A DNA stretch of 64,000 bases from Thermoanaerobaculia bacterium. GTDB taxonomy: Bacteria; Acidobacteriota; Thermoanaerobaculia; UBA5066. Positions 1-64,000 of the stretch are shown one piece after another; positions within the stretch are counted from its first letter, which is position 1, and each line of letters opens with the position of its first letter. The notes beneath the pieces were generated by a model. That model worked only from the letters and a program-made list of their open reading frames with translations. It was not told the origin of the DNA and ran no database searches. The stretch is taken from positions 1-64,000 of the forward strand of contig JBBRRY010000021.1 in NCBI GenBank assembly GCA_038245905.1. The letters run 5' to 3'. Both the position numbers and the translations under genes were made by a program.

Positions 1-2409
1 CCACGGATTGCCATCCTTGTCGGCGGACGCGCGGTTGTACATGACGCGGCGGTTCGCCGGCCAGGAAAAACCCCACTGGTGGAACATCCCGAGGCCGAGC
101 GGATCGGCGTTGTTCCGCCGCTGGGCCATGTTGCCGGCCTCGGTGTAGACGCCGAGGTGCAGCCAGTTGCCGCACATCGTCGAGCCGTCGTCCTGCAGCT
201 GGCCGAAGTTCTCAAGCTGCTGCCCGGCCGTGCGGATCATCTTCGTCTTGTCCTTCGGGTCGGGGATGTCGGCGAGCGCCTTGCCGTTGATTTCCTTCAG
301 CACTTCTCCGAGGTCGGGTGCCACCGGGTTCGTGTAGCTCCAGGACACGTTGAGAACGGATTCCGCGCCCGGCCCACCCTCTTTCTTGTAGAGGTCGCGG
401 ACCGCGAGGAAGACGCGAGAGAGGATCTCCTGGTCCGTCCTGGACTTTCCCGGAGGATCGATCGCTTTCCATTTCCACTGCATCCAGCGAGCGGAGTTCG
501 TGAACGTACCGTCCTTCTCCGCGAACCCCGAAGCCGGAAGCTGGAAGACTTCCGTCTGGATCTTCGACGCGTCCGGCCCGCCGTATTCCTTCGGCGCCTT
601 CCAGAACGTCGCGGTTTCGATCTCGTAGTTCTCGACGACGACGAGCCACTTCAGCTTCGCGAGCGCGTTGATGACCTTCGACGTGTTCGGCCCGATCCCG
701 ACCGGATTCATGCCGAACGTGATGAAGCCCTCGGGTCAGGGCTCCTTGGCCCCCGCACGCGTTGCCGACCCGCGGTACATGTCGTCGAAGATGTACATCC
801 ACGAATAGTTGCCGTCGATCTTCGGGAGCCACGCGTAGCCGAAGTCGTTCTCTTTAGTGGCGTTCTTGCCGTAAGTCGCCTTGAGGAGCGACACCATGAA
901 CTTCGGGTAGTTCTGCCAGTAGTTCATGGACGCCCACGCCTGCTTGTTGAGCGTCGTCGGCGTCGCGGACTCGAGGTACTCCTTGAGAGTCTGTTGTGGC
1001 CCCGCCGGCGTCTTGAGGTAGCCGGGCAGGATCTCGAAGGTCCCTGCCATGTCCGTGGCGCCCTGGATGTTCGAGTGGCCGCGCAGCGCGTTGACACCGC
1101 CGCCGGGCCGCCCGACGTTTCCGAGAAGGAGCTGGAGCATCGCCGCGCACCGGATGATCTGGACGCCGATCGAGTGCTGCGTCCAGCCCAGCGCGTACAT
1201 GATCGTCCCGACCCTCTGGGCGTTGCCCGTCGACGTGACGACTTCCGCCACCTTGAGGAACGTGTCTTTCGGCGTCCCGCAGATCTTCTCGACCATCTCC
1301 GGCGTGTACCGGTCGACGTGCTTTTTCAGGAGCTGGAAGACGCAGCGCGGGTTCTGGAGAGTCGCGTCGACGGCGTAGGCCTTCGTCTTCGGGTCCGCTT
1401 CGTAAGCCCAGGCGGTCTTGTCGTATTCGCCTTTCGCGGCGTCGAAGCCAGAGAAGAGGCCGTCGTCGAACGCGTACCTTTCCTGAATGAGGTACGTCGC
1501 ATTCGTGTAGAGCTTGACGTAATCCTCGTGGAAGCGGTTCTTGTCGATCGCGTACCGGATGATGCCGAGAAGGTACGCGATGTCCGTCCCGGTCCGGATC
1601 GGCGAGTAGACGTCCGCGACCGCCGAGGTGCGGGTGAAGCGCGGGTCGACGGAGACGATCTTCGCGTTACGGGTCTTCTTGGCCTCGATGGCCCACTTGA
1701 AGCCGCAGGGATGGTTCTCGGCTGGGTTTCCGCCCATGCAGAGGACGACGTCGGCATTCTTGATGTCGACCCAGCCGTTCGTCATCGCTCCCCGTCCGAA
1801 CGTGGCGGCCAGACTGGCCACCGTGGGTCCGTGTCATACCCGGGCCTGGCTGTCCCGGTACGTCACCCCCATGGCCGTGATGAACTTCCATTGCAGGAAG
1901 TTGAACTCGTTCGTGTCCGTGCACCCCCCGATCATCGCCATCCCGGGGTTGCGGTTCACGGTTTGGCCCTTGGCGTTCTTAGCGACGAAGCATTTGTCGC
2001 GCGTCGTCTTGATGTGCCGCGCGATTTTCGAGATGGCTTCGTCCCAGGAGATGTCTTCCCACTTGTCCGAGCCCGGTCGCCGGACTTTCGGCGTCGTGAT
2101 CCGGCTCGGATTGTTGATGTCGTCCCTGAGTGTCGAGCCCTTCGGACACAGCGTCCCGCGATTGATCGGATGATCCGGATCGCCTTCGACGTGGACGACC
2201 GAGGCCGTCGCGTTTTTGCTCTTGTCGCCCAGTGTGTGGATGATCACGCCGCACGAAACGGCGCAATACGGGCAGGTACTGCGCGTCTCGGTGGTACGCG
2301 AGATCTTGAACTCGCGCATTTCGGCCCGTGCCTCGTGGAGATCGAAGCCAAGGGCGACCGCTCCGCCAGCGGTCCCCGCCTTCAGGAAGGTTCGTCGGGA
2401 CAGGCCCAT
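1..2409 (-). CDS. fdnG: Formate dehydrogenase-N/O type alpha subunit, selenoprotein; 3' end runs off the window; carries a second in-frame TGA at 736-738
   Basis: ORFs 1834..2409, 736..1821 and the open frame 735..1 share one frame. Tat signal SRRTFLK, CPYCAVSCG 4Fe-4S motif, QARV-TGA-HGPTVASL Sec context, GRGAMTN, LRGHSNIQG, and after the second TGA AEKDGTFTNSARWMQW and WPANRRVMYNRAS. SD AGGAGG upstream. Confidence 0.93.
736..738 (-). other. Second in-frame TGA inside the FDH alpha gene
   Basis: GAG CCC TGA CCC GAG GGC TTC (KEP*PEGFITFGMNP); FDH-like sequence continues in the same frame to base 1. Confidence 0.9.
1804..1836 (-). promoter_or_regulatory. Sec UGA codon (1834-1836) and bacterial SECIS hairpin
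   Basis: mRNA reads UGA, 11 nt, then GGUGGCC-AGUCU-GGCCGCC (7-bp stem, GU in the loop), matching the fdhF/fdnG-type SECIS geometry. Confidence 0.9.
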
Positions 2410-2483
2410 GAACAGCCCTCCTCAGCTACTGATTGAGTATGCGTAGCAGATCCCCGAATGGGGGGCCGTGTCAAGGCCGGATC

Positions 2484-3337
<854 letters not shown>

Positions 3338-3341
<4 letters not shown>

Positions 3342-4399
3342 GCGGGCTCCTGCTGGCTGATGCAGTGGAACGCCCCGCCGCCTTCGAGGAGCTCCTTCGC
3401 GCGAACGGACACGGCACGGCGCGTCGGGAACAGCTTCGCGAGGGCGGCGCGCGCGGGCTCGTCGTTCGGTGTGCCGTATGCGGGCACGATCACCGTCGTG
3501 TTCGCGACGTAGAAATTCACGTAGCTCGCGGGCATCGCCTTCCCGTCGTCGTCCGCGACGAACCCGGGTGAGGGCACGTTCACGACCTTCAGGCGCCGGC
3601 CGCGCGCGTCCCAGAAGGAACAAAGGTCGGCGTCGATCGCGAGGAGCGCCCGGGCGTTCGGATCGAAGCTGCCCGAGGGGCGCATGCACACGACGACCCC
3701 GGGCGCGACGAAGCGCGCGACGGTGTCGACGTGACCGTCCGTGTGGTCGTTCTGGAGGCCGTCGCCGAGCCAGAGAACCGACGTGCAGCCGAGCGCCTCT
3801 TTGAGGCTCTTTTCGATCGCCTCGATCGTCATCCCCGGGTTGCGGTTCGGATTCAGGAGACACTGCCGCGTCGTGAGGCACGTGCCCTCGCCGTCGACGT
3901 CCACGGATCCGCCCTCGAGCACCCAGTCGAAGCGAAAGGAGGGAAGCTTCGCGGCGTCCGCGACGCGCGACGACACGACGTCGTCGTGCGGCAGGACGTA
4001 TTTCCCGCCCCAGCCGTTGAAGGCGAACGACGCCGTGGCCCGCATGCCGCCCGGCCCCACGAGAAAGACGGGGGCCGTGTCGCGCAGCCAGATGTCGCCA
4101 AAGGGAATCCGGTGGAAGCGCCCGCCCATGCCGGCAAGCGCGGCTTTCGCGAGGGCCTCGTTCTCCGCGTCCGGAACGAGGACCTCGAGCCTCTCGCCAC
4201 GGGGCTTTCCCGTTTCGGGGCTGACGTCGGCGATCGCGGCGGCGAACGACGTGAACGCGGCGCGCACCTTCTCGAGGGCGTCGCCCCAGAGGTCTTGGTG
4301 GCTGGGCCATGCGAGCCAGACCGCCTCGTGGCCTTCCCACTCCGCGGGCTGCCGGAACCCAGCGGCGTGAGGGGTCGTCTTCGCGATTTGCCTGTTCAC
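3338..4399 (-). CDS. aguA: Agmatine deiminase
   Basis: PAEWE, DIWLRD, LEGGS, DHTDGHVD, ASYVNFY, GGGAFHCISQQ motifs; GTG start overlaps the upstream stop. Confidence 0.92.
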
Positions 4400-4920
4400 A
4401 GATAGCGCTCTTTGACGAGGCCGATGTGGTGGGCGACGTGCCCCGCGGTGATCCACGCGAGCGCCCGCACCGTGAACGGGTTCCCGCTCGCGATGCCGGA
4501 CCGGGACCAGGCCGCGTCCGGGAGGTTGCGGAAGAAGTGCGTGGTCGCCGCCCGGACGGCTCCGAATTCCGCGACGTGACGCGCCCACGGGATGTCGTGC
4601 GCCGAGGATGCGGCGAGGGCGATTTCCTGGTCGAAATCCGGAAGCGGGGTATCGAAGCGGCGTGCGAACCAGAAGGCGCGGGACACGAAGAGCCGTTCCG
4701 TGTCGTTGATGTGGCTCGCGACCTCTCGGAGGCTCCACTTGCCGGGAGCGTAGCGGTACCGGGATTTTTCCTCGCCAATGCCGTTCAGAATCGCGCGCGT
4801 CTCGTCGAGCTGGGTCTCCAGGGTCGTGCGGATGTCTCCCGCGGGGACCTTGTCGATGTACGTCGCGTAATACGGGGCGGCCTCATGCGGGGCGGGCTTC
4901 GTGGATTCGGCGTTCGACAT
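4396..4920 (-). CDS. DinB family protein
   Basis: YAPGKWSLREVASH and AGHVAHH motifs; GGAGG SD before ATG 4920. Confidence 0.85.
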   Translation of the reverse strand: MSNAESTKPAPHEAAPYYATYIDKVPAGDIRTTLETQLDETRAILNGIGEEKSRYRYAPGKWSLREVASHINDTERLFVSRAFWFARRFDTPLPDFDQEIALAASSAHDIPWARHVAEFGAVRAATTHFFRNLPDAAWSRSGIASGNPFTVRALAWITAGHVAHHIGLVKERYL

Positions 4921-4963
4921 GGCGAGATCCTCCGTATGGGCAGCGGAGTAATAATCCGCCACC

Positions 4964-6643
4964 ATGCGTAAAGCTTCAAGGTGTCTTCTCCCCGCCGCTC
5001 TCACGTTCGCCGCATTAACGGCCTTCGCTGGGAACGTTCCCGTCACGCCTGCCGAGAAGGACGCGGCGAGTGAGATCACGCCCGATCTGCTACGCGCCCA
5101 CATCCGCTTCCTCGCCTCGGACCTCCTCGAGGGCCGCGGGCCCGCGACGCGCGGCGACTCTCTCGCCGAGGCCTACATCCAGGCGCAGCTCGAGGGAATG
5201 GGCCTCAAGCCGGGCGCGCCTGGCGGAGGGTGGATCCAGAAGGTCCCGCTCGTCGGCATCCAGCCGGCGTATTCGAGTCCGGCCGCATTCGCATCGCCGA
5301 AGGGGGCGGCCACGGGTGTCCTCGGCGAGAACTTCGTCGCCGTGTCGGGCGCCCAGAAGCCCCAGTCGCGGATCGAGGACGCCGAGATCGTCTTCGTCGG
5401 TTACGGGATCGTCGCGCCGGAATACAAGTGGGACGACTACAAGGGGGCCGACCTCAAGGGCAAGGTCCTCCTCGTGATGAACAACGATCCCGAAGGCTCC
5501 GCCGCCGAGCCGACCCTCTTCGCGGGGAAGACGCGCCTGTGGTACGGGCGCTGGGACTACAAGTTCCTCATGGCGGCGAAGGTGGGCGCCGCGGGCGCGA
5601 TCATCATCCACACGACGCCGTCGGCGGGCTACGGCTGGCAGGTGATCCAGACGTCCTGGAAGGGCGAGCTCTTCGAGCTGCCCGAGAACGGCGGCCCGCG
5701 CGTCACGATGAAGATGTGGGCGACCGACGAGCTGTCGAAGAAGCTCGCGGCGCTCGGCGGGAAGGATCTCGACGCGCTGCGCGCCTCGGCCGAGTCCCGG
5801 TCGTTCAGGCCCGTGCCGCTCGGTGTCACGATGTCCCTCGCGTTCACGAATACCGTGACGAAAAAGGAATCCGGGAACGTGATCGGCGTTCTCCACGGGT
5901 CCGATCCGAAGAAGGCGAGCGAGGCCGTGATCTACACAGCGCACCACGACCACCTCGGGGTGAAGCCGGCCGCGAAGATCGGGGACGACACGATCTACAA
6001 CGGCGCGCTCGACAACGCGTCGGGCGTGGCGGGCGTCCTCGCGGTGGCGCAGGCGTTCGCGGACCTGAAGGAGAAGCCCGCCCGGACGGTGTATTTCGCC
6101 TTCGTGGCGGGGGAGGAACAGGGCCTCCTCGGCTCCGAATGGCTCGCGACGCACCCGCCCGTTGCGGCGGGAAAGATCGCCGCGAACGTCAACATCGACG
6201 GGATCGGGTTCTACGGGAAGACGCGCGACGTCGGGATGATCGGTCTCGGTAAGTCGTCGCTCGATTCCGACTTCAACGCCCTCGCGAAGATGCAGGGCCG
6301 TGTCACGCATGGGGACGAGTCCCCGGAGAAGGGGAGCTTCTACCGTTCGGACCAGTTCAACTTCGCGAAAATCGGCGTTCCGGCCGCGTACGTCAAGAAG
6401 GGAAACGACGTGATCGGCAAGCCGGGCCTCGGCAAGGCGATGGAGGAAGCGTACGAGAAGAACGACTACCACCAGCCGTCGGACGAGTTCAAGGAGTCCT
6501 GGGACTTCTCGGGCGCCGTCGAGGATCTCCAGCTCGCGTTCTGGCTCGGCTGCCGCGTCGCGGACGCGCCGGCGATGCCGCGCTGGAACAAGGGCGACGA
6601 GTTCGAGGCCGCGCGCCTGAAGGCGCTGTCGGAGGTAAGGTGA
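4964..6643 (+). CDS. Secreted M28 family aminopeptidase with PA domain
   Basis: Signal peptide; ASDLLEGR, AHHDHLG, NGALDNASG, GEEQGLLGS, RSDQ, YHQPSD. Confidence 0.9.
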   Translation: MRKASRCLLPAALTFAALTAFAGNVPVTPAEKDAASEITPDLLRAHIRFLASDLLEGRGPATRGDSLAEAYIQAQLEGMGLKPGAPGGGWIQKVPLVGIQPAYSSPAAFASPKGAATGVLGENFVAVSGAQKPQSRIEDAEIVFVGYGIVAPEYKWDDYKGADLKGKVLLVMNNDPEGSAAEPTLFAGKTRLWYGRWDYKFLMAAKVGAAGAIIIHTTPSAGYGWQVIQTSWKGELFELPENGGPRVTMKMWATDELSKKLAALGGKDLDALRASAESRSFRPVPLGVTMSLAFTNTVTKKESGNVIGVLHGSDPKKASEAVIYTAHHDHLGVKPAAKIGDDTIYNGALDNASGVAGVLAVAQAFADLKEKPARTVYFAFVAGEEQGLLGSEWLATHPPVAAGKIAANVNIDGIGFYGKTRDVGMIGLGKSSLDSDFNALAKMQGRVTHGDESPEKGSFYRSDQFNFAKIGVPAAYVKKGNDVIGKPGLGKAMEEAYEKNDYHQPSDEFKESWDFSGAVEDLQLAFWLGCRVADAPAMPRWNKGDEFEAARLKALSEVR

Positions 6644-7020
6644 AGACGGGCAAGATGAAGAGAGACCCCCGCATCGACGCGTACATCCTGAAAGCGGCGC
6701 CGTTCGCGCGGCCGATTCTCAGGAAGCTGCGGGCCTCCGTGCACGCCGCCTGCCCGCAGGCCGAGGAGACGGTGAAGTGGCGGATGCCGTTCTTCGTTAT
6801 TGACGGAAAGATCCTCTGCCACATGGCCGCGTTCACGGCGCACGCGAGCTTCGGTTTCTGGCGCGGGAGGACGCAGGCGATCCCCGCCGCGGCGCGTGTT
6901 AGGAAGGAGGACGAGGGGATGGGCCAGCTCGGGCGCCTCACGAGCCTCGCCGACCTCCCGTCCGACGCGAAGCTCCGGAGTTGGATCAAGAAGGCGGCCG
7001 CGCTCGGCGCCGCCAAGTAA
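6640..7020 (+). CDS. DUF1801/YdeI-like protein
   Basis: DPRIDAYI, EETVKWRMPFF, FGFW motifs; GTGA overlap with the peptidase (alternative ATG at 6655). Confidence 0.8.
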   Translation: MKTGKMKRDPRIDAYILKAAPFARPILRKLRASVHAACPQAEETVKWRMPFFVIDGKILCHMAAFTAHASFGFWRGRTQAIPAAARVRKEDEGMGQLGRLTSLADLPSDAKLRSWIKKAAALGAAK

Positions 7021-7036
7021 CGAGAAGGAGGATGAC

Positions 7037-7522
7037 ATGAACACCCGTGAATACTTCATTCAGAGCTTCAAGGCCGAGGTCCCGAAGTTCGTGCGCGTCC
7101 TGAAGGCCGTTCCGGAGTCCGGCGCCGGCTACCGTCCGCACGAGCGCTCGATGTCGGCGGGGGAGCTCGTGTGGCTCCTCGCGAGCGAGCTGAAGGACGC
7201 CTGCGATCTCCTCGACAAGGGCGAGGTGAGCTTCGCGCAGCACCCGGCTCCGGCGACGGTCGCGGAAGCCGTGAAGACCTACGAGAAGAACGCCGCCGGC
7301 GTCAAGCGCCGGCTCGCGAAGGTCACGGACGCGGCGTGGAAGAAGAGGGTCCGCTTCCTCGTCGACGGCAAGGTCGCCTGGGAAGCCCCGCTGGGCGACA
7401 TGCTCTACGGCTTCCTGTTCGACGCGATCCACCACCGCGGCCAGCTCTCGACGTATCTCCGTCCGATGGGAGCGAAGGTCCCGTCGATCTACGGGCCTTC
7501 GGCGGACGATCCGGGGAAGTGA
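7037..7522 (+). CDS. DinB family protein
   Basis: YRPHERSMS and IHHRGQLSTYLR...VPSIYGPSAD; SD AGGAGG. Confidence 0.88.
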   Translation: MNTREYFIQSFKAEVPKFVRVLKAVPESGAGYRPHERSMSAGELVWLLASELKDACDLLDKGEVSFAQHPAPATVAEAVKTYEKNAAGVKRRLAKVTDAAWKKRVRFLVDGKVAWEAPLGDMLYGFLFDAIHHRGQLSTYLRPMGAKVPSIYGPSADDPGK

Positions 7523-7547
7523 GGACCGGCGGGATAACATTCGCCGG

Positions 7548-10445
7548 ATCCAACAGGACCTGATCGGCACGTCGCTTTCTCACTACCGAATCCTCGAGAA
7601 GGTTGGCGAGGGCGGGATGGGTGTCGTGTATCGCGCCCTCGACACGCGCCTCGACCGCGTCGTCGCCCTGAAGCTCCTGCGCCCCGAGACCGTGGGGGAT
7701 GCGGAGCGGAAGTGGCGATTCGTCCGGGAAGCCAAGGCCGCCTCCGCGCTCAACCACCCGAACATCGTCACGATCCACGACATCGACGCCGACCAGGGCT
7801 TCGATTTCATGGTGATGGAGTACGTCGAAGGGAAGCCTCTCGACAAGCTCATCCCGAAGGGAGGCCTGCCGGTCGCGGAAGCTGTCCGCTACGCCGCCCA
7901 GATCGCGTCGGCCCTCGGCGCGGCGCACGCCGCGGGCATCGTCCATCGCGACGTGAAGCCGGCGAACGCCGTCGTGGCCCCCGGCGGGCGGGTGAAGGTG
8001 CTCGACTTCGGCCTCGCGAAGCTGGTCGAGCCTGGCGGGGCAAGTGTCGTCGAGACGACCGACTCGACGGCGACCGCGGCCTCGGTCATTCAACGCACGC
8101 GGCAGGGAACCATTCTCGGAACGGTCGCTTACATGTCGCCCGAGCAGGCGGAGGGGAAACCGGTCGATGCCCGCTCGGACGTCTACTCACTGGGCTCCGT
8201 GCTCTACGAGATGCTGGCAGGCCGCCGCCCCTTCGAGGGGGACTCGTACCTCCAGACGCTGACCGCCATCCTTCGCGACGCGCCGCCGTCGCTCCGCACG
8301 GTCCGCGACGACGTCCCCGCTCTGGTGGAGCGCGTCGTGATGCGCGCGCTCGCGAAGAGCCCCGGCGACCGGTTCGCTTCGGGCCGCGAGATGGAGCAAG
8401 AGCTTGCGGCGCTAGGGGGCGGCGCCGCAGCCACCTTGAGCGGAGCCCGCCCGGCGTGGCGGAAGCCGGCGATTCTCGTTCCGGCCGCCGTCGTCGCTCT
8501 CGCCATCGCCGGCGGCGCGGTTTGGCGCATCGCGCGGGACTCGAGAATCCGCGACGCGCGGACCGTGACTCTGCCCGAGATCAGTCGCCTCGTCGAACAG
8601 CAGAAGGTCGGCGCGGCCATCCGCCTCGCGCGCGAGGCCGAACGCATCGTCCCCGCGGATGTCGCGCGGCTGCGCCGTGAGACCTGGACCGCGTTCTCCG
8701 TCCGCAGCGAGCCTCCGGGAGCCGACGTGCTCATGAAGCCGTACCTCGACGTCGGCGCGGAGTGGGAGCCCGTGGGGAAGACGCCGATCGAGGAGATCCG
8801 GCTGCCTCTCACGTACTACCGATGGAAGTTCACGCGGGCCGGGTCTGAGACGGTCGAGGCGGCGGCGGGCCCCGAAGCGTTCAACCTCCGGCTGGACCCC
8901 AAGGGGACCGTACCGCAGGGCATGGTGCGGGTCCCCGGCGGGAGCTTCACGCTCGGCATGCTCAGCGCCGTCATGCTCGACGACTACTGGCTGGACAAGT
9001 ACGAGGTCACGAATCGCGAGTTCAAGGCGTTCGTCGACGCGGGCGGCTACGCGAAGCGGGAATACTGGAAGATGCCGTTCTTCCGCGCCGGCCGCGAGAT
9101 CCCCTTCGAGAAAGCGCTTGCGGAGTTCCGCGACGCGACGGGCCGGCCGGGCCCGTCGACGTGGGAGCTGGGGGGCTTCCCCGAGGGGCGCGAGGGATAT
9201 CCCGTCGAAGGGGTCAGCTGGTACGAGGCCGCGGCGTACGCCGAGTTCGCGGGCAGAAGCCTCCCGACGGTCTACCACTGGTACAAGGCCGCGGGACTGG
9301 GGATCTTTTCGGAGATCCTGACGCTCTCCAATTTCGGCGGGAAGGGGGCGGCGCCGGTCGGGACCTATCAGGGCCTGGCCCCGTTCGGGAACTACGACAT
9401 GGCGGGGAACGTGAAGGAGTGGTGCTGGAACGAGACGGGCGCGCGGCGTTACATCCTTGGCGGCTCGTCGACGGAAGTGAGCTACATGTTCCGGGAGTCC
9501 GACGCGCAGGAACCGTTCGTCCGGCAGGCCGGCTACGGCTTCCGGTGCGCGCGATACGCGGCGCCGGCCTCGGCTGCGCTCCTCGCTCCGACCGGACTCC
9601 TCACGCGCGACTACTCGAAGGAGCAGCCGGTCTCCGACGAGGTGTTCCGGGCGTACCGGCGTCTCTATGCGTACGACAAGACGCCGCTCGACGCGAAGAG
9701 CGAACGGGTGGACGACGCCTCTGCATACTGGAAGAGGGAAAAAGTCAGCGTCCTCTCGGCCTATGGCAGCGAGCGCGTGCCGATCTTCCTCTTCCTGCCG
9801 AAGAACGCCCGGCCGCCCTACCAGACCGTGGTCTTCTTTCCGCACAGCGGCGCGCGGATCGCGCGGTCGACCGCGGACATGGACATGACGGCCATCGACT
9901 TCGTCATGCGGAGCGGCCGCGCGCTTTGCTACCCCGTTTACCGGGACACGTACGAACGGCACGTCGAGAGGACCGCATCGGGCCAGAACTTCCGCCGCGA
10001 CCTCGTCATTCAGTGGTCCAAGGACCTCGGGCGCGCTCTCGACTGGCTCGAGACCCGGCCGGACGTGGACAAGAGCCGGCTCGCCTACTACGGCGTCAGC
10101 CTCGGTGCGAACGACGGGGTGACCCTGCTCGGTGTCGAGGACCGCTTCCGGGCAGCGGTTCTGATGTCCGGCGGATTCCGGCAGGTGCGTGCCGCGCCGG
10201 AGACCGATCCGGTCAACTTCGCTCCGCGAATCCGGATCCCCGTGCTCCTGATTGCCGGGCGGTACGACTTCCAGCACCCGGTCGAGACCTCGCAGCTTCC
10301 GCTCTTCCGGGCGCTCGGGACGCCGGAGAAGGGCAAGAAACACGTCGTCTACGAGGGCGGGCACGTCGCGCCGCGGATCCAGCCGATCATCAAGGAGATC
10401 CTCGACTGGCTGGACCGGACGCTCGGGCCGGTCGCAGGCAGCTGA
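7548..10445 (+). CDS. Ser/Thr protein kinase - TM - FGE/SUMF1-like domain - alpha/beta hydrolase fusion; start non-canonical or mutated
   Basis: HRDVKPAN, DFG, YMSPE; YEVTN, VSWYEA, DMAGNVKEW, GFRC; GVSLG nucleophile elbow. Kinase N-terminus (LIGTSLSHYRILEKVGEGG) extends upstream of the first ATG (7617); exact start uncertain. Confidence 0.85.
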   Translation: MQQDLIGTSLSHYRILEKVGEGGMGVVYRALDTRLDRVVALKLLRPETVGDAERKWRFVREAKAASALNHPNIVTIHDIDADQGFDFMVMEYVEGKPLDKLIPKGGLPVAEAVRYAAQIASALGAAHAAGIVHRDVKPANAVVAPGGRVKVLDFGLAKLVEPGGASVVETTDSTATAASVIQRTRQGTILGTVAYMSPEQAEGKPVDARSDVYSLGSVLYEMLAGRRPFEGDSYLQTLTAILRDAPPSLRTVRDDVPALVERVVMRALAKSPGDRFASGREMEQELAALGGGAAATLSGARPAWRKPAILVPAAVVALAIAGGAVWRIARDSRIRDARTVTLPEISRLVEQQKVGAAIRLAREAERIVPADVARLRRETWTAFSVRSEPPGADVLMKPYLDVGAEWEPVGKTPIEEIRLPLTYYRWKFTRAGSETVEAAAGPEAFNLRLDPKGTVPQGMVRVPGGSFTLGMLSAVMLDDYWLDKYEVTNREFKAFVDAGGYAKREYWKMPFFRAGREIPFEKALAEFRDATGRPGPSTWELGGFPEGREGYPVEGVSWYEAAAYAEFAGRSLPTVYHWYKAAGLGIFSEILTLSNFGGKGAAPVGTYQGLAPFGNYDMAGNVKEWCWNETGARRYILGGSSTEVSYMFRESDAQEPFVRQAGYGFRCARYAAPASAALLAPTGLLTRDYSKEQPVSDEVFRAYRRLYAYDKTPLDAKSERVDDASAYWKREKVSVLSAYGSERVPIFLFLPKNARPPYQTVVFFPHSGARIARSTADMDMTAIDFVMRSGRALCYPVYRDTYERHVERTASGQNFRRDLVIQWSKDLGRALDWLETRPDVDKSRLAYYGVSLGANDGVTLLGVEDRFRAAVLMSGGFRQVRAAPETDPVNFAPRIRIPVLLIAGRYDFQHPVETSQLPLFRALGTPEKGKKHVVYEGGHVAPRIQPIIKEILDWLDRTLGPVAGS

Positions 10446-10476
10446 GACGAATTCTCAATCTGATACGCTCCGGTTC

Positions 10477-11010
10477 ATGAAGATCCTTCTCCGCTTCCTC
10501 GCAGCCGGCGTTCTCCTTGCGGGCGCGTCAAGCCCCGCCGCAGCCGACGTGCCCTCCATGGGCGAGAAGGCTCCGGCCGTCTCCCTCAAGAGCCAGGACG
10601 GCTCGACAGTCACGCTCGATCAGTTCAAGGGCAAATGGGTGGTCCTCTACTTCTACCCGAAGGACTTCACCTCCGGATGCACGGTGGAGGCCCACAACTT
10701 CCAGCGCGACCTCGCGAAGTACGAGACGGCGAACGCGGTCATCCTCGGCGTGAGCGTCGACGACGTGGACTCGCACAAGGGGTTCTGCACGAAGGAAGGG
10801 CTGAGCTTCAAGCTCCTCGCGGACACGCAGGCGGTCGTCACGAAAGCCTACGGCTCCACCATGACCTACAACGAGAAGACCATGTCGGCGCGGAACACGT
10901 TCCTGATCGACCCTTCGGGCGTCATCCGGAAGACCTACGTCAAAGTCAGCCCGGCGACCCACAGCGACGACGTCCTCACGGATCTCGCGGCCCTCAAGAC
11001 CCCGAAGTAA
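10477..11010 (+). CDS. bcp: Peroxiredoxin (BCP/PrxQ type) with N-terminal signal peptide
   Basis: YFYPKDFTSGCT peroxidatic motif, GVSVD, RNTFLID. Confidence 0.88.
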   Translation: MKILLRFLAAGVLLAGASSPAAADVPSMGEKAPAVSLKSQDGSTVTLDQFKGKWVVLYFYPKDFTSGCTVEAHNFQRDLAKYETANAVILGVSVDDVDSHKGFCTKEGLSFKLLADTQAVVTKAYGSTMTYNEKTMSARNTFLIDPSGVIRKTYVKVSPATHSDDVLTDLAALKTPK

Positions 11011-11027
11011 CAGGACAGGAGATCCCG

Positions 11028-11495
11028 ATGCCTTACGACCCCCGGATGATTCAACCCTTCCGCGACGAGCTCACGCAGGCCGGCTTCACCGAGCTTCACA
11101 CGGCCGCCGAGGTGGATGCCGCCGTTTCGCAGAAGGGAGCGACTCTCGTCGTCGTGAATTCCGTCTGCGGCTGCGCCGCCGGCCAGGCGCGCCCCGGCGT
11201 CGCGCTCGCGGTCAAGCATCCGCTTCGTCCCGAGAGGCTCGTGACCGTGTTCGCGGGGCAGGACCTCGAGGCGACGGCGCGGGCCCGCTCGTACTTCACC
11301 GGCGCTTCGCCGTCGTCACCTTCGATCGGCATCCTCAAGGACGGGAAGCTCGTCTACCTCCTCCAGCGGCACGAGATCCAGATGATGGACGCGCGCGCGG
11401 TCGCGGGCGCGCTCGGCTCCGCCTTCGAGGCGGTCGCGGGCGGAAAAGCGGCCGGGGCGCACGCCGCCGGCCTCCAATTACCCGCTCGAGCCTGA
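11028..11495 (+). CDS. BrxA/BrxB family bacilliredoxin
   Basis: NSVCGCAAG, TVFAGQD, SSPS motifs; SD AGGAG. Confidence 0.9.
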   Translation: MPYDPRMIQPFRDELTQAGFTELHTAAEVDAAVSQKGATLVVVNSVCGCAAGQARPGVALAVKHPLRPERLVTVFAGQDLEATARARSYFTGASPSSPSIGILKDGKLVYLLQRHEIQMMDARAVAGALGSAFEAVAGGKAAGAHAAGLQLPARA

Positions 11496-11513
11496 GAAAG
11501 ACCCGGCCGGAGG

Positions 11514-13223
11514 GTGCCGGCGGGATCGGTGAGGCGTCGTCCTCGTCGCGCACTCCCGAATGTGCGCTGCCGTGCCTTCTGCCTTCTCGCGGTCGTGACG
11601 CTCGTTCCAGGTCTGGCCCGCGCTGCCACGAGAGCCGACGTCCTTGAGGCCGCGGAGCGGGCGGCCGACAGACTTCCGGCGATCCGGTCCGAGGGGCGCC
11701 GCTGGGAGGACGTACCCTATCTCGTCGGCCTCCTCCTCGTCGCCGAGCAGCTCGAGAAAAGCACGCCGGGCGCGGGACGACGCTGGATCGATCGCGCTGC
11801 GGCGATCGTTGGAGGCGGAGATGCCCCCATCGGCAACGGCGACTACGCCGGTTACGCGCAGGCGGCGATGGATCTCTACCGGCTCACGCCGCCCTCAGAC
11901 ACGGCGAGAAGAGCCGCCTTTCTTAGTGCGACGGAAGGTCCGCTCCGGTTTGCGGCCTCCGCGCTCCACGCCGCTCCCTCGAACAGCCCGCCGCTCGCGG
12001 ACTGGTGGGTGGACGGCGGGTATGGCACGCGCTTCTGGGTGGACGACCTCTTCACGATGCCTCCCGGACTCGCGATGCGCGGCGCGAAGCGCGACGGCCT
12101 CCCTGGAGACGCGGCGGCGCGCGACCTCGCCTACGAGTGGATCGAGGCCTATCTCTACGACCACCGCCCCGCGTCGGGGGACGCGCCGGCTGCCGGCGTC
12201 CCTGCCGAGCGCCGGCGGGCGGGGCCGCTTCTCTGGGATCCCGCGCTCGCGCTCTTCCGCCACGACACGGATTCCGGTCGGTCGCGCTACTGGGGGCGGG
12301 GGAACGGCTGGGCCGCATGGGGTCTCGCGCGCTCGGCCGGGTATCTCGACAATCCGTACGGCGGGAACCGCTACGACGCCGTTCTCGACAGGACGGGGAT
12401 TCGCCAGGTGCTCGTACGATTCTCGGTGGCTCTCGCGGCGCGTCGCTCGGACGACGGCGGCTGGCCGACGGACCTCGCGCACCCCGAAGACTGTCCCTCG
12501 AGCGAGACTTCGGCAACGGGGCTCATCACGTACATGCTCGCGAAGGGCGTCAACGAAGGCTGGCTGGATCGGACCGCCTTCACGCCGGTCATCCTGAAGG
12601 CGTTCTCTCTTCTCCTCGGGCGGCTCGACGCGCATGGGGATGTGTCCGGCATCCAGCCGCCCGGGACCGGCCCTGATTGCGGCGTGACGACGTCGAGCGA
12701 CCCCGCCGTGGACGTCTCTTACGGAGTGGGAGCGTTCCTCCTCGCGGCGTCCGAGATCCTGAAGCTTCCGGACGCGGACCTCGCGATGCTGGAAGGCGTC
12801 GCGGCGCGGCCGGTCGATCGGGCGTTCAGCGCCCGCGTGTGGATCGTCGTGCCGATGGACGACCCCGACGCGATCTCGTCCGGTATCGACGACGGCGACG
12901 GGTTCCGCGGCTTCCGCCGGTCCTTGCGCGCCGTCGCCGTTCCCCTCTGGACCGCGCTCGCGCCCGGAGAAGACACGACGCGCGTGAACGAACGGGAGGG
13001 CTTCCTCCGGATCGGCGGGAGAAATCTGTCTCCCGTGTCCGCGGCGATGGCGTTCGAAATCCGCTCCGCGGACGGAAGTCTCGCGGAGAGGTCGACGCTG
13101 GATCTGCCGCCGGGGGGCTCGGCCTTCGTGACACTCTTCGCGGCCGAGGGATCGACGGTGATCCTCTCCAACGTCTCAGCGGATGCCGGGGTGGCGCCGG
13201 CCGTCGTGTCCGAGTCCTGTTGA
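11514..13223 (+). CDS. Secreted GH88/GH105-like glycoside hydrolase with C-terminal extension (start may be GTG 11562)
   Basis: WVDDLF, WGRGNGW, ETSATG, YGVGAFLLA motifs; signal-like N-terminus. Confidence 0.7.
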   Translation: MPAGSVRRRPRRALPNVRCRAFCLLAVVTLVPGLARAATRADVLEAAERAADRLPAIRSEGRRWEDVPYLVGLLLVAEQLEKSTPGAGRRWIDRAAAIVGGGDAPIGNGDYAGYAQAAMDLYRLTPPSDTARRAAFLSATEGPLRFAASALHAAPSNSPPLADWWVDGGYGTRFWVDDLFTMPPGLAMRGAKRDGLPGDAAARDLAYEWIEAYLYDHRPASGDAPAAGVPAERRRAGPLLWDPALALFRHDTDSGRSRYWGRGNGWAAWGLARSAGYLDNPYGGNRYDAVLDRTGIRQVLVRFSVALAARRSDDGGWPTDLAHPEDCPSSETSATGLITYMLAKGVNEGWLDRTAFTPVILKAFSLLLGRLDAHGDVSGIQPPGTGPDCGVTTSSDPAVDVSYGVGAFLLAASEILKLPDADLAMLEGVAARPVDRAFSARVWIVVPMDDPDAISSGIDDGDGFRGFRRSLRAVAVPLWTALAPGEDTTRVNEREGFLRIGGRNLSPVSAAMAFEIRSADGSLAERSTLDLPPGGSAFVTLFAAEGSTVILSNVSADAGVAPAVVSESC

Positions 13224-13264
13224 GGCGCCCGCGGGCGACACTACGTGTGTCCAGGAATTTCCGA

Positions 13265-13681
13265 TCAGCTCCTGACGCTGCCGAAGAGCCGCATGAAGGC
13301 CGCGACGCCCGCGCCCCATGCTCCGTTCAGGAGGAGCGCTCCGACGATGAGGTCGGGCTTCCAGCCGCCGCCGACGGGCAGCCCCTTGAGCGGCAGGACG
13401 ACGAGGAACGCAACGAGCGTGGGGAGTATGGCGCCGAAGGCGACGGCGAGGAGCCAGTACTTCGGCCCCGAGGCGCCGGCGATCGTCAGCCAGAGCGCGA
13501 TTCCCCAGAGGCCGCCCCAGAACGCGAGCGACAGCACGGAGGGAACTCCCATCGGAGGCGTCGGCGTCATCACCCATGGGTTGCGTGGGGTCATCCTTAC
13601 TCCGTGGAGGATCGCGAGGACACCCTGATGAAAGACGAGCGTCGAGAGGAAGCCTGCGAGGAACGCTCTCACGTAGGTCAT
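13265..13681 (-). CDS. Hypothetical 4-TM membrane protein
   Basis: Hydrophobic ORF with GGAG SD; FHQG...GVP...FWGGLWG. Confidence 0.75.
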   Translation of the reverse strand: MTYVRAFLAGFLSTLVFHQGVLAILHGVRMTPRNPWVMTPTPPMGVPSVLSLAFWGGLWGIALWLTIAGASGPKYWLLAVAFGAILPTLVAFLVVLPLKGLPVGGGWKPDLIVGALLLNGAWGAGVAAFMRLFGSVRS

Positions 13682-13713
13682 GGAGAACTCCTGTCCGGCG
13701 GGTGCCGGGACGG

Positions 13714-14061
13714 TCAGTCGATATCGAGCGCGGCCTTCAAGCCTTGCATGACGAGAAAGAGCTGCTCCGAGGTCAGGGAACCGGCTTTCTCCACGAGCTT
13801 CCCGCGATCGAGAGTCGTGACCTGATGACAGAGGGCGAAACCCGCTCTTTTCATCCCGCCCGCGCCTTTAGGCAAGTGGACGGCGGTCGGGCCCCTGGCG
13901 CCCTGGCTCTCCGAGGTGGACACGGGGATTACGATCACAGAGCGCCAGCCCGGTGTCTCGTTGAAACCGTCGTTCGAGACGACGATCACCGGGCGTCGAC
14001 CCCGCTGCTCGGAGCCCGAACGGGGTTCGAGGTCGGCCCAGTGAACTTCGCCGCGCTTCAA
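13714..14061 (-). CDS. PemK/MazF family toxin
   Basis: KRGEVHWADL..GSEQRGRRPVIVVSND; TTG start overlaps the antitoxin stop (TTGA). Confidence 0.9.
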   Translation of the reverse strand: MKRGEVHWADLEPRSGSEQRGRRPVIVVSNDGFNETPGWRSVIVIPVSTSESQGARGPTAVHLPKGAGGMKRAGFALCHQVTTLDRGKLVEKAGSLTSEQLFLVMQGLKAALDID

Positions 14062-14327
14062 CGTTTCTTGCGGCTCCCCCGCAGGTGCTCGACCGCGGCC
14101 TTCTCGAGTCCGGCGTCGAGATCGGCAGTGGACCCCGCGGTGCTCGCGGCGTAGACGGCGATCTCCTCCCGTACGGACTGGCGGCGCTTCTCGCGGAGCC
14201 ACTCCTCGATGGCGTCACGTGCGACGCTGGTCGCGGGCCGGCTTTCGCGAGCGGCTTCCTCCTTCAGGCGGTCATAGGTCTCGCCGGTGAGAGGAAGGTG
14301 AAAATTGCGAAGCGGAGAAGAAGGCAT
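14058..14327 (-). CDS. Putative ribbon-helix-helix antitoxin
   Basis: 89 aa directly upstream of the toxin; NFHLPL strand followed by two helices. Confidence 0.8.
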   Translation of the reverse strand: MPSSPLRNFHLPLTGETYDRLKEEAARESRPATSVARDAIEEWLREKRRQSVREEIAVYAASTAGSTADLDAGLEKAAVEHLRGSRKKR

Positions 14328-14337
14328 GGCCGTTACC

Positions 14338-14373
14338 TGTCATGACACTATGGCCACTTTGATGCCATGTCAA
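14338..14373 (-). promoter_or_regulatory. Sigma70-type promoter of the TA operon overlapped by palindromic operator sites
   Basis: TTGACA (14373-14368), 17 nt spacer, TAGTGT (14350-14345); perfect palindrome TGTCATGACA at 14338-14347 and variant TGCCATGTCA at 14363-14372. Confidence 0.75.
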
Positions 14374-14374
14374 T

Positions 14375-14788
14375 GTGTCCTTATGGGCCCCCGGCGCCGC
14401 GGACGCGCTGCTCGACCGTGGCCTTCTCGGCCCCGGAGTGGCGCGCCTCCGCCTCGTTCCGAAATCCCGGCCACCCGCCCCCCAGAGGCCGGCTCCTGCC
14501 CGGGAGCGCGCGCTCGCGGAGAAACTTGGGAAGAAGAAGTCGGCCGAGGCGAAGAAGCTCCTCGAGGCGCGAACCCGGGAGACGCAGCGGGCGCGCGCAA
14601 GTCTCGCGGCGGCGGAGAAGGCCCTCGAGGCCGCGCGGCAGAGGCAGCAGGAGCTCGAGACCGCACTCTCGTCCGCGATGAGGCTTGAAAGAAAGTTGCG
14701 TGAGGAGGTCGCAACCGCGCGCAAGGCGCTGGAAGGCGCGGAGGCGGCCGAAGTCGCGACGGGCTCCTCAGCGGGGCGGAAGGAGTAG
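14375..14788 (+). CDS. Hypothetical coiled-coil protein, possibly a gene fragment
   Basis: Ala/Glu/Lys/Arg-rich helical ORF filling the gap; no clear SD or start. Confidence 0.35.
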   Translation: MSLWAPGAADALLDRGLLGPGVARLRLVPKSRPPAPQRPAPARERALAEKLGKKKSAEAKKLLEARTRETQRARASLAAAEKALEAARQRQQELETALSSAMRLERKLREEVATARKALEGAEAAEVATGSSAGRKE

Positions 14789-16276
14789 GAGGTTCCCCGT
14801 CCGCGGGTAACGCCGGAGGACCGAGAATCCTCGCCTCCCTGCCTCGGCAGCTTCCGCTTCGGTCACGTAGCAGAGGTCGTAGTCCCACCTGTCCGTTTCG
14901 AGTCGTTCGACCGGAGCCAGCCAGTAAAGGCCCTCGACGACACGCATGTAGTTCAGGGCCGGCTCGCAATGGGAGATCGAGCCAACTCGTGTCGCTCGCG
15001 TACGGCCCTCCCGCCTTGTGTATTCGTCGAGGTCCGAGACGACGAGGCGCACATCCGCGTCGAACCACCAGAGGGCCGACCGGTTCGTGTCGGCGACGCG
15101 CACGAGGTGAATCGACGCGAGAAGAGCGAGTACGCCGAGGAGGGCCGTCGCCGCCTTCCGAGCGGCCGGAGGCGCAGTTGCCGCCCCGAGCGTCGCCGCA
15201 AGAACGAAGAGAGGGATGAACACCGTCGCGATCCGATCCGTGGGATAGCGAAGCCCGAGAAAAAGGCTCTGCGATTTCACGGCGAGAGCGGTCAGGGCGA
15301 GAAGTGAAATGAAGGCAAGGGCGACGAGATCGGACGGGCCGCGCTGCCGACGGAACAGAAGGCGAATCCCGGCCCATGAGACGAGAACCAGAGATCCCGC
15401 GACGAAGAGGAGAAGCGGTTTTTCGAAGCGTCCGAGCCAGGGGGCGGGGAGTAGCGTGAGCCAGACGAGATTCTCGACCGTGTCGTGCCAGATGCCCGTC
15501 GTTCCTCCCGCGTAGAAGCCGCCGGACTTTCCGATCCTCCAGAGAATGCCCGTGAGACCCATCGCGAGGGCTGCGGATGTGACGAGGAGGGGGACGAGGC
15601 GTCGCCCGAATCGGCGCAGGAGCGTTGGGCCGGACCCGGCATTCCACGCGCGAACGGCGTGAATGACGACGAGGATGGCCGCCATCGCGGCGAACACGTC
15701 GAGAGCGACGAATTGGGAAAGGACCGCGAAACACAGGAGAGAGAGCGCGAACCACTCGTTTCTCCTTGGCGAATCGGACTTCTCGATCGTGAGAGAGGCC
15801 AGGAGGAGCGCCGGAAGAATGAGTCCAAGGCAGAGGCCGTAACCGCGTGCGAGGGAGAACATTTCGAGGAGGTGACGGTTCGCCGAGGCGAGCACGAGAC
15901 CTGAGAGCGCGAGGACAGGCGGCGCGTGTCGGCGGAGGAGGAGCCAGAGCGATGCGAGATACGAAGCCAGCGCGAGAAGGTTCGGGAGGCGGAGAGGCGC
16001 CTCGCCCGGGCCGAGAAGAGCCGATGAGACTTTCATCAGGACGGTGTTGAGGAGATGGTTGTTCGCGGGACCCGGGCCTTCGAAAAGGAAGATGGCCCGC
16101 CATGGCGCCGTCGACCAGTGAAGGAAGGTGAAAGCCTCGTCGTGGGTGATCGGAACGAGGACGGCGCGCGCCACGGCGAACGCGAGGACGGACGTGCAGT
16201 AGACGATTGCGACGATGTCGTACTGAATTCCAGGGTGGCGGGGCCCTTGGCCCGGCCCCGACGGCGCGGCGCTCAC
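14768..16276 (-). CDS. GT-C fold (ArnT/PMT-like) polytopic membrane glycosyltransferase
   Basis: THDEA after TM1, NNHLL, LRLPNLL, ARGYG motifs; many TM segments; GTG start overlaps the speD stop (GTGA). Confidence 0.7.
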   Translation of the reverse strand: MSAAPSGPGQGPRHPGIQYDIVAIVYCTSVLAFAVARAVLVPITHDEAFTFLHWSTAPWRAIFLFEGPGPANNHLLNTVLMKVSSALLGPGEAPLRLPNLLALASYLASLWLLLRRHAPPVLALSGLVLASANRHLLEMFSLARGYGLCLGLILPALLLASLTIEKSDSPRRNEWFALSLLCFAVLSQFVALDVFAAMAAILVVIHAVRAWNAGSGPTLLRRFGRRLVPLLVTSAALAMGLTGILWRIGKSGGFYAGGTTGIWHDTVENLVWLTLLPAPWLGRFEKPLLLFVAGSLVLVSWAGIRLLFRRQRGPSDLVALAFISLLALTALAVKSQSLFLGLRYPTDRIATVFIPLFVLAATLGAATAPPAARKAATALLGVLALLASIHLVRVADTNRSALWWFDADVRLVVSDLDEYTRREGRTRATRVGSISHCEPALNYMRVVEGLYWLAPVERLETDRWDYDLCYVTEAEAAEAGRRGFSVLRRYPRTGNLLLLPPR

Positions 16277-16626
16277 CGGGCGTCGGCGCCCCGGATGCGC
16301 TCTTCGACCGTCGAACGTTGCGCCCCGAGCGCCTTCGCGAGCGCGTCGACCGCCTTCCGCGCGCGCGCGACGTCGCCGCACGTGAAGAGGTCCACGGCGG
16401 CCTCGCCGCGCTCGGGCCACGTGTGGATCGTGAGATGCGACTCCGAGATGACGACGACGCCACTGACGCCCTGAGGGCTCAGTCGGTGGATGTGGATGCC
16501 GAGGACATTCGCGCCCATCGCCTTCACGGCGTCCACGAGGAGCGTCTCGACGAGGATGGGATCGTCGAGCGTCGCGAACGGCGCGCCCGCGACGTCGAGG
16601 AGAAAGTGCACGCCGAGGACCTTCAT
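16273..16626 (-). CDS. speD: S-adenosylmethionine decarboxylase proenzyme (class 1B)
   Basis: PQGVSGVVVISESHLTIHTWPE...DLFTCG; ATGA overlap with the upstream gene. Confidence 0.92.
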   Translation of the reverse strand: MKVLGVHFLLDVAGAPFATLDDPILVETLLVDAVKAMGANVLGIHIHRLSPQGVSGVVVISESHLTIHTWPERGEAAVDLFTCGDVARARKAVDALAKALGAQRSTVEERIRGADAR

Positions 16627-17708
16627 CGAATTCCCATCGTGGCTACGGCGGCCTCGTTCGCGGGCTTGACCTTCCAGAGGAACGCGTCCCAGACGTAGTG
16701 CGTCGCCTGCGGGAGCGCGAGGAGCGGCACGATCAGCGCGAGGAGCAGCACGCCGGGATCGAGGGCGGGTCCGGGGAAGAGCACGGCGTGATCGTGCCAG
16801 ACGAGGCGGTCCCAACCCCACTCTTCCGCGAAGGCGACGAGGAGAAGGGGCGCGAGGAAGAGGACGAGCTTCGGAGCGAACCGGTCCGCGAGGGAGGGCG
16901 GTTCTCCGGCTTCGAGGCGTGCCGCCGCGCGCGCCTTCGACGTGAACCACACGAGGCCCATGTACGGGATGCCGTGGACGAAGACGTTCAGGACCGTGAA
17001 CGCGTAGTCCGAGTCGAAGACGACGATGCCGAGATGCCACGTCGCAGCGGTCGAAAAGACGATCAGGATCTTGCCCCACGAAATGGGACGGCCCGCGCGG
17101 GCGCGTGCGAGCTCCTTCCCGATCCACGCGGCAAGGATGCCCGCGTAGATCACGAAAGCGGCGCGGCTGACGCCGTCAGGAAGGCCCGACAGGAAGTCGC
17201 CCTTCAGGAACCACTGGAATTTCCGGGGCAGGTGCGCGTGCCAGAAGAGAAGCGGAGTCAGCGTCGCGCCGTAAATCACGGCGGCGTCGAGGAAACGCCC
17301 GCCTTGACCTTCGCCGTTCTTCCGGCGGTACAGAGCGACCCAGCCGTACTGCTGCCGGATGAAGTGAAACACCGCGAGGTAGGCCAGGACGCGCCAGAAG
17401 AAGAGCGGCGAAACGGAGTACGCGGCCACGCCGGCGCACCACGCCGCGATAGGAACGCCGGCGTAGAGCCAGAGGCGCCGGGAGACCTCATGGCCATCCG
17501 AGAGAACGCGCCATCCCGTGGACCAGACGTGCGCCACGTCCACGCCCACGACGGCGACGAGGAACAGCCACGGCGGAGCGTCTCCATCGAGGAGGCCGGT
17601 CGCGTGACCGATGCCGAGGAACAGCAGGGCGACCGCCGTCGACCCTCCGAAGAGGAGAAGATCGGTGCGCCTGCCGAAGAGCCACGGGGAATTCACGGCG
17701 CCGGGCAT
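16623..17708 (-). CDS. Uncharacterised polytopic membrane protein with four His motifs
   Basis: DVAHVWST, HFIRQQYG, HGIPY, THYVWD in or near TM helices. Confidence 0.8.
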   Translation of the reverse strand: MPGAVNSPWLFGRRTDLLLFGGSTAVALLFLGIGHATGLLDGDAPPWLFLVAVVGVDVAHVWSTGWRVLSDGHEVSRRLWLYAGVPIAAWCAGVAAYSVSPLFFWRVLAYLAVFHFIRQQYGWVALYRRKNGEGQGGRFLDAAVIYGATLTPLLFWHAHLPRKFQWFLKGDFLSGLPDGVSRAAFVIYAGILAAWIGKELARARAGRPISWGKILIVFSTAATWHLGIVVFDSDYAFTVLNVFVHGIPYMGLVWFTSKARAAARLEAGEPPSLADRFAPKLVLFLAPLLLVAFAEEWGWDRLVWHDHAVLFPGPALDPGVLLLALIVPLLALPQATHYVWDAFLWKVKPANEAAVATMGIR

Positions 17709-17709
17709 G

Positions 17710-19383
17710 TTAGCTCGCGGCAATCGAGGCGAACCGCGCGCCGCGTGCGGCGAGGATCCCCTCGGCCGCGCGAACCCCGGCGTCCTGCGCCTCCTCGAAG
17801 AGCGGGAGCCCGGCGGAGTCGGCGTGCGCGAAGAAGACTCCGCCCTCGGGGGCGAGGTGGCGGACGGGGCTCGAGAGGAAGCCCGGCGTGGGCCGCGCCA
17901 TCGCATGGCCCCAGCGCACGACGTCCAGGTTCATGACGAGACCGGGAAGATCGTGGTGCGCCCGGGAGAGATCCGCGAGGGCGGCCGAAGCGAGGTCGTC
18001 CCAGGAGGCTCCGAGAAGCTTCGCGCGCGCGGCCGCCGGCGCTTCGTCCGTCAAGGGAAGGTAGTACGTGAAGACGGTCGGTCCCTGCTCCGGGCCGGAT
18101 TGATGGGTCGCGACGACGTAGCCGAGGGAGCGCGAATCGTGAAGGACGTTGTCCCACGCGAGGGGAAAACCGCGCTCCTCGGGCCGGGCGCGTAGCGTGA
18201 GGTTTGCGACCAGCCACGGCGCCCACGACATGTCCGCGAGGAAGGCGGGCGGCGCCGCGCGCCACGGCGCGAAGACACGCGCCGCGGCGAATTTCGGCAG
18301 CGCGAGGATCGCGTGAGCGGCCTCGACCGCGACGACTTCGTTGCGAGCCGCGTCGAGGAAGCGCAGCGTCACCGGCGCGCCTGCGTTCGGTGCCGGGGCG
18401 ACGTCGAACACGAGGGAGGCCGGCGCGAGGCGTCCGTCCGCGCTCTTCGCGAGCAGCGCGACGAGGCGGCCGTTGCCTTCGGGCCACGTGAGGAATTCCG
18501 AAGGATCCTCGTCGTCGTCTTCGCCGGGCAGCCGGGCCGCATGGTAGTGGAGGCCCGCCCACGCCGACGTGCCGGCGAGGTTCGTGCCGAAGTCGTCGCG
18601 GCACCCGTACTCCGTGAACCAGAGGAGCCGCGGCGACGTGAAACCCTTCGCGCGCATCCACTCGGCCATCGTGAGACGGTCGAGAGCAACGAGGTCGGCG
18701 TCGTCGGACGAGAGGCGCGTCGGGATCGCGAACGCCCGCCGGCCCTGCGCGTCCCTCCGGGCGGCGAAGGCGTTCGCCTCGCGCTGGAAGCGCGCGAGCT
18801 GCGCGAGGTCCTCGGGCGAGGCGCCGTCCCGCGGGTAGAGGCCCTGGCGCCACGTGTAGCCGAAGAAGAGGCGCTCCTCCGGCTCGCGGCAGAGCATCTC
18901 CTCGGCCCACTCGGGAGCGCCGTCCGCGTCGCGGGAGACGAGGGCGCCGGCTTCTTCGAGAACCGCCTCGAGGGCGCGGTTCGGTGAGGCGGGGACGGGC
19001 ACGTAGTGCGCGCCCCAAGGAAAAGCGGAGACGTTGTTCGCGCCAGACCGGGCGGTGCCGCCGACCTCGTCCTCGAGGTCGTAGACGCGGAAGTCACGGT
19101 CGCCCGCCCTCGCGAGGCACCACGCGGCCGAGAGACCGGAAACCCCGGCGCCCACGATCGCCGTGCCGACACGCTCCGTTCGGACGGCGGGACGCGACAG
19201 GAGATCGCCCGACCGGAGAAGGTGCCCGCGCGCGGCGTCCGGCCCCACGATGCGGCCGCCGAAGGGCAGGCCACGAGCCTCCGACTTCCCACAAGCAGTG
19301 AGAGCCGCGGCGAGGGCGGAAAGCGCGGGGAGCCCGACGAGCGACGCGATCGCGTCGCGGCGGCTCAGTCGAAGCGCTTCCAC
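17710..19383 (-). CDS. FAD-dependent oxidoreductase (amine oxidase-like), predicted Tat lipoprotein
   Basis: SRRDAI twin-Arg, LTAC lipobox, GAGVSG Rossmann motif, GG..WGAHY, RWGHAM, LFEEA. Confidence 0.85.
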   Translation of the reverse strand: MEALRLSRRDAIASLVGLPALSALAAALTACGKSEARGLPFGGRIVGPDAARGHLLRSGDLLSRPAVRTERVGTAIVGAGVSGLSAAWCLARAGDRDFRVYDLEDEVGGTARSGANNVSAFPWGAHYVPVPASPNRALEAVLEEAGALVSRDADGAPEWAEEMLCREPEERLFFGYTWRQGLYPRDGASPEDLAQLARFQREANAFAARRDAQGRRAFAIPTRLSSDDADLVALDRLTMAEWMRAKGFTSPRLLWFTEYGCRDDFGTNLAGTSAWAGLHYHAARLPGEDDDEDPSEFLTWPEGNGRLVALLAKSADGRLAPASLVFDVAPAPNAGAPVTLRFLDAARNEVVAVEAAHAILALPKFAAARVFAPWRAAPPAFLADMSWAPWLVANLTLRARPEERGFPLAWDNVLHDSRSLGYVVATHQSGPEQGPTVFTYYLPLTDEAPAAARAKLLGASWDDLASAALADLSRAHHDLPGLVMNLDVVRWGHAMARPTPGFLSSPVRHLAPEGGVFFAHADSAGLPLFEEAQDAGVRAAEGILAARGARFASIAAS

Positions 19384-20915
19384 TCTCCCTCGTACGTCCT
19401 CACGAGGACCTGGTCGTTCAGGCGGTTCACGGGCGCGTCGTCGATCCGCGCCACGTCCGGGCCGAAGACGAAAAGCCCCGGCAGGAGGTCGGTCGAGAGG
19501 GCGCGCAGGCCCTCGGGAAGACGCGGCTTCACGTCGGGCGGCGTGGCCGCCGCGAGGACGAATCCCCAGTCGCCGAAGGAGGGCACCGCGATGTGGTACG
19601 GGCGTGTCGCGAAGCCGGCCGCGCGGAGCGTCGCGTCCACGATCCAGAAGCTGCGGCGGGCGAAGAGGGGAGACGTCGACTGGACGCAGAGAACGCCGTC
19701 AGGATCCAGCTTCCGTTTCACGAGGGAATAGAACCGCGACGTGTAGAGCTTGCCGACCGCGTAGCTGTTCGGGTCCGGAAAATCGACGAGAACGACGTCG
19801 AAGAGGTCGGGCTCCTTCTCGATCCAGATCATAGCGTCCTCGTTGACGACGCGGACTTTCGGAGAGAGGAGCGAGCCGCCGTTCAGCGCGAGGAAAAGAG
19901 GATGCGTCATCGCGAGGCGCGTCATTTCGGGATCGAGGTCCACGAGCGTCACGCTCTCGACCTCGGGGTGCTTCAGGATCTCCCGCACGGCGAGGCCGTC
20001 GCCGCCGCCCAGCACCGCCACGCGCCGAGCGCGCGGCGCGGCCGCGAAGGCCGGGTGGACGAGGGCCTCGTGGTAGCGGTATTCGTCCACGGACGAGAAC
20101 TGAAGGTGCCCGTTCAGGAAGAGCTGGAAGCCCGCCCGGTTGCGCGTCACGACGATGCGCTGGTAGGCCGTGGACCGGGCCACGACGACTTCGTCGGCGT
20201 ACTGGCTCTCCTCGGCCACCGCCGTGAGCCGGTCCGCGGCGACGAACGCGGCGAGGAGGATCGCCGTGACGATGCCGGCCCGCGCGAAGAGCCCGCCCGG
20301 CGGCCCGACCCGGTCGCGAAACAGGCGGATCGACCAGAACGCGACGGCCGCGTTCAGTAGGCCGAACAGGACCGACGTGCGCGTTAGCCCGAGGCGCGGA
20401 AGAAGAACGAGCGGGAAGAGGATCGAGGCGGCGAGGGATCCGAGGTAGTCGAAGGTCAGGACTTGCGCCACGAGGTCGCGGAATACGACGGTGTCCTTGA
20501 GGAGGCGCATGAGGAGCGGGATCTCGAGGCCGACGAGCGTTCCGATCGCGACGACGACTCCGTAGAAGACGGGCGCAAACCAGCGGGGCGAGGAGAACGC
20601 GAAGAACAGGAGCGGCGCCGAGAGCCCGCCCACGAACGCGACCGCGATCTCCGCTTCCACGAAACGCCGCGCGACTCCGCGGACGACGAAGCGCGAGAGG
20701 AACGCGCCGAGCCCGAGCGAGCTGAGGTAGACGCCGATGACGAGCGAGAACTGCGTGACCGAGTCGCCGAGCAGATAGCTCGCGAGCGCGCCGGCGACGA
20801 GCTCGTAGATGAGGCCGCAGGACGCGATGGCGAGGACGGTGAGGTAGACCGGCCCCGGCCGCAGGGCCGGGACCGCGCCGGAACCGGGCCCGGCGCCCTG
20901 TGCGCCGTCGCCCAC
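19365..20915 (-). CDS. speE: Membrane-bound polyamine aminopropyltransferase (spermidine synthase-like, about 7 N-terminal TMs)
   Basis: YRYHEALVHP, LGGGDG, VDLDP, DFPDP, VPSFGDWGF; hydrophobic N-terminal ~230 aa. Confidence 0.9.
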   Translation of the reverse strand: MGDGAQGAGPGSGAVPALRPGPVYLTVLAIASCGLIYELVAGALASYLLGDSVTQFSLVIGVYLSSLGLGAFLSRFVVRGVARRFVEAEIAVAFVGGLSAPLLFFAFSSPRWFAPVFYGVVVAIGTLVGLEIPLLMRLLKDTVVFRDLVAQVLTFDYLGSLAASILFPLVLLPRLGLTRTSVLFGLLNAAVAFWSIRLFRDRVGPPGGLFARAGIVTAILLAAFVAADRLTAVAEESQYADEVVVARSTAYQRIVVTRNRAGFQLFLNGHLQFSSVDEYRYHEALVHPAFAAAPRARRVAVLGGGDGLAVREILKHPEVESVTLVDLDPEMTRLAMTHPLFLALNGGSLLSPKVRVVNEDAMIWIEKEPDLFDVVLVDFPDPNSYAVGKLYTSRFYSLVKRKLDPDGVLCVQSTSPLFARRSFWIVDATLRAAGFATRPYHIAVPSFGDWGFVLAAATPPDVKPRLPEGLRALSTDLLPGLFVFGPDVARIDDAPVNRLNDQVLVRTYEGEWKRFD

Positions 20916-20919
20916 GCGA

Positions 20920-21144
20920 TCAGCCTCCCATGACGGCGGCCGCGATGATCATCGCCATGGCGATCACGATCGACCCGATCACGATGCCGAGCGCCGTGTT
21001 CTGGTCTTCCTCCATCTCCTTTTTCAGAGAGAAGGGGAGTATTCGCGGCAGGATCGCGAAGAAGATGCCGAGAAGCACCATTCCGAGGACCGAGAACACG
21101 ACCGTCGACGTCACCTGATGCCCGTGTAGCTGCCACCAGTCCAT
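20920..21144 (-). CDS. DUF350 family small membrane protein
   Basis: Two TMs around KEMEEDQNTALGI; TAATG overlap with the upstream stop. Confidence 0.85.
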   Translation of the reverse strand: MDWWQLHGHQVTSTVVFSVLGMVLLGIFFAILPRILPFSLKKEMEEDQNTALGIVIGSIVIAMAMIIAAAVMGG

Positions 21145-21320
21145 TACTTGCCTCCGCTCCAGAAGTGCCACGTCCGATAGCCGCCCGCGTTACGGGCACC
21201 CGGAGGCAGCGTGTTGCGTTGCGTGTTTCCGGCCGTTTCCCACCCCGAGAACGCAGCGAGGGTGTACGCGAGGAGGAGCGCGCCGCCGAAGACCTGAAAG
21301 AAGCGTCTCATCGGATTCAT
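21144..21320 (-). CDS. 58-aa membrane-anchored peptide ending GGYRTWHFWSGGK
   Basis: GGAGG SD, one hydrophobic segment, stop overlaps the DUF350 start. Confidence 0.75.
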   Translation of the reverse strand: MNPMRRFFQVFGGALLLAYTLAAFSGWETAGNTQRNTLPPGARNAGGYRTWHFWSGGK

Positions 21321-21330
21321 CCGGCCTCCC

Positions 21331-23415
21331 TCATTCGTCGTCGCCCTTGTCATCGTCGCGCTCGCCGCCCGAGCTCGTGAAGTCGCTTTCGGACCAGCGG
21401 CGCCCCTCGAACGTGAGCTTCCTGAAGCTGAGCACCGTCGGGATCACGAGAAGCAGCAGGATGACCCAAACCAGATGCGAGACGTGCGGCACGCCGCTCG
21501 TGAGCCGCACGCGGAACGAGGGCGGCGCCTTGCCGGCCTCCGTTTCGGGATCGAGCCTCAGGACCCACTTGCCCGCCGGAATGCGCGGTACGTAGATCCG
21601 CCGGTTCTGCCTGCCTTCGCTCCAGCTCTCACCGCCGTCGACACCCGCGTAGCGGTCGGAGATCATGTCGAACGACCGGACCTCGCCGGTGGCCTCGGAA
21701 ATCAGGTTGAAGCTGACGGCGACCCAGTTGTTTTCCGTCGGCGCCCAGAGATCCGCGGCGAGATTCGCGCCGCGTTTCGTCTCGAACGGTGCCGAGACGA
21801 TCGCGCGCGCGGCCGCGAGCGCATTCTCGGCGGCCTCCCGGGCCGCGATGGGGTTCGCGGGCTTCGGGAGCGACTCGTCGTTCTGCGACCAGTCGGCCGA
21901 GGTCGACGTCTTGCTCCCGCGCGCCGCGTAGATGCCGCGCGCGGAATCCACGAGGTCGAAGGTCTGGTCGTAGACGACGGCATGCGGCGTAATGAGGCGC
22001 GCCAGGAAGAAGACGACGATCGACGCGAGGGTCAGGATCCAGGCCGTCTTCCACCAGATGCGGGCCGTCTCGGCGTGGGGCCAGGGCTGGCACGCTCCGA
22101 CGCCCTCAGGCGACGGAAGCGGTTCCTTGAGCGCGAAGGCGGCCTCGATCTCCGCGGGCGGGACGTAGGCGCCCTCGGTCCAGGCAATTTCCTTCTGCGC
22201 CTTCTCCATGGAAAGCATGCGAGGCGGGCTGACGAAGTCCGTGGCCTCGGTCGTCTCTCCGGTCCGTACGGTCCAGTAGAACTCACCGAGCACTCCGGCA
22301 ACGCGGGCCTTGTTGCGCGAGAACACGCGGTAACTATTGTTCCGGAAGGCCGCCACTTTCGGTCCGTGCTCCACCTCGCCGGCGGGCACGGGCTCGAGCA
22401 GGGTGTAGTGGCCGTTCGACTCCGCGAGCCAGTGGTAGGCCTCCGACTTTTCATCCTTGAGGAGGTATTCCGTCCAGAAGTAGTCCTCGCCGTCGGAGGA
22501 GCACATCTTCTGGACCGCTCCGAGAATGGCATAGCGATGGCCTCGCAGGTTTCCTTCCGCGCCGAGCGGCAAGAGCGGCTTGAACGGCACCGCGGCGAGC
22601 TTCTCGAGCACCGTGAACTTCGAAGGAGGGCCCGTCTCCTTGCGGTCGGCCGAACCCAGGAGCGAGCCGCAGAACGGGCACGCGATCCTGACGGTGTTCG
22701 CCGGGTCCTTCAGCTGGAGCGCGCCGCCGCAGTTCGGGCAGTTCAGCGCGAGGGCCCTGGTGGAGACCGTGCGATCCGACCACGCGACGAGCTCCGCGAT
22801 GCCCAGGCTCTCGAGCGCCACGGGCTTGCCCACGTAGAAGCCGTCGAGAGAGGGGCCGTCGCCGTAGTCGAGCGTCGCGAGACTCCCATCCGCTCCGGAG
22901 AGATCCGCGAAGCGGAAGACGCTCCCGGGCGGAGCGACGAACGGCAGCTCGCCCTCGGCGGAGGAATATGTGGCGTCGCGGACTTCGGTGATCGCGAAGC
23001 TGCCGTAACCGCCGAGGTCGAGCGTCTCCCCGGGCGACAGCGCCTCGAACGCCGGGACCGCCGGGGGCTTCATCGGCGTCATGAGCCAGAAGCCGCCCTG
23101 CGCCTCGGCGAGCCATCCCCAGGTCCCGTCCGTGAATCCGACGTACCACTCGTCCCAAGTGCCCTCGCCCGTCGAGAGCTGGAGCCGCCCCGCGATGTGG
23201 AACGGCCGCGTCCCCTTCTGCGGGCGCGCGTCCATCCCCACTTTGAAGGGAGACGAGGTTGGCGTGAGCTCGGCGACCGTGCCGATGGCCTCGAGGTCCG
23301 CGCCCTTGCGCGCGATCGCGGACTTGCACTGCGGGCAGATGGAGACGAGCGAAGCCCCGGTCCGAAACCGGACCAGCGCCCCGCAGTTCGGACATTGCGC
23401 CGCACGCGCGCTCAA
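21331..23415 (-). CDS. DUF4178 domain membrane protein with two Zn-ribbon modules
   Basis: CPNC/CPQC and CPNC/CPFC pairs, each followed by a WxEW/Y...WL.E...GELP/GEFYW module; two C-terminal TMs; FEGRRWSESD tail. Confidence 0.85.
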   Translation of the reverse strand: MSARAAQCPNCGALVRFRTGASLVSICPQCKSAIARKGADLEAIGTVAELTPTSSPFKVGMDARPQKGTRPFHIAGRLQLSTGEGTWDEWYVGFTDGTWGWLAEAQGGFWLMTPMKPPAVPAFEALSPGETLDLGGYGSFAITEVRDATYSSAEGELPFVAPPGSVFRFADLSGADGSLATLDYGDGPSLDGFYVGKPVALESLGIAELVAWSDRTVSTRALALNCPNCGGALQLKDPANTVRIACPFCGSLLGSADRKETGPPSKFTVLEKLAAVPFKPLLPLGAEGNLRGHRYAILGAVQKMCSSDGEDYFWTEYLLKDEKSEAYHWLAESNGHYTLLEPVPAGEVEHGPKVAAFRNNSYRVFSRNKARVAGVLGEFYWTVRTGETTEATDFVSPPRMLSMEKAQKEIAWTEGAYVPPAEIEAAFALKEPLPSPEGVGACQPWPHAETARIWWKTAWILTLASIVVFFLARLITPHAVVYDQTFDLVDSARGIYAARGSKTSTSADWSQNDESLPKPANPIAAREAAENALAAARAIVSAPFETKRGANLAADLWAPTENNWVAVSFNLISEATGEVRSFDMISDRYAGVDGGESWSEGRQNRRIYVPRIPAGKWVLRLDPETEAGKAPPSFRVRLTSGVPHVSHLVWVILLLLVIPTVLSFRKLTFEGRRWSESDFTSSGGERDDDKGDDE

Positions 23416-23477
23416 GGTGCGGGGATCTTACAGTCGATTGTGAGACGCACTCCGAGGCCGGCCCTCTCGGAGGCTGC

Positions 23478-25721
23478 TCAGCCCCCAGCCGGGCGCTCGG
23501 GGTAGAGCCGCTCGAACTCGGCGTCACCGTGGAGAATCTCGAGCTCGGGGTCCTGGCGCGCCCAGACGGCGTCCTTGAAGCCCGCGTCCCAGGCCTTCCG
23601 GAGCGCGTCCATGGCTTCCGGTTTCCTCTTCAAGAGCGCGTAGGCGCAGGCGGCGTTGTAGAGAACAGTGGCTTCGTTCGGGCGGAGTGCCACGGCAAGG
23701 TTCGTCTCCCGCATGGCGTCTTCGGTCCGGTCGAGGAACGCGTACTCGCCGGCGAGCTGAATGCGCGCGCGCGCGTCCTCGGGAACCTGCTTCAGGTGGT
23801 TCTCGAGAGTCGCGACCATCCGCTGGCGGATATTCCGCAGCCTCTCGCTCTTTCCGAGCGCCCCGAGAGCGTTTTCGATCGGCACGTAGACGTTATAGTC
23901 GTCGCCGCCCGCTGCCAGTGCAGCGTCGGCGACGTCGGCGAGCTCCTGATAGCGGCCCGAGGCGAACAGCGTGCGGCCGAGCAGGTAGTAGGCGCCTTCG
24001 CAGTCGCTCTTGCGCTCGACGGCCTGCCGGGCGCAGCGGAGCGCATCGTCGTATTGCGCATCGGCGTAGAGGATCCAGGCTTGGGCGACGAGCACCTCGG
24101 GAAGTTGAGGCCTCAAGGCGACGGCTTTCTGTGACGCCGAGATGGCGCGATTCAGCCACACGGGATCCCGCCCGTAGTTGTAGTGGTTCTGGGCGCAGAC
24201 GTTCGCGATCGCGGCGTACGCGAGCGCGAAGCCCGGGTCGAGCGCGACGGCGTTCTCGAACATCTGGAGCGCGAACTCGAAGTCCTGGCGCGTGAGGCGA
24301 CGCGCGTAGCTCTTCCCGCGCAGGTAGAGGTCATACGCTTGCAGGCTCTCGGTCGGCTTGGCCGCGAGGGCCTCTTCCTCCTGGGGCGTGAGCGTGACCC
24401 GGAGGGCCTCCGCGATCTTGCGTGCGATCTCGTCCTGAACCTCGAAGATGTCCTGCATTTCGCGGTCGTATCTCTCCGACCAGAGCGGAAAGTCGGTGTG
24501 CGTGTCCACAAGCTGCGCGTTGATGCGCAGCCGGTTGCCGGCGCGGCGCAAGCTCCCCGTGAGGACGTAGGCCGCGTTGAGCTGCTGCCCGATTTGCGCG
24601 GGCGTGACCGGCTTGTCCCGATACGCGAGGACCGTGGGCCGCGAGAAGATGCTCAGGCCCTTGATCTTCGAGAGCTCCGTGATGATGTCCTCGGTGATCC
24701 CGTCCCGGAAGTACTCGTCTTCCTTCACGCCGGAGAGGTTCTCGAAGTAGAGGACAGCGATCGACTTCTCGGCCTTGCGCGTTCCGCCCCCACGCGAGTC
24801 GCTTTTTTCGGCCACGCGCTTGCGGCCCGAGTCCATGTCCCGTTTCAGACGAGCGAGATCGGTCTTCAGGTCCGTCGCGGTCTGGTAGCGCAGGTTCCGG
24901 TCCTTCTCGAGAGCCTTGTCGAGAATGCGGCTGAGCTCCGGAGGAAGGGCGGGGTTTCTCTGGGCCGCCGGAAGCGGATCGCGGTTGAGGATCGCGTCGA
25001 ACACGACGGCCGACGTCTCGCCCGGAAAAGGCAGTGTTCCTGTGGCGAGCTGGTAGAGGACGGTCCCAAGAGAGAAGAGGTCTGTGCGGCCGTCGACGGG
25101 CTGCCCGCGCGCTTGCTCCGGCGACATGTACGACACGGTGCCCATCGAGGTGCCGGGCGACGTGAGATCGCTTCGGGCGCCCACGGTCTCGAGACGCGAG
25201 ACTGCCCCGCCGGCGCCCCGATGGACGCTCTCGATGCGGGCGAGGCCGAAATCCAGAATCTTGACCTGCTCGCGCGCGTTCACGAAGATGTTCGCGGGCT
25301 TGACGTCGCGGTGCACGATGCCTCGGGCGTGCGCGGACTCGAGGGCGTCGGCGATCTGGACGCCTACGGCGAGCAGCTCTTCGAGCTCGAAGACGGGCCG
25401 CGCCACCATGATCTGCGCGAGCGTCTGGCCTTCGAGGAGCTCCATGACGATGAACAGCTGGTGCTCGTGCTCCTCGATGGCGAAGACGGTGCAGATCCCC
25501 GGATGGTTCAGCGCGGACGCCGCGCGCGCCTCGCGCTGAAAGCGCTCGAGCGACGGAACGTCCTGGGCGAGATCGGGCGGAAGGAATTTCAGCGCGACCC
25601 GGCGCCCGAGACGCGAGTCTTCCGCTTCGTAGACGACTCCCATTCCGCCGCTGCCGAGCCGGCGAACGACCGAATAGTGCGAGACGGTCGTCCCGATCAG
25701 GGGATCCGGTTGCGCAGACAC
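23478..25721 (-). CDS. Ser/Thr protein kinase with TolB-N-like (SIAVLYF) domain and TPR repeats
   Basis: GSGGMG, HRDVKPAN, DFG, YMSPE; SIAVLYFENLS..YFRDGITEDII; YNAAC TPR region. Confidence 0.9.
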   Translation of the reverse strand: MSAQPDPLIGTTVSHYSVVRRLGSGGMGVVYEAEDSRLGRRVALKFLPPDLAQDVPSLERFQREARAASALNHPGICTVFAIEEHEHQLFIVMELLEGQTLAQIMVARPVFELEELLAVGVQIADALESAHARGIVHRDVKPANIFVNAREQVKILDFGLARIESVHRGAGGAVSRLETVGARSDLTSPGTSMGTVSYMSPEQARGQPVDGRTDLFSLGTVLYQLATGTLPFPGETSAVVFDAILNRDPLPAAQRNPALPPELSRILDKALEKDRNLRYQTATDLKTDLARLKRDMDSGRKRVAEKSDSRGGGTRKAEKSIAVLYFENLSGVKEDEYFRDGITEDIITELSKIKGLSIFSRPTVLAYRDKPVTPAQIGQQLNAAYVLTGSLRRAGNRLRINAQLVDTHTDFPLWSERYDREMQDIFEVQDEIARKIAEALRVTLTPQEEEALAAKPTESLQAYDLYLRGKSYARRLTRQDFEFALQMFENAVALDPGFALAYAAIANVCAQNHYNYGRDPVWLNRAISASQKAVALRPQLPEVLVAQAWILYADAQYDDALRCARQAVERKSDCEGAYYLLGRTLFASGRYQELADVADAALAAGGDDYNVYVPIENALGALGKSERLRNIRQRMVATLENHLKQVPEDARARIQLAGEYAFLDRTEDAMRETNLAVALRPNEATVLYNAACAYALLKRKPEAMDALRKAWDAGFKDAVWARQDPELEILHGDAEFERLYPERPAGG

Positions 25722-25762
25722 GCTGCGCGGGAGACTAACTCATGGCCGAGGCGAGACGGAGA

Positions 25763-28612
<2,850 letters not shown>

Positions 28613-28777
28613 GTGATCCTCCGACGGTCCCGCCGGAGCCGGCGGGCGGCCGGATTCTAGTGGAGAGAGCGGCCGTTTCGGGCGCGTTGATGCATCTGCT
28701 TAGAAGCCCTGCGAAATGTCGACATGCGGGCAGGATGCCACGCCGTTGACGGAGAATGCCCGCTTGAAAGGGGAACC

Positions 28778-29542
28778 ATGATGAAACCCCTCGTAAGAAT
28801 CCTGCTGTCCATCCTCGTCGTCGTGGCCCCGCCTGCCGCCGCGATCACGGCGGAGGAGATCGTCGCGAAGAACGTCGAGGCGCGCGGCGGCGCTGCCGCC
28901 CTCGCCTCGCTTAAGAGTCTCCGCCGGACCGGCCGTTTCGTGCGGCCGGGGCGCAACGTCCTGATCACGCTCTCCGACGTGAAGGCACGACCGGGGATGA
29001 TCCGGCAGGAGACCACGTACCAGGGCCTCACGCAGGTGCAGGCGTGGGACGGGGAGAAGGCCTGGCAGATCCAGCCCTTCGAGGGCCGCAAGGAGCCCTC
29101 GTACATGTCCCAGGACGACGCCCGGCCCTTTCGGCTCGCGGCGGACCTCGATGGCCCGTGGGTGAACTCAAAGGCCAAGGGCCACGCGCTCGAGTACCTC
29201 GGGACCGAGGACGTGGACGGCACGCTCGCGCACAAGCTGCGCGTCAGGCTGAAGCGGGGAGGCGACCTCACGGTCTGGATCGACCCCGACACATGGATGG
29301 TGATCCGCGACCTGCAGCGAAAACTCGCGCGTGGCGCCGAGCAGGAGATCGAGACCGATTACGGCGACTACGAGAAGGTCGGCGGCGTCTTCGTCCCGAT
29401 GAGCGAGGCGAGCGGGCCGCGCAACTCGCCGGTCTCCTCCCGCGACGAGTCCGTCTTCGAGAAAGTCGAGGCGAACATGGCCACACCCTCCGAGGCGTTC
29501 GCGTTCCCGGCGAACGCGGCGCCGGCGGGAGCGGGCCGATGA
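28778..29542 (+). CDS. Secreted LolA-like (outer-membrane lipoprotein-sorting fold) protein
   Basis: Signal peptide; EEIVAKNVEARGG, WDGEKAW, YGDYEKVGGV pattern. Confidence 0.65.
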   Translation: MMKPLVRILLSILVVVAPPAAAITAEEIVAKNVEARGGAAALASLKSLRRTGRFVRPGRNVLITLSDVKARPGMIRQETTYQGLTQVQAWDGEKAWQIQPFEGRKEPSYMSQDDARPFRLAADLDGPWVNSKAKGHALEYLGTEDVDGTLAHKLRVRLKRGGDLTVWIDPDTWMVIRDLQRKLARGAEQEIETDYGDYEKVGGVFVPMSEASGPRNSPVSSRDESVFEKVEANMATPSEAFAFPANAAPAGAGR

Positions 29543-32496
29543 GAGCCGCCGCGTTCACCGCCGCCGCCCTCCTCGCCGCCGCACTCCCGGCTTCGCCGGC
29601 CGTCGACTCGGGCGCGATCTCGGGCCTCGGCGCCCGCAACATCGGCTCGGCTGCGATGAGCGGCCGCATTGCGGCGCTCGCGGGCCGTGTCGAGGACGAC
29701 GGAAAGGTCACGCTCTTCGTCGGCGCCGCCTCCGGCGGCGTCTGGAAGTCGCTCGACGGCGGGACGACGTTCAAGCCCGTCTTCGACAGGCAGCCCGTGC
29801 AGTCCATCGGCGCGATCGCGCTCGATCCCGCCGATCCGAAGGTCGTCTGGGTCGGCACCGGCGAGGGCTGGACACGCAACTCCGTGTCCGCCGGAAACGG
29901 GATCTACCGCTCCGGCGACGGCGGCGAGACGTGGACGCACATGGGTCTTCCGGAGTCCGAGCGCGTGGACCGTATTCTCGTGAACCCGAAGAACCACGAC
30001 GTCGTGTACGCGTGCGTGCCCGGCAAGCTCTGGTCGGACTCGGCGGACCGCGGCCTCTACAGGACGGCGGACGGCGGCAAGACCTGGTCGCTCGTCCTCA
30101 AGGGCGGCAACCTCTCGACCGGCTGTTCCGGCCTCGCGATGGACCCGCGCAACCCGGACCGCCTCTTCGCGGGGCTCTGGGACTTCCGGAGGAAAAGCTG
30201 GACGTTCCGCTCGGGGGGCGACGGTCCGACGGGCGTGTCGGGCTCGGGCCTCTTCCTCACGGAGGACGGCGGCGCGACGTGGAAGACGCTCGACGCGAAG
30301 TCGGCACCCGGCCTGCCCGACGGGCCGTGGGGCCGTCTCGACGTCGCGATCGCGCCCTCGAAGCCGGAGCGCGTGTACGCGGTGATCGAAGGCGTGAAGT
30401 CCGCGCTCTTCCGCTCCGACGACGGCGGGAAGACCTGGGCCCGCAAGGACGACAGCCAGCGGATGGTCTGGCGGCCGTTCTACTTCTCGCGCCTCGTCGT
30501 CGACCCGACGAATCCCGACCGCGTCTACAAGCCGAACCTGACGCTCATCGCGTCCGAAGACGGCGGCGAGAGCTTCGGGGACGTGGGCGGCGGCACGCAC
30601 GGCGACCACCACGACGTCTGGATCAACCCGAAGAATCCCAAGCACGTCGTCACCGGCGACGACGGCGGGCTCTGGATCTCCCACGACGGCGCGAACCGCT
30701 GGTGGAAGTGCAACAACCTGCCCGTCTCGCAGTTCTACCACGTGTCCGCGGACGAAAAGGACCCGTACCAGGTGTACGGAGGCCTGCAGGACAACAGCTC
30801 GTGGGCCGGCGACTCCGCGTATCCCGGCGGCATCACGAACAGCCGGTGGGAGAACCTCTTCGGTGGCGACGGCTTCTGGGTCTTCCCGGATCCTGCCGAC
30901 CCGAACTTCGTCTACGCCGAGGCTCAGGGCGGCTTCGTCGGCCGCGTCGACCGCCGGACGCTCTCCGCACGCGACATCCAGCCGAAGGCCGGCTTCAAGG
31001 AGAAGCTGCGCTTCAACTGGAACACGCCGATCCACGTCTCGCGCCTCGAGAAGGGGAAGCTGTACATCGGGGCCCAGTACCTCTTCGCCACGAAGGACGC
31101 CGGTCAGTCGTGGCAGCGGATCTCGCCGGACCTCACGACGAACGATCCCGAGAAGCAGAAGCAGGAGAAGTCGGGCGGCATCACGGTCGACAACTCGGCC
31201 GCCGAGATGCACACGACGATCTACTCGATCTCCGAGAGCCCGCGCGACGGCAAGACGCTCTGGGTGGGGACCGACGACGGCAACCTCCAGCTCACGAAGG
31301 ACGGCGGCGCGGCGTGGACGAACGTCGTGAAGAACGTGCCGGGCCTGCCGCCCGCGAGCTGGGTCTCGTGGGTCGAGGCCGGGCCGCACGCGGACGGCTC
31401 CGCGTACGCGGCCTTCGACCGCCATACGTTCGGCGACTTCGCGCCCTGGGTGTACGCGACGAAGGACTTCGGGACGACGTGGGAGCGGATCGTGGGGCCC
31501 GCCTCGGGAGTCCGCGGCTGGGCGTACGTGATCAAGGAAGACCCCGTGCGCCCGGGCCTCCTCTATCTCGGGACCGAGTTCGGCCTCTGGATCTCCCCCG
31601 ACGCCGGAAAGACGTGGGCCGAATTCAAGGGTGGCAACTTCCCGTCCGTCTCCGTGCGCGACCTCGCGTTCGCGGCGCGCGAGCAGGACCTCGTCGTCGC
31701 GACGCACGGGCGCGGAATCTGGATCGTCGACGACCTGACGCCGCTGCGCGCTCTCACCGATGACGTGCTCGCGAAGGACGTCGCGTTTCTCGCGGGGCGC
31801 CCCGTCGTACAGAAGCCGCGCGGTTCGGGCGGCTGGCCCGAAGGGGACGCCTCGTTCTACGGCCCGAACCCGCCGTCGGGCGCGGTCATTTCCTACTACC
31901 AGAAGACCCGGCACACGTTCGGCCGGATGAAGCTCGAGATCCTGGACGCGTCCGGCCGCGTCGTCGACACGCCGCCCGCCGGCAAGCGCAAGGGCATCAA
32001 CCGCGTCATGTGGTCGATGCAGGAGAAGCCGCCCCGCGTCCCGACGGCCGCGCAGGCGGCCGGTGCCGGCTCCGGGCCGCGCGTCCTGCCGGGGGCCTAC
32101 AGGGTGCGGCTCACGAAGGGCAAGGACGTCGTCGAGGCGCCGCTCGTCGTCTCGCTCGACCCGAAGGCGCCGTTCACGCCGGCGGACCGCAAGGCCCAGT
32201 ACGACGCCGCGATGAAGGCGCACGCGCTCTTCGGGCGCATGAGCGACGTCGTCGACCGGCTGAAAGGCTTCCGATCCACGGAGGCCGAGGCGATCCGCAA
32301 GGAAGTCGTCGCGACGTCCGAGGGCGGCGCGATCACGGGCGAAGAGCGCCTCCGCGAGCACCTCGCGTACGTCTACGACGCGATCCTCTCTTATGAAGGC
32401 CGGCCCGGCGACTACCAGATCGAGCGCGTGAGCGTCCTCGAGCGCGAGCTCGAGGACGTCGAGAAGCGCGCGGCCGCGCTCAGCCCCGGGCGGTGA
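29539..32496 (+). CDS. VPS10/BNR-repeat beta-propeller protein (glycosyl hydrolase-like), secreted
   Basis: Many S/TxDGGxTW Asp-box repeats, GGLQDN, RFNWNTP, ATHGRG; ATGA overlap. Confidence 0.88.
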   Translation: MRAAAFTAAALLAAALPASPAVDSGAISGLGARNIGSAAMSGRIAALAGRVEDDGKVTLFVGAASGGVWKSLDGGTTFKPVFDRQPVQSIGAIALDPADPKVVWVGTGEGWTRNSVSAGNGIYRSGDGGETWTHMGLPESERVDRILVNPKNHDVVYACVPGKLWSDSADRGLYRTADGGKTWSLVLKGGNLSTGCSGLAMDPRNPDRLFAGLWDFRRKSWTFRSGGDGPTGVSGSGLFLTEDGGATWKTLDAKSAPGLPDGPWGRLDVAIAPSKPERVYAVIEGVKSALFRSDDGGKTWARKDDSQRMVWRPFYFSRLVVDPTNPDRVYKPNLTLIASEDGGESFGDVGGGTHGDHHDVWINPKNPKHVVTGDDGGLWISHDGANRWWKCNNLPVSQFYHVSADEKDPYQVYGGLQDNSSWAGDSAYPGGITNSRWENLFGGDGFWVFPDPADPNFVYAEAQGGFVGRVDRRTLSARDIQPKAGFKEKLRFNWNTPIHVSRLEKGKLYIGAQYLFATKDAGQSWQRISPDLTTNDPEKQKQEKSGGITVDNSAAEMHTTIYSISESPRDGKTLWVGTDDGNLQLTKDGGAAWTNVVKNVPGLPPASWVSWVEAGPHADGSAYAAFDRHTFGDFAPWVYATKDFGTTWERIVGPASGVRGWAYVIKEDPVRPGLLYLGTEFGLWISPDAGKTWAEFKGGNFPSVSVRDLAFAAREQDLVVATHGRGIWIVDDLTPLRALTDDVLAKDVAFLAGRPVVQKPRGSGGWPEGDASFYGPNPPSGAVISYYQKTRHTFGRMKLEILDASGRVVDTPPAGKRKGINRVMWSMQEKPPRVPTAAQAAGAGSGPRVLPGAYRVRLTKGKDVVEAPLVVSLDPKAPFTPADRKAQYDAAMKAHALFGRMSDVVDRLKGFRSTEAEAIRKEVVATSEGGAITGEERLREHLAYVYDAILSYEGRPGDYQIERVSVLERELEDVEKRAAALSPGR

Positions 32497-33166
32497 GGAA
32501 GGCGTGAACTTCGTCCGTCGAAGCCGACGGCACGCGATGGCCGCCGTCGTAAAGGCTGTGCGCGGCGGTCCGAAAGCGCGAGTCGAGGATTTCACGGTAG
32601 GGCGCGATGCGGGAGGCCGGGTAGTACGGGTCGTGATTCGTCGAGACGTGGAGGACGTCCGTCGCGCCCGAGGCGGCGGTCGGCCCGCCCGGGCCCGCCC
32701 ACTCACCGGGCACGCCGCCGCAGAATGCGAGGACGCCCGCGAAGGGCTGCCCGGCCGGAGGCGTCGCCGCGAGACGGTAGTTGAACGAGCAGGGTTGGCT
32801 GAAGCCCGCGAGGACCGTGCGGCCGCAGTCGCCGCCGTTCGCGGCGGCCCAGGCGAGCGCCGCGACGACGGCGCGCCTGTGGACGAGCCGGTTGTCCTCG
32901 GCGTTCGGCGAGACGCCCCAGTGGAAGCCGCGTTCCTGCCCGGCATCGTCCACGCCCTTCACGAGGGTCGAGTGCGGCCCCTGGAGCGAGACGACGAGGA
33001 ACGACGGCGGCGCGACCTTGACGAGGACCGCGAGGAGCGATTCGGCATCCATGCCGTAGCCGTGCAACCCGAGGAGGACGGGCGCGGGCGCGCTCCTCTC
33101 CGGCGTCCTCGCGAGGAGGCGCAGCGGAACCTCAACTGACAGGAACGCCTCGACTTCGCTCGCCAC
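32480..33166 (-). CDS. Phospholipase/carboxylesterase-type alpha/beta hydrolase
   Basis: LHGYG, GFSQP, D..GGH; GGAGG SD. Confidence 0.75.
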   Translation of the reverse strand: MASEVEAFLSVEVPLRLLARTPERSAPAPVLLGLHGYGMDAESLLAVLVKVAPPSFLVVSLQGPHSTLVKGVDDAGQERGFHWGVSPNAEDNRLVHRRAVVAALAWAAANGGDCGRTVLAGFSQPCSFNYRLAATPPAGQPFAGVLAFCGGVPGEWAGPGGPTAASGATDVLHVSTNHDPYYPASRIAPYREILDSRFRTAAHSLYDGGHRVPSASTDEVHAFLTARG

Positions 33167-33227
33167 CGGGCCTCCTCCGGGAACTCCCGGCCCCCGTTTC
33201 CGTATCTAAGGGCGTGGAGATGTTGGC

Positions 33228-34232
33228 ATGACCGCCGCGATCGAGGTCCGGGGCCTCCAGAAGACCTACCGCGATGGGCTGGGCGGCCGTGAGGTTCGTG
33301 CCCTCGCCGGCATCGACTTCTCCGTCGAGCCCGGCGAGCTGTTCGGTCTCCTCGGCCCGAACGGGGCGGGGAAGACGACGTGCGTGAAGATTCTCCTCGG
33401 CCTCACGCACGCGACTTCGGGCGAGGCGTCGCTTCTCGGGCTGCGTTCGAGCGACCCTGAGAGCCGCCGGCGCGTCGGCTACCTGCCGGAGGGCCACCGG
33501 TTCCCCGGTTACCTCACGGCCCGCCAGACGCTGTCCATCTTCGGACGGATGTCGGGCGTGGCTCCGGCGGAGTTGAAATCGCGCATTCCGGCGCTTCTTG
33601 AGAGCGTGAGACTCTCCGAGTGGGTCGACGTGAAGGTGAAGAAGTTTTCGAAGGGGATGACGCAGCGCCTCGGCCTCGCCGCAGCGCTCGTCCACGAGCC
33701 AGAGGTCCTCCTCCTCGACGAGCCGACGGACGGCGTCGACCCGGTGGGGCGCCGCGAGATCCGCGACCTCCTGAAGGCCGAGGCCGCGAAGGGGCGCGCG
33801 ATCCTCCTGAACTCGCACCTCCTCTCCGAGATCGAGCTCACGTGCGACCGCGTTGCGGTGTTACGCAAGGGCAAGGTCGCGGCGATGGGGACGGTGGAAG
33901 AGTTGACGAAGAGAGAAGAGAAGAAAGAAGCTTTGAAGGTCTACAAGCTCGTTGCGTCGGGCATTGACGATGCGGTCCTTGCGGCGTTTCGAGCGACGGG
34001 CGCAGGGGCGGAGTGTGTCAACGGGCACTTCCGTCTCGAGGCGCGCGACGCGCAGCACCTGAACGCACTCATCGATTCCGCCCGCGCCCGCGGCGCGCTG
34101 CTGACCGAACTGACTCCCGAAAAGAGCACTCTCGAAGACGTGTTCGTGGATCTCGTCAAGGCGAACCCCGACGCTGTGGCGCCCTCTTCACCTTCTAAGG
34201 AATCCGAATCCGAATCCACCGACACCGTCTGA
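33228..34232 (+). CDS. ABC-2 type transporter ATP-binding protein
   Basis: GPNGAGKT, FSKGM, LLLDEP, SH. Confidence 0.93.
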   Translation: MTAAIEVRGLQKTYRDGLGGREVRALAGIDFSVEPGELFGLLGPNGAGKTTCVKILLGLTHATSGEASLLGLRSSDPESRRRVGYLPEGHRFPGYLTARQTLSIFGRMSGVAPAELKSRIPALLESVRLSEWVDVKVKKFSKGMTQRLGLAAALVHEPEVLLLDEPTDGVDPVGRREIRDLLKAEAAKGRAILLNSHLLSEIELTCDRVAVLRKGKVAAMGTVEELTKREEKKEALKVYKLVASGIDDAVLAAFRATGAGAECVNGHFRLEARDAQHLNALIDSARARGALLTELTPEKSTLEDVFVDLVKANPDAVAPSSPSKESESESTDTV

Positions 34233-34244
34233 GCAGAAGGCAAC

Positions 34245-35099
34245 ATGAGAGCACTTGCGGCGAACATCGAAGAAGTCTTCCGCGAAGCGGCCGCGCGCTG
34301 GACTCTCCTCGCGTACTTCGCGCTCTCGTCGCTCTTCGTCCTCCTCTTCGCGCTCGCCGTCAACCTCGATGTCGTGAACGGCGCGCTCGCGGGCGCGAAA
34401 ATCTTCGGCCAGAACGTCAGCATGGGCCGGCAGAGCGTGGACCTCGACAAGCTCGTCCTCGGCTTCGAGTCGGGCTTCGCCGGCTTCCTCTACGTCGTCG
34501 GGACGTTTCTCGCGATCTTCGCGTCCGCTCACCTCGTGCCCCGCCTGATGGAGAAGGGAACGGTCGACCTCTACCTCTCGCGCCCCGTGGGCCGCGTGCC
34601 GCTTCTCCTCTCGCGCTATCTCGGTGGGCTGCTGCTCTCCGCCTCGAACGTCCTCTATCTCCTCGGCGCCATGTGGCTTCTCGTCATCTGGAAGACGCAC
34701 CTTGTCCATCCGCGCTTTTTCTTCGCGGCCGGGATCATCCTGTTCGGGATCGCCGCGCTCATGGCCTTCGCGTTCCTCGTCGGGACGCTGACGTCCTCGA
34801 CGGCTGTCTCGATCATGGCCACGTTTGCGATCTTCTTCATCTCGGCGATTCTTTCCAACCACGACCGCATTGGCGCCGCGATGTCCGCCGAATGGGCCGC
34901 CCAGCTCGTCCACGGCCTTTACTGGATCTTCCCCAAGACCGCGCAGCTCGGGGCCGCGGTCGTCGCCCTGGTGATGGGCGACGAAGGCCCGCGGCGGATG
35001 CGCGAATCCCTCACCCTGCAGCCCTTCCTCACGACGGGCCTCTTCGGCGCCGTCTGTCTCTCGCTCGCGTGCCTAAGGTTTCGGAGAAAGGACTTCTGA
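34245..35099 (+). CDS. ABC-2 type transporter permease
   Basis: Six TMs, EKGTVDLYLSRPV, FRRKDF terminus. Confidence 0.88.
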   Translation: MRALAANIEEVFREAAARWTLLAYFALSSLFVLLFALAVNLDVVNGALAGAKIFGQNVSMGRQSVDLDKLVLGFESGFAGFLYVVGTFLAIFASAHLVPRLMEKGTVDLYLSRPVGRVPLLLSRYLGGLLLSASNVLYLLGAMWLLVIWKTHLVHPRFFFAAGIILFGIAALMAFAFLVGTLTSSTAVSIMATFAIFFISAILSNHDRIGAAMSAEWAAQLVHGLYWIFPKTAQLGAAVVALVMGDEGPRRMRESLTLQPFLTTGLFGAVCLSLACLRFRRKDF

Positions 35100-35101
35100 C
35101 C

Positions 35102-36130
35102 ATGAAGCGATTCGCCGTTCTCTCGTCCGCCGCCGTCCTCGTCCTCGCGACCGCCATCGCGTTGCCCATTGCCGCACGCGGCGGCGACGATGCCCTCGCT
35201 CTGGTTCCGGCCGACGCGTCCTCCGTCGGCATGATCCATGTCGCGGACCTTCGCTCGAGCCCGCTCGCGGCGCGCGTCTTCTCCGACACGGACAAGCTCA
35301 CCGTGGACGGCGACGCGGCGCACTTTCTCTCCGAGGCGCGCCTGAACCCGAAGGAAGACGTCGACACGGTCGTCGCGGCCGGATCGCCGAAGGGCACCGG
35401 CGGAAGCGGCGGCTGGGGTCTCGTCCTCTTCGAGGGCCGGTTCGACCCGGCCGCGCTCTCCGCCGCGATCGCGGCGCGCGGCGCGACCCGCAAGTCCACG
35501 CCCGCAGGCGACTACTTCCTCCTTCCGGACAAGAGCACGGACGCCTCGCATCACGGGCAGGGCGCGATCGCCTTCGCGAGCAACCACCTCGTGATCGCGG
35601 GCAACGAGCCCTCGGTCGTCGCGGCCCTCGCGCAGCGCGCCTCCGGCGGCACCGCCTTCCGCTCGGGTGCGGGCCTCGGCCGCCACCTCGGCCGCATCGA
35701 CTCCGGCGCTTCCGCGTGGGCGCTCGTGGACGTCTCGCGCCTCCCGCAACGGGACGCGGCCGTCCGCCACGCGGAGGTGCATGCGCAGTCGCACGAAAAC
35801 GGCGCAGACGCTGCCACGGCCCTGTTGTCGTCCATGAAGTCCGTCTCTCTCCTCGCACTTCAGGCGACCGCGAAGGGCGACGCTCTCAAGCTCAACGCGA
35901 CGGGCCTCGTCAGCGACGACGAGACGGCCGGCCTCATGGAAGACGCGCTCCGCGGCGTCCTCGCCGCCTGGCGCCTCGCGGCGCAGGAGAAGTCGCCGGA
36001 GACCGTGTCCGTCCTCCGCAAATTCACGGTGTCGCGCGACAAGTCGAGCGTCTCGATCGGGGGAACGCTCCCCGGCGCTACCGTCCGCGCACTGGCCGAG
36101 AAGAAGCACGCCGAGAAGCACGTCAACTGA
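35102..36130 (+). CDS. Hypothetical exported protein
   Basis: Signal peptide; LALVPADA pattern; starts 2 nt after the permease stop. Confidence 0.75.
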   Translation: MKRFAVLSSAAVLVLATAIALPIAARGGDDALALVPADASSVGMIHVADLRSSPLAARVFSDTDKLTVDGDAAHFLSEARLNPKEDVDTVVAAGSPKGTGGSGGWGLVLFEGRFDPAALSAAIAARGATRKSTPAGDYFLLPDKSTDASHHGQGAIAFASNHLVIAGNEPSVVAALAQRASGGTAFRSGAGLGRHLGRIDSGASAWALVDVSRLPQRDAAVRHAEVHAQSHENGADAATALLSSMKSVSLLALQATAKGDALKLNATGLVSDDETAGLMEDALRGVLAAWRLAAQEKSPETVSVLRKFTVSRDKSSVSIGGTLPGATVRALAEKKHAEKHVN

Positions 36131-36146
36131 CCGTCAACCGCGCGAA

Positions 36147-36186
36147 GGCTGAGGCGGGCCGGCGGCGCGGCCCGTTCGCCTTAGCC
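36147..36186 (+). terminator. GC-rich hairpin after the ABC operon (no U tract)
   Basis: GGCTGAGGCG..CGCCTTAGCC outer stem with inner GGCCG/CGGCC. Confidence 0.35.
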
Positions 36187-36268
36187 CAGAGCGCGAGGTA
36201 CACGAGCAACGACGAGGCGCGGCGGTGTCTGGGGAAACGACGCCGACTTCTGATGGTAATCTCGCCCC

Positions 36269-36514
36269 ATGAAAGCTGCCATTGACGCTGCGGGCCGCGT
36301 CCTCATCCCGAAGGACTTGCGCGAGCGCCTCGGAATCGGGCGTCGGGGAGTCGTCCAGATCCGGGAGCGCGACGGGCGAATCGAGATCGAGCCGGCGGCG
36401 ACACCCATGTCCCTCGTGCGCCGGGCCGGGGGCCGGGTCGCCGTGCCGGAGGAGAAGCTCCCACCGCTGACGGACGAGATCGTGCGGGAGACGCTCGAGC
36501 GGACGAGAAGGTGA
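36269..36514 (+). CDS. AbrB/MazE-type antitoxin (VapB)
   Basis: IDAAGRVLIPKDLRERLGI. Confidence 0.88.
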   Translation: MKAAIDAAGRVLIPKDLRERLGIGRRGVVQIRERDGRIEIEPAATPMSLVRRAGGRVAVPEEKLPPLTDEIVRETLERTRR

Positions 36515-36915
36515 TCGCGGTCGACACGAGCGTCGTGGTCGCGGCCTTTGCGTCGTGGCACGAAGGGAATCCATCCGCTGCGGCGGTCCTCGCGCGGAGG
36601 CCGAGAGTTCCGGCGCACGTCCTGATCGAGTCGTATTCGGTTCTCACGCGGCTGCCGCCCCCCCACCGCGCTCCCGCCGGTCTGGTCGCGACCTTTCTGA
36701 GCGAGAGATTCACGGAGGCTCCGCTCGCTCTGCCGCCGCGCGAGCATCAGCACCTGATTCGGCAGGCGGCGGCGGAAGGGATCTCCGGCGGCGCCATTCA
36801 CGATGCGCTCATCGCCGCGACGGTCCTCAGGGCGCGGGCCCGGTTGGTGACGCGGGACCGGCGGGCGGCCGTGACTTACGAGCGTTTCGGCATCGAGTAC
36901 GAGATTCTGGCCTGA
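36511..36915 (+). CDS. VapC/PIN domain toxin
   Basis: VDTSV, ESYSVLTR, HDALIAA, LVTRD; GTGA overlap. Confidence 0.9.
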   Translation: MIAVDTSVVVAAFASWHEGNPSAAAVLARRPRVPAHVLIESYSVLTRLPPPHRAPAGLVATFLSERFTEAPLALPPREHQHLIRQAAAEGISGGAIHDALIAATVLRARARLVTRDRRAAVTYERFGIEYEILA

Positions 36916-36967
36916 GTCCCGGCGCACTGAGCCGCTATTTCATCCATCGCGCGCTCGAGGCGCACGC

Positions 36968-38374
36968 TCAAACCGGCGGCCTCTTCCGATGCCACTCAGT
37001 CCGCGCCTGGACCTGCGACCCGAGAGCCACGAGCGCTTCGTCCGAGAAGGCGCGGCCCGTGAACTGGAACGCGGTGGGAAGGTTGTTCTCGCCGAAGCCG
37101 TTCGGGACGACGAGCGCGGGCTGGCCGGCGAGGTTGCCGGCCGCAATGACGCCCGGCCCGCCGCTGATCCCCGGATAGACCTTGTCGAAGTCAGGCCCGA
37201 TCGGGTAGGAGACGGTCGCGCGCGCGGGCGAGACGAGCGCGTCGTACTTCGCGTAAAGCGCGTCGAGCGCCTTCTTCATCGGTGTGCGAAGGCGCATCGC
37301 CTGGATGTAGTCCACGGCGAACACCATCGAGGCCGCATAGCCGCCCCAGCGGTCGTTCGGGACCCTCAGCTCTCTCGCGCGGCCGCTCTCGACGAGGTCG
37401 CGGAACGCGCTCGCGCCCTCGGCCGCGACGATCGTCCCGACGGCGGGCCCGTACGGAAAGTCCGGGAACTCGACGTCCGGGACGACGTCGCAGAACGACC
37501 CGAGGACATTCAGCGACTCCTCGAAGTTCTTCCGGACCTCGGGCTGGACCTTCTCGGTCGTGCCCTTGATGACGCCGATCCGGGGGCGGCGCGGTTTCGC
37601 GCTCGCGGGCGCCGGGCGGAAGGCCCTGTTCAGCGAGGTCGCGTCGAGCGGGTCCTTGCCCGCGATCGCGGCCATGACGAGGCCGCAGTCTTCGGCGGTA
37701 CGGCACATCGGGCCGAGCTTGTCGAGCGTCCAGCAGAGCGCCATTGCGCCGTGCCGGCTCACGCGCCCATACGTGGGCCTGAGACCCGTGACGCCCGAGA
37801 AGGCCGCCGGCGTCACGATCGAGCCCGACGTCTCCGAGCCGATCGAGAACGCGACGAGGCCGGCAGCCGTCGCGGCACCCGGGCCCGACGACGAGCCGCC
37901 CGACCAGAAGTTCGTGTTCCAGGGCGTCCGGCCGGGTCCGGTGAAGGAGGCGTCCGCATTGTTGTAGCCGAACCCGCCCGCGAGCTCGACCATTGCGAGC
38001 TTCCCGGCGAGGACGGCCCCGGCCTCGCGGAGCCTCGCGACGACCGTCGCGTCGTAGTCGAAGACCTGATCGCGGAAGGGCTGCGCGCCCCACGTCGTCG
38101 GAATCGCCTTCGTCGCGAGGAGATCCTTGGCGCCGTAAGGGATGCCGTGGAGAGGCCCGCGCCACTTGTCTGCCAGGATCTCGGCCTCAGCCGCCCTGGC
38201 TTCCTGGAGCGCCCGTTCGCGCGTCACCGTCACGACGGCGCCGAGCTTTGGTCCGATCCGTTCGAGCCGCTCGAGGTACCCCTCCGCGAGTGCGACGGGG
38301 GAGAGTCTCTTCGCCCTGATCCTCGCGGACAAATCCCTGACGGAGAGGAAGAAGACCGATTCGTCGAGAGCCAT
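36968..38374 (-). CDS. Amidase-signature family enzyme (GatA/AtzE-like)
   Basis: GPLHGIPYGAKD, GGSSSG, IGSETSGSI, GLRPTYGRVSR; TGATG overlap. Confidence 0.9.
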   Translation of the reverse strand: MALDESVFFLSVRDLSARIRAKRLSPVALAEGYLERLERIGPKLGAVVTVTRERALQEARAAEAEILADKWRGPLHGIPYGAKDLLATKAIPTTWGAQPFRDQVFDYDATVVARLREAGAVLAGKLAMVELAGGFGYNNADASFTGPGRTPWNTNFWSGGSSSGPGAATAAGLVAFSIGSETSGSIVTPAAFSGVTGLRPTYGRVSRHGAMALCWTLDKLGPMCRTAEDCGLVMAAIAGKDPLDATSLNRAFRPAPASAKPRRPRIGVIKGTTEKVQPEVRKNFEESLNVLGSFCDVVPDVEFPDFPYGPAVGTIVAAEGASAFRDLVESGRARELRVPNDRWGGYAASMVFAVDYIQAMRLRTPMKKALDALYAKYDALVSPARATVSYPIGPDFDKVYPGISGGPGVIAAGNLAGQPALVVPNGFGENNLPTAFQFTGRAFSDEALVALGSQVQARTEWHRKRPPV

Positions 38375-38757
38375 CAGCGGCCTCCCGCGTTCTCGGCTGT
38401 TTCCGCGGAGAAGACGACGTCCGGTTCGTCGGCGTTCGCGAGATTGACCTTCTTCATGGCCTCGGCGCCCCTGAGGCGCTGGTCGAGACTTTTCGCAATG
38501 TCGCCGAGCTGCTCGCCCGAGAGGTTCTTCCCCCAGCGAATGCGAACGATCTCGGTGAGAGCCTCGGCGACAGAGGACGGCGCCGCCTCGGGCGTGGGGA
38601 CCGGGCTGGGAACGGCCGTGGGGGCAGCAGACGGCGTCGGCGCCGTCTGCCCGAGGGCGATGCCGGCCCCCGCGAGAGCGGGCGCGGCCGCCGCGAGCGC
38701 GAGACTTTTCGCGAATCCGCGTCGCGAGGGCGAGGGGGGCCGGATCGAATCGGACAT
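38374..38757 (-). CDS. Small Tat-signal protein, putative amidase partner (GatC/AtzG-like)
   Basis: SRRGFAK, Pro/Ala linker, C-terminal LANADEPDVVF; GGAGG SD. Confidence 0.75.
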   Translation of the reverse strand: MSDSIRPPSPSRRGFAKSLALAAAAPALAGAGIALGQTAPTPSAAPTAVPSPVPTPEAAPSSVAEALTEIVRIRWGKNLSGEQLGDIAKSLDQRLRGAEAMKKVNLANADEPDVVFSAETAENAGGR

Positions 38758-38798
38758 TTATCGCCTCCGTCAAAGATTTGGAGCGTATTCAATCTATC

Positions 38799-38827
38799 TT
38801 GATTCGAAGGGACGCGCTCCCCATACT
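38799..38827 (+). promoter_or_regulatory. Sigma70-type promoter for the gltB leader
   Basis: TTGATT, 17 nt spacer, CATACT, 9 nt before the leader ATG. Confidence 0.6.
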
Positions 38828-38836
38828 TCCGCCGCG

Positions 38837-38956
38837 ATGATGACTTCCTTGGCGACGGCCACCCGGACCCTCGAGACCTCGACTCGGTCGGGCCGGGGCG
38901 TCTCGGGCCTCGTCCTTATTAAGCGGTCCACGGTGGAGAGCGGGCGAGGGGACTAG
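38837..38956 (+). CDS. Putative attenuator leader peptide, 39 aa (MMTSLATATRTLETSTRSGRGVSGLVLIKRSTVESGRGD)
   Basis: Short ORF between promoter and terminator; CTC GTC CTT ATT codons coincide with the anti-antiterminator strand. Confidence 0.75.
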   Translation: MMTSLATATRTLETSTRSGRGVSGLVLIKRSTVESGRGD

Positions 38957-38979
38957 GCAGAAAGCCAAATGGAACCCCC

Positions 38980-39017
38980 AAAGCCCGCTCCCACGAGGGA
39001 GCGGGCTTTTTCATTTT
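38980..39017 (+). terminator. Intrinsic terminator (attenuator) upstream of gltB
   Basis: GCCCGCTCCC-ACGA-GGGAGCGGGC 10-bp stem followed by TTTTTCATTTT. Confidence 0.9.
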
Positions 39018-39050
39018 GTGAATCCTACGTTTGAGGAGAAGGGGAAGGGC

Positions 39051-43577
<4,527 letters not shown>

Positions 43578-43597
43578 AGCCCGGGTTCAGCAACCTC

Positions 43598-46042
43598 TTA
43601 GTAGAGGAGGAAGGCGGCCCGCCGCTTCTCGAACTCCATCGCGCCGGCCGCCCACGCGGCCGTGATCTCGCCAGCCGTCTCGCCGCGCTGGAAGCGGGCG
43701 AGGGCGGCGTCGTTCACGAGGAGGCGCGGGAGGCGGTCGGACTTCCACTCCTTCGGGTGGAGGTCGCGGAGCGCCGTCGCGACGTGGAAGCCGAGGGAGA
43801 CGGCGTTCAGCGCGTCGCGGTTCACGACGGTGATGCGGACGCCTGAGCACGACTCGCCCTTGAAGACCGAGGAGGACGGCGTGAAGCGCACGGGCGTGAA
43901 GCGCACGCCCGGGATCCCGCGCGCGTTCAGCGTCGCCGCGATGCGGGGGCCGTCCATCCACGGGGCGCCGAACTGCTCGAACGGCGTGTCGGTGCCGCGG
44001 CCGACCGAGACGTTCGTCGTCTCGAGCAGGCCGACGCCTGGATAGAGCGCGGCTTCCGCCACGGAGCGGAGGTTCGGCGACGGGTTCACCCACGGCAGGC
44101 CCGTCTCGTCATACCAGAGGTCGCGGGAATAGCCCGCCATCTTGACGACCGTGAGGTCCGCGCCGAGCTTCTTCTCGGCGTTGAAGAGACCTGCGAGCTC
44201 GCCGATCGTCATACCGGTCCGGATGGGGATTGGGTGATACGCGACGAACGTGAGCGCATCGGTATCGGCGGGCGGGCCTTCCATGACGTCCGCGCGGATC
44301 GGGTTCGGCCGATCGAGGACGACGACCTTCACCTTCGCCTTCGCGGCGTCCTCGAGGACGTACCCGAGCGTCGTGAGGTACGTGTAGAAGCGGCAGCCCG
44401 CGTCCTGCAGGTCCACGACGACCGCGTCGAGGCCCGCGAGGTCGGAGGCAGACGGCCGCCGCGACTCGGGCGTGTCGCCGTAGAGAGAGCGCACGGAGAG
44501 GCCGGTCTTCTCGTCGACGGAGTCCGACACCTTCTCGTCCAGAGCGCCGCGAATTCCATGTTCAGGAGAGAAGAGCTTTGAAAGGGTCACACCCGCCGCC
44601 TTCGCCTTCTCCGAATTCAACACGTCGATGGTGGACCTGCCGTCCCTCGTGAGCCCGGTGTGGTTCGTCAGGAGCGCGACGCGCATTCGCGCGATCACGC
44701 CGAAGGAGTTTTCTTCGAGTGTGTCGATCCCGGGGTGGACTTGCCCGAGGAGTCGCGCCGGAGCTCCCCCGCGCTCTTTCACATTCGAGGAAGGCGCCGA
44801 AGGCGCGCCCGTGCTCTTCGAAGCCGACGACGCGGTGCCGATGGCCGAAAGGAGCGCAGTCCCTTCCGAAGCCTTTCTAAGCTCTTCCGGAGTTCTATCC
44901 CTGATCGCGCTCGCGACGATCGTCGCGACCTTGCCGCGCAGCGCGACGACGTTGCCCGACTCGTCGGGGTGGTTCCGGTTCGTCAGGAGGATCACGAAGG
45001 TATCCGTCGCGGGGTCGAGCCACATGGACGTCCCCGTCCAGCCCGTGTGTCCGACCGAGCCGAGGGGGAAAAGGTCGCCGCGGTTCGAGGAGAACGAGCT
45101 CCCGACGTCCCAGCCGAGGCCGCGGAGGACGCCGTCGCCGTAGAAGCGCGGCCGCATCATTGACGCGACGCCCGCGGGCGAGAGGACGCCGCCGCCGCCC
45201 TTCAGCATCGCCGCGCAGAAGCGCGCGAGATCGTCGGCAGTCGAGAAGAGGCCCGCGTGCCCCGCGACGCCGCCGAGCGCGTAAGCGCGCGGGTCGTGCA
45301 CCGCGCCGCGGCGGATCGTGCCGTTGATCTTCTCGGTGGGGGCGACGAGAGAGAGAGGAAGAGGAAGAGATTGCTTTGAAGGGGGAGAGAGAGGGAGGAA
45401 GGCGGTGTGCGTCATCCCGAGCGGCTCGAAGATCCGTTTCGCCGCGAATTCATCGAGAGGTAGTCCGGAGACACGCCGCACGAGCTCTCCGAGCACTTCG
45501 AACCCCACGTCCGAATACAGGAAACGCGACCCGGGCGCCGCGGTGAGAGGCTGCCGGTATTTCCTTTCAAAGATTTCTTCTCTGGTCCCCATATACAAGG
45601 CCATCGGGTCGTCTGCGGCGAGGCCTGCCCGATGCGTCAGCAGCTCTTCGATCGTCACCTGATCCCGCGCGCCGCCACCGGACGCGAACTCGGGGATGTG
45701 CTTCGCGACGCGATCCTGGAGGCGGATCCTTCCCTCCTCGACGAGCATCATGACGCTCGTGGCCGTCGCGACGACCTTCGTGAGCGACGCCATGTCGAAA
45801 ATCGTGTCGAGAGTCATCGGCTCGACCGCGGGCGCGAGGGCGCGGTTTCCGTACGCCTTGCGAAACACGACGGTGCCGCGGCGGCCGACGAGAACGACGG
45901 CGCCCGGGCACTCCTTGTTCCGGATCGCGTCTTCGACGACCCGGTCGACGGCGTGCAGCCTGTCGGCGGACATTCCAGCGGCCGCGGGAGAGGCGAGCGC
46001 GAGCGCCGCCGCCTGGACGGCGGCGAGGAACACCGCCGTCAC
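43598..46042 (-). CDS. Serine hydrolase (beta-lactamase/AmiE-like) fused to DUF1343 (NamZ-like exo-beta-N-acetylmuramidase)
   Basis: SLTK, YSD, GHTGWTG; LFSPEHG, DLQDAGCRFYTY, DRPNP, PSPNL. Confidence 0.88.
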   Translation of the reverse strand: MTAVFLAAVQAAALALASPAAAGMSADRLHAVDRVVEDAIRNKECPGAVVLVGRRGTVVFRKAYGNRALAPAVEPMTLDTIFDMASLTKVVATATSVMMLVEEGRIRLQDRVAKHIPEFASGGGARDQVTIEELLTHRAGLAADDPMALYMGTREEIFERKYRQPLTAAPGSRFLYSDVGFEVLGELVRRVSGLPLDEFAAKRIFEPLGMTHTAFLPLSPPSKQSLPLPLSLVAPTEKINGTIRRGAVHDPRAYALGGVAGHAGLFSTADDLARFCAAMLKGGGGVLSPAGVASMMRPRFYGDGVLRGLGWDVGSSFSSNRGDLFPLGSVGHTGWTGTSMWLDPATDTFVILLTNRNHPDESGNVVALRGKVATIVASAIRDRTPEELRKASEGTALLSAIGTASSASKSTGAPSAPSSNVKERGGAPARLLGQVHPGIDTLEENSFGVIARMRVALLTNHTGLTRDGRSTIDVLNSEKAKAAGVTLSKLFSPEHGIRGALDEKVSDSVDEKTGLSVRSLYGDTPESRRPSASDLAGLDAVVVDLQDAGCRFYTYLTTLGYVLEDAAKAKVKVVVLDRPNPIRADVMEGPPADTDALTFVAYHPIPIRTGMTIGELAGLFNAEKKLGADLTVVKMAGYSRDLWYDETGLPWVNPSPNLRSVAEAALYPGVGLLETTNVSVGRGTDTPFEQFGAPWMDGPRIAATLNARGIPGVRFTPVRFTPSSSVFKGESCSGVRITVVNRDALNAVSLGFHVATALRDLHPKEWKSDRLPRLLVNDAALARFQRGETAGEITAAWAAGAMEFEKRRAAFLLY

Positions 46043-47832
46043 GGCCGTTCCGCCGGTTCCGCCGCGACGATCGCACGCAGCTCCTCTCCCGTGCGGTAGA
46101 CGCCGCCGCGGACGACGCCCTTGACCGAGCGGACGTTCGCAATGGTCGCCGAGGGATCCTTCGCGAAGACGACGAGATCGGCGAGCTTGCCCTTCTCGAC
46201 GGTCCCGATCTCCTTGTCCCGCGAAAGCGCGCGGCTGCCGCCTTTCGTCGCGGCGACGAGGACCTCCATCGGCGTCATTCCCGCCGCTTGCATGGCTTCC
46301 ATCTCGGCATATACGGACGGGCCGTGGAGCGTTCCCGGATTGCCGGCGTCCGTCCCCATCGCGATTGGAATGCCGGCGTCCCGTACCCGTTTGAGATTCG
46401 CGAGGCCGACGGCGTTCCGCTCGGCCGTTCGGACCTCGCGGTCACGGACCTTCGACGCGACGCTGGCCGCATCGATCTCCGGAGTCGCGGCGAGGCGCGC
46501 GCGCGTCGCCGGGTCGACACAACCATTCGGGTCGTCGAACGCCAGGGCCGTGCCCGCCGCTGCGGCCTTCGCGAGCGCGACGTAACCGTCGATCACGACG
46601 AGCGTTGGGTTGTAGATCGCGCCACTCTTTTTCAGGAGGACGAGGAATTCGTCGTCGACGGGCGTGTCCGAGACGCCGTGGACGAGGAGCGAGGCCCCCG
46701 CCCGGAGAGCGACCTTCGCCTCCGCGAGGCCGGTCGCGTGGACGATGAGCGGCAGACTCTGTTTCTTCGCCTCGGCACCGGCCGCGAGGACGGCCGCCTC
46801 GGACGCCTCGACAGGACGGTCGGGAGTGACGACGTACCAGACTTTGACGGCTTGTGCGCCCCGCGACGCCAGGTACGAGACGCTCGTCTTCGCGGCCTCC
46901 GCGTCCTTGAGGAAGATGAACTGCCTCTCGCCCGGGAGATTCAGCCAGAAGTCGATCGTCGAGAGAAGCGGCCCGGCGGCGCGGACGCGCGGCGCGAGCG
47001 TGTCGTTCTCCGCTCGGGCCGGAAGGTCCAGCGACCACGCGTAACCGCCCACGTCGAAGACGCTCGTGACGCCGGAACAGACGTAGGACCGGAAGAAGCG
47101 CTCGGGCCGCGTGCGGAGGTCCTTCTGAACGTCTTCGTAGGGGTGCTTCGCGCGCACGTCGAAGGCGTCTGGCCGCCCGTCAGCCCAACCGGTCTGGGCG
47201 AAGTGGACGTGCGCGTCGACGAGTCCGGGCGTGAGAAACGCACCCGTCAGATCCGTTCGCGCGACACCGGCCGGAACGGGGCAGGCCGCGCGCGATCCCG
47301 CGCAATCGATCTTTCCGCCGCGCACGAGGACGACGGCGTCCTTCACGGGAGGGCCGCCGTTGCCATCTAGCAGCGTCGCGCCCGTGAAGGCGCGAGGCGG
47401 CGGCGGCGTGCCGGGCGGAGCTTCGAAGGCGGATGTGACGGTGATCTTCCAGCCCTTCGGCGTCTTCACGAAGAGCCGCTCCGAGATGCCGGCGTGCTCG
47501 TCTCCGCCGTAGCGCACGCGATAGCGGTACGTTCCGTACACGATCCCGTCCCGTACGGGAACCAGCTGGAGGTCGGCTGCCTCGAGGGTGTCGGGCCACT
47601 TCGCCCCCGCCTGCTTCTCGAAATCCGTGAACCCGAGGACCTGGCCTTCCGGCGAGGTGCGCACGAGCCGCTCCGAGTCGAGGTAGCAGGCGAGGTAGGC
47701 CGCCTTGTCATGCGCGTGAATGGCGGCGAGATTGCGCTCAAAAAGCGCCCGCGCCTCGTCGAGGTCGGAGGCGAACGCGGCTGAAGACAAGAGGACGAGC
47801 GCGGCGAGCGCGAGCGAACGAAGGGGCTTCAT
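46039..47832 (-). CDS. Secreted amidohydrolase with N-terminal NTF2/SnoaL-like domain
   Basis: PGLVDAHVH, VH, LVH, GTDAG, GKLADLV. Confidence 0.85.
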   Translation of the reverse strand: MKPLRSLALAALVLLSSAAFASDLDEARALFERNLAAIHAHDKAAYLACYLDSERLVRTSPEGQVLGFTDFEKQAGAKWPDTLEAADLQLVPVRDGIVYGTYRYRVRYGGDEHAGISERLFVKTPKGWKITVTSAFEAPPGTPPPPRAFTGATLLDGNGGPPVKDAVVLVRGGKIDCAGSRAACPVPAGVARTDLTGAFLTPGLVDAHVHFAQTGWADGRPDAFDVRAKHPYEDVQKDLRTRPERFFRSYVCSGVTSVFDVGGYAWSLDLPARAENDTLAPRVRAAGPLLSTIDFWLNLPGERQFIFLKDAEAAKTSVSYLASRGAQAVKVWYVVTPDRPVEASEAAVLAAGAEAKKQSLPLIVHATGLAEAKVALRAGASLLVHGVSDTPVDDEFLVLLKKSGAIYNPTLVVIDGYVALAKAAAAGTALAFDDPNGCVDPATRARLAATPEIDAASVASKVRDREVRTAERNAVGLANLKRVRDAGIPIAMGTDAGNPGTLHGPSVYAEMEAMQAAGMTPMEVLVAATKGGSRALSRDKEIGTVEKGKLADLVVFAKDPSATIANVRSVKGVVRGGVYRTGEELRAIVAAEPAERP

Positions 47833-47945
47833 GGAAGGGATTATTCCGCGACGTCCCACTTCGCCGCCAGCAGCGCCTTACGAGCCTCCCGAGGTCCGGC
47901 TCCGATCGAGGTCAAAAAACCAGATCGTCGACTGCCCGGAAGCCT

Positions 47946-48512
47946 TCAGCGCGAAACCACGTGCGACAGGTTTGCGCTGTGGATCTTGTCCGCGGTCGAA
48001 CGTGCCGCCCGGAGAAGCTGCGCCGAGCGATCGGGAACCGGCGTGGGCGTGGATGTGGACGTTTGCGCGTGGGCGGCCGACGAGTTGACGGTGTTCGAAA
48101 CGGCTCTCCACCCTTCCTTGTCCTTGTTGATAGCTTTCACGCCGTCCATGATCGCTTTCAGATCCTCCTGGGCACTTTTCGCCGCTTCCATCATGACGAT
48201 GAAGCAGAGCGCCATAATGTCCCCGTCTCCCGTCGCCCCGAGATTCGGATAGGTGACGCCCGCTCCCCCGGCGGTTCGAACGCGCCGCGTCACGAACCGC
48301 GCCCGCACCGACTGCTCCAACGCGGCGACGTCGACCGGTCCCCGCGCGCTCGCCAGCGCGCGCCCCTGATCCTTCACCCAGGAGAGGACCTGCGGTGACG
48401 CCTGCGCCCGCAGCGCGTCCGCCCGAGCGGCGAGGTCGGCGGGGATCTCCGCGGCGGACACGGAGAAGGCCGCGACGAGAACCGCCGGGAGTAATACGGA
48501 CGGAAGCTTCAT
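47946..48512 (-). CDS. Hypothetical secreted helical protein
   Basis: GAGGAG SD, signal peptide, DIMALCFIVMMEAAKSAQEDLKAIM helix. Confidence 0.7.
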   Translation of the reverse strand: MKLPSVLLPAVLVAAFSVSAAEIPADLAARADALRAQASPQVLSWVKDQGRALASARGPVDVAALEQSVRARFVTRRVRTAGGAGVTYPNLGATGDGDIMALCFIVMMEAAKSAQEDLKAIMDGVKAINKDKEGWRAVSNTVNSSAAHAQTSTSTPTPVPDRSAQLLRAARSTADKIHSANLSHVVSR

Positions 48513-48656
48513 GGATCTCCTCACCGTCGGAGGGATCTTATCGCCTTCCTCGGCCGGCCTACACCCAGCGGAGACGCTTGACTGTCCGCACGAATGACAA
48601 CACCGCCCAAGCGCTCAGGATGACGAGTCCCGCGCCGTGGCCGGCGAGCGCCGGTG

Positions 48657-50498
48657 CTATTTCGTGGAGGCGGGCGCCACGGATGAGGCTCTTGCGATTC
48701 CGTCCCCTCGCTTCGCGAGACCCGGGATCGTGATCGGAAGGTGGCCGCCGATCGCCGTTTCCCCGAAGAGCGCCTGCACGGCGGCCGCCTGGCTGACATC
48801 CTGGCCGCCCCACGCGCAGAGGTACGTCGGGAGGTCGGGGAAATCGCGCAGCAGGTAGGGGCTCCCGAACGAGACCGTGACGACGGGCTTGCCGAGTAGG
48901 AGGAGCTGCGGCAGCGCGTTGCGGCCCGGCTCGGGCACGGTGATCTTCCCCTGTCCCGAGCGAGTCCTCACGAACAGCGACACGAGAACCACGTCGGCGT
49001 TCCTCGCGGCCTCGACGGCGGCCTTCGTCTCCTCGGGCGTCGAGCGGGGGTCGAGACGAACGGTTTTCACGGAAGAGGCGCGTGTCTTGAGATCGGCCGC
49101 GAGGGGCCCGGTCGGGCCGTTCAGGGACGCCTCGTCGGAGATGACGAAGGAGAGCAGCTTCGCGCCCTTCTGGAGCGGCAGCACACCCTTCTCCTCGCGG
49201 ACGAGAGTGAGCGAACGCCTCGCGATCTCGGCCTCAAGCGCCTGGACGGCCGGCGTGTCGACGACTCTCGCGAGACTGCCGACGAAAGGAATCCGGTCCT
49301 CGTAGAGCTTCAGGTTCTTCTTCCAGTCGAGGATCCGCGTCACCGACTCGTCGAGGCGCGCCTCGGTGATCCGGCCCGACTTGACGGCTTCCTTGACGGC
49401 CGCGATCGCGGCGTCCGTGTCGGCCGATACCAGGATCTGATCCGATCCCGCGAGAATCGCACGCACGGCGGCTTCGCCGGCCGTGAAGTGAGACGTGATG
49501 CCGCCCATCGCCATAGAGTCGGTCACGACGAGGCCCTTGAAACCCAGCTCTTTCCGAAGGACCCCCGTCACCGTCGGCTCCGAGAGCGTGGTCGGCGTCG
49601 TCCCCTTCGTCTCCAGCTCGGGGACTCCGTCCGCTCCAGCCTCGCCCTTCGTCTTCGGGAGCGGCGGCGCGGGTGTGTCGTCGAGCGCAGGGATGGAGAG
49701 ATGCGCCACCATGACGGAACCGGCGCCCGCTTTCAGGCCTGCGCGGAAGGGCACGAGCTCGACGGATTGGAGCCTCTCCTTCGTGACGGCGAGGACGGGC
49801 AGCGCGAGATGCGAGTCGACAGCCGTGTCCCCGTGGCCGGGAAAATGCTTGAGGGTCGCGAGGACGCCGCCCTCCTGGAGCCCCTTCACCGTGGCTTCGA
49901 CGAAGCGCGACACGTCTGCGGGGTCCTCGCCGAAGCTCCGCACGTTGATGACGGGGTTGTCGGGGTTCACGTTCACGTCGGCGACGGGCGCGAACACCTG
50001 CCCGATGCCGATCGCCCGGGCCTCGCGGGCCGTCGCGAACGCTCGCCTCTCGGCGAGCGCCGGATCGCCGGCCGCGGCGATCGCCATCGCCCAGGGACCG
50101 TACGTGACGTCGTCGAAACGCATCCCAAGTCCGGCCTCGAGGTCGGCCGACACGAGGAGGGGCACGCGCGCGAATTCCTGGAGCTTCCCGACGAGGACCG
50201 CGGCCTCGTAGACATTCGACCGGAACAGGATGACGCCGCCGACGCGGTTGTCGACGACGTGGTGGCGCAATGTCCGAAATTCCTTCGACTCCTCGCTCAT
50301 GTAGATGCCGCGGGCCGGCACGACGAAGAGCTGGCCGATCTTTTCGTCGAGCGGGATTGAAATCGCGCGCGGAGCGTCCGCCGTGAGCTGGCCGAAGTCG
50401 ATGGTCACGGGAGGAAACGGGTTGCCGCCGCTGCAGGACGCGAAGAGGGCGGACGCGGCGAGAACGGCGGTCAGGCGGAGAGTCTTGAGTTGCATCAT
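48657..50498 (-). CDS. nagZ: GH3 beta-N-acetylglucosaminidase, lipoprotein
   Basis: KHFPGHGDTAVDSH signature, RSFGED, TDSM; LFASC lipobox. Confidence 0.85.
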   Translation of the reverse strand: MMQLKTLRLTAVLAASALFASCSGGNPFPPVTIDFGQLTADAPRAISIPLDEKIGQLFVVPARGIYMSEESKEFRTLRHHVVDNRVGGVILFRSNVYEAAVLVGKLQEFARVPLLVSADLEAGLGMRFDDVTYGPWAMAIAAAGDPALAERRAFATAREARAIGIGQVFAPVADVNVNPDNPVINVRSFGEDPADVSRFVEATVKGLQEGGVLATLKHFPGHGDTAVDSHLALPVLAVTKERLQSVELVPFRAGLKAGAGSVMVAHLSIPALDDTPAPPLPKTKGEAGADGVPELETKGTTPTTLSEPTVTGVLRKELGFKGLVVTDSMAMGGITSHFTAGEAAVRAILAGSDQILVSADTDAAIAAVKEAVKSGRITEARLDESVTRILDWKKNLKLYEDRIPFVGSLARVVDTPAVQALEAEIARRSLTLVREEKGVLPLQKGAKLLSFVISDEASLNGPTGPLAADLKTRASSVKTVRLDPRSTPEETKAAVEAARNADVVLVSLFVRTRSGQGKITVPEPGRNALPQLLLLGKPVVTVSFGSPYLLRDFPDLPTYLCAWGGQDVSQAAAVQALFGETAIGGHLPITIPGLAKRGDGIARASSVAPASTK

Positions 50499-51796
50499 GT
50501 TGTTTCGTCCCGGAACAGGTCCTCGAAGGTCCCGCGGCGGCGGATGAGCGTCGCCGTATCGCCGTCGACGAGCACCTCGGCAGGAAGGGGCCGGGCGTTG
50601 TACGTCGACGCCATCGCGAACCCGTAGGCGCCCGCGTCGAGAAAGACGACGAAGTTGCCGGGTTGTGGCCGGGGAAGGTGGCGCTCGGCGGCGAGGATGT
50701 CACCGGTCTCGCACACGTCGCCCGCAACGTCGAGGATCTCGGGCGTTCCGGAGGCGCCCACGACGCGCGCGCGGTGGTGCGCGGCATACATCGCGGGGCG
50801 CAGGAGCGTGTTCGATCCCGCGTTCACGTTCACGAAGGTCTTGACGGTGGTCGTCTTGACGGAATTCACGCGCGTCACGAGGAATCCCGAAGGGGCGACG
50901 AAGAAGCGGCCCGGCTCGAGCCAGAGGGCCGGCGTGTCCCCGCCGAGAGCGGACATCGCCTCGTTCCAGACCGGCGCGAGCGCGGCGGCGAGGACCGCGG
51001 GGGCGAGCCCCTCCTCGCCATCGTGGTACGGCACGGCCAGCCCGCCGCCGAGGTCGACGAATTCGAGCGAGAGGCCGAGGTCCCGTTTCAGCTCCACGAC
51101 GAAGCCGAGCATCTTTCGCGCCGTCGCAACGTAGCCGTCCGTCTCCATGATCTGGGATCCGATGTGGCAGTGAATGCCCGTGATCGCGACCGAAGGGAGC
51201 TCTTTGGCGCGGTCGTAAGCCGCGCGCGCGAGGCCGCCGTCGAGATGGAGGCCGAACTTCGCCTCAGGGATTCCCGTGTTGATGTGGTGAAGGGTGTGGG
51301 GGTCGACGCCGGGGTTGATGCGGAACGAGATGCGCGCGCGTTTTCCCGCCGCCGCAGCGGAGGCGGCCGCCTGCTCGAGCTCGTCGCGCGAGTCGACGTT
51401 CAGGACCGCGTCGATCTCAACCGCCTTCGCGATCTCGTCGGGTCCCTTCGAAGAGCTCGTGAAGAGAACCTCGTCGCCTCGCCATCCCGCGCGGAGCGCC
51501 GTCTCGATCTCGCCCAGCGAGACGACTTCAGGCGCCGCGCCCTCGCCGCGCAGCACCCTGAGAAGCGCCCCGTTCCCGTTGGCCTTGAGGGCGTAATGAA
51601 CGCGCAGCTTCGGGAAGCGGGACGCGAACGCCGCGTGCAGGGAACGAAACTGGGAAACGATCGTCGCGCGGTCGTAGACGTAGAGCGGGGTTCCGAATTC
51701 GGACGCGAGACGCGAAACGGCGCCCCGGGCGGCGGGCTCGTGGGCGCGGTCGGCGCGCAGGGCCTCGAGGCCGTCGTGGAGAGTCTGAGAGCTCAT
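50495..51796 (-). CDS. lysA: Diaminopimelate decarboxylase
   Basis: YALKAN, HHINTG..KFG, HIGSQ, EPGR, CETGD, GAYG..MASTYN. Confidence 0.9.
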   Translation of the reverse strand: MSSQTLHDGLEALRADRAHEPAARGAVSRLASEFGTPLYVYDRATIVSQFRSLHAAFASRFPKLRVHYALKANGNGALLRVLRGEGAAPEVVSLGEIETALRAGWRGDEVLFTSSSKGPDEIAKAVEIDAVLNVDSRDELEQAAASAAAAGKRARISFRINPGVDPHTLHHINTGIPEAKFGLHLDGGLARAAYDRAKELPSVAITGIHCHIGSQIMETDGYVATARKMLGFVVELKRDLGLSLEFVDLGGGLAVPYHDGEEGLAPAVLAAALAPVWNEAMSALGGDTPALWLEPGRFFVAPSGFLVTRVNSVKTTTVKTFVNVNAGSNTLLRPAMYAAHHRARVVGASGTPEILDVAGDVCETGDILAAERHLPRPQPGNFVVFLDAGAYGFAMASTYNARPLPAEVLVDGDTATLIRRRGTFEDLFRDETT

Positions 51797-51836
51797 GAGG
51801 GCGCGATTCTGCCAGCTTCAGGGTACGATCACCCTG

Positions 51837-52175
51837 ATGCACGTCGAAGTCCGTAAAGCCAAGGACGTCGTGATCGTCGATCTCCAGGGGAAGCTTCTCG
51901 CGGGAGTCGGCGACGAGATCCTCCGCAACGTCGTAAACGAGCTCCTCGCCGAGGGGTGGAAGAAGATCCTCCTCAACCTCTCCGAGGTGACGGCCATCGA
52001 CAGCGCGGGCACGGGCGAGCTCGTGGCGAGTCTGAAGATCACCGAGCGCTTCGGCGCGAAACTGAAGCTCCTGAACCTGCACGAGCGTGTCCGCAAGAGC
52101 CTGCACCTTTCCGATCTCCTTCCCGTCTTCGAGGTCTACGACGAGGAGAGCGTGGCCCTCCAGCACTACGCTTAG
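51837..52175 (+). CDS. STAS domain anti-sigma factor antagonist
   Basis: LNLSEVTAIDSAGTG phospho-Ser motif. Confidence 0.9.
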   Translation: MHVEVRKAKDVVIVDLQGKLLAGVGDEILRNVVNELLAEGWKKILLNLSEVTAIDSAGTGELVASLKITERFGAKLKLLNLHERVRKSLHLSDLLPVFEVYDEESVALQHYA

Positions 52176-52184
52176 GGAGGGGTC

Positions 52185-53781
52185 ATGGTCTCGTTGCTCG
52201 TTGCCGCGGCGCTCGCCGCGGCCCCATGGCCGAGCGTCGCGCTGACCCGAGTCGCGGGCGGCTTCTCGAGCCCGACACAGATCACGAGCGCGCGCGACGG
52301 CTCGGGCCGCCTGTTCGTCGTCGAGCAGGGCGGCCTCGTGAAGATCGTGAAGGACGGCGACCCGGACGTCGCGAGCTTGTTCGATGAACAGGTCCTCCTG
52401 AAGATTCCGCAGCCGTTCGCGAACCACAACGGAGGCCAGCTCGCGTTCGGGCCCGACGGGTTCTTATACGTGGGCATGGGCGACGGAGGGAGCGCGGGCG
52501 ACCCCTCGAACAACGGTCAGAGTCTCGGAACTCTTCTTGGAAAGATTCTTAGAATAGATGTGCGGGGCTCGGCCTCGCCGTATGGCATCCCGCCGGGCAA
52601 CCCTTTCGCCGGCTCTTCGTCTTCGCGCCGCGAGATCTGGGCCTACGGCCTGCGCAATCCGTGGCGGTTCTCGTTCGACCGCAAGACGGGGAACCTCTTC
52701 ATCGGCGACGTCGGGCAGGGCGCGTGGGAAGAAGTCGACTTCCAGCCTGCGGCGGCTCCCGGCGGTGCGAACTGCGGCTGGCGCGTCACCGAGGGTGCGC
52801 ACTGCTACAACCCGGCGACGGGCTGCAGCTTCGCGGGCATCACGCTTCCCGTGGCCGAGTACGGGCACGGCGGCGGCAACTGCTCGATCACGGGCGGCTT
52901 CGTCTATCGCGGGCGCGACTTCGCGCGCCTCGGGCACGTTGTACCGCCTCGTGGATGCCGACGGACCGCTGTCCGTCCTGACGGTGCCCGTCGTCGTGGA
53001 CGTCGCGGGTGTGAACGGCGCGCGCTTCGTCTCGGAGCTCACTCTCGGGAACCGCGGAACGACGGACGCGTCCGTAGACCTGACGTTCACGGCATCCGTG
53101 GCGCTCGGCTCGACGGGCAGCGGCACGTTCACGACGGCGGTACCGGCGGGACGACAGCTCGTCTTTCCGGACGTGATCCAGTGGCTGCGTGACCATGGCC
53201 TCCCCGTTCCGCCGGGCAACCAGGGTGGGACGTTGCGGCTCGCGTACTCCGGGCTGTCGTTCGGCGACGCCGCGTTCGCGTCCGTGCGGACGCTCGCGAA
53301 GGGGGGTGCGGCGGAGTTCCACGCGAGCGCCCGCACCTCCTCCTCCACACCCGTGGGCGGGACGTTCGGCGTCGCGTATCCGGCGATCCGGCCGTCCGCG
53401 GCCGCGCTGTCGGAGGCGTGGGTCTTCGGCCTGAAACAGGACGGTTCGGCGCGCTCCAACCTCGCGCTGACGAACACGGTTCCGCCGCCGTCGGGATCTC
53501 CCCCAACTCCGTCGCCCGTCGAGCTCTCCGTGGAGTTCTTCGACGGCGATACCGGTCTTTCAGCCGGATTTCAAACCGTTTCCGTGGACGCGTTCTATCC
53601 CCGATGGATTCAGCTCAATTCCCCCCTCACCGCCAGGGGCATCCGGACGGGATACGTACGCGTACGGGCTCCGGCGGGCAACGTCGTTCCGTTCATCGTC
53701 TACGGCGTGGTCAATGACGGCGCTTCGCCGGGGCAGGGGACGGGCGACGGGAGCTATCTCGGGATGAGCGGGGTGAAGTAG
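52185..53781 (+). pseudogene. Disrupted PQQ-dependent (GSDH) sugar dehydrogenase with C-terminal secreted domain
   Basis: NHNGG, GKILRID, GLRNPWR, GDVG motifs in frame 52185; frame switches near 52930 (FARLG to ASGTLYRLVD, ORF 52558..53781); propeller segments appear missing near 52358 and 52930. Confidence 0.7.
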
Positions 53782-53823
53782 TCGCGGAACCCCGCGGGGC
53801 CCGGAAGCGTAGACTTCCACGAA

Positions 53824-54153
53824 GTGAAGGGCTCTCTCTTACGCGCCGCCGTCTTCGCTCTCCTCGCGCCGCTGGCGCTGGGCGGGGCGTTTGGGCACGT
53901 CGACGGGCTCGAGGTTCTCTCGCAGGGCACGCAGCTCTTTCATCCGGACCACCCCGCGCACGCCCCGTTCGTCCCGCAGCACGAGCACGCGTGCGCGTCC
54001 TGCGCCGTCTCGAACGTCATGCCGCCGGCGTCGGCGCCTGTCTTCCTCATGCCGCCTCTTTCGCACCCGCTCGCGGAATCGCGTACGGATCGCAGTTCGC
54101 CCACCCCGGATCTCCCCGAGCTCTCCGGTCGTTCGCCTCCTTCCGCAGCGTAG
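53824..54153 (+). CDS. DUF2946-like His/CxxC uORF with RSPP arrest-like motif
   Basis: Hydrophobic N-terminus, HPDHPAH..HEHACASC, C-terminal GRSPP. Confidence 0.75.
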   Translation: MKGSLLRAAVFALLAPLALGGAFGHVDGLEVLSQGTQLFHPDHPAHAPFVPQHEHACASCAVSNVMPPASAPVFLMPPLSHPLAESRTDRSSPTPDLPELSGRSPPSAA

Positions 54154-54209
54154 ACGTCGCCGGGCGGGACGCAGCGCGTCCCGCTTCCCGTCAACGCCTT
54201 CGGAGGAGG
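54136..54209 (+). promoter_or_regulatory. SD-sequestering RNA stem-loop
   Basis: CCTCCTTCCG (54136-45) pairs with CGGAGGAGG (54201-09); nested GCGTAGACG/CGTCAACGC and GCGGGACGC/GCGTCCCGC stems. Confidence 0.65.
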
Positions 54210-54214
54210 ATTCA

Positions 54215-55309
54215 TTGAAAGAAGATCGAGAAAGACGCGCGGCCGCGCTTTTCATCCTTGTCGCAGAATTCTGTTTCCTGGCCCTCGCTGCGGCTCCGGC
54301 CGCCGCCCAGACGGCCCAGACCGGGAACGTCTTCAACCCGAACATCTCCGTGATCGGCAATGCGCTCGGCTTCGTCGGCCACAACACCGTAGACAACCAG
54401 CCGGGCCTGCAGCTCAAGGAATCCGAGATCGGCCTTCAGGCGATCGTGGACCCGTACGCCCGCGCGGACTTCTTCGTGAGCTTCGGGAGCGAAAGGGGAG
54501 ACGTCGGGATCGAGGAAGGGTTCATCACCTTCCTGACTCTTCCCGGCGACTTCATCGCGAAGGCCGGCAAGTTCAAGGCAGCCTTCGGCAAGGTGAACAC
54601 GGAGCACCCGCACGTCCGCCAGTACGCGGACACGCCACTCGTCGTGCTGAACCTTCTCGGCAGCGAGGACGGGATCAACGACTCCGGACTCTCGCTTTCG
54701 CGCCTCATCCCGATGCCGTCCGAGATCTTGCTCGAGGCGACCGGGCAGCTCCTGCGCGGCACGTCGGAGAACCTCTTCCTGGCCGACACCCGCAACGACG
54801 TCGAGCCGCTCTTCCACCTCAAGGCCTACAAGGACCTTTCGGAATCCACCAACCTCGAGCTCGGGGGCTCGTGGACGCGTGGGAACGGTGTCGAAGGACC
54901 GGGCCTCCACACGGCGCTGGCAGGGATCGACGTCTCGTTCCGCTGGAAGCCGCTGCAGCAGGGGCTGTACCGGTCGCTCCTCGTGCGCGGCGAATGGATG
55001 ACCTCCGAGCGCGAGAGGGCCGCGGGGGCCACGGTCCGCGCGGACGGCTGGTATGCCCTCGCCCAGTACCAGCTCGGGCGCCGCTGGAACGCCGGCTATC
55101 GGCACGACGAGTCGGACCACGCGGACGACGCGACGCTCCGCGACCGCGGCGACTCGGCGATCCTCACGTTCCTGCCGTCGGAGTTCTCGATGGTCCGCAC
55201 CCAGCTCCGGCAGAACCGCTACGCCCAGCCCGGTGGCACCGTGAAGGCCACCGAGCTCCTCGTCCAGCTGCAGTTCGTCATCGGCGCCCACGGCGCCCAC
55301 CCCTTCTGA
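54215..55309 (+). CDS. Outer-membrane beta-barrel protein associated with metal uptake
   Basis: GGAGGAGG SD, TTG start; FNPNISVI, VDPY, FGKVNTEHPH, PSEFS, C-terminal GAHGAHPF. Confidence 0.8.
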   Translation: MKEDRERRAAALFILVAEFCFLALAAAPAAAQTAQTGNVFNPNISVIGNALGFVGHNTVDNQPGLQLKESEIGLQAIVDPYARADFFVSFGSERGDVGIEEGFITFLTLPGDFIAKAGKFKAAFGKVNTEHPHVRQYADTPLVVLNLLGSEDGINDSGLSLSRLIPMPSEILLEATGQLLRGTSENLFLADTRNDVEPLFHLKAYKDLSESTNLELGGSWTRGNGVEGPGLHTALAGIDVSFRWKPLQQGLYRSLLVRGEWMTSERERAAGATVRADGWYALAQYQLGRRWNAGYRHDESDHADDATLRDRGDSAILTFLPSEFSMVRTQLRQNRYAQPGGTVKATELLVQLQFVIGAHGAHPF

Positions 55310-55326
55310 GAAATGCGAGGAAGAAA

Positions 55327-56271
55327 ATGAAACGCAGAAGAGAAGATTTTCTTAGAAGGATAATTGGGCCGCTGCTCATTCTGGTTGCCTTTCTTCTCTC
55401 CGCCTCCGCCGAAGCAAGGAAGCTGAAAGTCGTCACGACGCTGTCAGACTTCGCATCGCTCGCCGCGACGATCGGCGGGGACCGCGTCGAGGCCGAAGCG
55501 CTGGCGAAGGGCTATCAGGACCCGCACTTCGTCGAGCCGAAGCCGTCCTTCGTCCTCAAGCTCAACAGAGCGGATGTCCTGATCGTCGCCGGCCTCGAGC
55601 TCGAGATCGGGTATCTGCCGCCGCTCCTCGACCAGGCGCGCAACGAGAGGATCCGTTCTACGGGCGCGGGCTACCTCGATGCGTCCGCCGGCTGCGACAT
55701 CCTCGATAAGCCCGCCGGTCAGGTCACGCGGGCGATGGGAGACGTCCACCCGTACGGGAACCCGCACTACTGGCTCGACCCGAAGAACGGGCGCGTGATC
55801 GCCCGCGCGATCGCCGCGAAGCTGACGGCGCTCGACCCGCCCGGCGCCGCCGACTACGCGAAGAACCTTGCGGACTTCGAGGCGAAGCTCAAGGCGGCCG
55901 AGGCGCGGTGGGCCGCACGCCTCGCGCCGTTCAAGAACACGAAGATCGTCACGTACCACAGCTCGTGGCCGAACTTCGCAAAGGCGTTTTCGCTGGACGT
56001 CGTCGGGTTCCTCGAGCCGAAGCCGGGCATCCCGCCGTCGCCGCAGCACAAGCTGGAGATCATCAACCTCATGAACGCCGAGAAAGTCCCTCTCATCCTC
56101 ATGGAGGTGTACTTCGACCGGAAGGACCCCGACTTCGTGGCGTTGAAAACGGGCGCGACGGTCGTCGTGATTCCGCCTTCCGTCGGGGGCGAGCCCGCCG
56201 CGAAGGACTATCTGTCGCTCTTCGACGTCGACGTCGAAAAGATCGCTGCGGCTCTGGAGAAGAGGAAATGA
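55327..56271 (+). CDS. Zn/Mn ABC transporter substrate-binding protein (ZnuA/TroA family)
   Basis: QDPHFVEPKPS, HPYGNPHYWLDP, YHSSW, EPKPGIPPS. Confidence 0.9.
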   Translation: MKRRREDFLRRIIGPLLILVAFLLSASAEARKLKVVTTLSDFASLAATIGGDRVEAEALAKGYQDPHFVEPKPSFVLKLNRADVLIVAGLELEIGYLPPLLDQARNERIRSTGAGYLDASAGCDILDKPAGQVTRAMGDVHPYGNPHYWLDPKNGRVIARAIAAKLTALDPPGAADYAKNLADFEAKLKAAEARWAARLAPFKNTKIVTYHSSWPNFAKAFSLDVVGFLEPKPGIPPSPQHKLEIINLMNAEKVPLILMEVYFDRKDPDFVALKTGATVVVIPPSVGGEPAAKDYLSLFDVDVEKIAAALEKRK

Positions 56272-57107
56272 CCGTCTTCGAGATCCTGCTCCCCGCGTTC
56301 GTCGCGAGCCTGATCCTGACCGGGATCCACTCCTATCTCGGGGTCCACGTCGTGGAGCGGGGGGTAATTTTCGTGGACCTCTCGCTCGCACAGATCGCGG
56401 CGTTCGGAGGGACGGTGGGCTATCTCGCCGGATACGAGATGCACTCGAACGGTTCGTATGCGTTCTCACTCGCCTTCACGCTTCTTGGGGCCGCGATCTT
56501 CGCCCTGACGAAATCGCACGGCAAGACACGCATCCCGCAGGAGGCGATCATCGGGATCGCGTACGCCGTGTCCGCGGCGTGCGCGGTCCTCGTCATGTCG
56601 AAGGCGACACGCGAGACCGAGCACCTCAAGGAGATGCTCGTCGGAAACATCCTCTCGGTCTCGTGGCCGGACCTCGCGAAGACGGCGGCGCTCTATGCCC
56701 TCGTCGGGGTCTTCCACTTCGTCTTCCGCGAGCGGTTCCTCCTGATCTCCCGCAACGAGGCCGAGGCCGTCCGCCGCGGCTGGAACGTCAAGTTCTGGGA
56801 CTTTCTTTTCTACGCCTCCTTCGGCTTCGTCGTGACGAGCTCCGTCGCGATCGCCGGCGTCCTCCTCGTCTTCTCGTTCTTGATCGTGCCGTCCGTCGCC
56901 GCGATGCTCTTTTCCGAGCGGCTCGGGGTCCGCTTGGCGATCGGCTGGACGATGGGCGTCCTCGTGTCTGCAGTCGGGGTCTGGCTGTCGTTCCTCTTCG
57001 ACCTCCCGACGGGCGCGGCCATCGTCGCGACGTTCGGGGCGGCCCTTCTGATCCTCGCCGCGGTTCGGCGGTTCGTGCCCGGCCCGTGGAGGACCGTCAC
57101 GGCCTAG
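56268..57107 (+). CDS. Zn/Mn ABC transporter permease (ZnuB family)
   Basis: Multi-TM; GVHVVERGVIFVDL, EAIIG, LVGNIL, GVLLVFSFLIVP, DLPTG. Confidence 0.88.
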   Translation: MTVFEILLPAFVASLILTGIHSYLGVHVVERGVIFVDLSLAQIAAFGGTVGYLAGYEMHSNGSYAFSLAFTLLGAAIFALTKSHGKTRIPQEAIIGIAYAVSAACAVLVMSKATRETEHLKEMLVGNILSVSWPDLAKTAALYALVGVFHFVFRERFLLISRNEAEAVRRGWNVKFWDFLFYASFGFVVTSSVAIAGVLLVFSFLIVPSVAAMLFSERLGVRLAIGWTMGVLVSAVGVWLSFLFDLPTGAAIVATFGAALLILAAVRRFVPGPWRTVTA

Positions 57108-57117
57108 AATCCGGTGC

Positions 57118-58191
57118 ATGCCGACAAGCAGACGCGCGTTTCTCGAGGAAGTCTCGTTCGCCTCCCTCATCGCGGGGTTCCCGCTCTCGGCGCAGGCCTC
57201 GCTCCAGAAGTACGCCGAGAAGCCGCCGGAACCTGTCTTCCCGAAGGCGCTGAAGAAAGGCGACACGATCGCGCTCATCTCGCCGGCCTCGCCAGGTCAC
57301 GAGCCCGACGGCACCGACCTGGCGGTCGAGATCGTGACGTCCCTCGGCTACAAACCCAGGGTCATGCCGAACGCGGGGAAGTTCACGCGTTACCTCGCGG
57401 GGACGGACGCGGAGCGGGCGGCTGACCTCAACGCGGCCTTCGCGGATCCTTCGGTGGACGCGGTGTGGTGCCTGCGCGGCGGCTACGGCACGCCGCGCAT
57501 CCTGCCGCTCCTCGATTACGAGACGATCCGGAAGAACCCAAAGGTCTTCATCGGCTATTCGGACATCACGGGGACGCTGAACGCGATCAACCGGTTGACG
57601 GGCCTCGTGACGTTTCACGGCCCGAACGGCGGGGACGTTCAGAGCGACTACACGCTGGACCAGTTCCGGCGCGTCGTCACGAACCCGCAGGCCGCCGGTC
57701 GCATCGCGGAGCCGCCGCCTCCGGGCAAGCCCCCGCGCGAAGGCTGGGTGGACAAGGAGAACCGCCTCTACCGCCTCGCGCCGGGCAAGGCGAAGGGGCG
57801 CCTCGTGGGCGGGAACATCTCCGTGTTCTCGACACTCATCGGAACTCCGTTCGAGCCCGAGCTCAAGGGCCGCATCCTCTTCCTCGAGGAGGTCGGCGAG
57901 GACCCGTACCGCATCGATCGCTGGCTCACTCAATTCCTCCTCACGGGAAAGCTCTCCGGCCTCGCGGGCGTCGCGCTCGGCAAGTTCTCGAAGTGCAACT
58001 CGGAGGACTCCTACGGGACGTGGACGTGGGAGGAGGTCTGCAAGGACCGGTTCGGAGGCCTCGGAATTCCCGTCCTCGCGCGTCTCGTCTTCGGCCACGT
58101 GACGGACAAGGCGACGCTTCCACTCGGTGTCATGGCCGAGCTGGACGCCGACGCGGGCACGCTCACGCTGCTGGAGGCCGCGGTCCGGTGA
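57118..58191 (+). CDS. LD-carboxypeptidase (S66) with Tat signal
   Basis: SRRAFL, RGGYG, GYSDIT, GGN, LEEVGE, FGH. Confidence 0.9.
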   Translation: MPTSRRAFLEEVSFASLIAGFPLSAQASLQKYAEKPPEPVFPKALKKGDTIALISPASPGHEPDGTDLAVEIVTSLGYKPRVMPNAGKFTRYLAGTDAERAADLNAAFADPSVDAVWCLRGGYGTPRILPLLDYETIRKNPKVFIGYSDITGTLNAINRLTGLVTFHGPNGGDVQSDYTLDQFRRVVTNPQAAGRIAEPPPPGKPPREGWVDKENRLYRLAPGKAKGRLVGGNISVFSTLIGTPFEPELKGRILFLEEVGEDPYRIDRWLTQFLLTGKLSGLAGVALGKFSKCNSEDSYGTWTWEEVCKDRFGGLGIPVLARLVFGHVTDKATLPLGVMAELDADAGTLTLLEAAVR

Positions 58192-58213
58192 CGAGCGTTC
58201 GTCCGGGGAACTG

Positions 58214-58867
58214 ATGGCGGACATCGACTCGCGCGCCGGCCTCTCGTACTCGACGCGCGAGATTCTTGACTGGCTCGCGGCGACGCACGCGCCTCACGAC
58301 GCCGCGCTCGCGAGAGCCTTCGACGCGCCCGCCGCGCACGGGATGCCCGCGATCCAGCTGGGGGCGTCCGAGGCGAAGACCGTCGCCCTCCTCCTGAAGC
58401 TCGCGGGGGCGAAGAAGGTCGTCGAGGTCGGGACGCTCGCGGCGTACTCGGCGCTCGTCATGGCGCGCGCGCTGCCCGAGGACGGTCACGTCTGGACGAT
58501 CGAGTTCGACTCGAAGCGCGCGCGCGTCGCGCGCGAGAACCTCGCGGCGGCGGGCGAGAGCGCGAGGGTCACGGTCCTCGAGGGCGCGGGCCTCGATGTC
58601 CTGCCCACGCTCGAGAAGGAAGGCCCCTTCGACGCGGTTTTCATCGACGCCGACAAGCGCAACTACGACGGTTACGGCCGTTGGGCCGCGAAGAACGTCC
58701 GGAAGGGCGGCCTTCTCATCGGCGACAACGCGTTTCTGTTCGGCCGGCTCCTCGAGGACTCCGAGGAGGCCGCGGCGATGCGGCGCTTCCACGAGGAGGC
58801 GCGGGTCGCCTTCGACACGGTCTGCCTGCCGACGCTCGACGGCATGCTCCTGGGCGTCCGGCGCTGA
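58214..58867 (+). CDS. SAM-dependent O-methyltransferase (CCoAOMT-like)
   Basis: EVGTLAAYS, FDAVFIDADK, GDN. Confidence 0.88.
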   Translation: MADIDSRAGLSYSTREILDWLAATHAPHDAALARAFDAPAAHGMPAIQLGASEAKTVALLLKLAGAKKVVEVGTLAAYSALVMARALPEDGHVWTIEFDSKRARVARENLAAAGESARVTVLEGAGLDVLPTLEKEGPFDAVFIDADKRNYDGYGRWAAKNVRKGGLLIGDNAFLFGRLLEDSEEAAAMRRFHEEARVAFDTVCLPTLDGMLLGVRR

Positions 58868-58873
58868 GGCAGC

Positions 58874-59782
58874 TTAACGGCGCGTCGCGAGGAGCGACGC
58901 GACGACGGAGACGGCGAGGACGAGGCCGATGACGCCGAGGGAAATCCCCACGGGGACCTTGACCAGCTCGACGAGCGCCATCTTGAGACCCACGAAGACG
59001 AGGATCACGGAGAGGCCGAGCTTCAGGTAGACGAAGCGCCCCATGATCCCGGCGAGCAGGAAGTAGAGGGATCTGAGGCCGAGGATCGCGAAGACGTTGG
59101 ACGTGTAGACGAGGAACGTGTCCGACGTGACCGCGAAGATCGCGGGCACGGAGTCCACCGCGAATACGAGGTCCATGCTCTCGACGACGAGAAGGACGAG
59201 GAAGAGCGGCGTTGCGAAGAGGCGCCCTGCCCGCCGGACGAAGAACGCCTGGCCTTCGTAGCTCTCGGTGACGGGAAGGAGCTTCCGCGCGAGGCGGACG
59301 AGGGGGTTCTTCTCGGGGTGGAGCTCTGCGTTGTCGTGGAGGGCCATCTTGACGCCCGTCACGACGAGGAACGCGCCGAAGATCCAGACGAGGAAGTGGA
59401 ACTTCGCGAGGAGAAACGCGCCCGCGGCGATGAGGGCACCCCGCAGGAGGAGGGCGCCGAGGATCCCCCAGAAGAGGACGCGGTGTTGGTAGAGCGCCGG
59501 CACCGCGAAGTACGTGAAGATCAGCGCGATCACGAAGATGTTGTCGACGCTGAGGGATTTCTCGATCAGGTAGCCCGTGAGGTACTGGAGGGCGGGCTCC
59601 TTGCCCTCGAAGTGCCAGAGGCCCGCCCCGAAGACGAGAGCGAGCGCGATCCAGACGGCGCTCCAGGCTCCCGCTTCTTTGAGCGAGACGGCGTGGGCCT
59701 TGCGGTGGAAGACGCCCAGGTCCAGCGCGAGCATCGCGAGGACGAAGACGTTGAAGGCGATCCAGACGGCGGGGCCGTGCAT
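58874..59782 (-). CDS. TerC/Alx family metal homeostasis membrane protein
   Basis: EKSLSVDN, QHRVLFWG, DLVFAVDS, SNVFAILGLR. Confidence 0.92.
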   Translation of the reverse strand: MHGPAVWIAFNVFVLAMLALDLGVFHRKAHAVSLKEAGAWSAVWIALALVFGAGLWHFEGKEPALQYLTGYLIEKSLSVDNIFVIALIFTYFAVPALYQHRVLFWGILGALLLRGALIAAGAFLLAKFHFLVWIFGAFLVVTGVKMALHDNAELHPEKNPLVRLARKLLPVTESYEGQAFFVRRAGRLFATPLFLVLLVVESMDLVFAVDSVPAIFAVTSDTFLVYTSNVFAILGLRSLYFLLAGIMGRFVYLKLGLSVILVFVGLKMALVELVKVPVGISLGVIGLVLAVSVVASLLATRR

Positions 59783-59925
59783 CGGCGAATACTACGGCCG
59801 CCGCCGGGCCGCGCCGTGCCGAAGACCCTTCCGCTCACCGGGAACGGGGGGCACGGTCGACACATTCGTCATCGAACCCGCCGGCGGGCTCGCGATCTAC
59901 AGTCGCTGAGAGCGGCCCCCTCGCC

Positions 59926-59952
59926 GTAACCTTCCGTTCGTCCGGTCGTCTT
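59926..59952 (+). promoter_or_regulatory. Putative autoregulatory ECF sigma promoter
   Basis: GTAACC, 15 nt spacer, CGTCTT, 7 nt before the GTG; AAC/CGT cores are typical of ECF promoters. Confidence 0.55.
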
Positions 59953-59959
59953 AGGGGAC

Positions 59960-60583
59960 GTGGGCGCTGCCATTTCAGCCTTGGAGGAATGCCTGGAAGC
60001 ACCCGCGGCGAACCCAGACCAGGAAGCGGATCTCGAGTCGCTGGAGCAGGTTCGCCGTGGAGAAGCCGAGGGAGCGACCCGGCTCTTTCACCGCTATTCG
60101 GCGCCCCTCCTGAGGTTCACGGGCCGCCTGCTCGGAAATTCCGCCGAGGCCGAGGAAGTCACCCAGGACGTCTTTCTGAAGCTCATGTCGCGGGCCGATC
60201 AGTATGACGGGCGCGCGCCGGTGGCTTCCTGGCTCTTCGCGATCGCCACGAATGCCTGCCGCGACCGCCAGCGCCGCTCCGTGCGCCGGCCGAGCGTTGC
60301 GCTGAATGCCGTGGCCGAGGTCGCCGAGCCGGGAATTCCGGTGGACGAGCGCCTCGTCGATCGGCAGCGCCGTGAAGCCGTACGGCGCGCCCTCCAGCAC
60401 CTTTCCGGCGAACAGCGAGAGGCCATCGTCCTCGCCCGCTACCACGGGATGCCCTATGCCGACATCGCAAGGACGCTGAATATCAGCGAGGGCGCGGTCA
60501 AGACTCGGATTTTCAGGGCCATGGAAACCTTGAAGGCCCATTTCTCATCAGGAGACTCACCATGGATTGCCGCGACGCACTGA
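59960..60583 (+). CDS. ECF RNA polymerase sigma factor
   Basis: AEEVTQDVF, WLFAIATN, YADIA..GAVKTRIFRA. Confidence 0.93.
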   Translation: MGAAISALEECLEAPAANPDQEADLESLEQVRRGEAEGATRLFHRYSAPLLRFTGRLLGNSAEAEEVTQDVFLKLMSRADQYDGRAPVASWLFAIATNACRDRQRRSVRRPSVALNAVAEVAEPGIPVDERLVDRQRREAVRRALQHLSGEQREAIVLARYHGMPYADIARTLNISEGAVKTRIFRAMETLKAHFSSGDSPWIAATH

Positions 60584-61569
60584 ACGTTCGTGAGCTCGTT
60601 CTCGACCGTCTCGCCGGAGCCCCGGCGGAGGGGGCGGACGAGGCGTTCCTCGACTCCCATCTCGCCTTCTGCGCCTCGTGCCGCACCGAATTCGAGGCGC
60701 TCGAGGCCGTCTGGACCCGCCTTGGAGAGGACGACGGCGCCGACCTCGTGCTCTCGCCGGAGTTCGCGGCGCGCACGACGGCGGCGATCGCATCGGCCCG
60801 GCGCGGGAGCCTCCTGCCGTTTCCCGCTCCGCGCTCGGGCGAGAATCTCCTGAAAGTTGCCGTTGTGCTGCTCGCCGGCGGGCTCGGCTTCCTCGTGGCG
60901 CGGGGCACCGATCGTCCGGCGCCGTTCACGGCCTCGACCGCGCTCCCGACGCCGAGCCTCGGTGCCGGGGAAAACTTCACCCTCGTCGCGAATCGCACGG
61001 TGGATGCCTCCCGCTCGGCGCTGGACCTCTCCGGCAAGCCGCGCCTCTCGAACGTCGCGTATGCGCCCGCTGACGCCGCGGGCCGGATCGCGGTCTCGTT
61101 CGACGTCTCGACGCGCTACACGGTCGTCGGCAGGCCCGAGGAGCAGGCTGTCGCGAATCTCCTCGCCTCGCTCGTTTCCGGGAGCGCGGGGTCCGAGGGC
61201 GCGAAGGGCAAGGCCCTCGACCTCGTCTCCGAGGGCACGCGCGGGGGCGCGCCCGTCTCGCCGGAGATTGTCGCGCTGCTTCGGCGCACGCTCGAGACCG
61301 ACAAGAACCCGGGCGTCCGACGGAAGGCCGCCGAGGCGCTCGCGCAGATGCCACCGACGCCCGAGACACGGGACGCTCTCGCGACGGCCCTGAAGACTGA
61401 CACGAACCCGGCCGTCCGCATCCTCGCCGTCGAGGGCCTCGCGAAGGCCGCCACGACGCTCAAGGACGCGACGTCCATCGAGAGCCTGCGCCAGAAGGCG
61501 GGCGACGACCGCGAGAACGGCTACGTTCGCAGCCAGGCCGCGCTCGCTCTCTCGAAGATCGAGATCTGA
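60562..61569 (+). CDS. Zinc-finger (zf-HC2) anti-sigma factor with TM and HEAT repeats
   Basis: HLAFCASC motif, one TM, D.NPGVR/D.NPAVR repeats. Confidence 0.85.
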   Translation: MDCRDALNVRELVLDRLAGAPAEGADEAFLDSHLAFCASCRTEFEALEAVWTRLGEDDGADLVLSPEFAARTTAAIASARRGSLLPFPAPRSGENLLKVAVVLLAGGLGFLVARGTDRPAPFTASTALPTPSLGAGENFTLVANRTVDASRSALDLSGKPRLSNVAYAPADAAGRIAVSFDVSTRYTVVGRPEEQAVANLLASLVSGSAGSEGAKGKALDLVSEGTRGGAPVSPEIVALLRRTLETDKNPGVRRKAAEALAQMPPTPETRDALATALKTDTNPAVRILAVEGLAKAATTLKDATSIESLRQKAGDDRENGYVRSQAALALSKIEI

Positions 61570-61602
61570 GTGACCTTGCGCCCGCTGGAGCGTCTCTTTG
61601 AC

Positions 61603-63600
61603 ATGAGCACGAACGCCGCACCCGCCCCCAAGAATATCCGCCGCGAGGGGAGCGCCCTCGCCTGGGCGCTCGCGATTCTCGCGCTCGTCCTCCTCTCGCT
61701 CGCCGCGGGTCTCAAGGCCGATGGCAAGGAGTGGGGAGCGAAGGCCACCCGGAGCGAGACGTTCAACGCCTCCGGCGACCTCAAGTCCCTCTCCGTCGAA
61801 ACCGTCAACGGCCGCGTCGAGGTCGTCGCGGGGACGTCCTTTAAGGCCGAAGTCGAGGTGACCGCCTGGGGCTCGAGCGACTCCGACGCGAAGAAGAACC
61901 TCGCCGACGTGAAGGTCCGCTTCGAGAACGAGAACGGGAACCTCGCCCTCTACACGGAGGAGTCGGGGGTGCACATGAAGCGGCCGGGCCGGGGCTGGAA
62001 CGTCTCGAGCCGCGACGACCACGACTGGCGGAGCGAGACGAAGTACCGGATCACCGTGCCTTCCGGCGTGACGGTGAACGTGTCCGCGGTGAACGGCGGG
62101 GTGAGCGTCGCGGGTGTCGCGGCCCCGCTCGAGCTCACGACCGTGAACGGCAAAATCACGATCGCGGGCGCCCGCCGCGACGCGAAGCTCAACACGGTGA
62201 ACGGCGCGATCGAGGCAATCTTCACGGACCTCCCGAAGGGCGCGGCCCTCGACGTTCGCACGGTGAACGGCTCCATCGCACTCACCCTGCCCGCGAAGGC
62301 GGGGTTCCGCCTCGAGGGGCACACGATGAGCGGCGAGATCCTCTCGAGCTTTGCCTTCCCGGCCGCGGCGACGCCCGAGGCCGAACGCGACCGCGACGAG
62401 GCGAACGCGGCGCGCGACAAGATCCGCGCCGAGCAGCGCAAGATCCGGGACGAGATCCGCGCGAAAGAGAAAGCGAAAGAGAAGCAACGCTCCCGGAAGG
62501 ACAGCGACGACGACGTCGTGATCGACCTCTCCGAGCTCAACGAGGCGATGGCCGAGCTGAACCGGGAAATGGCGGACCTGGGCCGCGAGATCTCGCGGAG
62601 CATCACCGTGAACCTGAATCGCGCCTACGAGGGCACGATCGGGGACGGCGGCGCGACGGTCCGCGCGTCCAACCTCAACGGACGGATCGTGATCCTCGCC
62701 GAGGGGACCAGCGAGGCGCAAGCCCGGCGGCTCACGTCGCCCCGATCGACCCACCTCGTCGTGATCCCGCCCCTCCCGAGCGTCTCGCGCATCGTCGTGC
62801 GCGAGCACCCGGCGCCCGCACCCGCGCCTGCCCCGCACGCCGTTCCGGCCCCGCCGGCGCCTGCGATCGCCGGCGTGCCGCCCGCGGCTCCACGCGCGCC
62901 GCTCGCTCCGATCCCGCCCGATCCGTGGGGCCGCTCGACCGTGACGGGCGACGTCGCGGGCGACTACGCGCCGTCGATCGTCTCGGGCGACGTGACGGTG
63001 GGGAAGGTCTCGGGCCGCGCGACGATCACGAGCCGCTCCGGGCAGATCCGCGTGAAGGAAGCCAGCAAGGGCGCCGAGCTCTCGACCGCGGGCGGCGACA
63101 TCCGGATCGAGTCGTCCGGCGGCGAGGTCAAGGCCACGACGTTTGGCGGCGACATCCGCGTCGGCTCCGTCGCCGGCGACGCGCGCCTCGAGACGAGCGG
63201 CGGCGACGTCGTCGTTCGCTCGGCAGGCGGCGCCGTGACGGCCCGGACGGGCGGCGGCGACGTCGTTCTCAAGAAAGTCCGGGGCCCCGTCACGGCGCGC
63301 ACGTCCGGCGGCTCGATCACGTGCGAGATCACGAGCGCCGCGGGCGCCGCCGGAGAGCTCGTGACGAGCGGTGGGGACGTGACGGTGACGCTGCCCGCGA
63401 ACGCCCGGGCCGACGTCGAGATCCACGTGAGCGGCGTCGACCTCGACTCCGACTCCATCTCGACGCAGTTCCCGGAGATCGCGATCTCGCGCCGGTCCGG
63501 GCACATCGTGGGAGAGGGCAAGATCAACGGCGGCGGGCCGAAGCTCATGATCCGGTCGAGCTCGGGCGTCGTCACGATCCGGAAGGGTCCGGCCGCCTGA
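61603..63600 (+). CDS. DUF4097 beta-strand repeat protein with two repeat blocks (alternative GTG start 61570)
   Basis: TVNG repeats, coiled-coil insert, Pro/Ala linker, T.GGD repeats. Confidence 0.85.
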   Translation: MSTNAAPAPKNIRREGSALAWALAILALVLLSLAAGLKADGKEWGAKATRSETFNASGDLKSLSVETVNGRVEVVAGTSFKAEVEVTAWGSSDSDAKKNLADVKVRFENENGNLALYTEESGVHMKRPGRGWNVSSRDDHDWRSETKYRITVPSGVTVNVSAVNGGVSVAGVAAPLELTTVNGKITIAGARRDAKLNTVNGAIEAIFTDLPKGAALDVRTVNGSIALTLPAKAGFRLEGHTMSGEILSSFAFPAAATPEAERDRDEANAARDKIRAEQRKIRDEIRAKEKAKEKQRSRKDSDDDVVIDLSELNEAMAELNREMADLGREISRSITVNLNRAYEGTIGDGGATVRASNLNGRIVILAEGTSEAQARRLTSPRSTHLVVIPPLPSVSRIVVREHPAPAPAPAPHAVPAPPAPAIAGVPPAAPRAPLAPIPPDPWGRSTVTGDVAGDYAPSIVSGDVTVGKVSGRATITSRSGQIRVKEASKGAELSTAGGDIRIESSGGEVKATTFGGDIRVGSVAGDARLETSGGDVVVRSAGGAVTARTGGGDVVLKKVRGPVTARTSGGSITCEITSAAGAAGELVTSGGDVTVTLPANARADVEIHVSGVDLDSDSISTQFPEIAISRRSGHIVGEGKINGGGPKLMIRSSSGVVTIRKGPAA

Positions 63601-63651
63601 CGCGAATGCATTACGGCAGGGCTCGGGCGGCTTCGCTACAATCACAGGGTC

Positions 63652-64000
63652 ATGGGTACGGCTACACCGCCTCCGACGCCGCGACCGCCCGGCGGCCGCC
63701 CCCCTTCGGGCGGCGAGCCCGTTGCCCAGACGACGGTCACGTCCCGCTTCCGGTTCGAGCAGCGCGCCGTATCGATGGGTCCCTCGGGAGCCTCGATCCT
63801 CCTCGTGATCGGCGCCGTCATCGTAGGAACCTGGCTCTATCTGAAGCCCCCCGGTGTCATCAGCGCTCAGTCGCTCCAGAAGTACGCTGGTTTCGAGTCG
63901 AACATGGAGGCGGTGCTTCTGCGCAGCTGCGCGCCGCCAGGCTGCGCGGCCGTGTATCTGACGCCAACGATTGGCAAGGGTTCGAAGGAGGCGCTCGCCG
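63652..64000 (+). CDS. Hypothetical membrane protein, truncated by the window end
   Basis: Open frame MGTATPPP...ILLVIGAVIVGTWLYL...; TACAAT 9 nt upstream. Confidence 0.6.
   Translation, partial: MGTATPPPTPRPPGGRPPSGGEPVAQTTVTSRFRFEQRAVSMGPSGASILLVIGAVIVGTWLYLKPPGVISAQSLQKYAGFESNMEAVLLRSCAPPGCAAVYLTPTIGKGSKEALA

Follow-up and report, generated by a model that had tools for sequence, protein, structure and literature searches.

A widespread bacterial operon around a membrane-bound spermidine synthase relative, and a small lysine-tailed protein as its candidate acceptor

Clusters of genes for an AdoMet decarboxylase, a fusion of a membrane domain with a spermidine synthase-like domain, and a DUF350 protein were reportedly described by Li et al. 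(2019, Biochem J, PMID 31467246), with the substrate left open. A passage in a later paper that cites this work states that bacterial membrane-aminopropyltransferase fusions have been shown to play no part in spermidine or spermine synthesis, a statement that may not cover the subfamily studied here (PMC12803844). The operon type of 7TM-spermine/spermidine synthase, YjfL (DUF350), lipoprotein and DUF4178 is also already in print, together with a variant in which band-7/SHOCT is found with AdoMet decarboxylase and polyamine oxidase, and the same study already suggests aminopropylation of other substrates within envelope-stress systems (PMC11237479, mSystems 2024). The first-pass annotation of the DNA analyzed here had noted that such neighborhoods were known from comparative genomics, and its general envelope-stress inference proves to be printed in that study as well. 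The portions of its text and the one supplement consulted name no substrate, terminal lysine or topology, and "lysine" has no match in that supplement. For the E. coli YgiC/YjfC-type ligase, the physiological substrate is described as unknown in the part of the source consulted (PMC11762307). Among the literature titles and abstract openings searched, a set that takes in few subscription journals, none proposes a terminal lysine as substrate.

The window is a stretch of 64,000 nt from contig JBBRRY010000021.1 of a Thermoanaerobaculia bacterium (GCA_038245905.1), and eight reading frames lie at 14768..23415, all on the minus strand (Table 1). Reading of the sequence confirms the frames, the common strand and all seven junctions given in the first-pass annotation. 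The DUF4178 stop is 10 nt from the microprotein ATG, the microprotein and DUF350 genes meet at TAATG, and 4 nt separate the DUF350 gene from the aminopropyltransferase gene, which overlaps the flavoenzyme gene by 19 nt. The flavoenzyme and His-motif genes are 1 nt apart, and the last two junctions are ATGA (His-motif gene/speD) and GTGA (speD/GT-C-like gene). A scan of the coding strand for promoters and terminators gave no signal exceeding shuffles. It had also been claimed that seven of the eight products are membrane-bound or exported; this agrees with the presence of at least one hydrophobic segment in all products except SpeD. In Pfam, the DUF4178 protein matches PF13785 twice and the DUF350 protein matches its namesake family, and no match of their own was found in Pfam or NCBIfam for the microprotein, the His-motif protein and the GT-C-like protein.

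Table 1. Reading frames of the locus, in window coordinates
Product	Position	Strand	Features
DUF4178 protein, 694 aa	21331..23415	-	Core member; zinc-ribbon-like CxxC pairs and two DUF4178 stretches, with an acidic tail and two membrane helices
Membrane-anchored microprotein, 58 aa	21144..21320	-	Basic Gly/aromatic tail with Gly-Gly-Lys end; proposed acceptor
DUF350 (YjfL family) membrane protein, two helices, 74 aa	20920..21144	-	PF03994
PRK03612 aminopropyltransferase, 516 aa	19365..20915	-	MFS half (6 helices), helix 7, spermidine-synthase fold
Flavin amine-oxidase-family protein, 557 aa	17710..19383	-	Twin-arginine signal, lipobox-like Cys
His-motif polytopic membrane protein, 361 aa, unnamed	16623..17708	-	Optional member
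SpeD, class 1b AdoMet decarboxylase proenzyme, 117 aa	16273..16626	-	TIGR03330
GT-C-like membrane protein, 502 aa counted from GTGA overlap	14768..16276	-	Lineage-specific passenger

Of the eight genes, seven belong to a conserved operon that is widespread in bacteria and centers on a membrane-bound relative of spermidine synthase. In the neighborhood comparison across phyla, which had been proposed as a check, tblastn searches of 80 related loci (L001-L080) found the flavoenzyme in 61, DUF4178 in 56, DUF350 in 56, SpeD in 37 and the His-motif gene in 27; many of these loci end at contig ends, and they are rich in kin, so that the counts overstate independence. PRK03612 scores above its threshold in 50 of the 301 host-phylum genomes and in 31 of the 301 proteobacterial genomes searched, a sampling that left out the actinobacterial and Bacillota operons (DUF4247 type). 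The speD gene is placed at either end of the operon, depending on lineage. Where the enzyme gene stands apart, DUF4178 and a lysine-tailed partner sit elsewhere in all 10 such genomes tested.

The GT-C-like gene, on the other hand, is a lineage-specific passenger. By tblastn it is matched in none of the 80 related loci, nor in two loci of the same genus that extend about 7 kb past speD, and the stretch 14374-16268 is missing at the equivalent place in the closest relative, a 90%-identical locus (L001); on these grounds it is rejected as an operon member. The eight-gene unit with a glycan-transfer step in the first-pass annotation is thus reduced to seven genes. The GC3 of the GT-C-like gene is 0.77, compared with values of 0.86-0.91 in the five large genes of the operon that were measured. 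The GT-C label is indirect: a PMT_2-type family match (PF13231) is found in only 2 of 30 homologs and not on the protein itself; one homolog is named mannosyltransferase. The upstream neighbor of the operon is a Ser/Thr kinase gene, and this adjacency recurs at high identity only in L005, so the kinase gene was left out of the count. At this locus, the operon and its flanks contain neither a CesT/PspA dyad nor a band-7-SHOCT gene; PspA-type or band-7 genes do occur in related loci.

The aminopropyltransferase matches the whole PRK03612 model (residues 23-514) with 650.9 bits against a cut-off of 472, whereas its score for canonical SpeE, TIGR00417, is below the cut-off (138.5 vs 249.55); its NCBIfam name is polyamine aminopropyltransferase. 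Among 98 homologs, Q252, Q272, D277-E278, Y281-H282, G303-G305-D306-G307, D328, D360, D378 and D381 are invariant, and these residues align with dcSAM-binding and catalytic positions of solved aminopropyltransferases. The predicted model matches 1uir with Z 36.0 and rmsd 2.2, and triamine/agmatine aminopropyltransferases are the closest solved relatives. DSSP of the model gives four strands and a helix, compared with six strands in canonical enzymes. In canonical enzymes, an N-terminal hairpin closes the putrescine groove, according to the part of the source consulted (PMC6514230). The model has no strands corresponding to this hairpin, but its structural alignment to 1uir begins at residue 4 of 1uir, so some equivalent may remain.

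In the model, residues 16-205 (six helices) resemble one MFS half (OxlT, Z 18.6, rmsd 2.5, 177 aligned), with many further MFS chains at Z 15-18.6 and with only E 0.33 for Pfam MFS_1. Lys/Arg residues are biased to loops 2-3, 4-5 and 6-7 in 97 of the 98 homologs, as in the positive-inside pattern, and 96 of the 98 have a hydrophobic helix 7; loop 5-6, assigned outside, has about 1.5 Lys/Arg. Because of the MFS half, the seventh helix and the positive-inside bias, the intact aminopropyltransferase domain is predicted to lie outside the cytoplasm. The acidic residues E38, E89, E131 and D156 are conserved within the membrane domain.

The small partner protein is 55 aa long when counted from the second in-frame Met, the start that homologs use. 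A terminal lysine is present in the partner at all 56 DUF4178-bearing loci among L001-L080, of which 48 were read by a rule that took no account of the final residue and the other 8 by eye, the rule having chosen the DUF4178 end or nothing. It is also present in 27 of the 30 loci from the host phylum, the other 3 showing no partner, and in 24 of the 30 proteobacterial ones, where enzyme identity falls as low as 29% and 6 loci show no partner, compared with a background of 35 lysine ends among 687 long ORFs (5%). The residues ahead of it vary (GG, GH, FH, YH, TH, SG, FG, RG, RV, RI). PspA-type operons retain the terminal lysine on lipoproteins that are dissimilar and much larger (5/5), and tail-DUF4178 fusions retain it too (L135, L217, L221 and L246); the two helices that a simple scan finds in the L221 fusion would place the tail inside, but a third helix may be concealed in a long hydrophobic stretch. 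Partners of spermidine ligases end differently. E. coli YgiB and YjfM, beside genes that RefSeq calls peptide--spermidine ligase, have GG ends, and the partners of 16 stand-alone PF03738 ligases, picked by eye, end in GG (13), GS (2) or SS (1), and never in lysine. Tail conservation shows the lysine to be important, but does not tell what acts on it. The first-pass annotation had noticed the GGK peptide, yet had not picked it out as the target. A complex prediction of enzyme residues 20-516 with SAM and peptide scored 0.02 against a mark of 0.32 and was counted neither way.

The flavoenzyme matches PF01593 (41 bits vs 19.8) and also PF13450, in a family that includes polyamine oxidases and spermidine dehydrogenase. 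Among 41 homologs, 40 have the twin-arginine motif and 26 the strict lipobox pattern. The flavoenzyme does not adjoin the PspA-type operons. SpeD scores 124.8 for TIGR03330 (cut-off 75.65) and has the Glu-Ser-His motif, which we take to be the self-cleavage motif. No other PF02675 match is present in this genome (96% complete), and no short soluble PF01564 protein was found in it. SpeD adjoins the enzyme in only 37 of the 80 loci. Neofunctionalized SpeD homologs that decarboxylate ornithine or arginine exist, as stated in the part of the source consulted (PMC10407285). The His-motif protein has near-invariant H60, H115, H157, H245, H337, D57 and D341, and we would only guess at a metal-binding membrane enzyme downstream of the oxidase. 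Every genome in which close orthologs were found also has the aminopropyltransferase. The 27 aligned members of its group share no family in Pfam or NCBIfam, every named homolog is "hypothetical", and its Atlas clusters are unnamed. Foldseek gave no match at E 0.001, the best VIA Z of 6.9 (rhodopsins) is below the meaningful level for helical bundles, and the neighbors of distant paralogs have no common theme. Two long fusions of this protein, with peptidase M1 and with LptD, were also seen, each a single case.

We lean, with somewhat more belief than doubt, toward an envelope protein-tail modification in which dcSAM is exported, the terminal lysine is aminopropylated, and a Tat-exported flavin oxidase removes or oxidizes the product. 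SpeD, by its family, would make dcSAM in the cytoplasm, and the half-MFS domain seen in the model would export it, perhaps against MTA, probably as a homodimer, the form needed to make up a twelve-helix MFS transporter. Acting at the outer face, the catalytic domain would then aminopropylate the side-chain amine of the conserved C-terminal lysine in the co-encoded microprotein or lipoprotein. The side chain of a terminal lysine is the aminobutyl half of putrescine, and therefore the product would be a spermidine-like tip on a Gly-rich tail. The flavin amine oxidase, from its Tat signal and family, may strip or oxidize this tip, and DUF350 and DUF4178, which elsewhere stand with band-7/PspA scaffolds, may retain the tagged tail, or act as its readers, within complexes for envelope stress. 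The interpretation in the first-pass annotation is partly supported; its glycan-transfer step is not, given the unconserved GT-C-like gene. The YgiC/YjfC-ligase operons may arrive at a like product by joining spermidine to a Gly-Gly-ended tail; ATP-dependent ligases should act in the cytoplasm, and therefore the two routes would differ in compartment. More tentatively, and with doubt prevailing, we propose that many bacteria carry an undescribed polyamine tip on membrane-anchored C-termini, made by two unrelated chemistries: extracytoplasmic aminopropylation of a terminal lysine by an enzyme that exports its dcSAM through a half-MFS dimer, with the Tat-exported oxidase as eraser, and ATP-grasp ligation of spermidine to Gly-Gly, both feeding DUF350/PspA/band-7 stress complexes.

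Other readings place the product elsewhere. At the outer face of the membrane, the enzyme might produce a small polyamine or aminopropylate a lipid, with the oxidase turning the product over and the lysine-tailed protein serving as a structural or regulatory subunit, its tail in the acceptor site or on the membrane. This has a real but minor chance: the gate-loop pair D378 and D381 and the remaining small-amine site are invariant, the closest solved relatives are triamine/agmatine aminopropyltransferases, and the oxidase family includes polyamine oxidases and spermidine dehydrogenase, but it leaves unexplained why partners of this enzyme end in Lys and those of the ligases in Gly-Gly. Ordinary spermidine synthesis by a membrane-tethered SpeE with SpeD, the neighbors being regulatory hitch-hikers, would agree with the NCBIfam name, with the single SpeD and lack of a short soluble PF01564 protein in this genome, and with a 2025 paper that, in the part consulted, still terms M. 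tuberculosis Rv2601 spermidine synthase (PMC11841054). The statement on bacterial membrane-aminopropyltransferase fusions, which may not cover this subfamily, speaks against both readings (PMC12803844). We give ordinary synthesis a very small probability, since the catalytic domain is predicted to face outward and is tightly linked with DUF4178, DUF350 and the lysine tail, even in split operons. The first-pass annotation had likewise argued against a lone housekeeping synthase, and the co-occurrence of accessory genes across phyla and the predicted envelope-facing catalytic domain and oxidase support it in this.

The terminal lysine could also be a cross-linking handle, to peptidoglycan or as an aldehyde made by the flavoenzyme, with the transferase modifying another molecule. 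Braun's lipoprotein (Lpp) is attached to peptidoglycan, and a membrane-anchored protein with an invariant, free and extracytoplasmic terminal lysine fits this pattern; the oxidase is exported and adjoins in 61 of 80 loci. This is nevertheless improbable, because the lysine tail is also present in PspA-type operons without an adjoining oxidase, and goes with the transferase, not with DUF350 operons at large. We rate lowest a SAM-dependent methyltransferase acting on the tail lysine. A similar domain in human METTL13 methylates a protein end, METTL13 (5wcj, Z 16.3) and other methyltransferases are among the fold matches, and 43 of the 80 fetched loci have no SpeD. However, aminopropyltransferases match far higher (Z 28-36), the acidic D306 of the Gly-rich motif is invariant, and speD occurs within the operon at either end.

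PRK03612 enzymes carry a spermidine synthase annotation in many genomes. With the terminal residue switching with enzyme type, the substrate questions of PRK03612 and YgiC/YjfC become short peptide assays. If the tail modification is true, lysine aminopropylation would join the bacterial protein modifications and would be a case of a SAM-derived donor exported for envelope use; if the two-chemistry tag is true, the substrates of PRK03612 and YgiC/YjfC would be named at once. Aminopropylation adds +57.058 Da, only 0.037 Da from carbamidomethyl or Gly (+57.021), and therefore routine proteomics could have missed it.

Compared with the operons described in the parts of PMC11237479 consulted, the 7TM synthase, DUF350 and DUF4178 are all present here, as are the AdoMet decarboxylase and polyamine-oxidase-like genes of the band-7 variant; this copy differs in having no PspA/CesT or band-7, a 58-aa microprotein where those operons have the lipoprotein, and an added unnamed His-motif membrane protein. 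Enzyme architecture and gene linkage appear the same as in the clusters of Li et al. The E. coli ygiB-ygiC and yjfIJKLMC systems (DUF1190 lipoprotein, ligase, DUF350) likewise have DUF350 and PspA-type scaffolds, together with a membrane-anchored partner whose tail is basic and rich in Gly, but use ATP-grasp ligation onto a carboxylate, and the partner ends in Gly-Gly, not Lys; YjfM has no detectable sequence likeness to the microprotein. Canonical SpeE and the Thermus aminopropyltransferase (1uir, 3o4f) have the same catalytic fold, dcSAM and catalytic residues, whereas they are soluble and cytoplasmic, with a closed polyamine groove and no membrane domain. In the parts of the sources consulted, diatom silaffin lysines bear aminopropyl chains (PMC3820600) and SUMO-spermidine conjugates are known (PMC12270671). 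Although these cases are eukaryotic, with other enzymes and with internal lysines or carboxyl conjugation, silaffins are a precedent for aminopropylated protein lysines and SUMO conjugates for polyamine-tipped Gly-Gly C-termini.

All eight reading frames of the operon, with every gap and overlap given in the first-pass annotation, were borne out on the sequence. They encode, in 5' to 3' order, DUF4178, a 58-aa peptide ending in Gly-Gly-Lys, DUF350, a PRK03612 membrane-fused aminopropyltransferase (the enzyme), a flavoenzyme, a His-motif protein, SpeD, and a GT-C-like product. Family scans assigned DUF4178, DUF350 and the flavin amine oxidase, and PRK03612 and class 1b AdoMet decarboxylase both scored above their cut-offs; the same scans found no match for the 58-aa peptide, the His-motif protein or the GT-C-like last gene. 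The nearest related loci are in Acidobacteriota, chiefly Thermoanaerobaculia. The two spermidine-synthase-like frames elsewhere in the source genome could share its single SpeD as a source of dcSAM, the aminopropyl donor.

Features at and around the operon, and related frames elsewhere in the source genome G000 (C, contig; L001 to L005, related loci from other genomes)
Feature	Position	Strand	Remarks
Eight-gene operon	14768-23415	-	
GH88-family glycosyl hydrolase	11514-13223	+	
PemK/MazF-family toxin (PF02452)	13714-14327	-	Overlaps small upstream antitoxin-like gene; also in L001
137-aa ORF	14375-14788	+	No Pfam match; second half Ala/Glu/Lys/Arg-rich, coil-like; overlaps GT-C-like gene end head-on and is lost with it in L001
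Soluble Ser/Thr kinase, TPR repeats	23478-25721	-	62 nt upstream of DUF4178, same strand; next to operon at high identity in L005 only
949-aa protein, which we take to be aconitase A	25763-28612	-	Syntenic upstream of operon in L003, L004, L005
Long spermidine-synthase-like frame, 1050 aa	G000:C12:8878-12027		
Long spermidine-synthase-like frame, 616 aa	G000:C68:3-1850		

One genome per species was scanned and 558 loci were confirmed. Among the best 80 of these 558, many of which stop at contig edges, tblastn detected the flavoenzyme in 61, DUF4178 and DUF350 in 56 each, SpeD in 37 and the His-motif gene in 27; for the GT-C-like gene it gave no hit at any of the 80. Two same-genus loci carry all seven other genes in unchanged order, with no GT-C match within about 7 kb past speD. 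In L001 (DNA about 90% identical), the alignment leaps from window position 16269 to 14373 over 48 bases, which means that this locus has neither the GT-C gene nor its convergent neighbor. The GC3 of the GT-C gene is 0.77 versus 0.86-0.91 in the five large operon genes measured. The GT-C-like gene is a passenger; of the eight-gene unit first proposed, seven genes are found together elsewhere and the eighth drops out. Seven loci (L007, L009, L010, L011, L014, L015 and L016) have a Na+/H+ exchanger gene (PF00999, one member scanned) that is encoded downstream of the oxidase, on the other strand, ahead of the His-motif gene or speD where either is in view.

The His-motif gene is an optional member, yet dependent on the system. 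The 301 genomes of the phylum hold 20 close orthologs of it, all in genomes that also match PRK03612 (in one, the match is split across two contigs and falls below the cut-off), and 18 of the 20 lie within about 5 kb of that match on the same contig. Thirteen further genomes have distant paralogs only. At one locus (L213, G108:C891), an aminopropyltransferase and a speD-like frame are followed by a distant paralog, so by this single case a second branch of the family is likewise linked to the system.

A small hydrophobic ORF with a terminal Lys follows DUF4178 in all 56 DUF4178-bearing loci (48 identified by a rule that took no account of the last residue and 8 by reading ORFs), against a background of 35 of 687 long ORFs from those loci; these tail counts come from related genomes and are not independent. 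Among 30 additional loci of the phylum a partner was found in 27, and all 27 end in Lys. In Proteobacteria, where enzyme identity fell as low as 29%, 18 of 30 loci have a Lys-tailed partner (one duplicating L078) and six more have one on wider flanks; the remaining six have none nearby. The residues preceding the terminal Lys are variable. DUF4178 proteins with a fused tail are also Lys-ended (L135, L217, L221 and L246), which hints that the two act together. Large lipoproteins in CesT/PspA-type operons, which differ from the peptide in size and sequence, end in Lys as well (5/5). The enzyme stands apart in 18 of the 80 loci, which counted against linkage; DUF4178 and a Lys-tailed partner are nevertheless encoded elsewhere in 10 of 10 tested genomes with a stand-apart enzyme (5 of those 18 and 5 others). 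Two genomes (G258 and G110) have a second, stand-apart enzyme with the oxidase nearby. Ahead of the myxobacterial stand-apart enzymes lies a conserved gene (cluster c10) roughly 120 aa in length, at L025, L027, L028, L031, L037, L041, L052 and L058.

The enzyme model (pLDDT 93.5) has seven helices followed by a spermidine synthase fold (Z 36.0 against Thermus SpeE). Residues 16-205 resemble one six-helix MFS half (OxlT, Z 18.6, rmsd 2.5, 177 aligned). An MFS half starts and finishes in the cytoplasm, so helix 7, hydrophobic in 96 of 98 homologs, should take the catalytic domain to the outer side of the membrane. Charge bias points the same way: mean Lys/Arg is 6.1 in loops 2-3, 4-5 and 6-7 versus 1.8 in the other loops (the former higher in 97 of 98 homologs), and a 158-row alignment agrees. 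SpeD has no export signal, so dcSAM would have to cross the membrane; conserved acidic residues of the membrane domain (E38, E89, E131 and D156) would suit cationic cargo, and two halves paired as a dimer would amount to a full transporter. The dcSAM-binding and catalytic residues are invariant. The flavoenzyme would share the side of the catalytic domain: its homologs have the twin-arginine motif in 40 of 41 and the strict lipobox pattern in 26 of 41, and the lipobox-like Cys is conserved in at least 90%. Its solved relatives are monoamine, amino-acid and polyamine oxidases, spermidine dehydrogenase and LSD1, matching chiefly over the FAD-binding start.

On balance we lean towards aminopropylation of the tail's terminal Lys outside the cytoplasm, where the oxidase would serve as eraser or maturase. 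dcSAM from cytoplasmic SpeD would be exported through the membrane domain as a dimer of MFS halves, the outward-facing catalytic domain would put aminopropyl on the terminal Lys, and the oxidase, on the same side, would erase or mature it. Methylation is the least probable alternative. Passages of PMC6514230 describe a putrescine groove shut by an N-terminal hairpin in canonical enzymes; our model has a helix and then four strands, which is no more than suggestive. A small polyamine or lipid as the product seems rather unlikely. That the terminal Lys is a cross-linking handle for a different enzyme is improbable. Ordinary spermidine synthesis is a shade less probable again; a passage of PMC12803844, citing Li et al. 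2019, states that bacterial membrane-APT fusions are uninvolved in spermidine or spermine synthesis. The value of the locus is that its substrate question can be put to the test with a short peptide.

The locus belongs to a known, unsolved operon class. Passages of PMC11237479 describe operons that combine a 7TM-fused spermine/spermidine synthase with DUF350, DUF4178 and a lipoprotein, as well as a band-7 variant that carries AdoMet decarboxylase and polyamine oxidase. A parallel group described there has a glutathionylspermidine-synthetase-like ligase together with DUF350 and DUF1190. The paper also suggests that other substrates are aminopropylated. With the PMC12803844 statement, the general inference of the first-pass annotation, aminopropylation of an envelope target in place of housekeeping spermidine synthesis, is not new. 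A TrkA/RCK potassium channel occurs in the PspA-type operons L121, L125 and L129 (L125 scanned), and PMC11237479 notes a ligase-type operon with such a channel. YgiB and YjfM of E. coli both finish in Gly-Gly, and the genes next to them are annotated as peptide--spermidine ligases; a passage of PMC11762307 gives the natural substrate of these ligases as unknown. We sampled 22 PF03738 loci in 151 proteobacterial genomes. The partners of the 16 stand-alone ligases end in GG (13), GS (2) or SS (1) and never in Lys; no such partner was seen at the loci of the six long amidase-fused enzymes. Ligases require a free carboxylate, transferases a free amine, and which residue ends the partner tracks this requirement. 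As cationic tips, a spermidine amide on Gly-Gly and an aminopropyl-Lys that follows Gly-Gly are nearly equivalent; passages of PMC3820600 and PMC12270671 give eukaryotic precedents.

Follow-up and report, generated by a model that had tools for sequence, protein, structure and literature searches.

A putative ribosome-coupled transcription attenuator ahead of the glutamate synthase gene gltB in Thermoanaerobaculia, centred on branched-chain amino acid codons but probably broader in what it senses

The large subunit of glutamate synthase is encoded by gltB on the forward strand of the window, by which we mean the whole analyzed stretch of 64,000 nucleotides of contig JBBRRY010000021.1. Its 1508-residue product scores 1593 bits with the NCBIfam model PRK11750 (cut-off, 1047), in agreement with the name given to the gene in an earlier note on this DNA. 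The promoter, 39-codon leader, alternative helices and terminator described there were all found at their positions upstream of gltB (Table 1), together with a fifth segment (segment 0) upstream of strand 1 that was absent from that description. No gltD over the cut-off of TIGR01317 or TIGR01318 was found in this genome or in four others searched, and the electron donor of such a gltD-less GltB might, at a guess, be ferredoxin. The genome also contains three matches to Glu/Leu/Phe/Val dehydrogenases and glnA, and no AsnB over the cut-off was found in it or in one relative (G001). A minus-strand pair at 36968-38757 diverges from gltB and consists of an ORF of 127 aa, with no NCBIfam match and an N terminus that we take to resemble a twin-arginine motif, followed by an amidase-family gene; this arrangement is also found in close relatives. 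The ilv/leu cluster of the genome (ilvD-ilvB-ilvC) is situated on a separate contig (C30) with its own attenuator. Hitch-hiking of the gltB attenuator on an ilv operon was considered and rejected, as a convergent gene follows gltB and no ilv/leu gene was recognized by eye just downstream in close relatives.

Table 1. Features of the gltB locus, in window coordinates.
Feature	Position	Strand	Remarks
Putative -35 box, TTGATT	38799..38804	+	
Putative -10 box, CATACT	38822..38827	+	17-nt spacer from the -35 box; CATAAT or GATAAT in three relatives
Leader ORF, 39 codons	38837..38956	+	ATG at 38837, TAG at 38954-56; 7 Thr codons
Distal leader part rich in Thr, perhaps a second stalling window	38840..38884	+	Thr enrichment; permissive in the folding model
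Segment 0, forming the 0:1 hairpin with strand 1	38890..38899	+	
Strand 1 with control codons Leu25-Val26-Leu27-Ile28	38908..38920	+	Leu-Val-Leu in 23/23 genus leaders
Strand 2, partner of strand 1 or of strand 3 (antiterminator)	38938..38951	+	
Strand 3, CCCC and 5' arm of the terminator	38976..38990	+	
Intrinsic terminator, 3:4 hairpin and U tract	38983..39016	+	hairpin 38983-39006, then T run
gltB, glutamate synthase large subunit	39051..43577	+	ATG at 39051; stand-alone; next gene convergent; no adjacent gltD

The nearest relatives of this GltB (78-95% identical) belong to Thermoanaerobaculia or Acidobacteriota, and the next ones (56-64% identical) almost all to Gemmatimonadota; a gltB match was found in 33 of 61 related genomes. 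Within the genus, leader and terminator stand before 16 of the 17 close-clade gltB loci, while the remaining member (L013, G023:C47:1-200) has wholly lost both, its promoter boxes being joined directly to gltB. For the wider survey, identical upstream regions were removed before counting, two loci (L216, L223) were dropped as they have no upstream sequence, and metagenome contigs were assigned to a type from their GltB identity, with the boundary at 70%, irrespective of taxonomy. On this basis the terminator occurs in 23 of 26 distinct Thermoanaerobaculia-type upstream regions, missing L013 and two loci from other genera that possess this gltB type without the leader (L017, L018). With the same core it also occurs in 113 of 118 distinct Gemmatimonadota-type regions, the five misses comprising three regions cut by contig ends, one variant terminator and one true miss (L183). 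The leader ORF accompanies the terminator in 134/136 regions, the other two being truncated. Both leader and helices of the earlier note have conserved counterparts in relatives. Clustering at 80% identity reduced the 133 leaders analyzed to 48 clusters, of which 8 are of Thermoanaerobaculia type and 40 of Gemmatimonadota type.

Motif scan and profile HMM detected no second copy of the gltB leader in this genome. The exact strand-1/strand-2 pattern is present in 25 of 301 genomes of the class, with the gltB-leader matches all within the genus. A covariance model built from the 48 leaders matches 38 of 121 Gemmatimonadota genomes; among the 30 loci fetched, all 27 scoring at least 40 bits precede gltB (several of them being training sequences), and the next three precede a HAD hydrolase (two) or pheA. 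Of the 141 Acidobacteriota genomes searched, 20 gave a match with E ≤0.001; this copy alone scores high, and gltB follows at none of 13 further loci inspected. Weaker matches of the model (L336, L337, L338, L347) precede HAD hydrolases, whose leaders contain Asn/His, and prephenate dehydratases, whose leaders contain Phe. At L317 (genome G356) the attenuator stands before a different type of gltB, the product of which shares just 42% identity with the query; this suggests that a leader can be retained along with the function even if the gene itself is exchanged. In a quick GltB tree of 64 rows, from which L016 and L019 were left out as broken or partial, the genus clade is placed beside, not inside, Gemmatimonadota, and as the base of the tree is unresolved we name no donor or direction of transfer.

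The two boxes assigned to the promoter match sigma-70 at 8 of 12 positions. A sigma-70 promoter scan called none in the leader region, where the boxes lie below its threshold, so the promoter of the earlier note is retained on conservation: both boxes are near-invariant in 23 homologous leaders. The leader start is found 9 nt past the -10 box in 22/23 genus homologues and none of the 23 has a Shine-Dalgarno-like word ahead of it, which points to leaderless or nearly leaderless translation; leaderless small-ORF attenuators are reportedly known in mycobacteria. All 23 homologues carry the ORF, with lengths of 33, 34, 36 or 39 codons, and its stop lies 29-32 nt from the terminator, a distance that differs by single bases. 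Since length changes of the ORF come in whole codons and those outside it in single bases, indels within the ORF keep the frame. A single frame with both start and stop in the right zone is present in 23/23 genus leaders and in 106/113 leaders of Gemmatimonadota type; the remaining seven comprise two with two qualifying frames and five that are too short. In the 40 Gemmatimonadota clusters, strand 2 is read in two frames in 18 and 17 cases and in the third in 5, a group for which the automatic anchor may be off. Such variation among lineages indicates that strand 2 is constrained as RNA, and Leu, Ile, Val and Asn persist just upstream of it despite its frame changes. Altogether, the evidence that the leader ORF is translated is indirect and consistent.

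Regarding RNA structure, the 1:2 helix joins strand 1 CCTCGTCC (38908-15) with GGGCGAGG (38942-49), and the 2:3 antiterminator joins GAGCGGGC (38938-45) with GCCCGCTC (38983-90), with extra pairing of GGGG (38948-51) and CCCC (38976-79). The antiterminator overlaps the 5' arm of the terminator, and in the model a ribosome that has reached the stop codon covers the 5' strand of the antiterminator. The mutually exclusive helices of the earlier note hold up unevenly in folding tests: the terminator (z -6.97, 0/200 shuffles as good) and the antiterminator segment (z -3.31, 1/200) exceed their shuffles, but the 1:2 segment is no stabler than shuffled sequence (z +0.40, 127/200). Because the folding of this single copy is indistinguishable from shuffles, the 1:2 helix is retained on conservation, being paired in 98.9% of 184 cells of the genus alignment against 48-75% for slid partners. 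For the antiterminator, the same alignment gives 96% paired among 276 cells (slid partners, 26-61%). When the 48 leaders from the two phyla are taken together, pairing is seen in 99.5% of 384 terminator cells and, with the Gemmatimonadota register applied, in 87% of 576 antiterminator cells; the inner helix of the antiterminator differs between the phyla (GGGG/CCCC vs CCGGG/CCCGG). Covariation is almost absent and uninformative, since the stems are nearly invariant: in the genus no pair of the antiterminator or the 1:2 helix changed on both sides, with one-sided G-U changes only, and the two double-sided changes across the 48 leaders are not above shuffles. Strand 3 has two partners to pair with and hardly varies, which accounts for this lack of covariation. 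Judged at the 5% level, segment 0 pairs with strand 1 better than shuffled versions do in 21/23 homologues; this copy is one of the two that fall short (0.11 vs shuffles; z -1.48).

These conserved elements bear on two explanations that do without a sensing ribosome. According to the first, the terminator would be switched by a ligand or a protein, as in a riboswitch or an ANTAR-like system, with the ORF being incidental; RNA switches on glutamate synthase genes do exist (accessible parts of PMC6003355 and PMC8632094), and short open frames are common in GC-rich DNA. We regard it as improbable, as no conserved aptamer-like region is present upstream of strand 1, the ORF has a fixed start, frame-keeping indels, a fixed stop zone and a codon bias, and no Rfam family reaches its gathering score in the window, including the Thr, Leu, Trp and His leaders, glnA, ykkC and T-box. 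Ten sub-threshold Rfam matches lie over the leader, the best being the PyrG, Thr and Trp leaders, with Thr_leader (RF00506) at 19 bits and Trp_leader (RF00513) at 15 bits, far below gathering. In the second explanation, the terminator would dampen expression to a constant degree, or would belong to a gene for a small peptide, gltB being expressed by leak-through or from another promoter. Although L013 shows that a loss of the leader can occur, this is the least probable of the explanations weighed here: the antiterminator is conserved, the leader peptide is poorly conserved outside its control run, and only 34 nt separate the U tract from the gltB start.

The effect of a ribosome on the folding was modelled with a 13-nt block, at equilibrium and with an assumed footprint (10-16 nt). 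In this copy, the probability of the terminator is 0.999 without translation and 1.00 from codon 30 on (13-nt footprint), and that of the antiterminator is 0.86-0.94 with the ribosome at codons 22-25, 0.37-0.79 at codons 26-28 and 0.00 from codon 30. The codons favouring the antiterminator (22-28) thus take in the Leu-Val-Leu-Ile run, the terminator being favoured past codon 29. For transcripts ending at strand 4, a permissive window lies over the control run in 20/21 distinct genus leaders, and a second, N-terminal one, beyond a non-permissive gap, is seen in 17/21 when the profiles are judged by eye. Among the 40 Gemmatimonadota leaders, 7 stay below an antiterminator probability of 0.3 throughout in the stricter equilibrium model, and many are already permissive with no ribosome present. 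In these models, the control codons appear to be sited so that stalling would free the antiterminator. When the transcript ends before strand 4, a stall anywhere up to about codon 30 is permissive, which agrees with a general sensor of translation slowdown, similar to that of whiB7, in which any stall upstream of strand 2 would cause read-through and codon bias would only tune the response. The mixed composition of the leaders and the precedent of the whiB7 upstream ORF (in the accessible part of PMC10274678) speak for such a sensor as well. On the other hand, the full-length folding places a gap of non-permissive codons between the two windows, a few codons are strongly enriched at specific positions, and Glu, Gln, Asp, Phe, Tyr, Trp and His are nearly absent from the sensing zone; we therefore consider a general slowdown sensor rather unlikely.

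As for the codons themselves, strand 1 lies on Leu-Val-Leu-Ile (codons 25-28), and the last two codons, CTT and ATT, are rare in the long ORFs of this genome (9.0% of Leu and 10.7% of Ile codons, respectively), as the earlier note had stated. These rare codons are not fixed in relatives, where CTT is found in 8/23 and ATT in 2/23 at the control positions. What is conserved is a Leu-Val-Leu-X run, with Leu-Val-Leu in every leader of the genus and Val (13), Thr (7) or Ile (3) in fourth place, so that the Leu-Val-Leu-Ile run stands in its first three residues and varies in the last. The Leu-Val-Leu codons coincide with strand 1 in the genus, and their invariance is thus explicable by RNA pairing alone; all changes at them are both synonymous and G-U tolerant. 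Leu, Val and Ile make up 34/48 of the six codons nearest the strand 2 boundary in the genus, and Leu, Ile and Val account for 72/229 codons in the permissive zone against 0/42 beyond it. Thr takes up 28/142 distal codons in the 8 genus leader clusters (z 7.0 vs base shuffles), and is not enriched at permissive positions (31/283 vs 65/458 at non-permissive ones). In the Gemmatimonadota, the 555 leader codons counted comprise 86 Leu, 79 Ala, 67 Asn, 54 Val, 53 Thr and 43 Ile, and Asn is the most over-represented residue of the gltB leaders (z 14.8), with 63/653 in the permissive zone vs 3/213 outside, and 0/358 past the boundary. The placement of Leu/Ile/Val in the genus and of Asn in Gemmatimonadota relative to the permissive zone is stable for footprints of 10, 13 and 16 nt. 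Because the relatedness of the leaders is left out of account in these composition tests, the p-values exaggerate the significance. One Glu and five Gln occur in the same 555 codons, and Glu plus Gln amount to 8/190 in the genus. U-ending codons are also enriched in the gltB leaders (ATT 33/43 of Ile, AAT 37/67 of Asn; in GltB itself, 48/498 and 59/370), an enrichment shared by the ilvD and leuA leaders.

Other attenuators of the same taxa offer a direct comparison. The ilvD attenuator of this genome (L308, G000:C30:29600-29770) is of the classical Leu/Val/Ile type, lies before ilvD-ilvB-ilvC and diverges from a LysR-like gene; it is found in all 25 family loci, of 30, that have upstream sequence. 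A Cys/Met-rich leader ORF with a terminator (L307, L361; G000:C11, minus strand, terminator end at about 72258) precedes a MetY-like Cys/Met PLP enzyme (Pfam PF01053), and was found in 20/20 genus genomes with a match among 21 searched. Cys/Met codons standing before a Cys/Met enzyme, the sibling attenuators thus carry cognate codons. The share of Leu/Ile/Val is 70/190 (37%) in the genus gltB leaders vs 206/346 (60%) in the genus ilvD leaders, and 33% in the Gemmatimonadota gltB leaders vs 193/274 (70%) in leuA leaders. Conversely, Thr occupies 30/190 codons of the genus gltB leaders vs 13/346 of the ilvD leaders, and Asn 67/555 of the Gemmatimonadota gltB leaders vs 5/274 of the leuA leaders. 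In the Gemmatimonadota, 28 of 66 gltB loci have leuA on the other strand; in both genomes opened, gltB stands head to head with a leuA-ilvB-ilvC-leuD-leuB operon, near glnA and ilvD, and this operon has its own Leu/Val-rich attenuator. Citramalate synthase genes near the Gemmatimonadota gltB carry Ile-rich leaders.

These data allow weighing a pure Leu/Val/Ile attenuator, borrowed from an ilvD cassette, in which the Thr, Ala and Asn codons would be incidental. The second-best match of the covariance model among the 141 Acidobacteriota genomes is the ilvD attenuator of this same genome (33.6 bits), and together with weak HMM matches to ilvD leaders this suggests that both leaders are a shared cassette. 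The ilvD leaders also carry a Leu-Val-Leu-Thr run and a similar terminator, and the predominance of Leu/Val/Ile close to strand 2, without an enrichment of Thr at permissive positions, argues in the same direction. Nonetheless, the gltB leaders are far poorer in Leu/Ile/Val and richer in Thr or Asn than the ilvD and leuA leaders, Thr takes the fourth control position in part of the genus, and the Asn codons of Gemmatimonadota keep to the permissive zone, so that a pure branched-chain sensor is unlikely, albeit the strongest of the alternatives. The dilution of Leu/Ile/Val together with the additional Thr or Asn indicates that the gltB leader is a broader sensor, not a copy of a branched-chain amino acid (BCAA) sensor. 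The label of a BCAA-type attenuator proposed in the earlier note is too narrow for the family, given the prominence of Asn in the Gemmatimonadota homologues.

As a rule, a leader-peptide attenuator responds to the end product of the pathway under its control. No Glu run, the product of the regulated enzyme, was found among the control codons here; the residues enriched here are instead consumers of glutamate nitrogen, made further downstream. For Leu, Ile, Val and Ala, the amino group comes directly from glutamate, and Thr and Asn receive glutamate nitrogen through aspartate, the second nitrogen of Asn coming from glutamine or ammonia. The codon set would therefore report a shortage of the amino donor. 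Two other sources of the codon bias were considered. A lack of asparaginyl-tRNA synthetase does not explain the Asn codons, as asnS was found over the cut-off in this genome and in 2/4 Gemmatimonadota genomes (split in a third); gatB is present in this genome and, overall, in 4/5 genomes tested. Sensing of the t6A tRNA modification, which concerns the ANN codons of Thr, Ile, Asn and Lys, misfits the enrichment of Leu, Val and Ala.

Taking everything together, a real, translated leader-peptide attenuator before gltB is very probable judging from the comparisons of leaders and helices, and the earlier reading of a ribosome-mediated attenuator with Leu/Val/Ile control codons continues to be the best description of the locus. 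If the attenuator is real, a BCAA-centred but broader codon logic is reasonably likely. For the overall reading, a ribosome-coupled transcription attenuator on gltB with BCAA-centred but broader sensing, we estimate a probability of about 0.58. The transcript would start 0-3 nt ahead of the leader ATG and be translated without a Shine-Dalgarno sequence. With charged tRNAs plentiful, the ribosome would reach the stop codon and cover strand 2, allowing the 3:4 terminator to form and keeping gltB low. A ribosome stalled on Leu-Val-Leu-Ile would instead cover strand 1, so that strands 2 and 3 could pair and the polymerase would read through. Stalls farther upstream may also give read-through, because segment 0 would then capture strand 1. 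The signal would be centred on Leu/Val/Ile and broader than that of the ilv/leu attenuators of the same cells, including Thr here and Asn and Ala in Gemmatimonadota; as the sensed amino acids draw their nitrogen from glutamate/glutamine, the switch would read amino-donor shortage through the customers of the donor and not through Glu/Gln codons. In short, ribosome stalling for want of Leu, Val, Ile and related amino acids probably raises the expression of gltB. More tentatively, the leaders of both phyla may constitute one attenuator family gauging the amino-donor supply indirectly, with a codon panel tuned by lineage, avoidance of Glu/Gln, a five-segment switch and two stalling windows.

The class of mechanism is a textbook one, represented by the enterobacterial thr, ilvGMEDA, ilvBN, leu and his attenuators with their 1:2, 2:3 and 3:4 geometry, several control amino acids and rare or wobble codons. 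The gltB leader shares these properties, and differs in its lack of a Shine-Dalgarno sequence, in control codons that do not correspond to the product of the enzyme and in falling outside the Rfam families; unlike pure BCAA attenuators, it is not dominated by Leu/Ile/Val and has no BCAA enzyme genes in its operon. The broadest prediction survey is said to be that of Lopatovskaya et al. from 2010. The closest described example, going by the accessible part of the source, is the ilvB1NC attenuator of M. tuberculosis, with LVVI as control codons, which reads through upon stalling (PMC13236596). Both the actinobacterial ilvB leader and the gltB leader comprise a short upstream ORF, a four-codon Leu/Val/Ile run and an antiterminator competing with an intrinsic terminator, a likeness of design for which no sequence homology is claimed. 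They differ in that the target here is not a BCAA enzyme, the leader is longer and mixed, with Thr or Asn, a 0:1 helix is present and other phyla are involved; in the accessible text of that paper, the single mention of gltB is unrelated (PMC13236596). The whiB7 upstream ORF of mycobacteria, as described in the part of the source at hand, responds to many amino acids while being enriched for one; it is alike in conserving composition, not sequence, and in tying amino-acid starvation to a transamination step, but it is enriched in Ala and targets a transcription factor (PMC10274678).

Other RNA- or protein-based systems acting on glutamate synthase genes are different in nature. According to the available portion of PMC6003355, the ppGpp riboswitch (ykkC subtype 2a) is associated with glutamate synthase in 15/105 and with BCAA genes in 78/105 examples; it likewise couples glutamate synthase/BCAA genes to amino-acid starvation at the RNA level, but through a ligand-binding aptamer, in Firmicutes and with no translated leader (PMC6003355). 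The glutamine riboswitch and the gltD motif are cis-acting RNAs before glutamate synthase genes which, in the portion of the source available, consist of an aptamer or a candidate aptamer, belong to other phyla and have no upstream ORF (PMC8632094). In E. coli, gltBDF is under Lrp, an activator protein acting at initiation, which also ties gltB to amino-acid sufficiency; being relatively leucine-insensitive, by the accessible account, it was discarded as a precedent for leucine/BCAA sensing at gltB (PMC1784095). CodY was likewise not taken as a precedent, as the accessible part of PMC11918324 does not show direct control. In the literature searched, mostly without subscription papers, no leader-peptide attenuator on gltB was found, and the available parts of PMC6892785 and PMC4833913 do not name one. 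Glutamate synthase is absent from the text of Naville and Gautheret (PMC2965389), in whose supplement six premature terminators without annotation stand upstream of glutamate synthase genes, none of them from Acidobacteriota or Gemmatimonadota. In this sense, the novelty lies in gltB as a target, in the indirect codon logic and in the spread over two phyla: a known attenuator device is placed on the amino-donor enzyme and carries codons for the customers of the donor. If true, central ammonia assimilation would have a nitrogen sensor that works through translation, coupling this process to amino-acid demand without any protein in abundant uncultured soil lineages, and linking BCAA and gltB by a route other than the ppGpp riboswitches of Firmicutes. 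Furthermore, the natural series of BCAA plus Thr, BCAA plus Asn and deleted leaders offers a test of how attenuators integrate several amino acids.

Lastly, a second gltB clade of the family (L024-L027, L030) carries a distinct 33-codon ORF in the region about 150-50 nt before the gltB match, its stop touching the gltB start and with no terminator noted; this ORF is absent at L028 and L029, and where present it is possibly involved in translational coupling to gltB.
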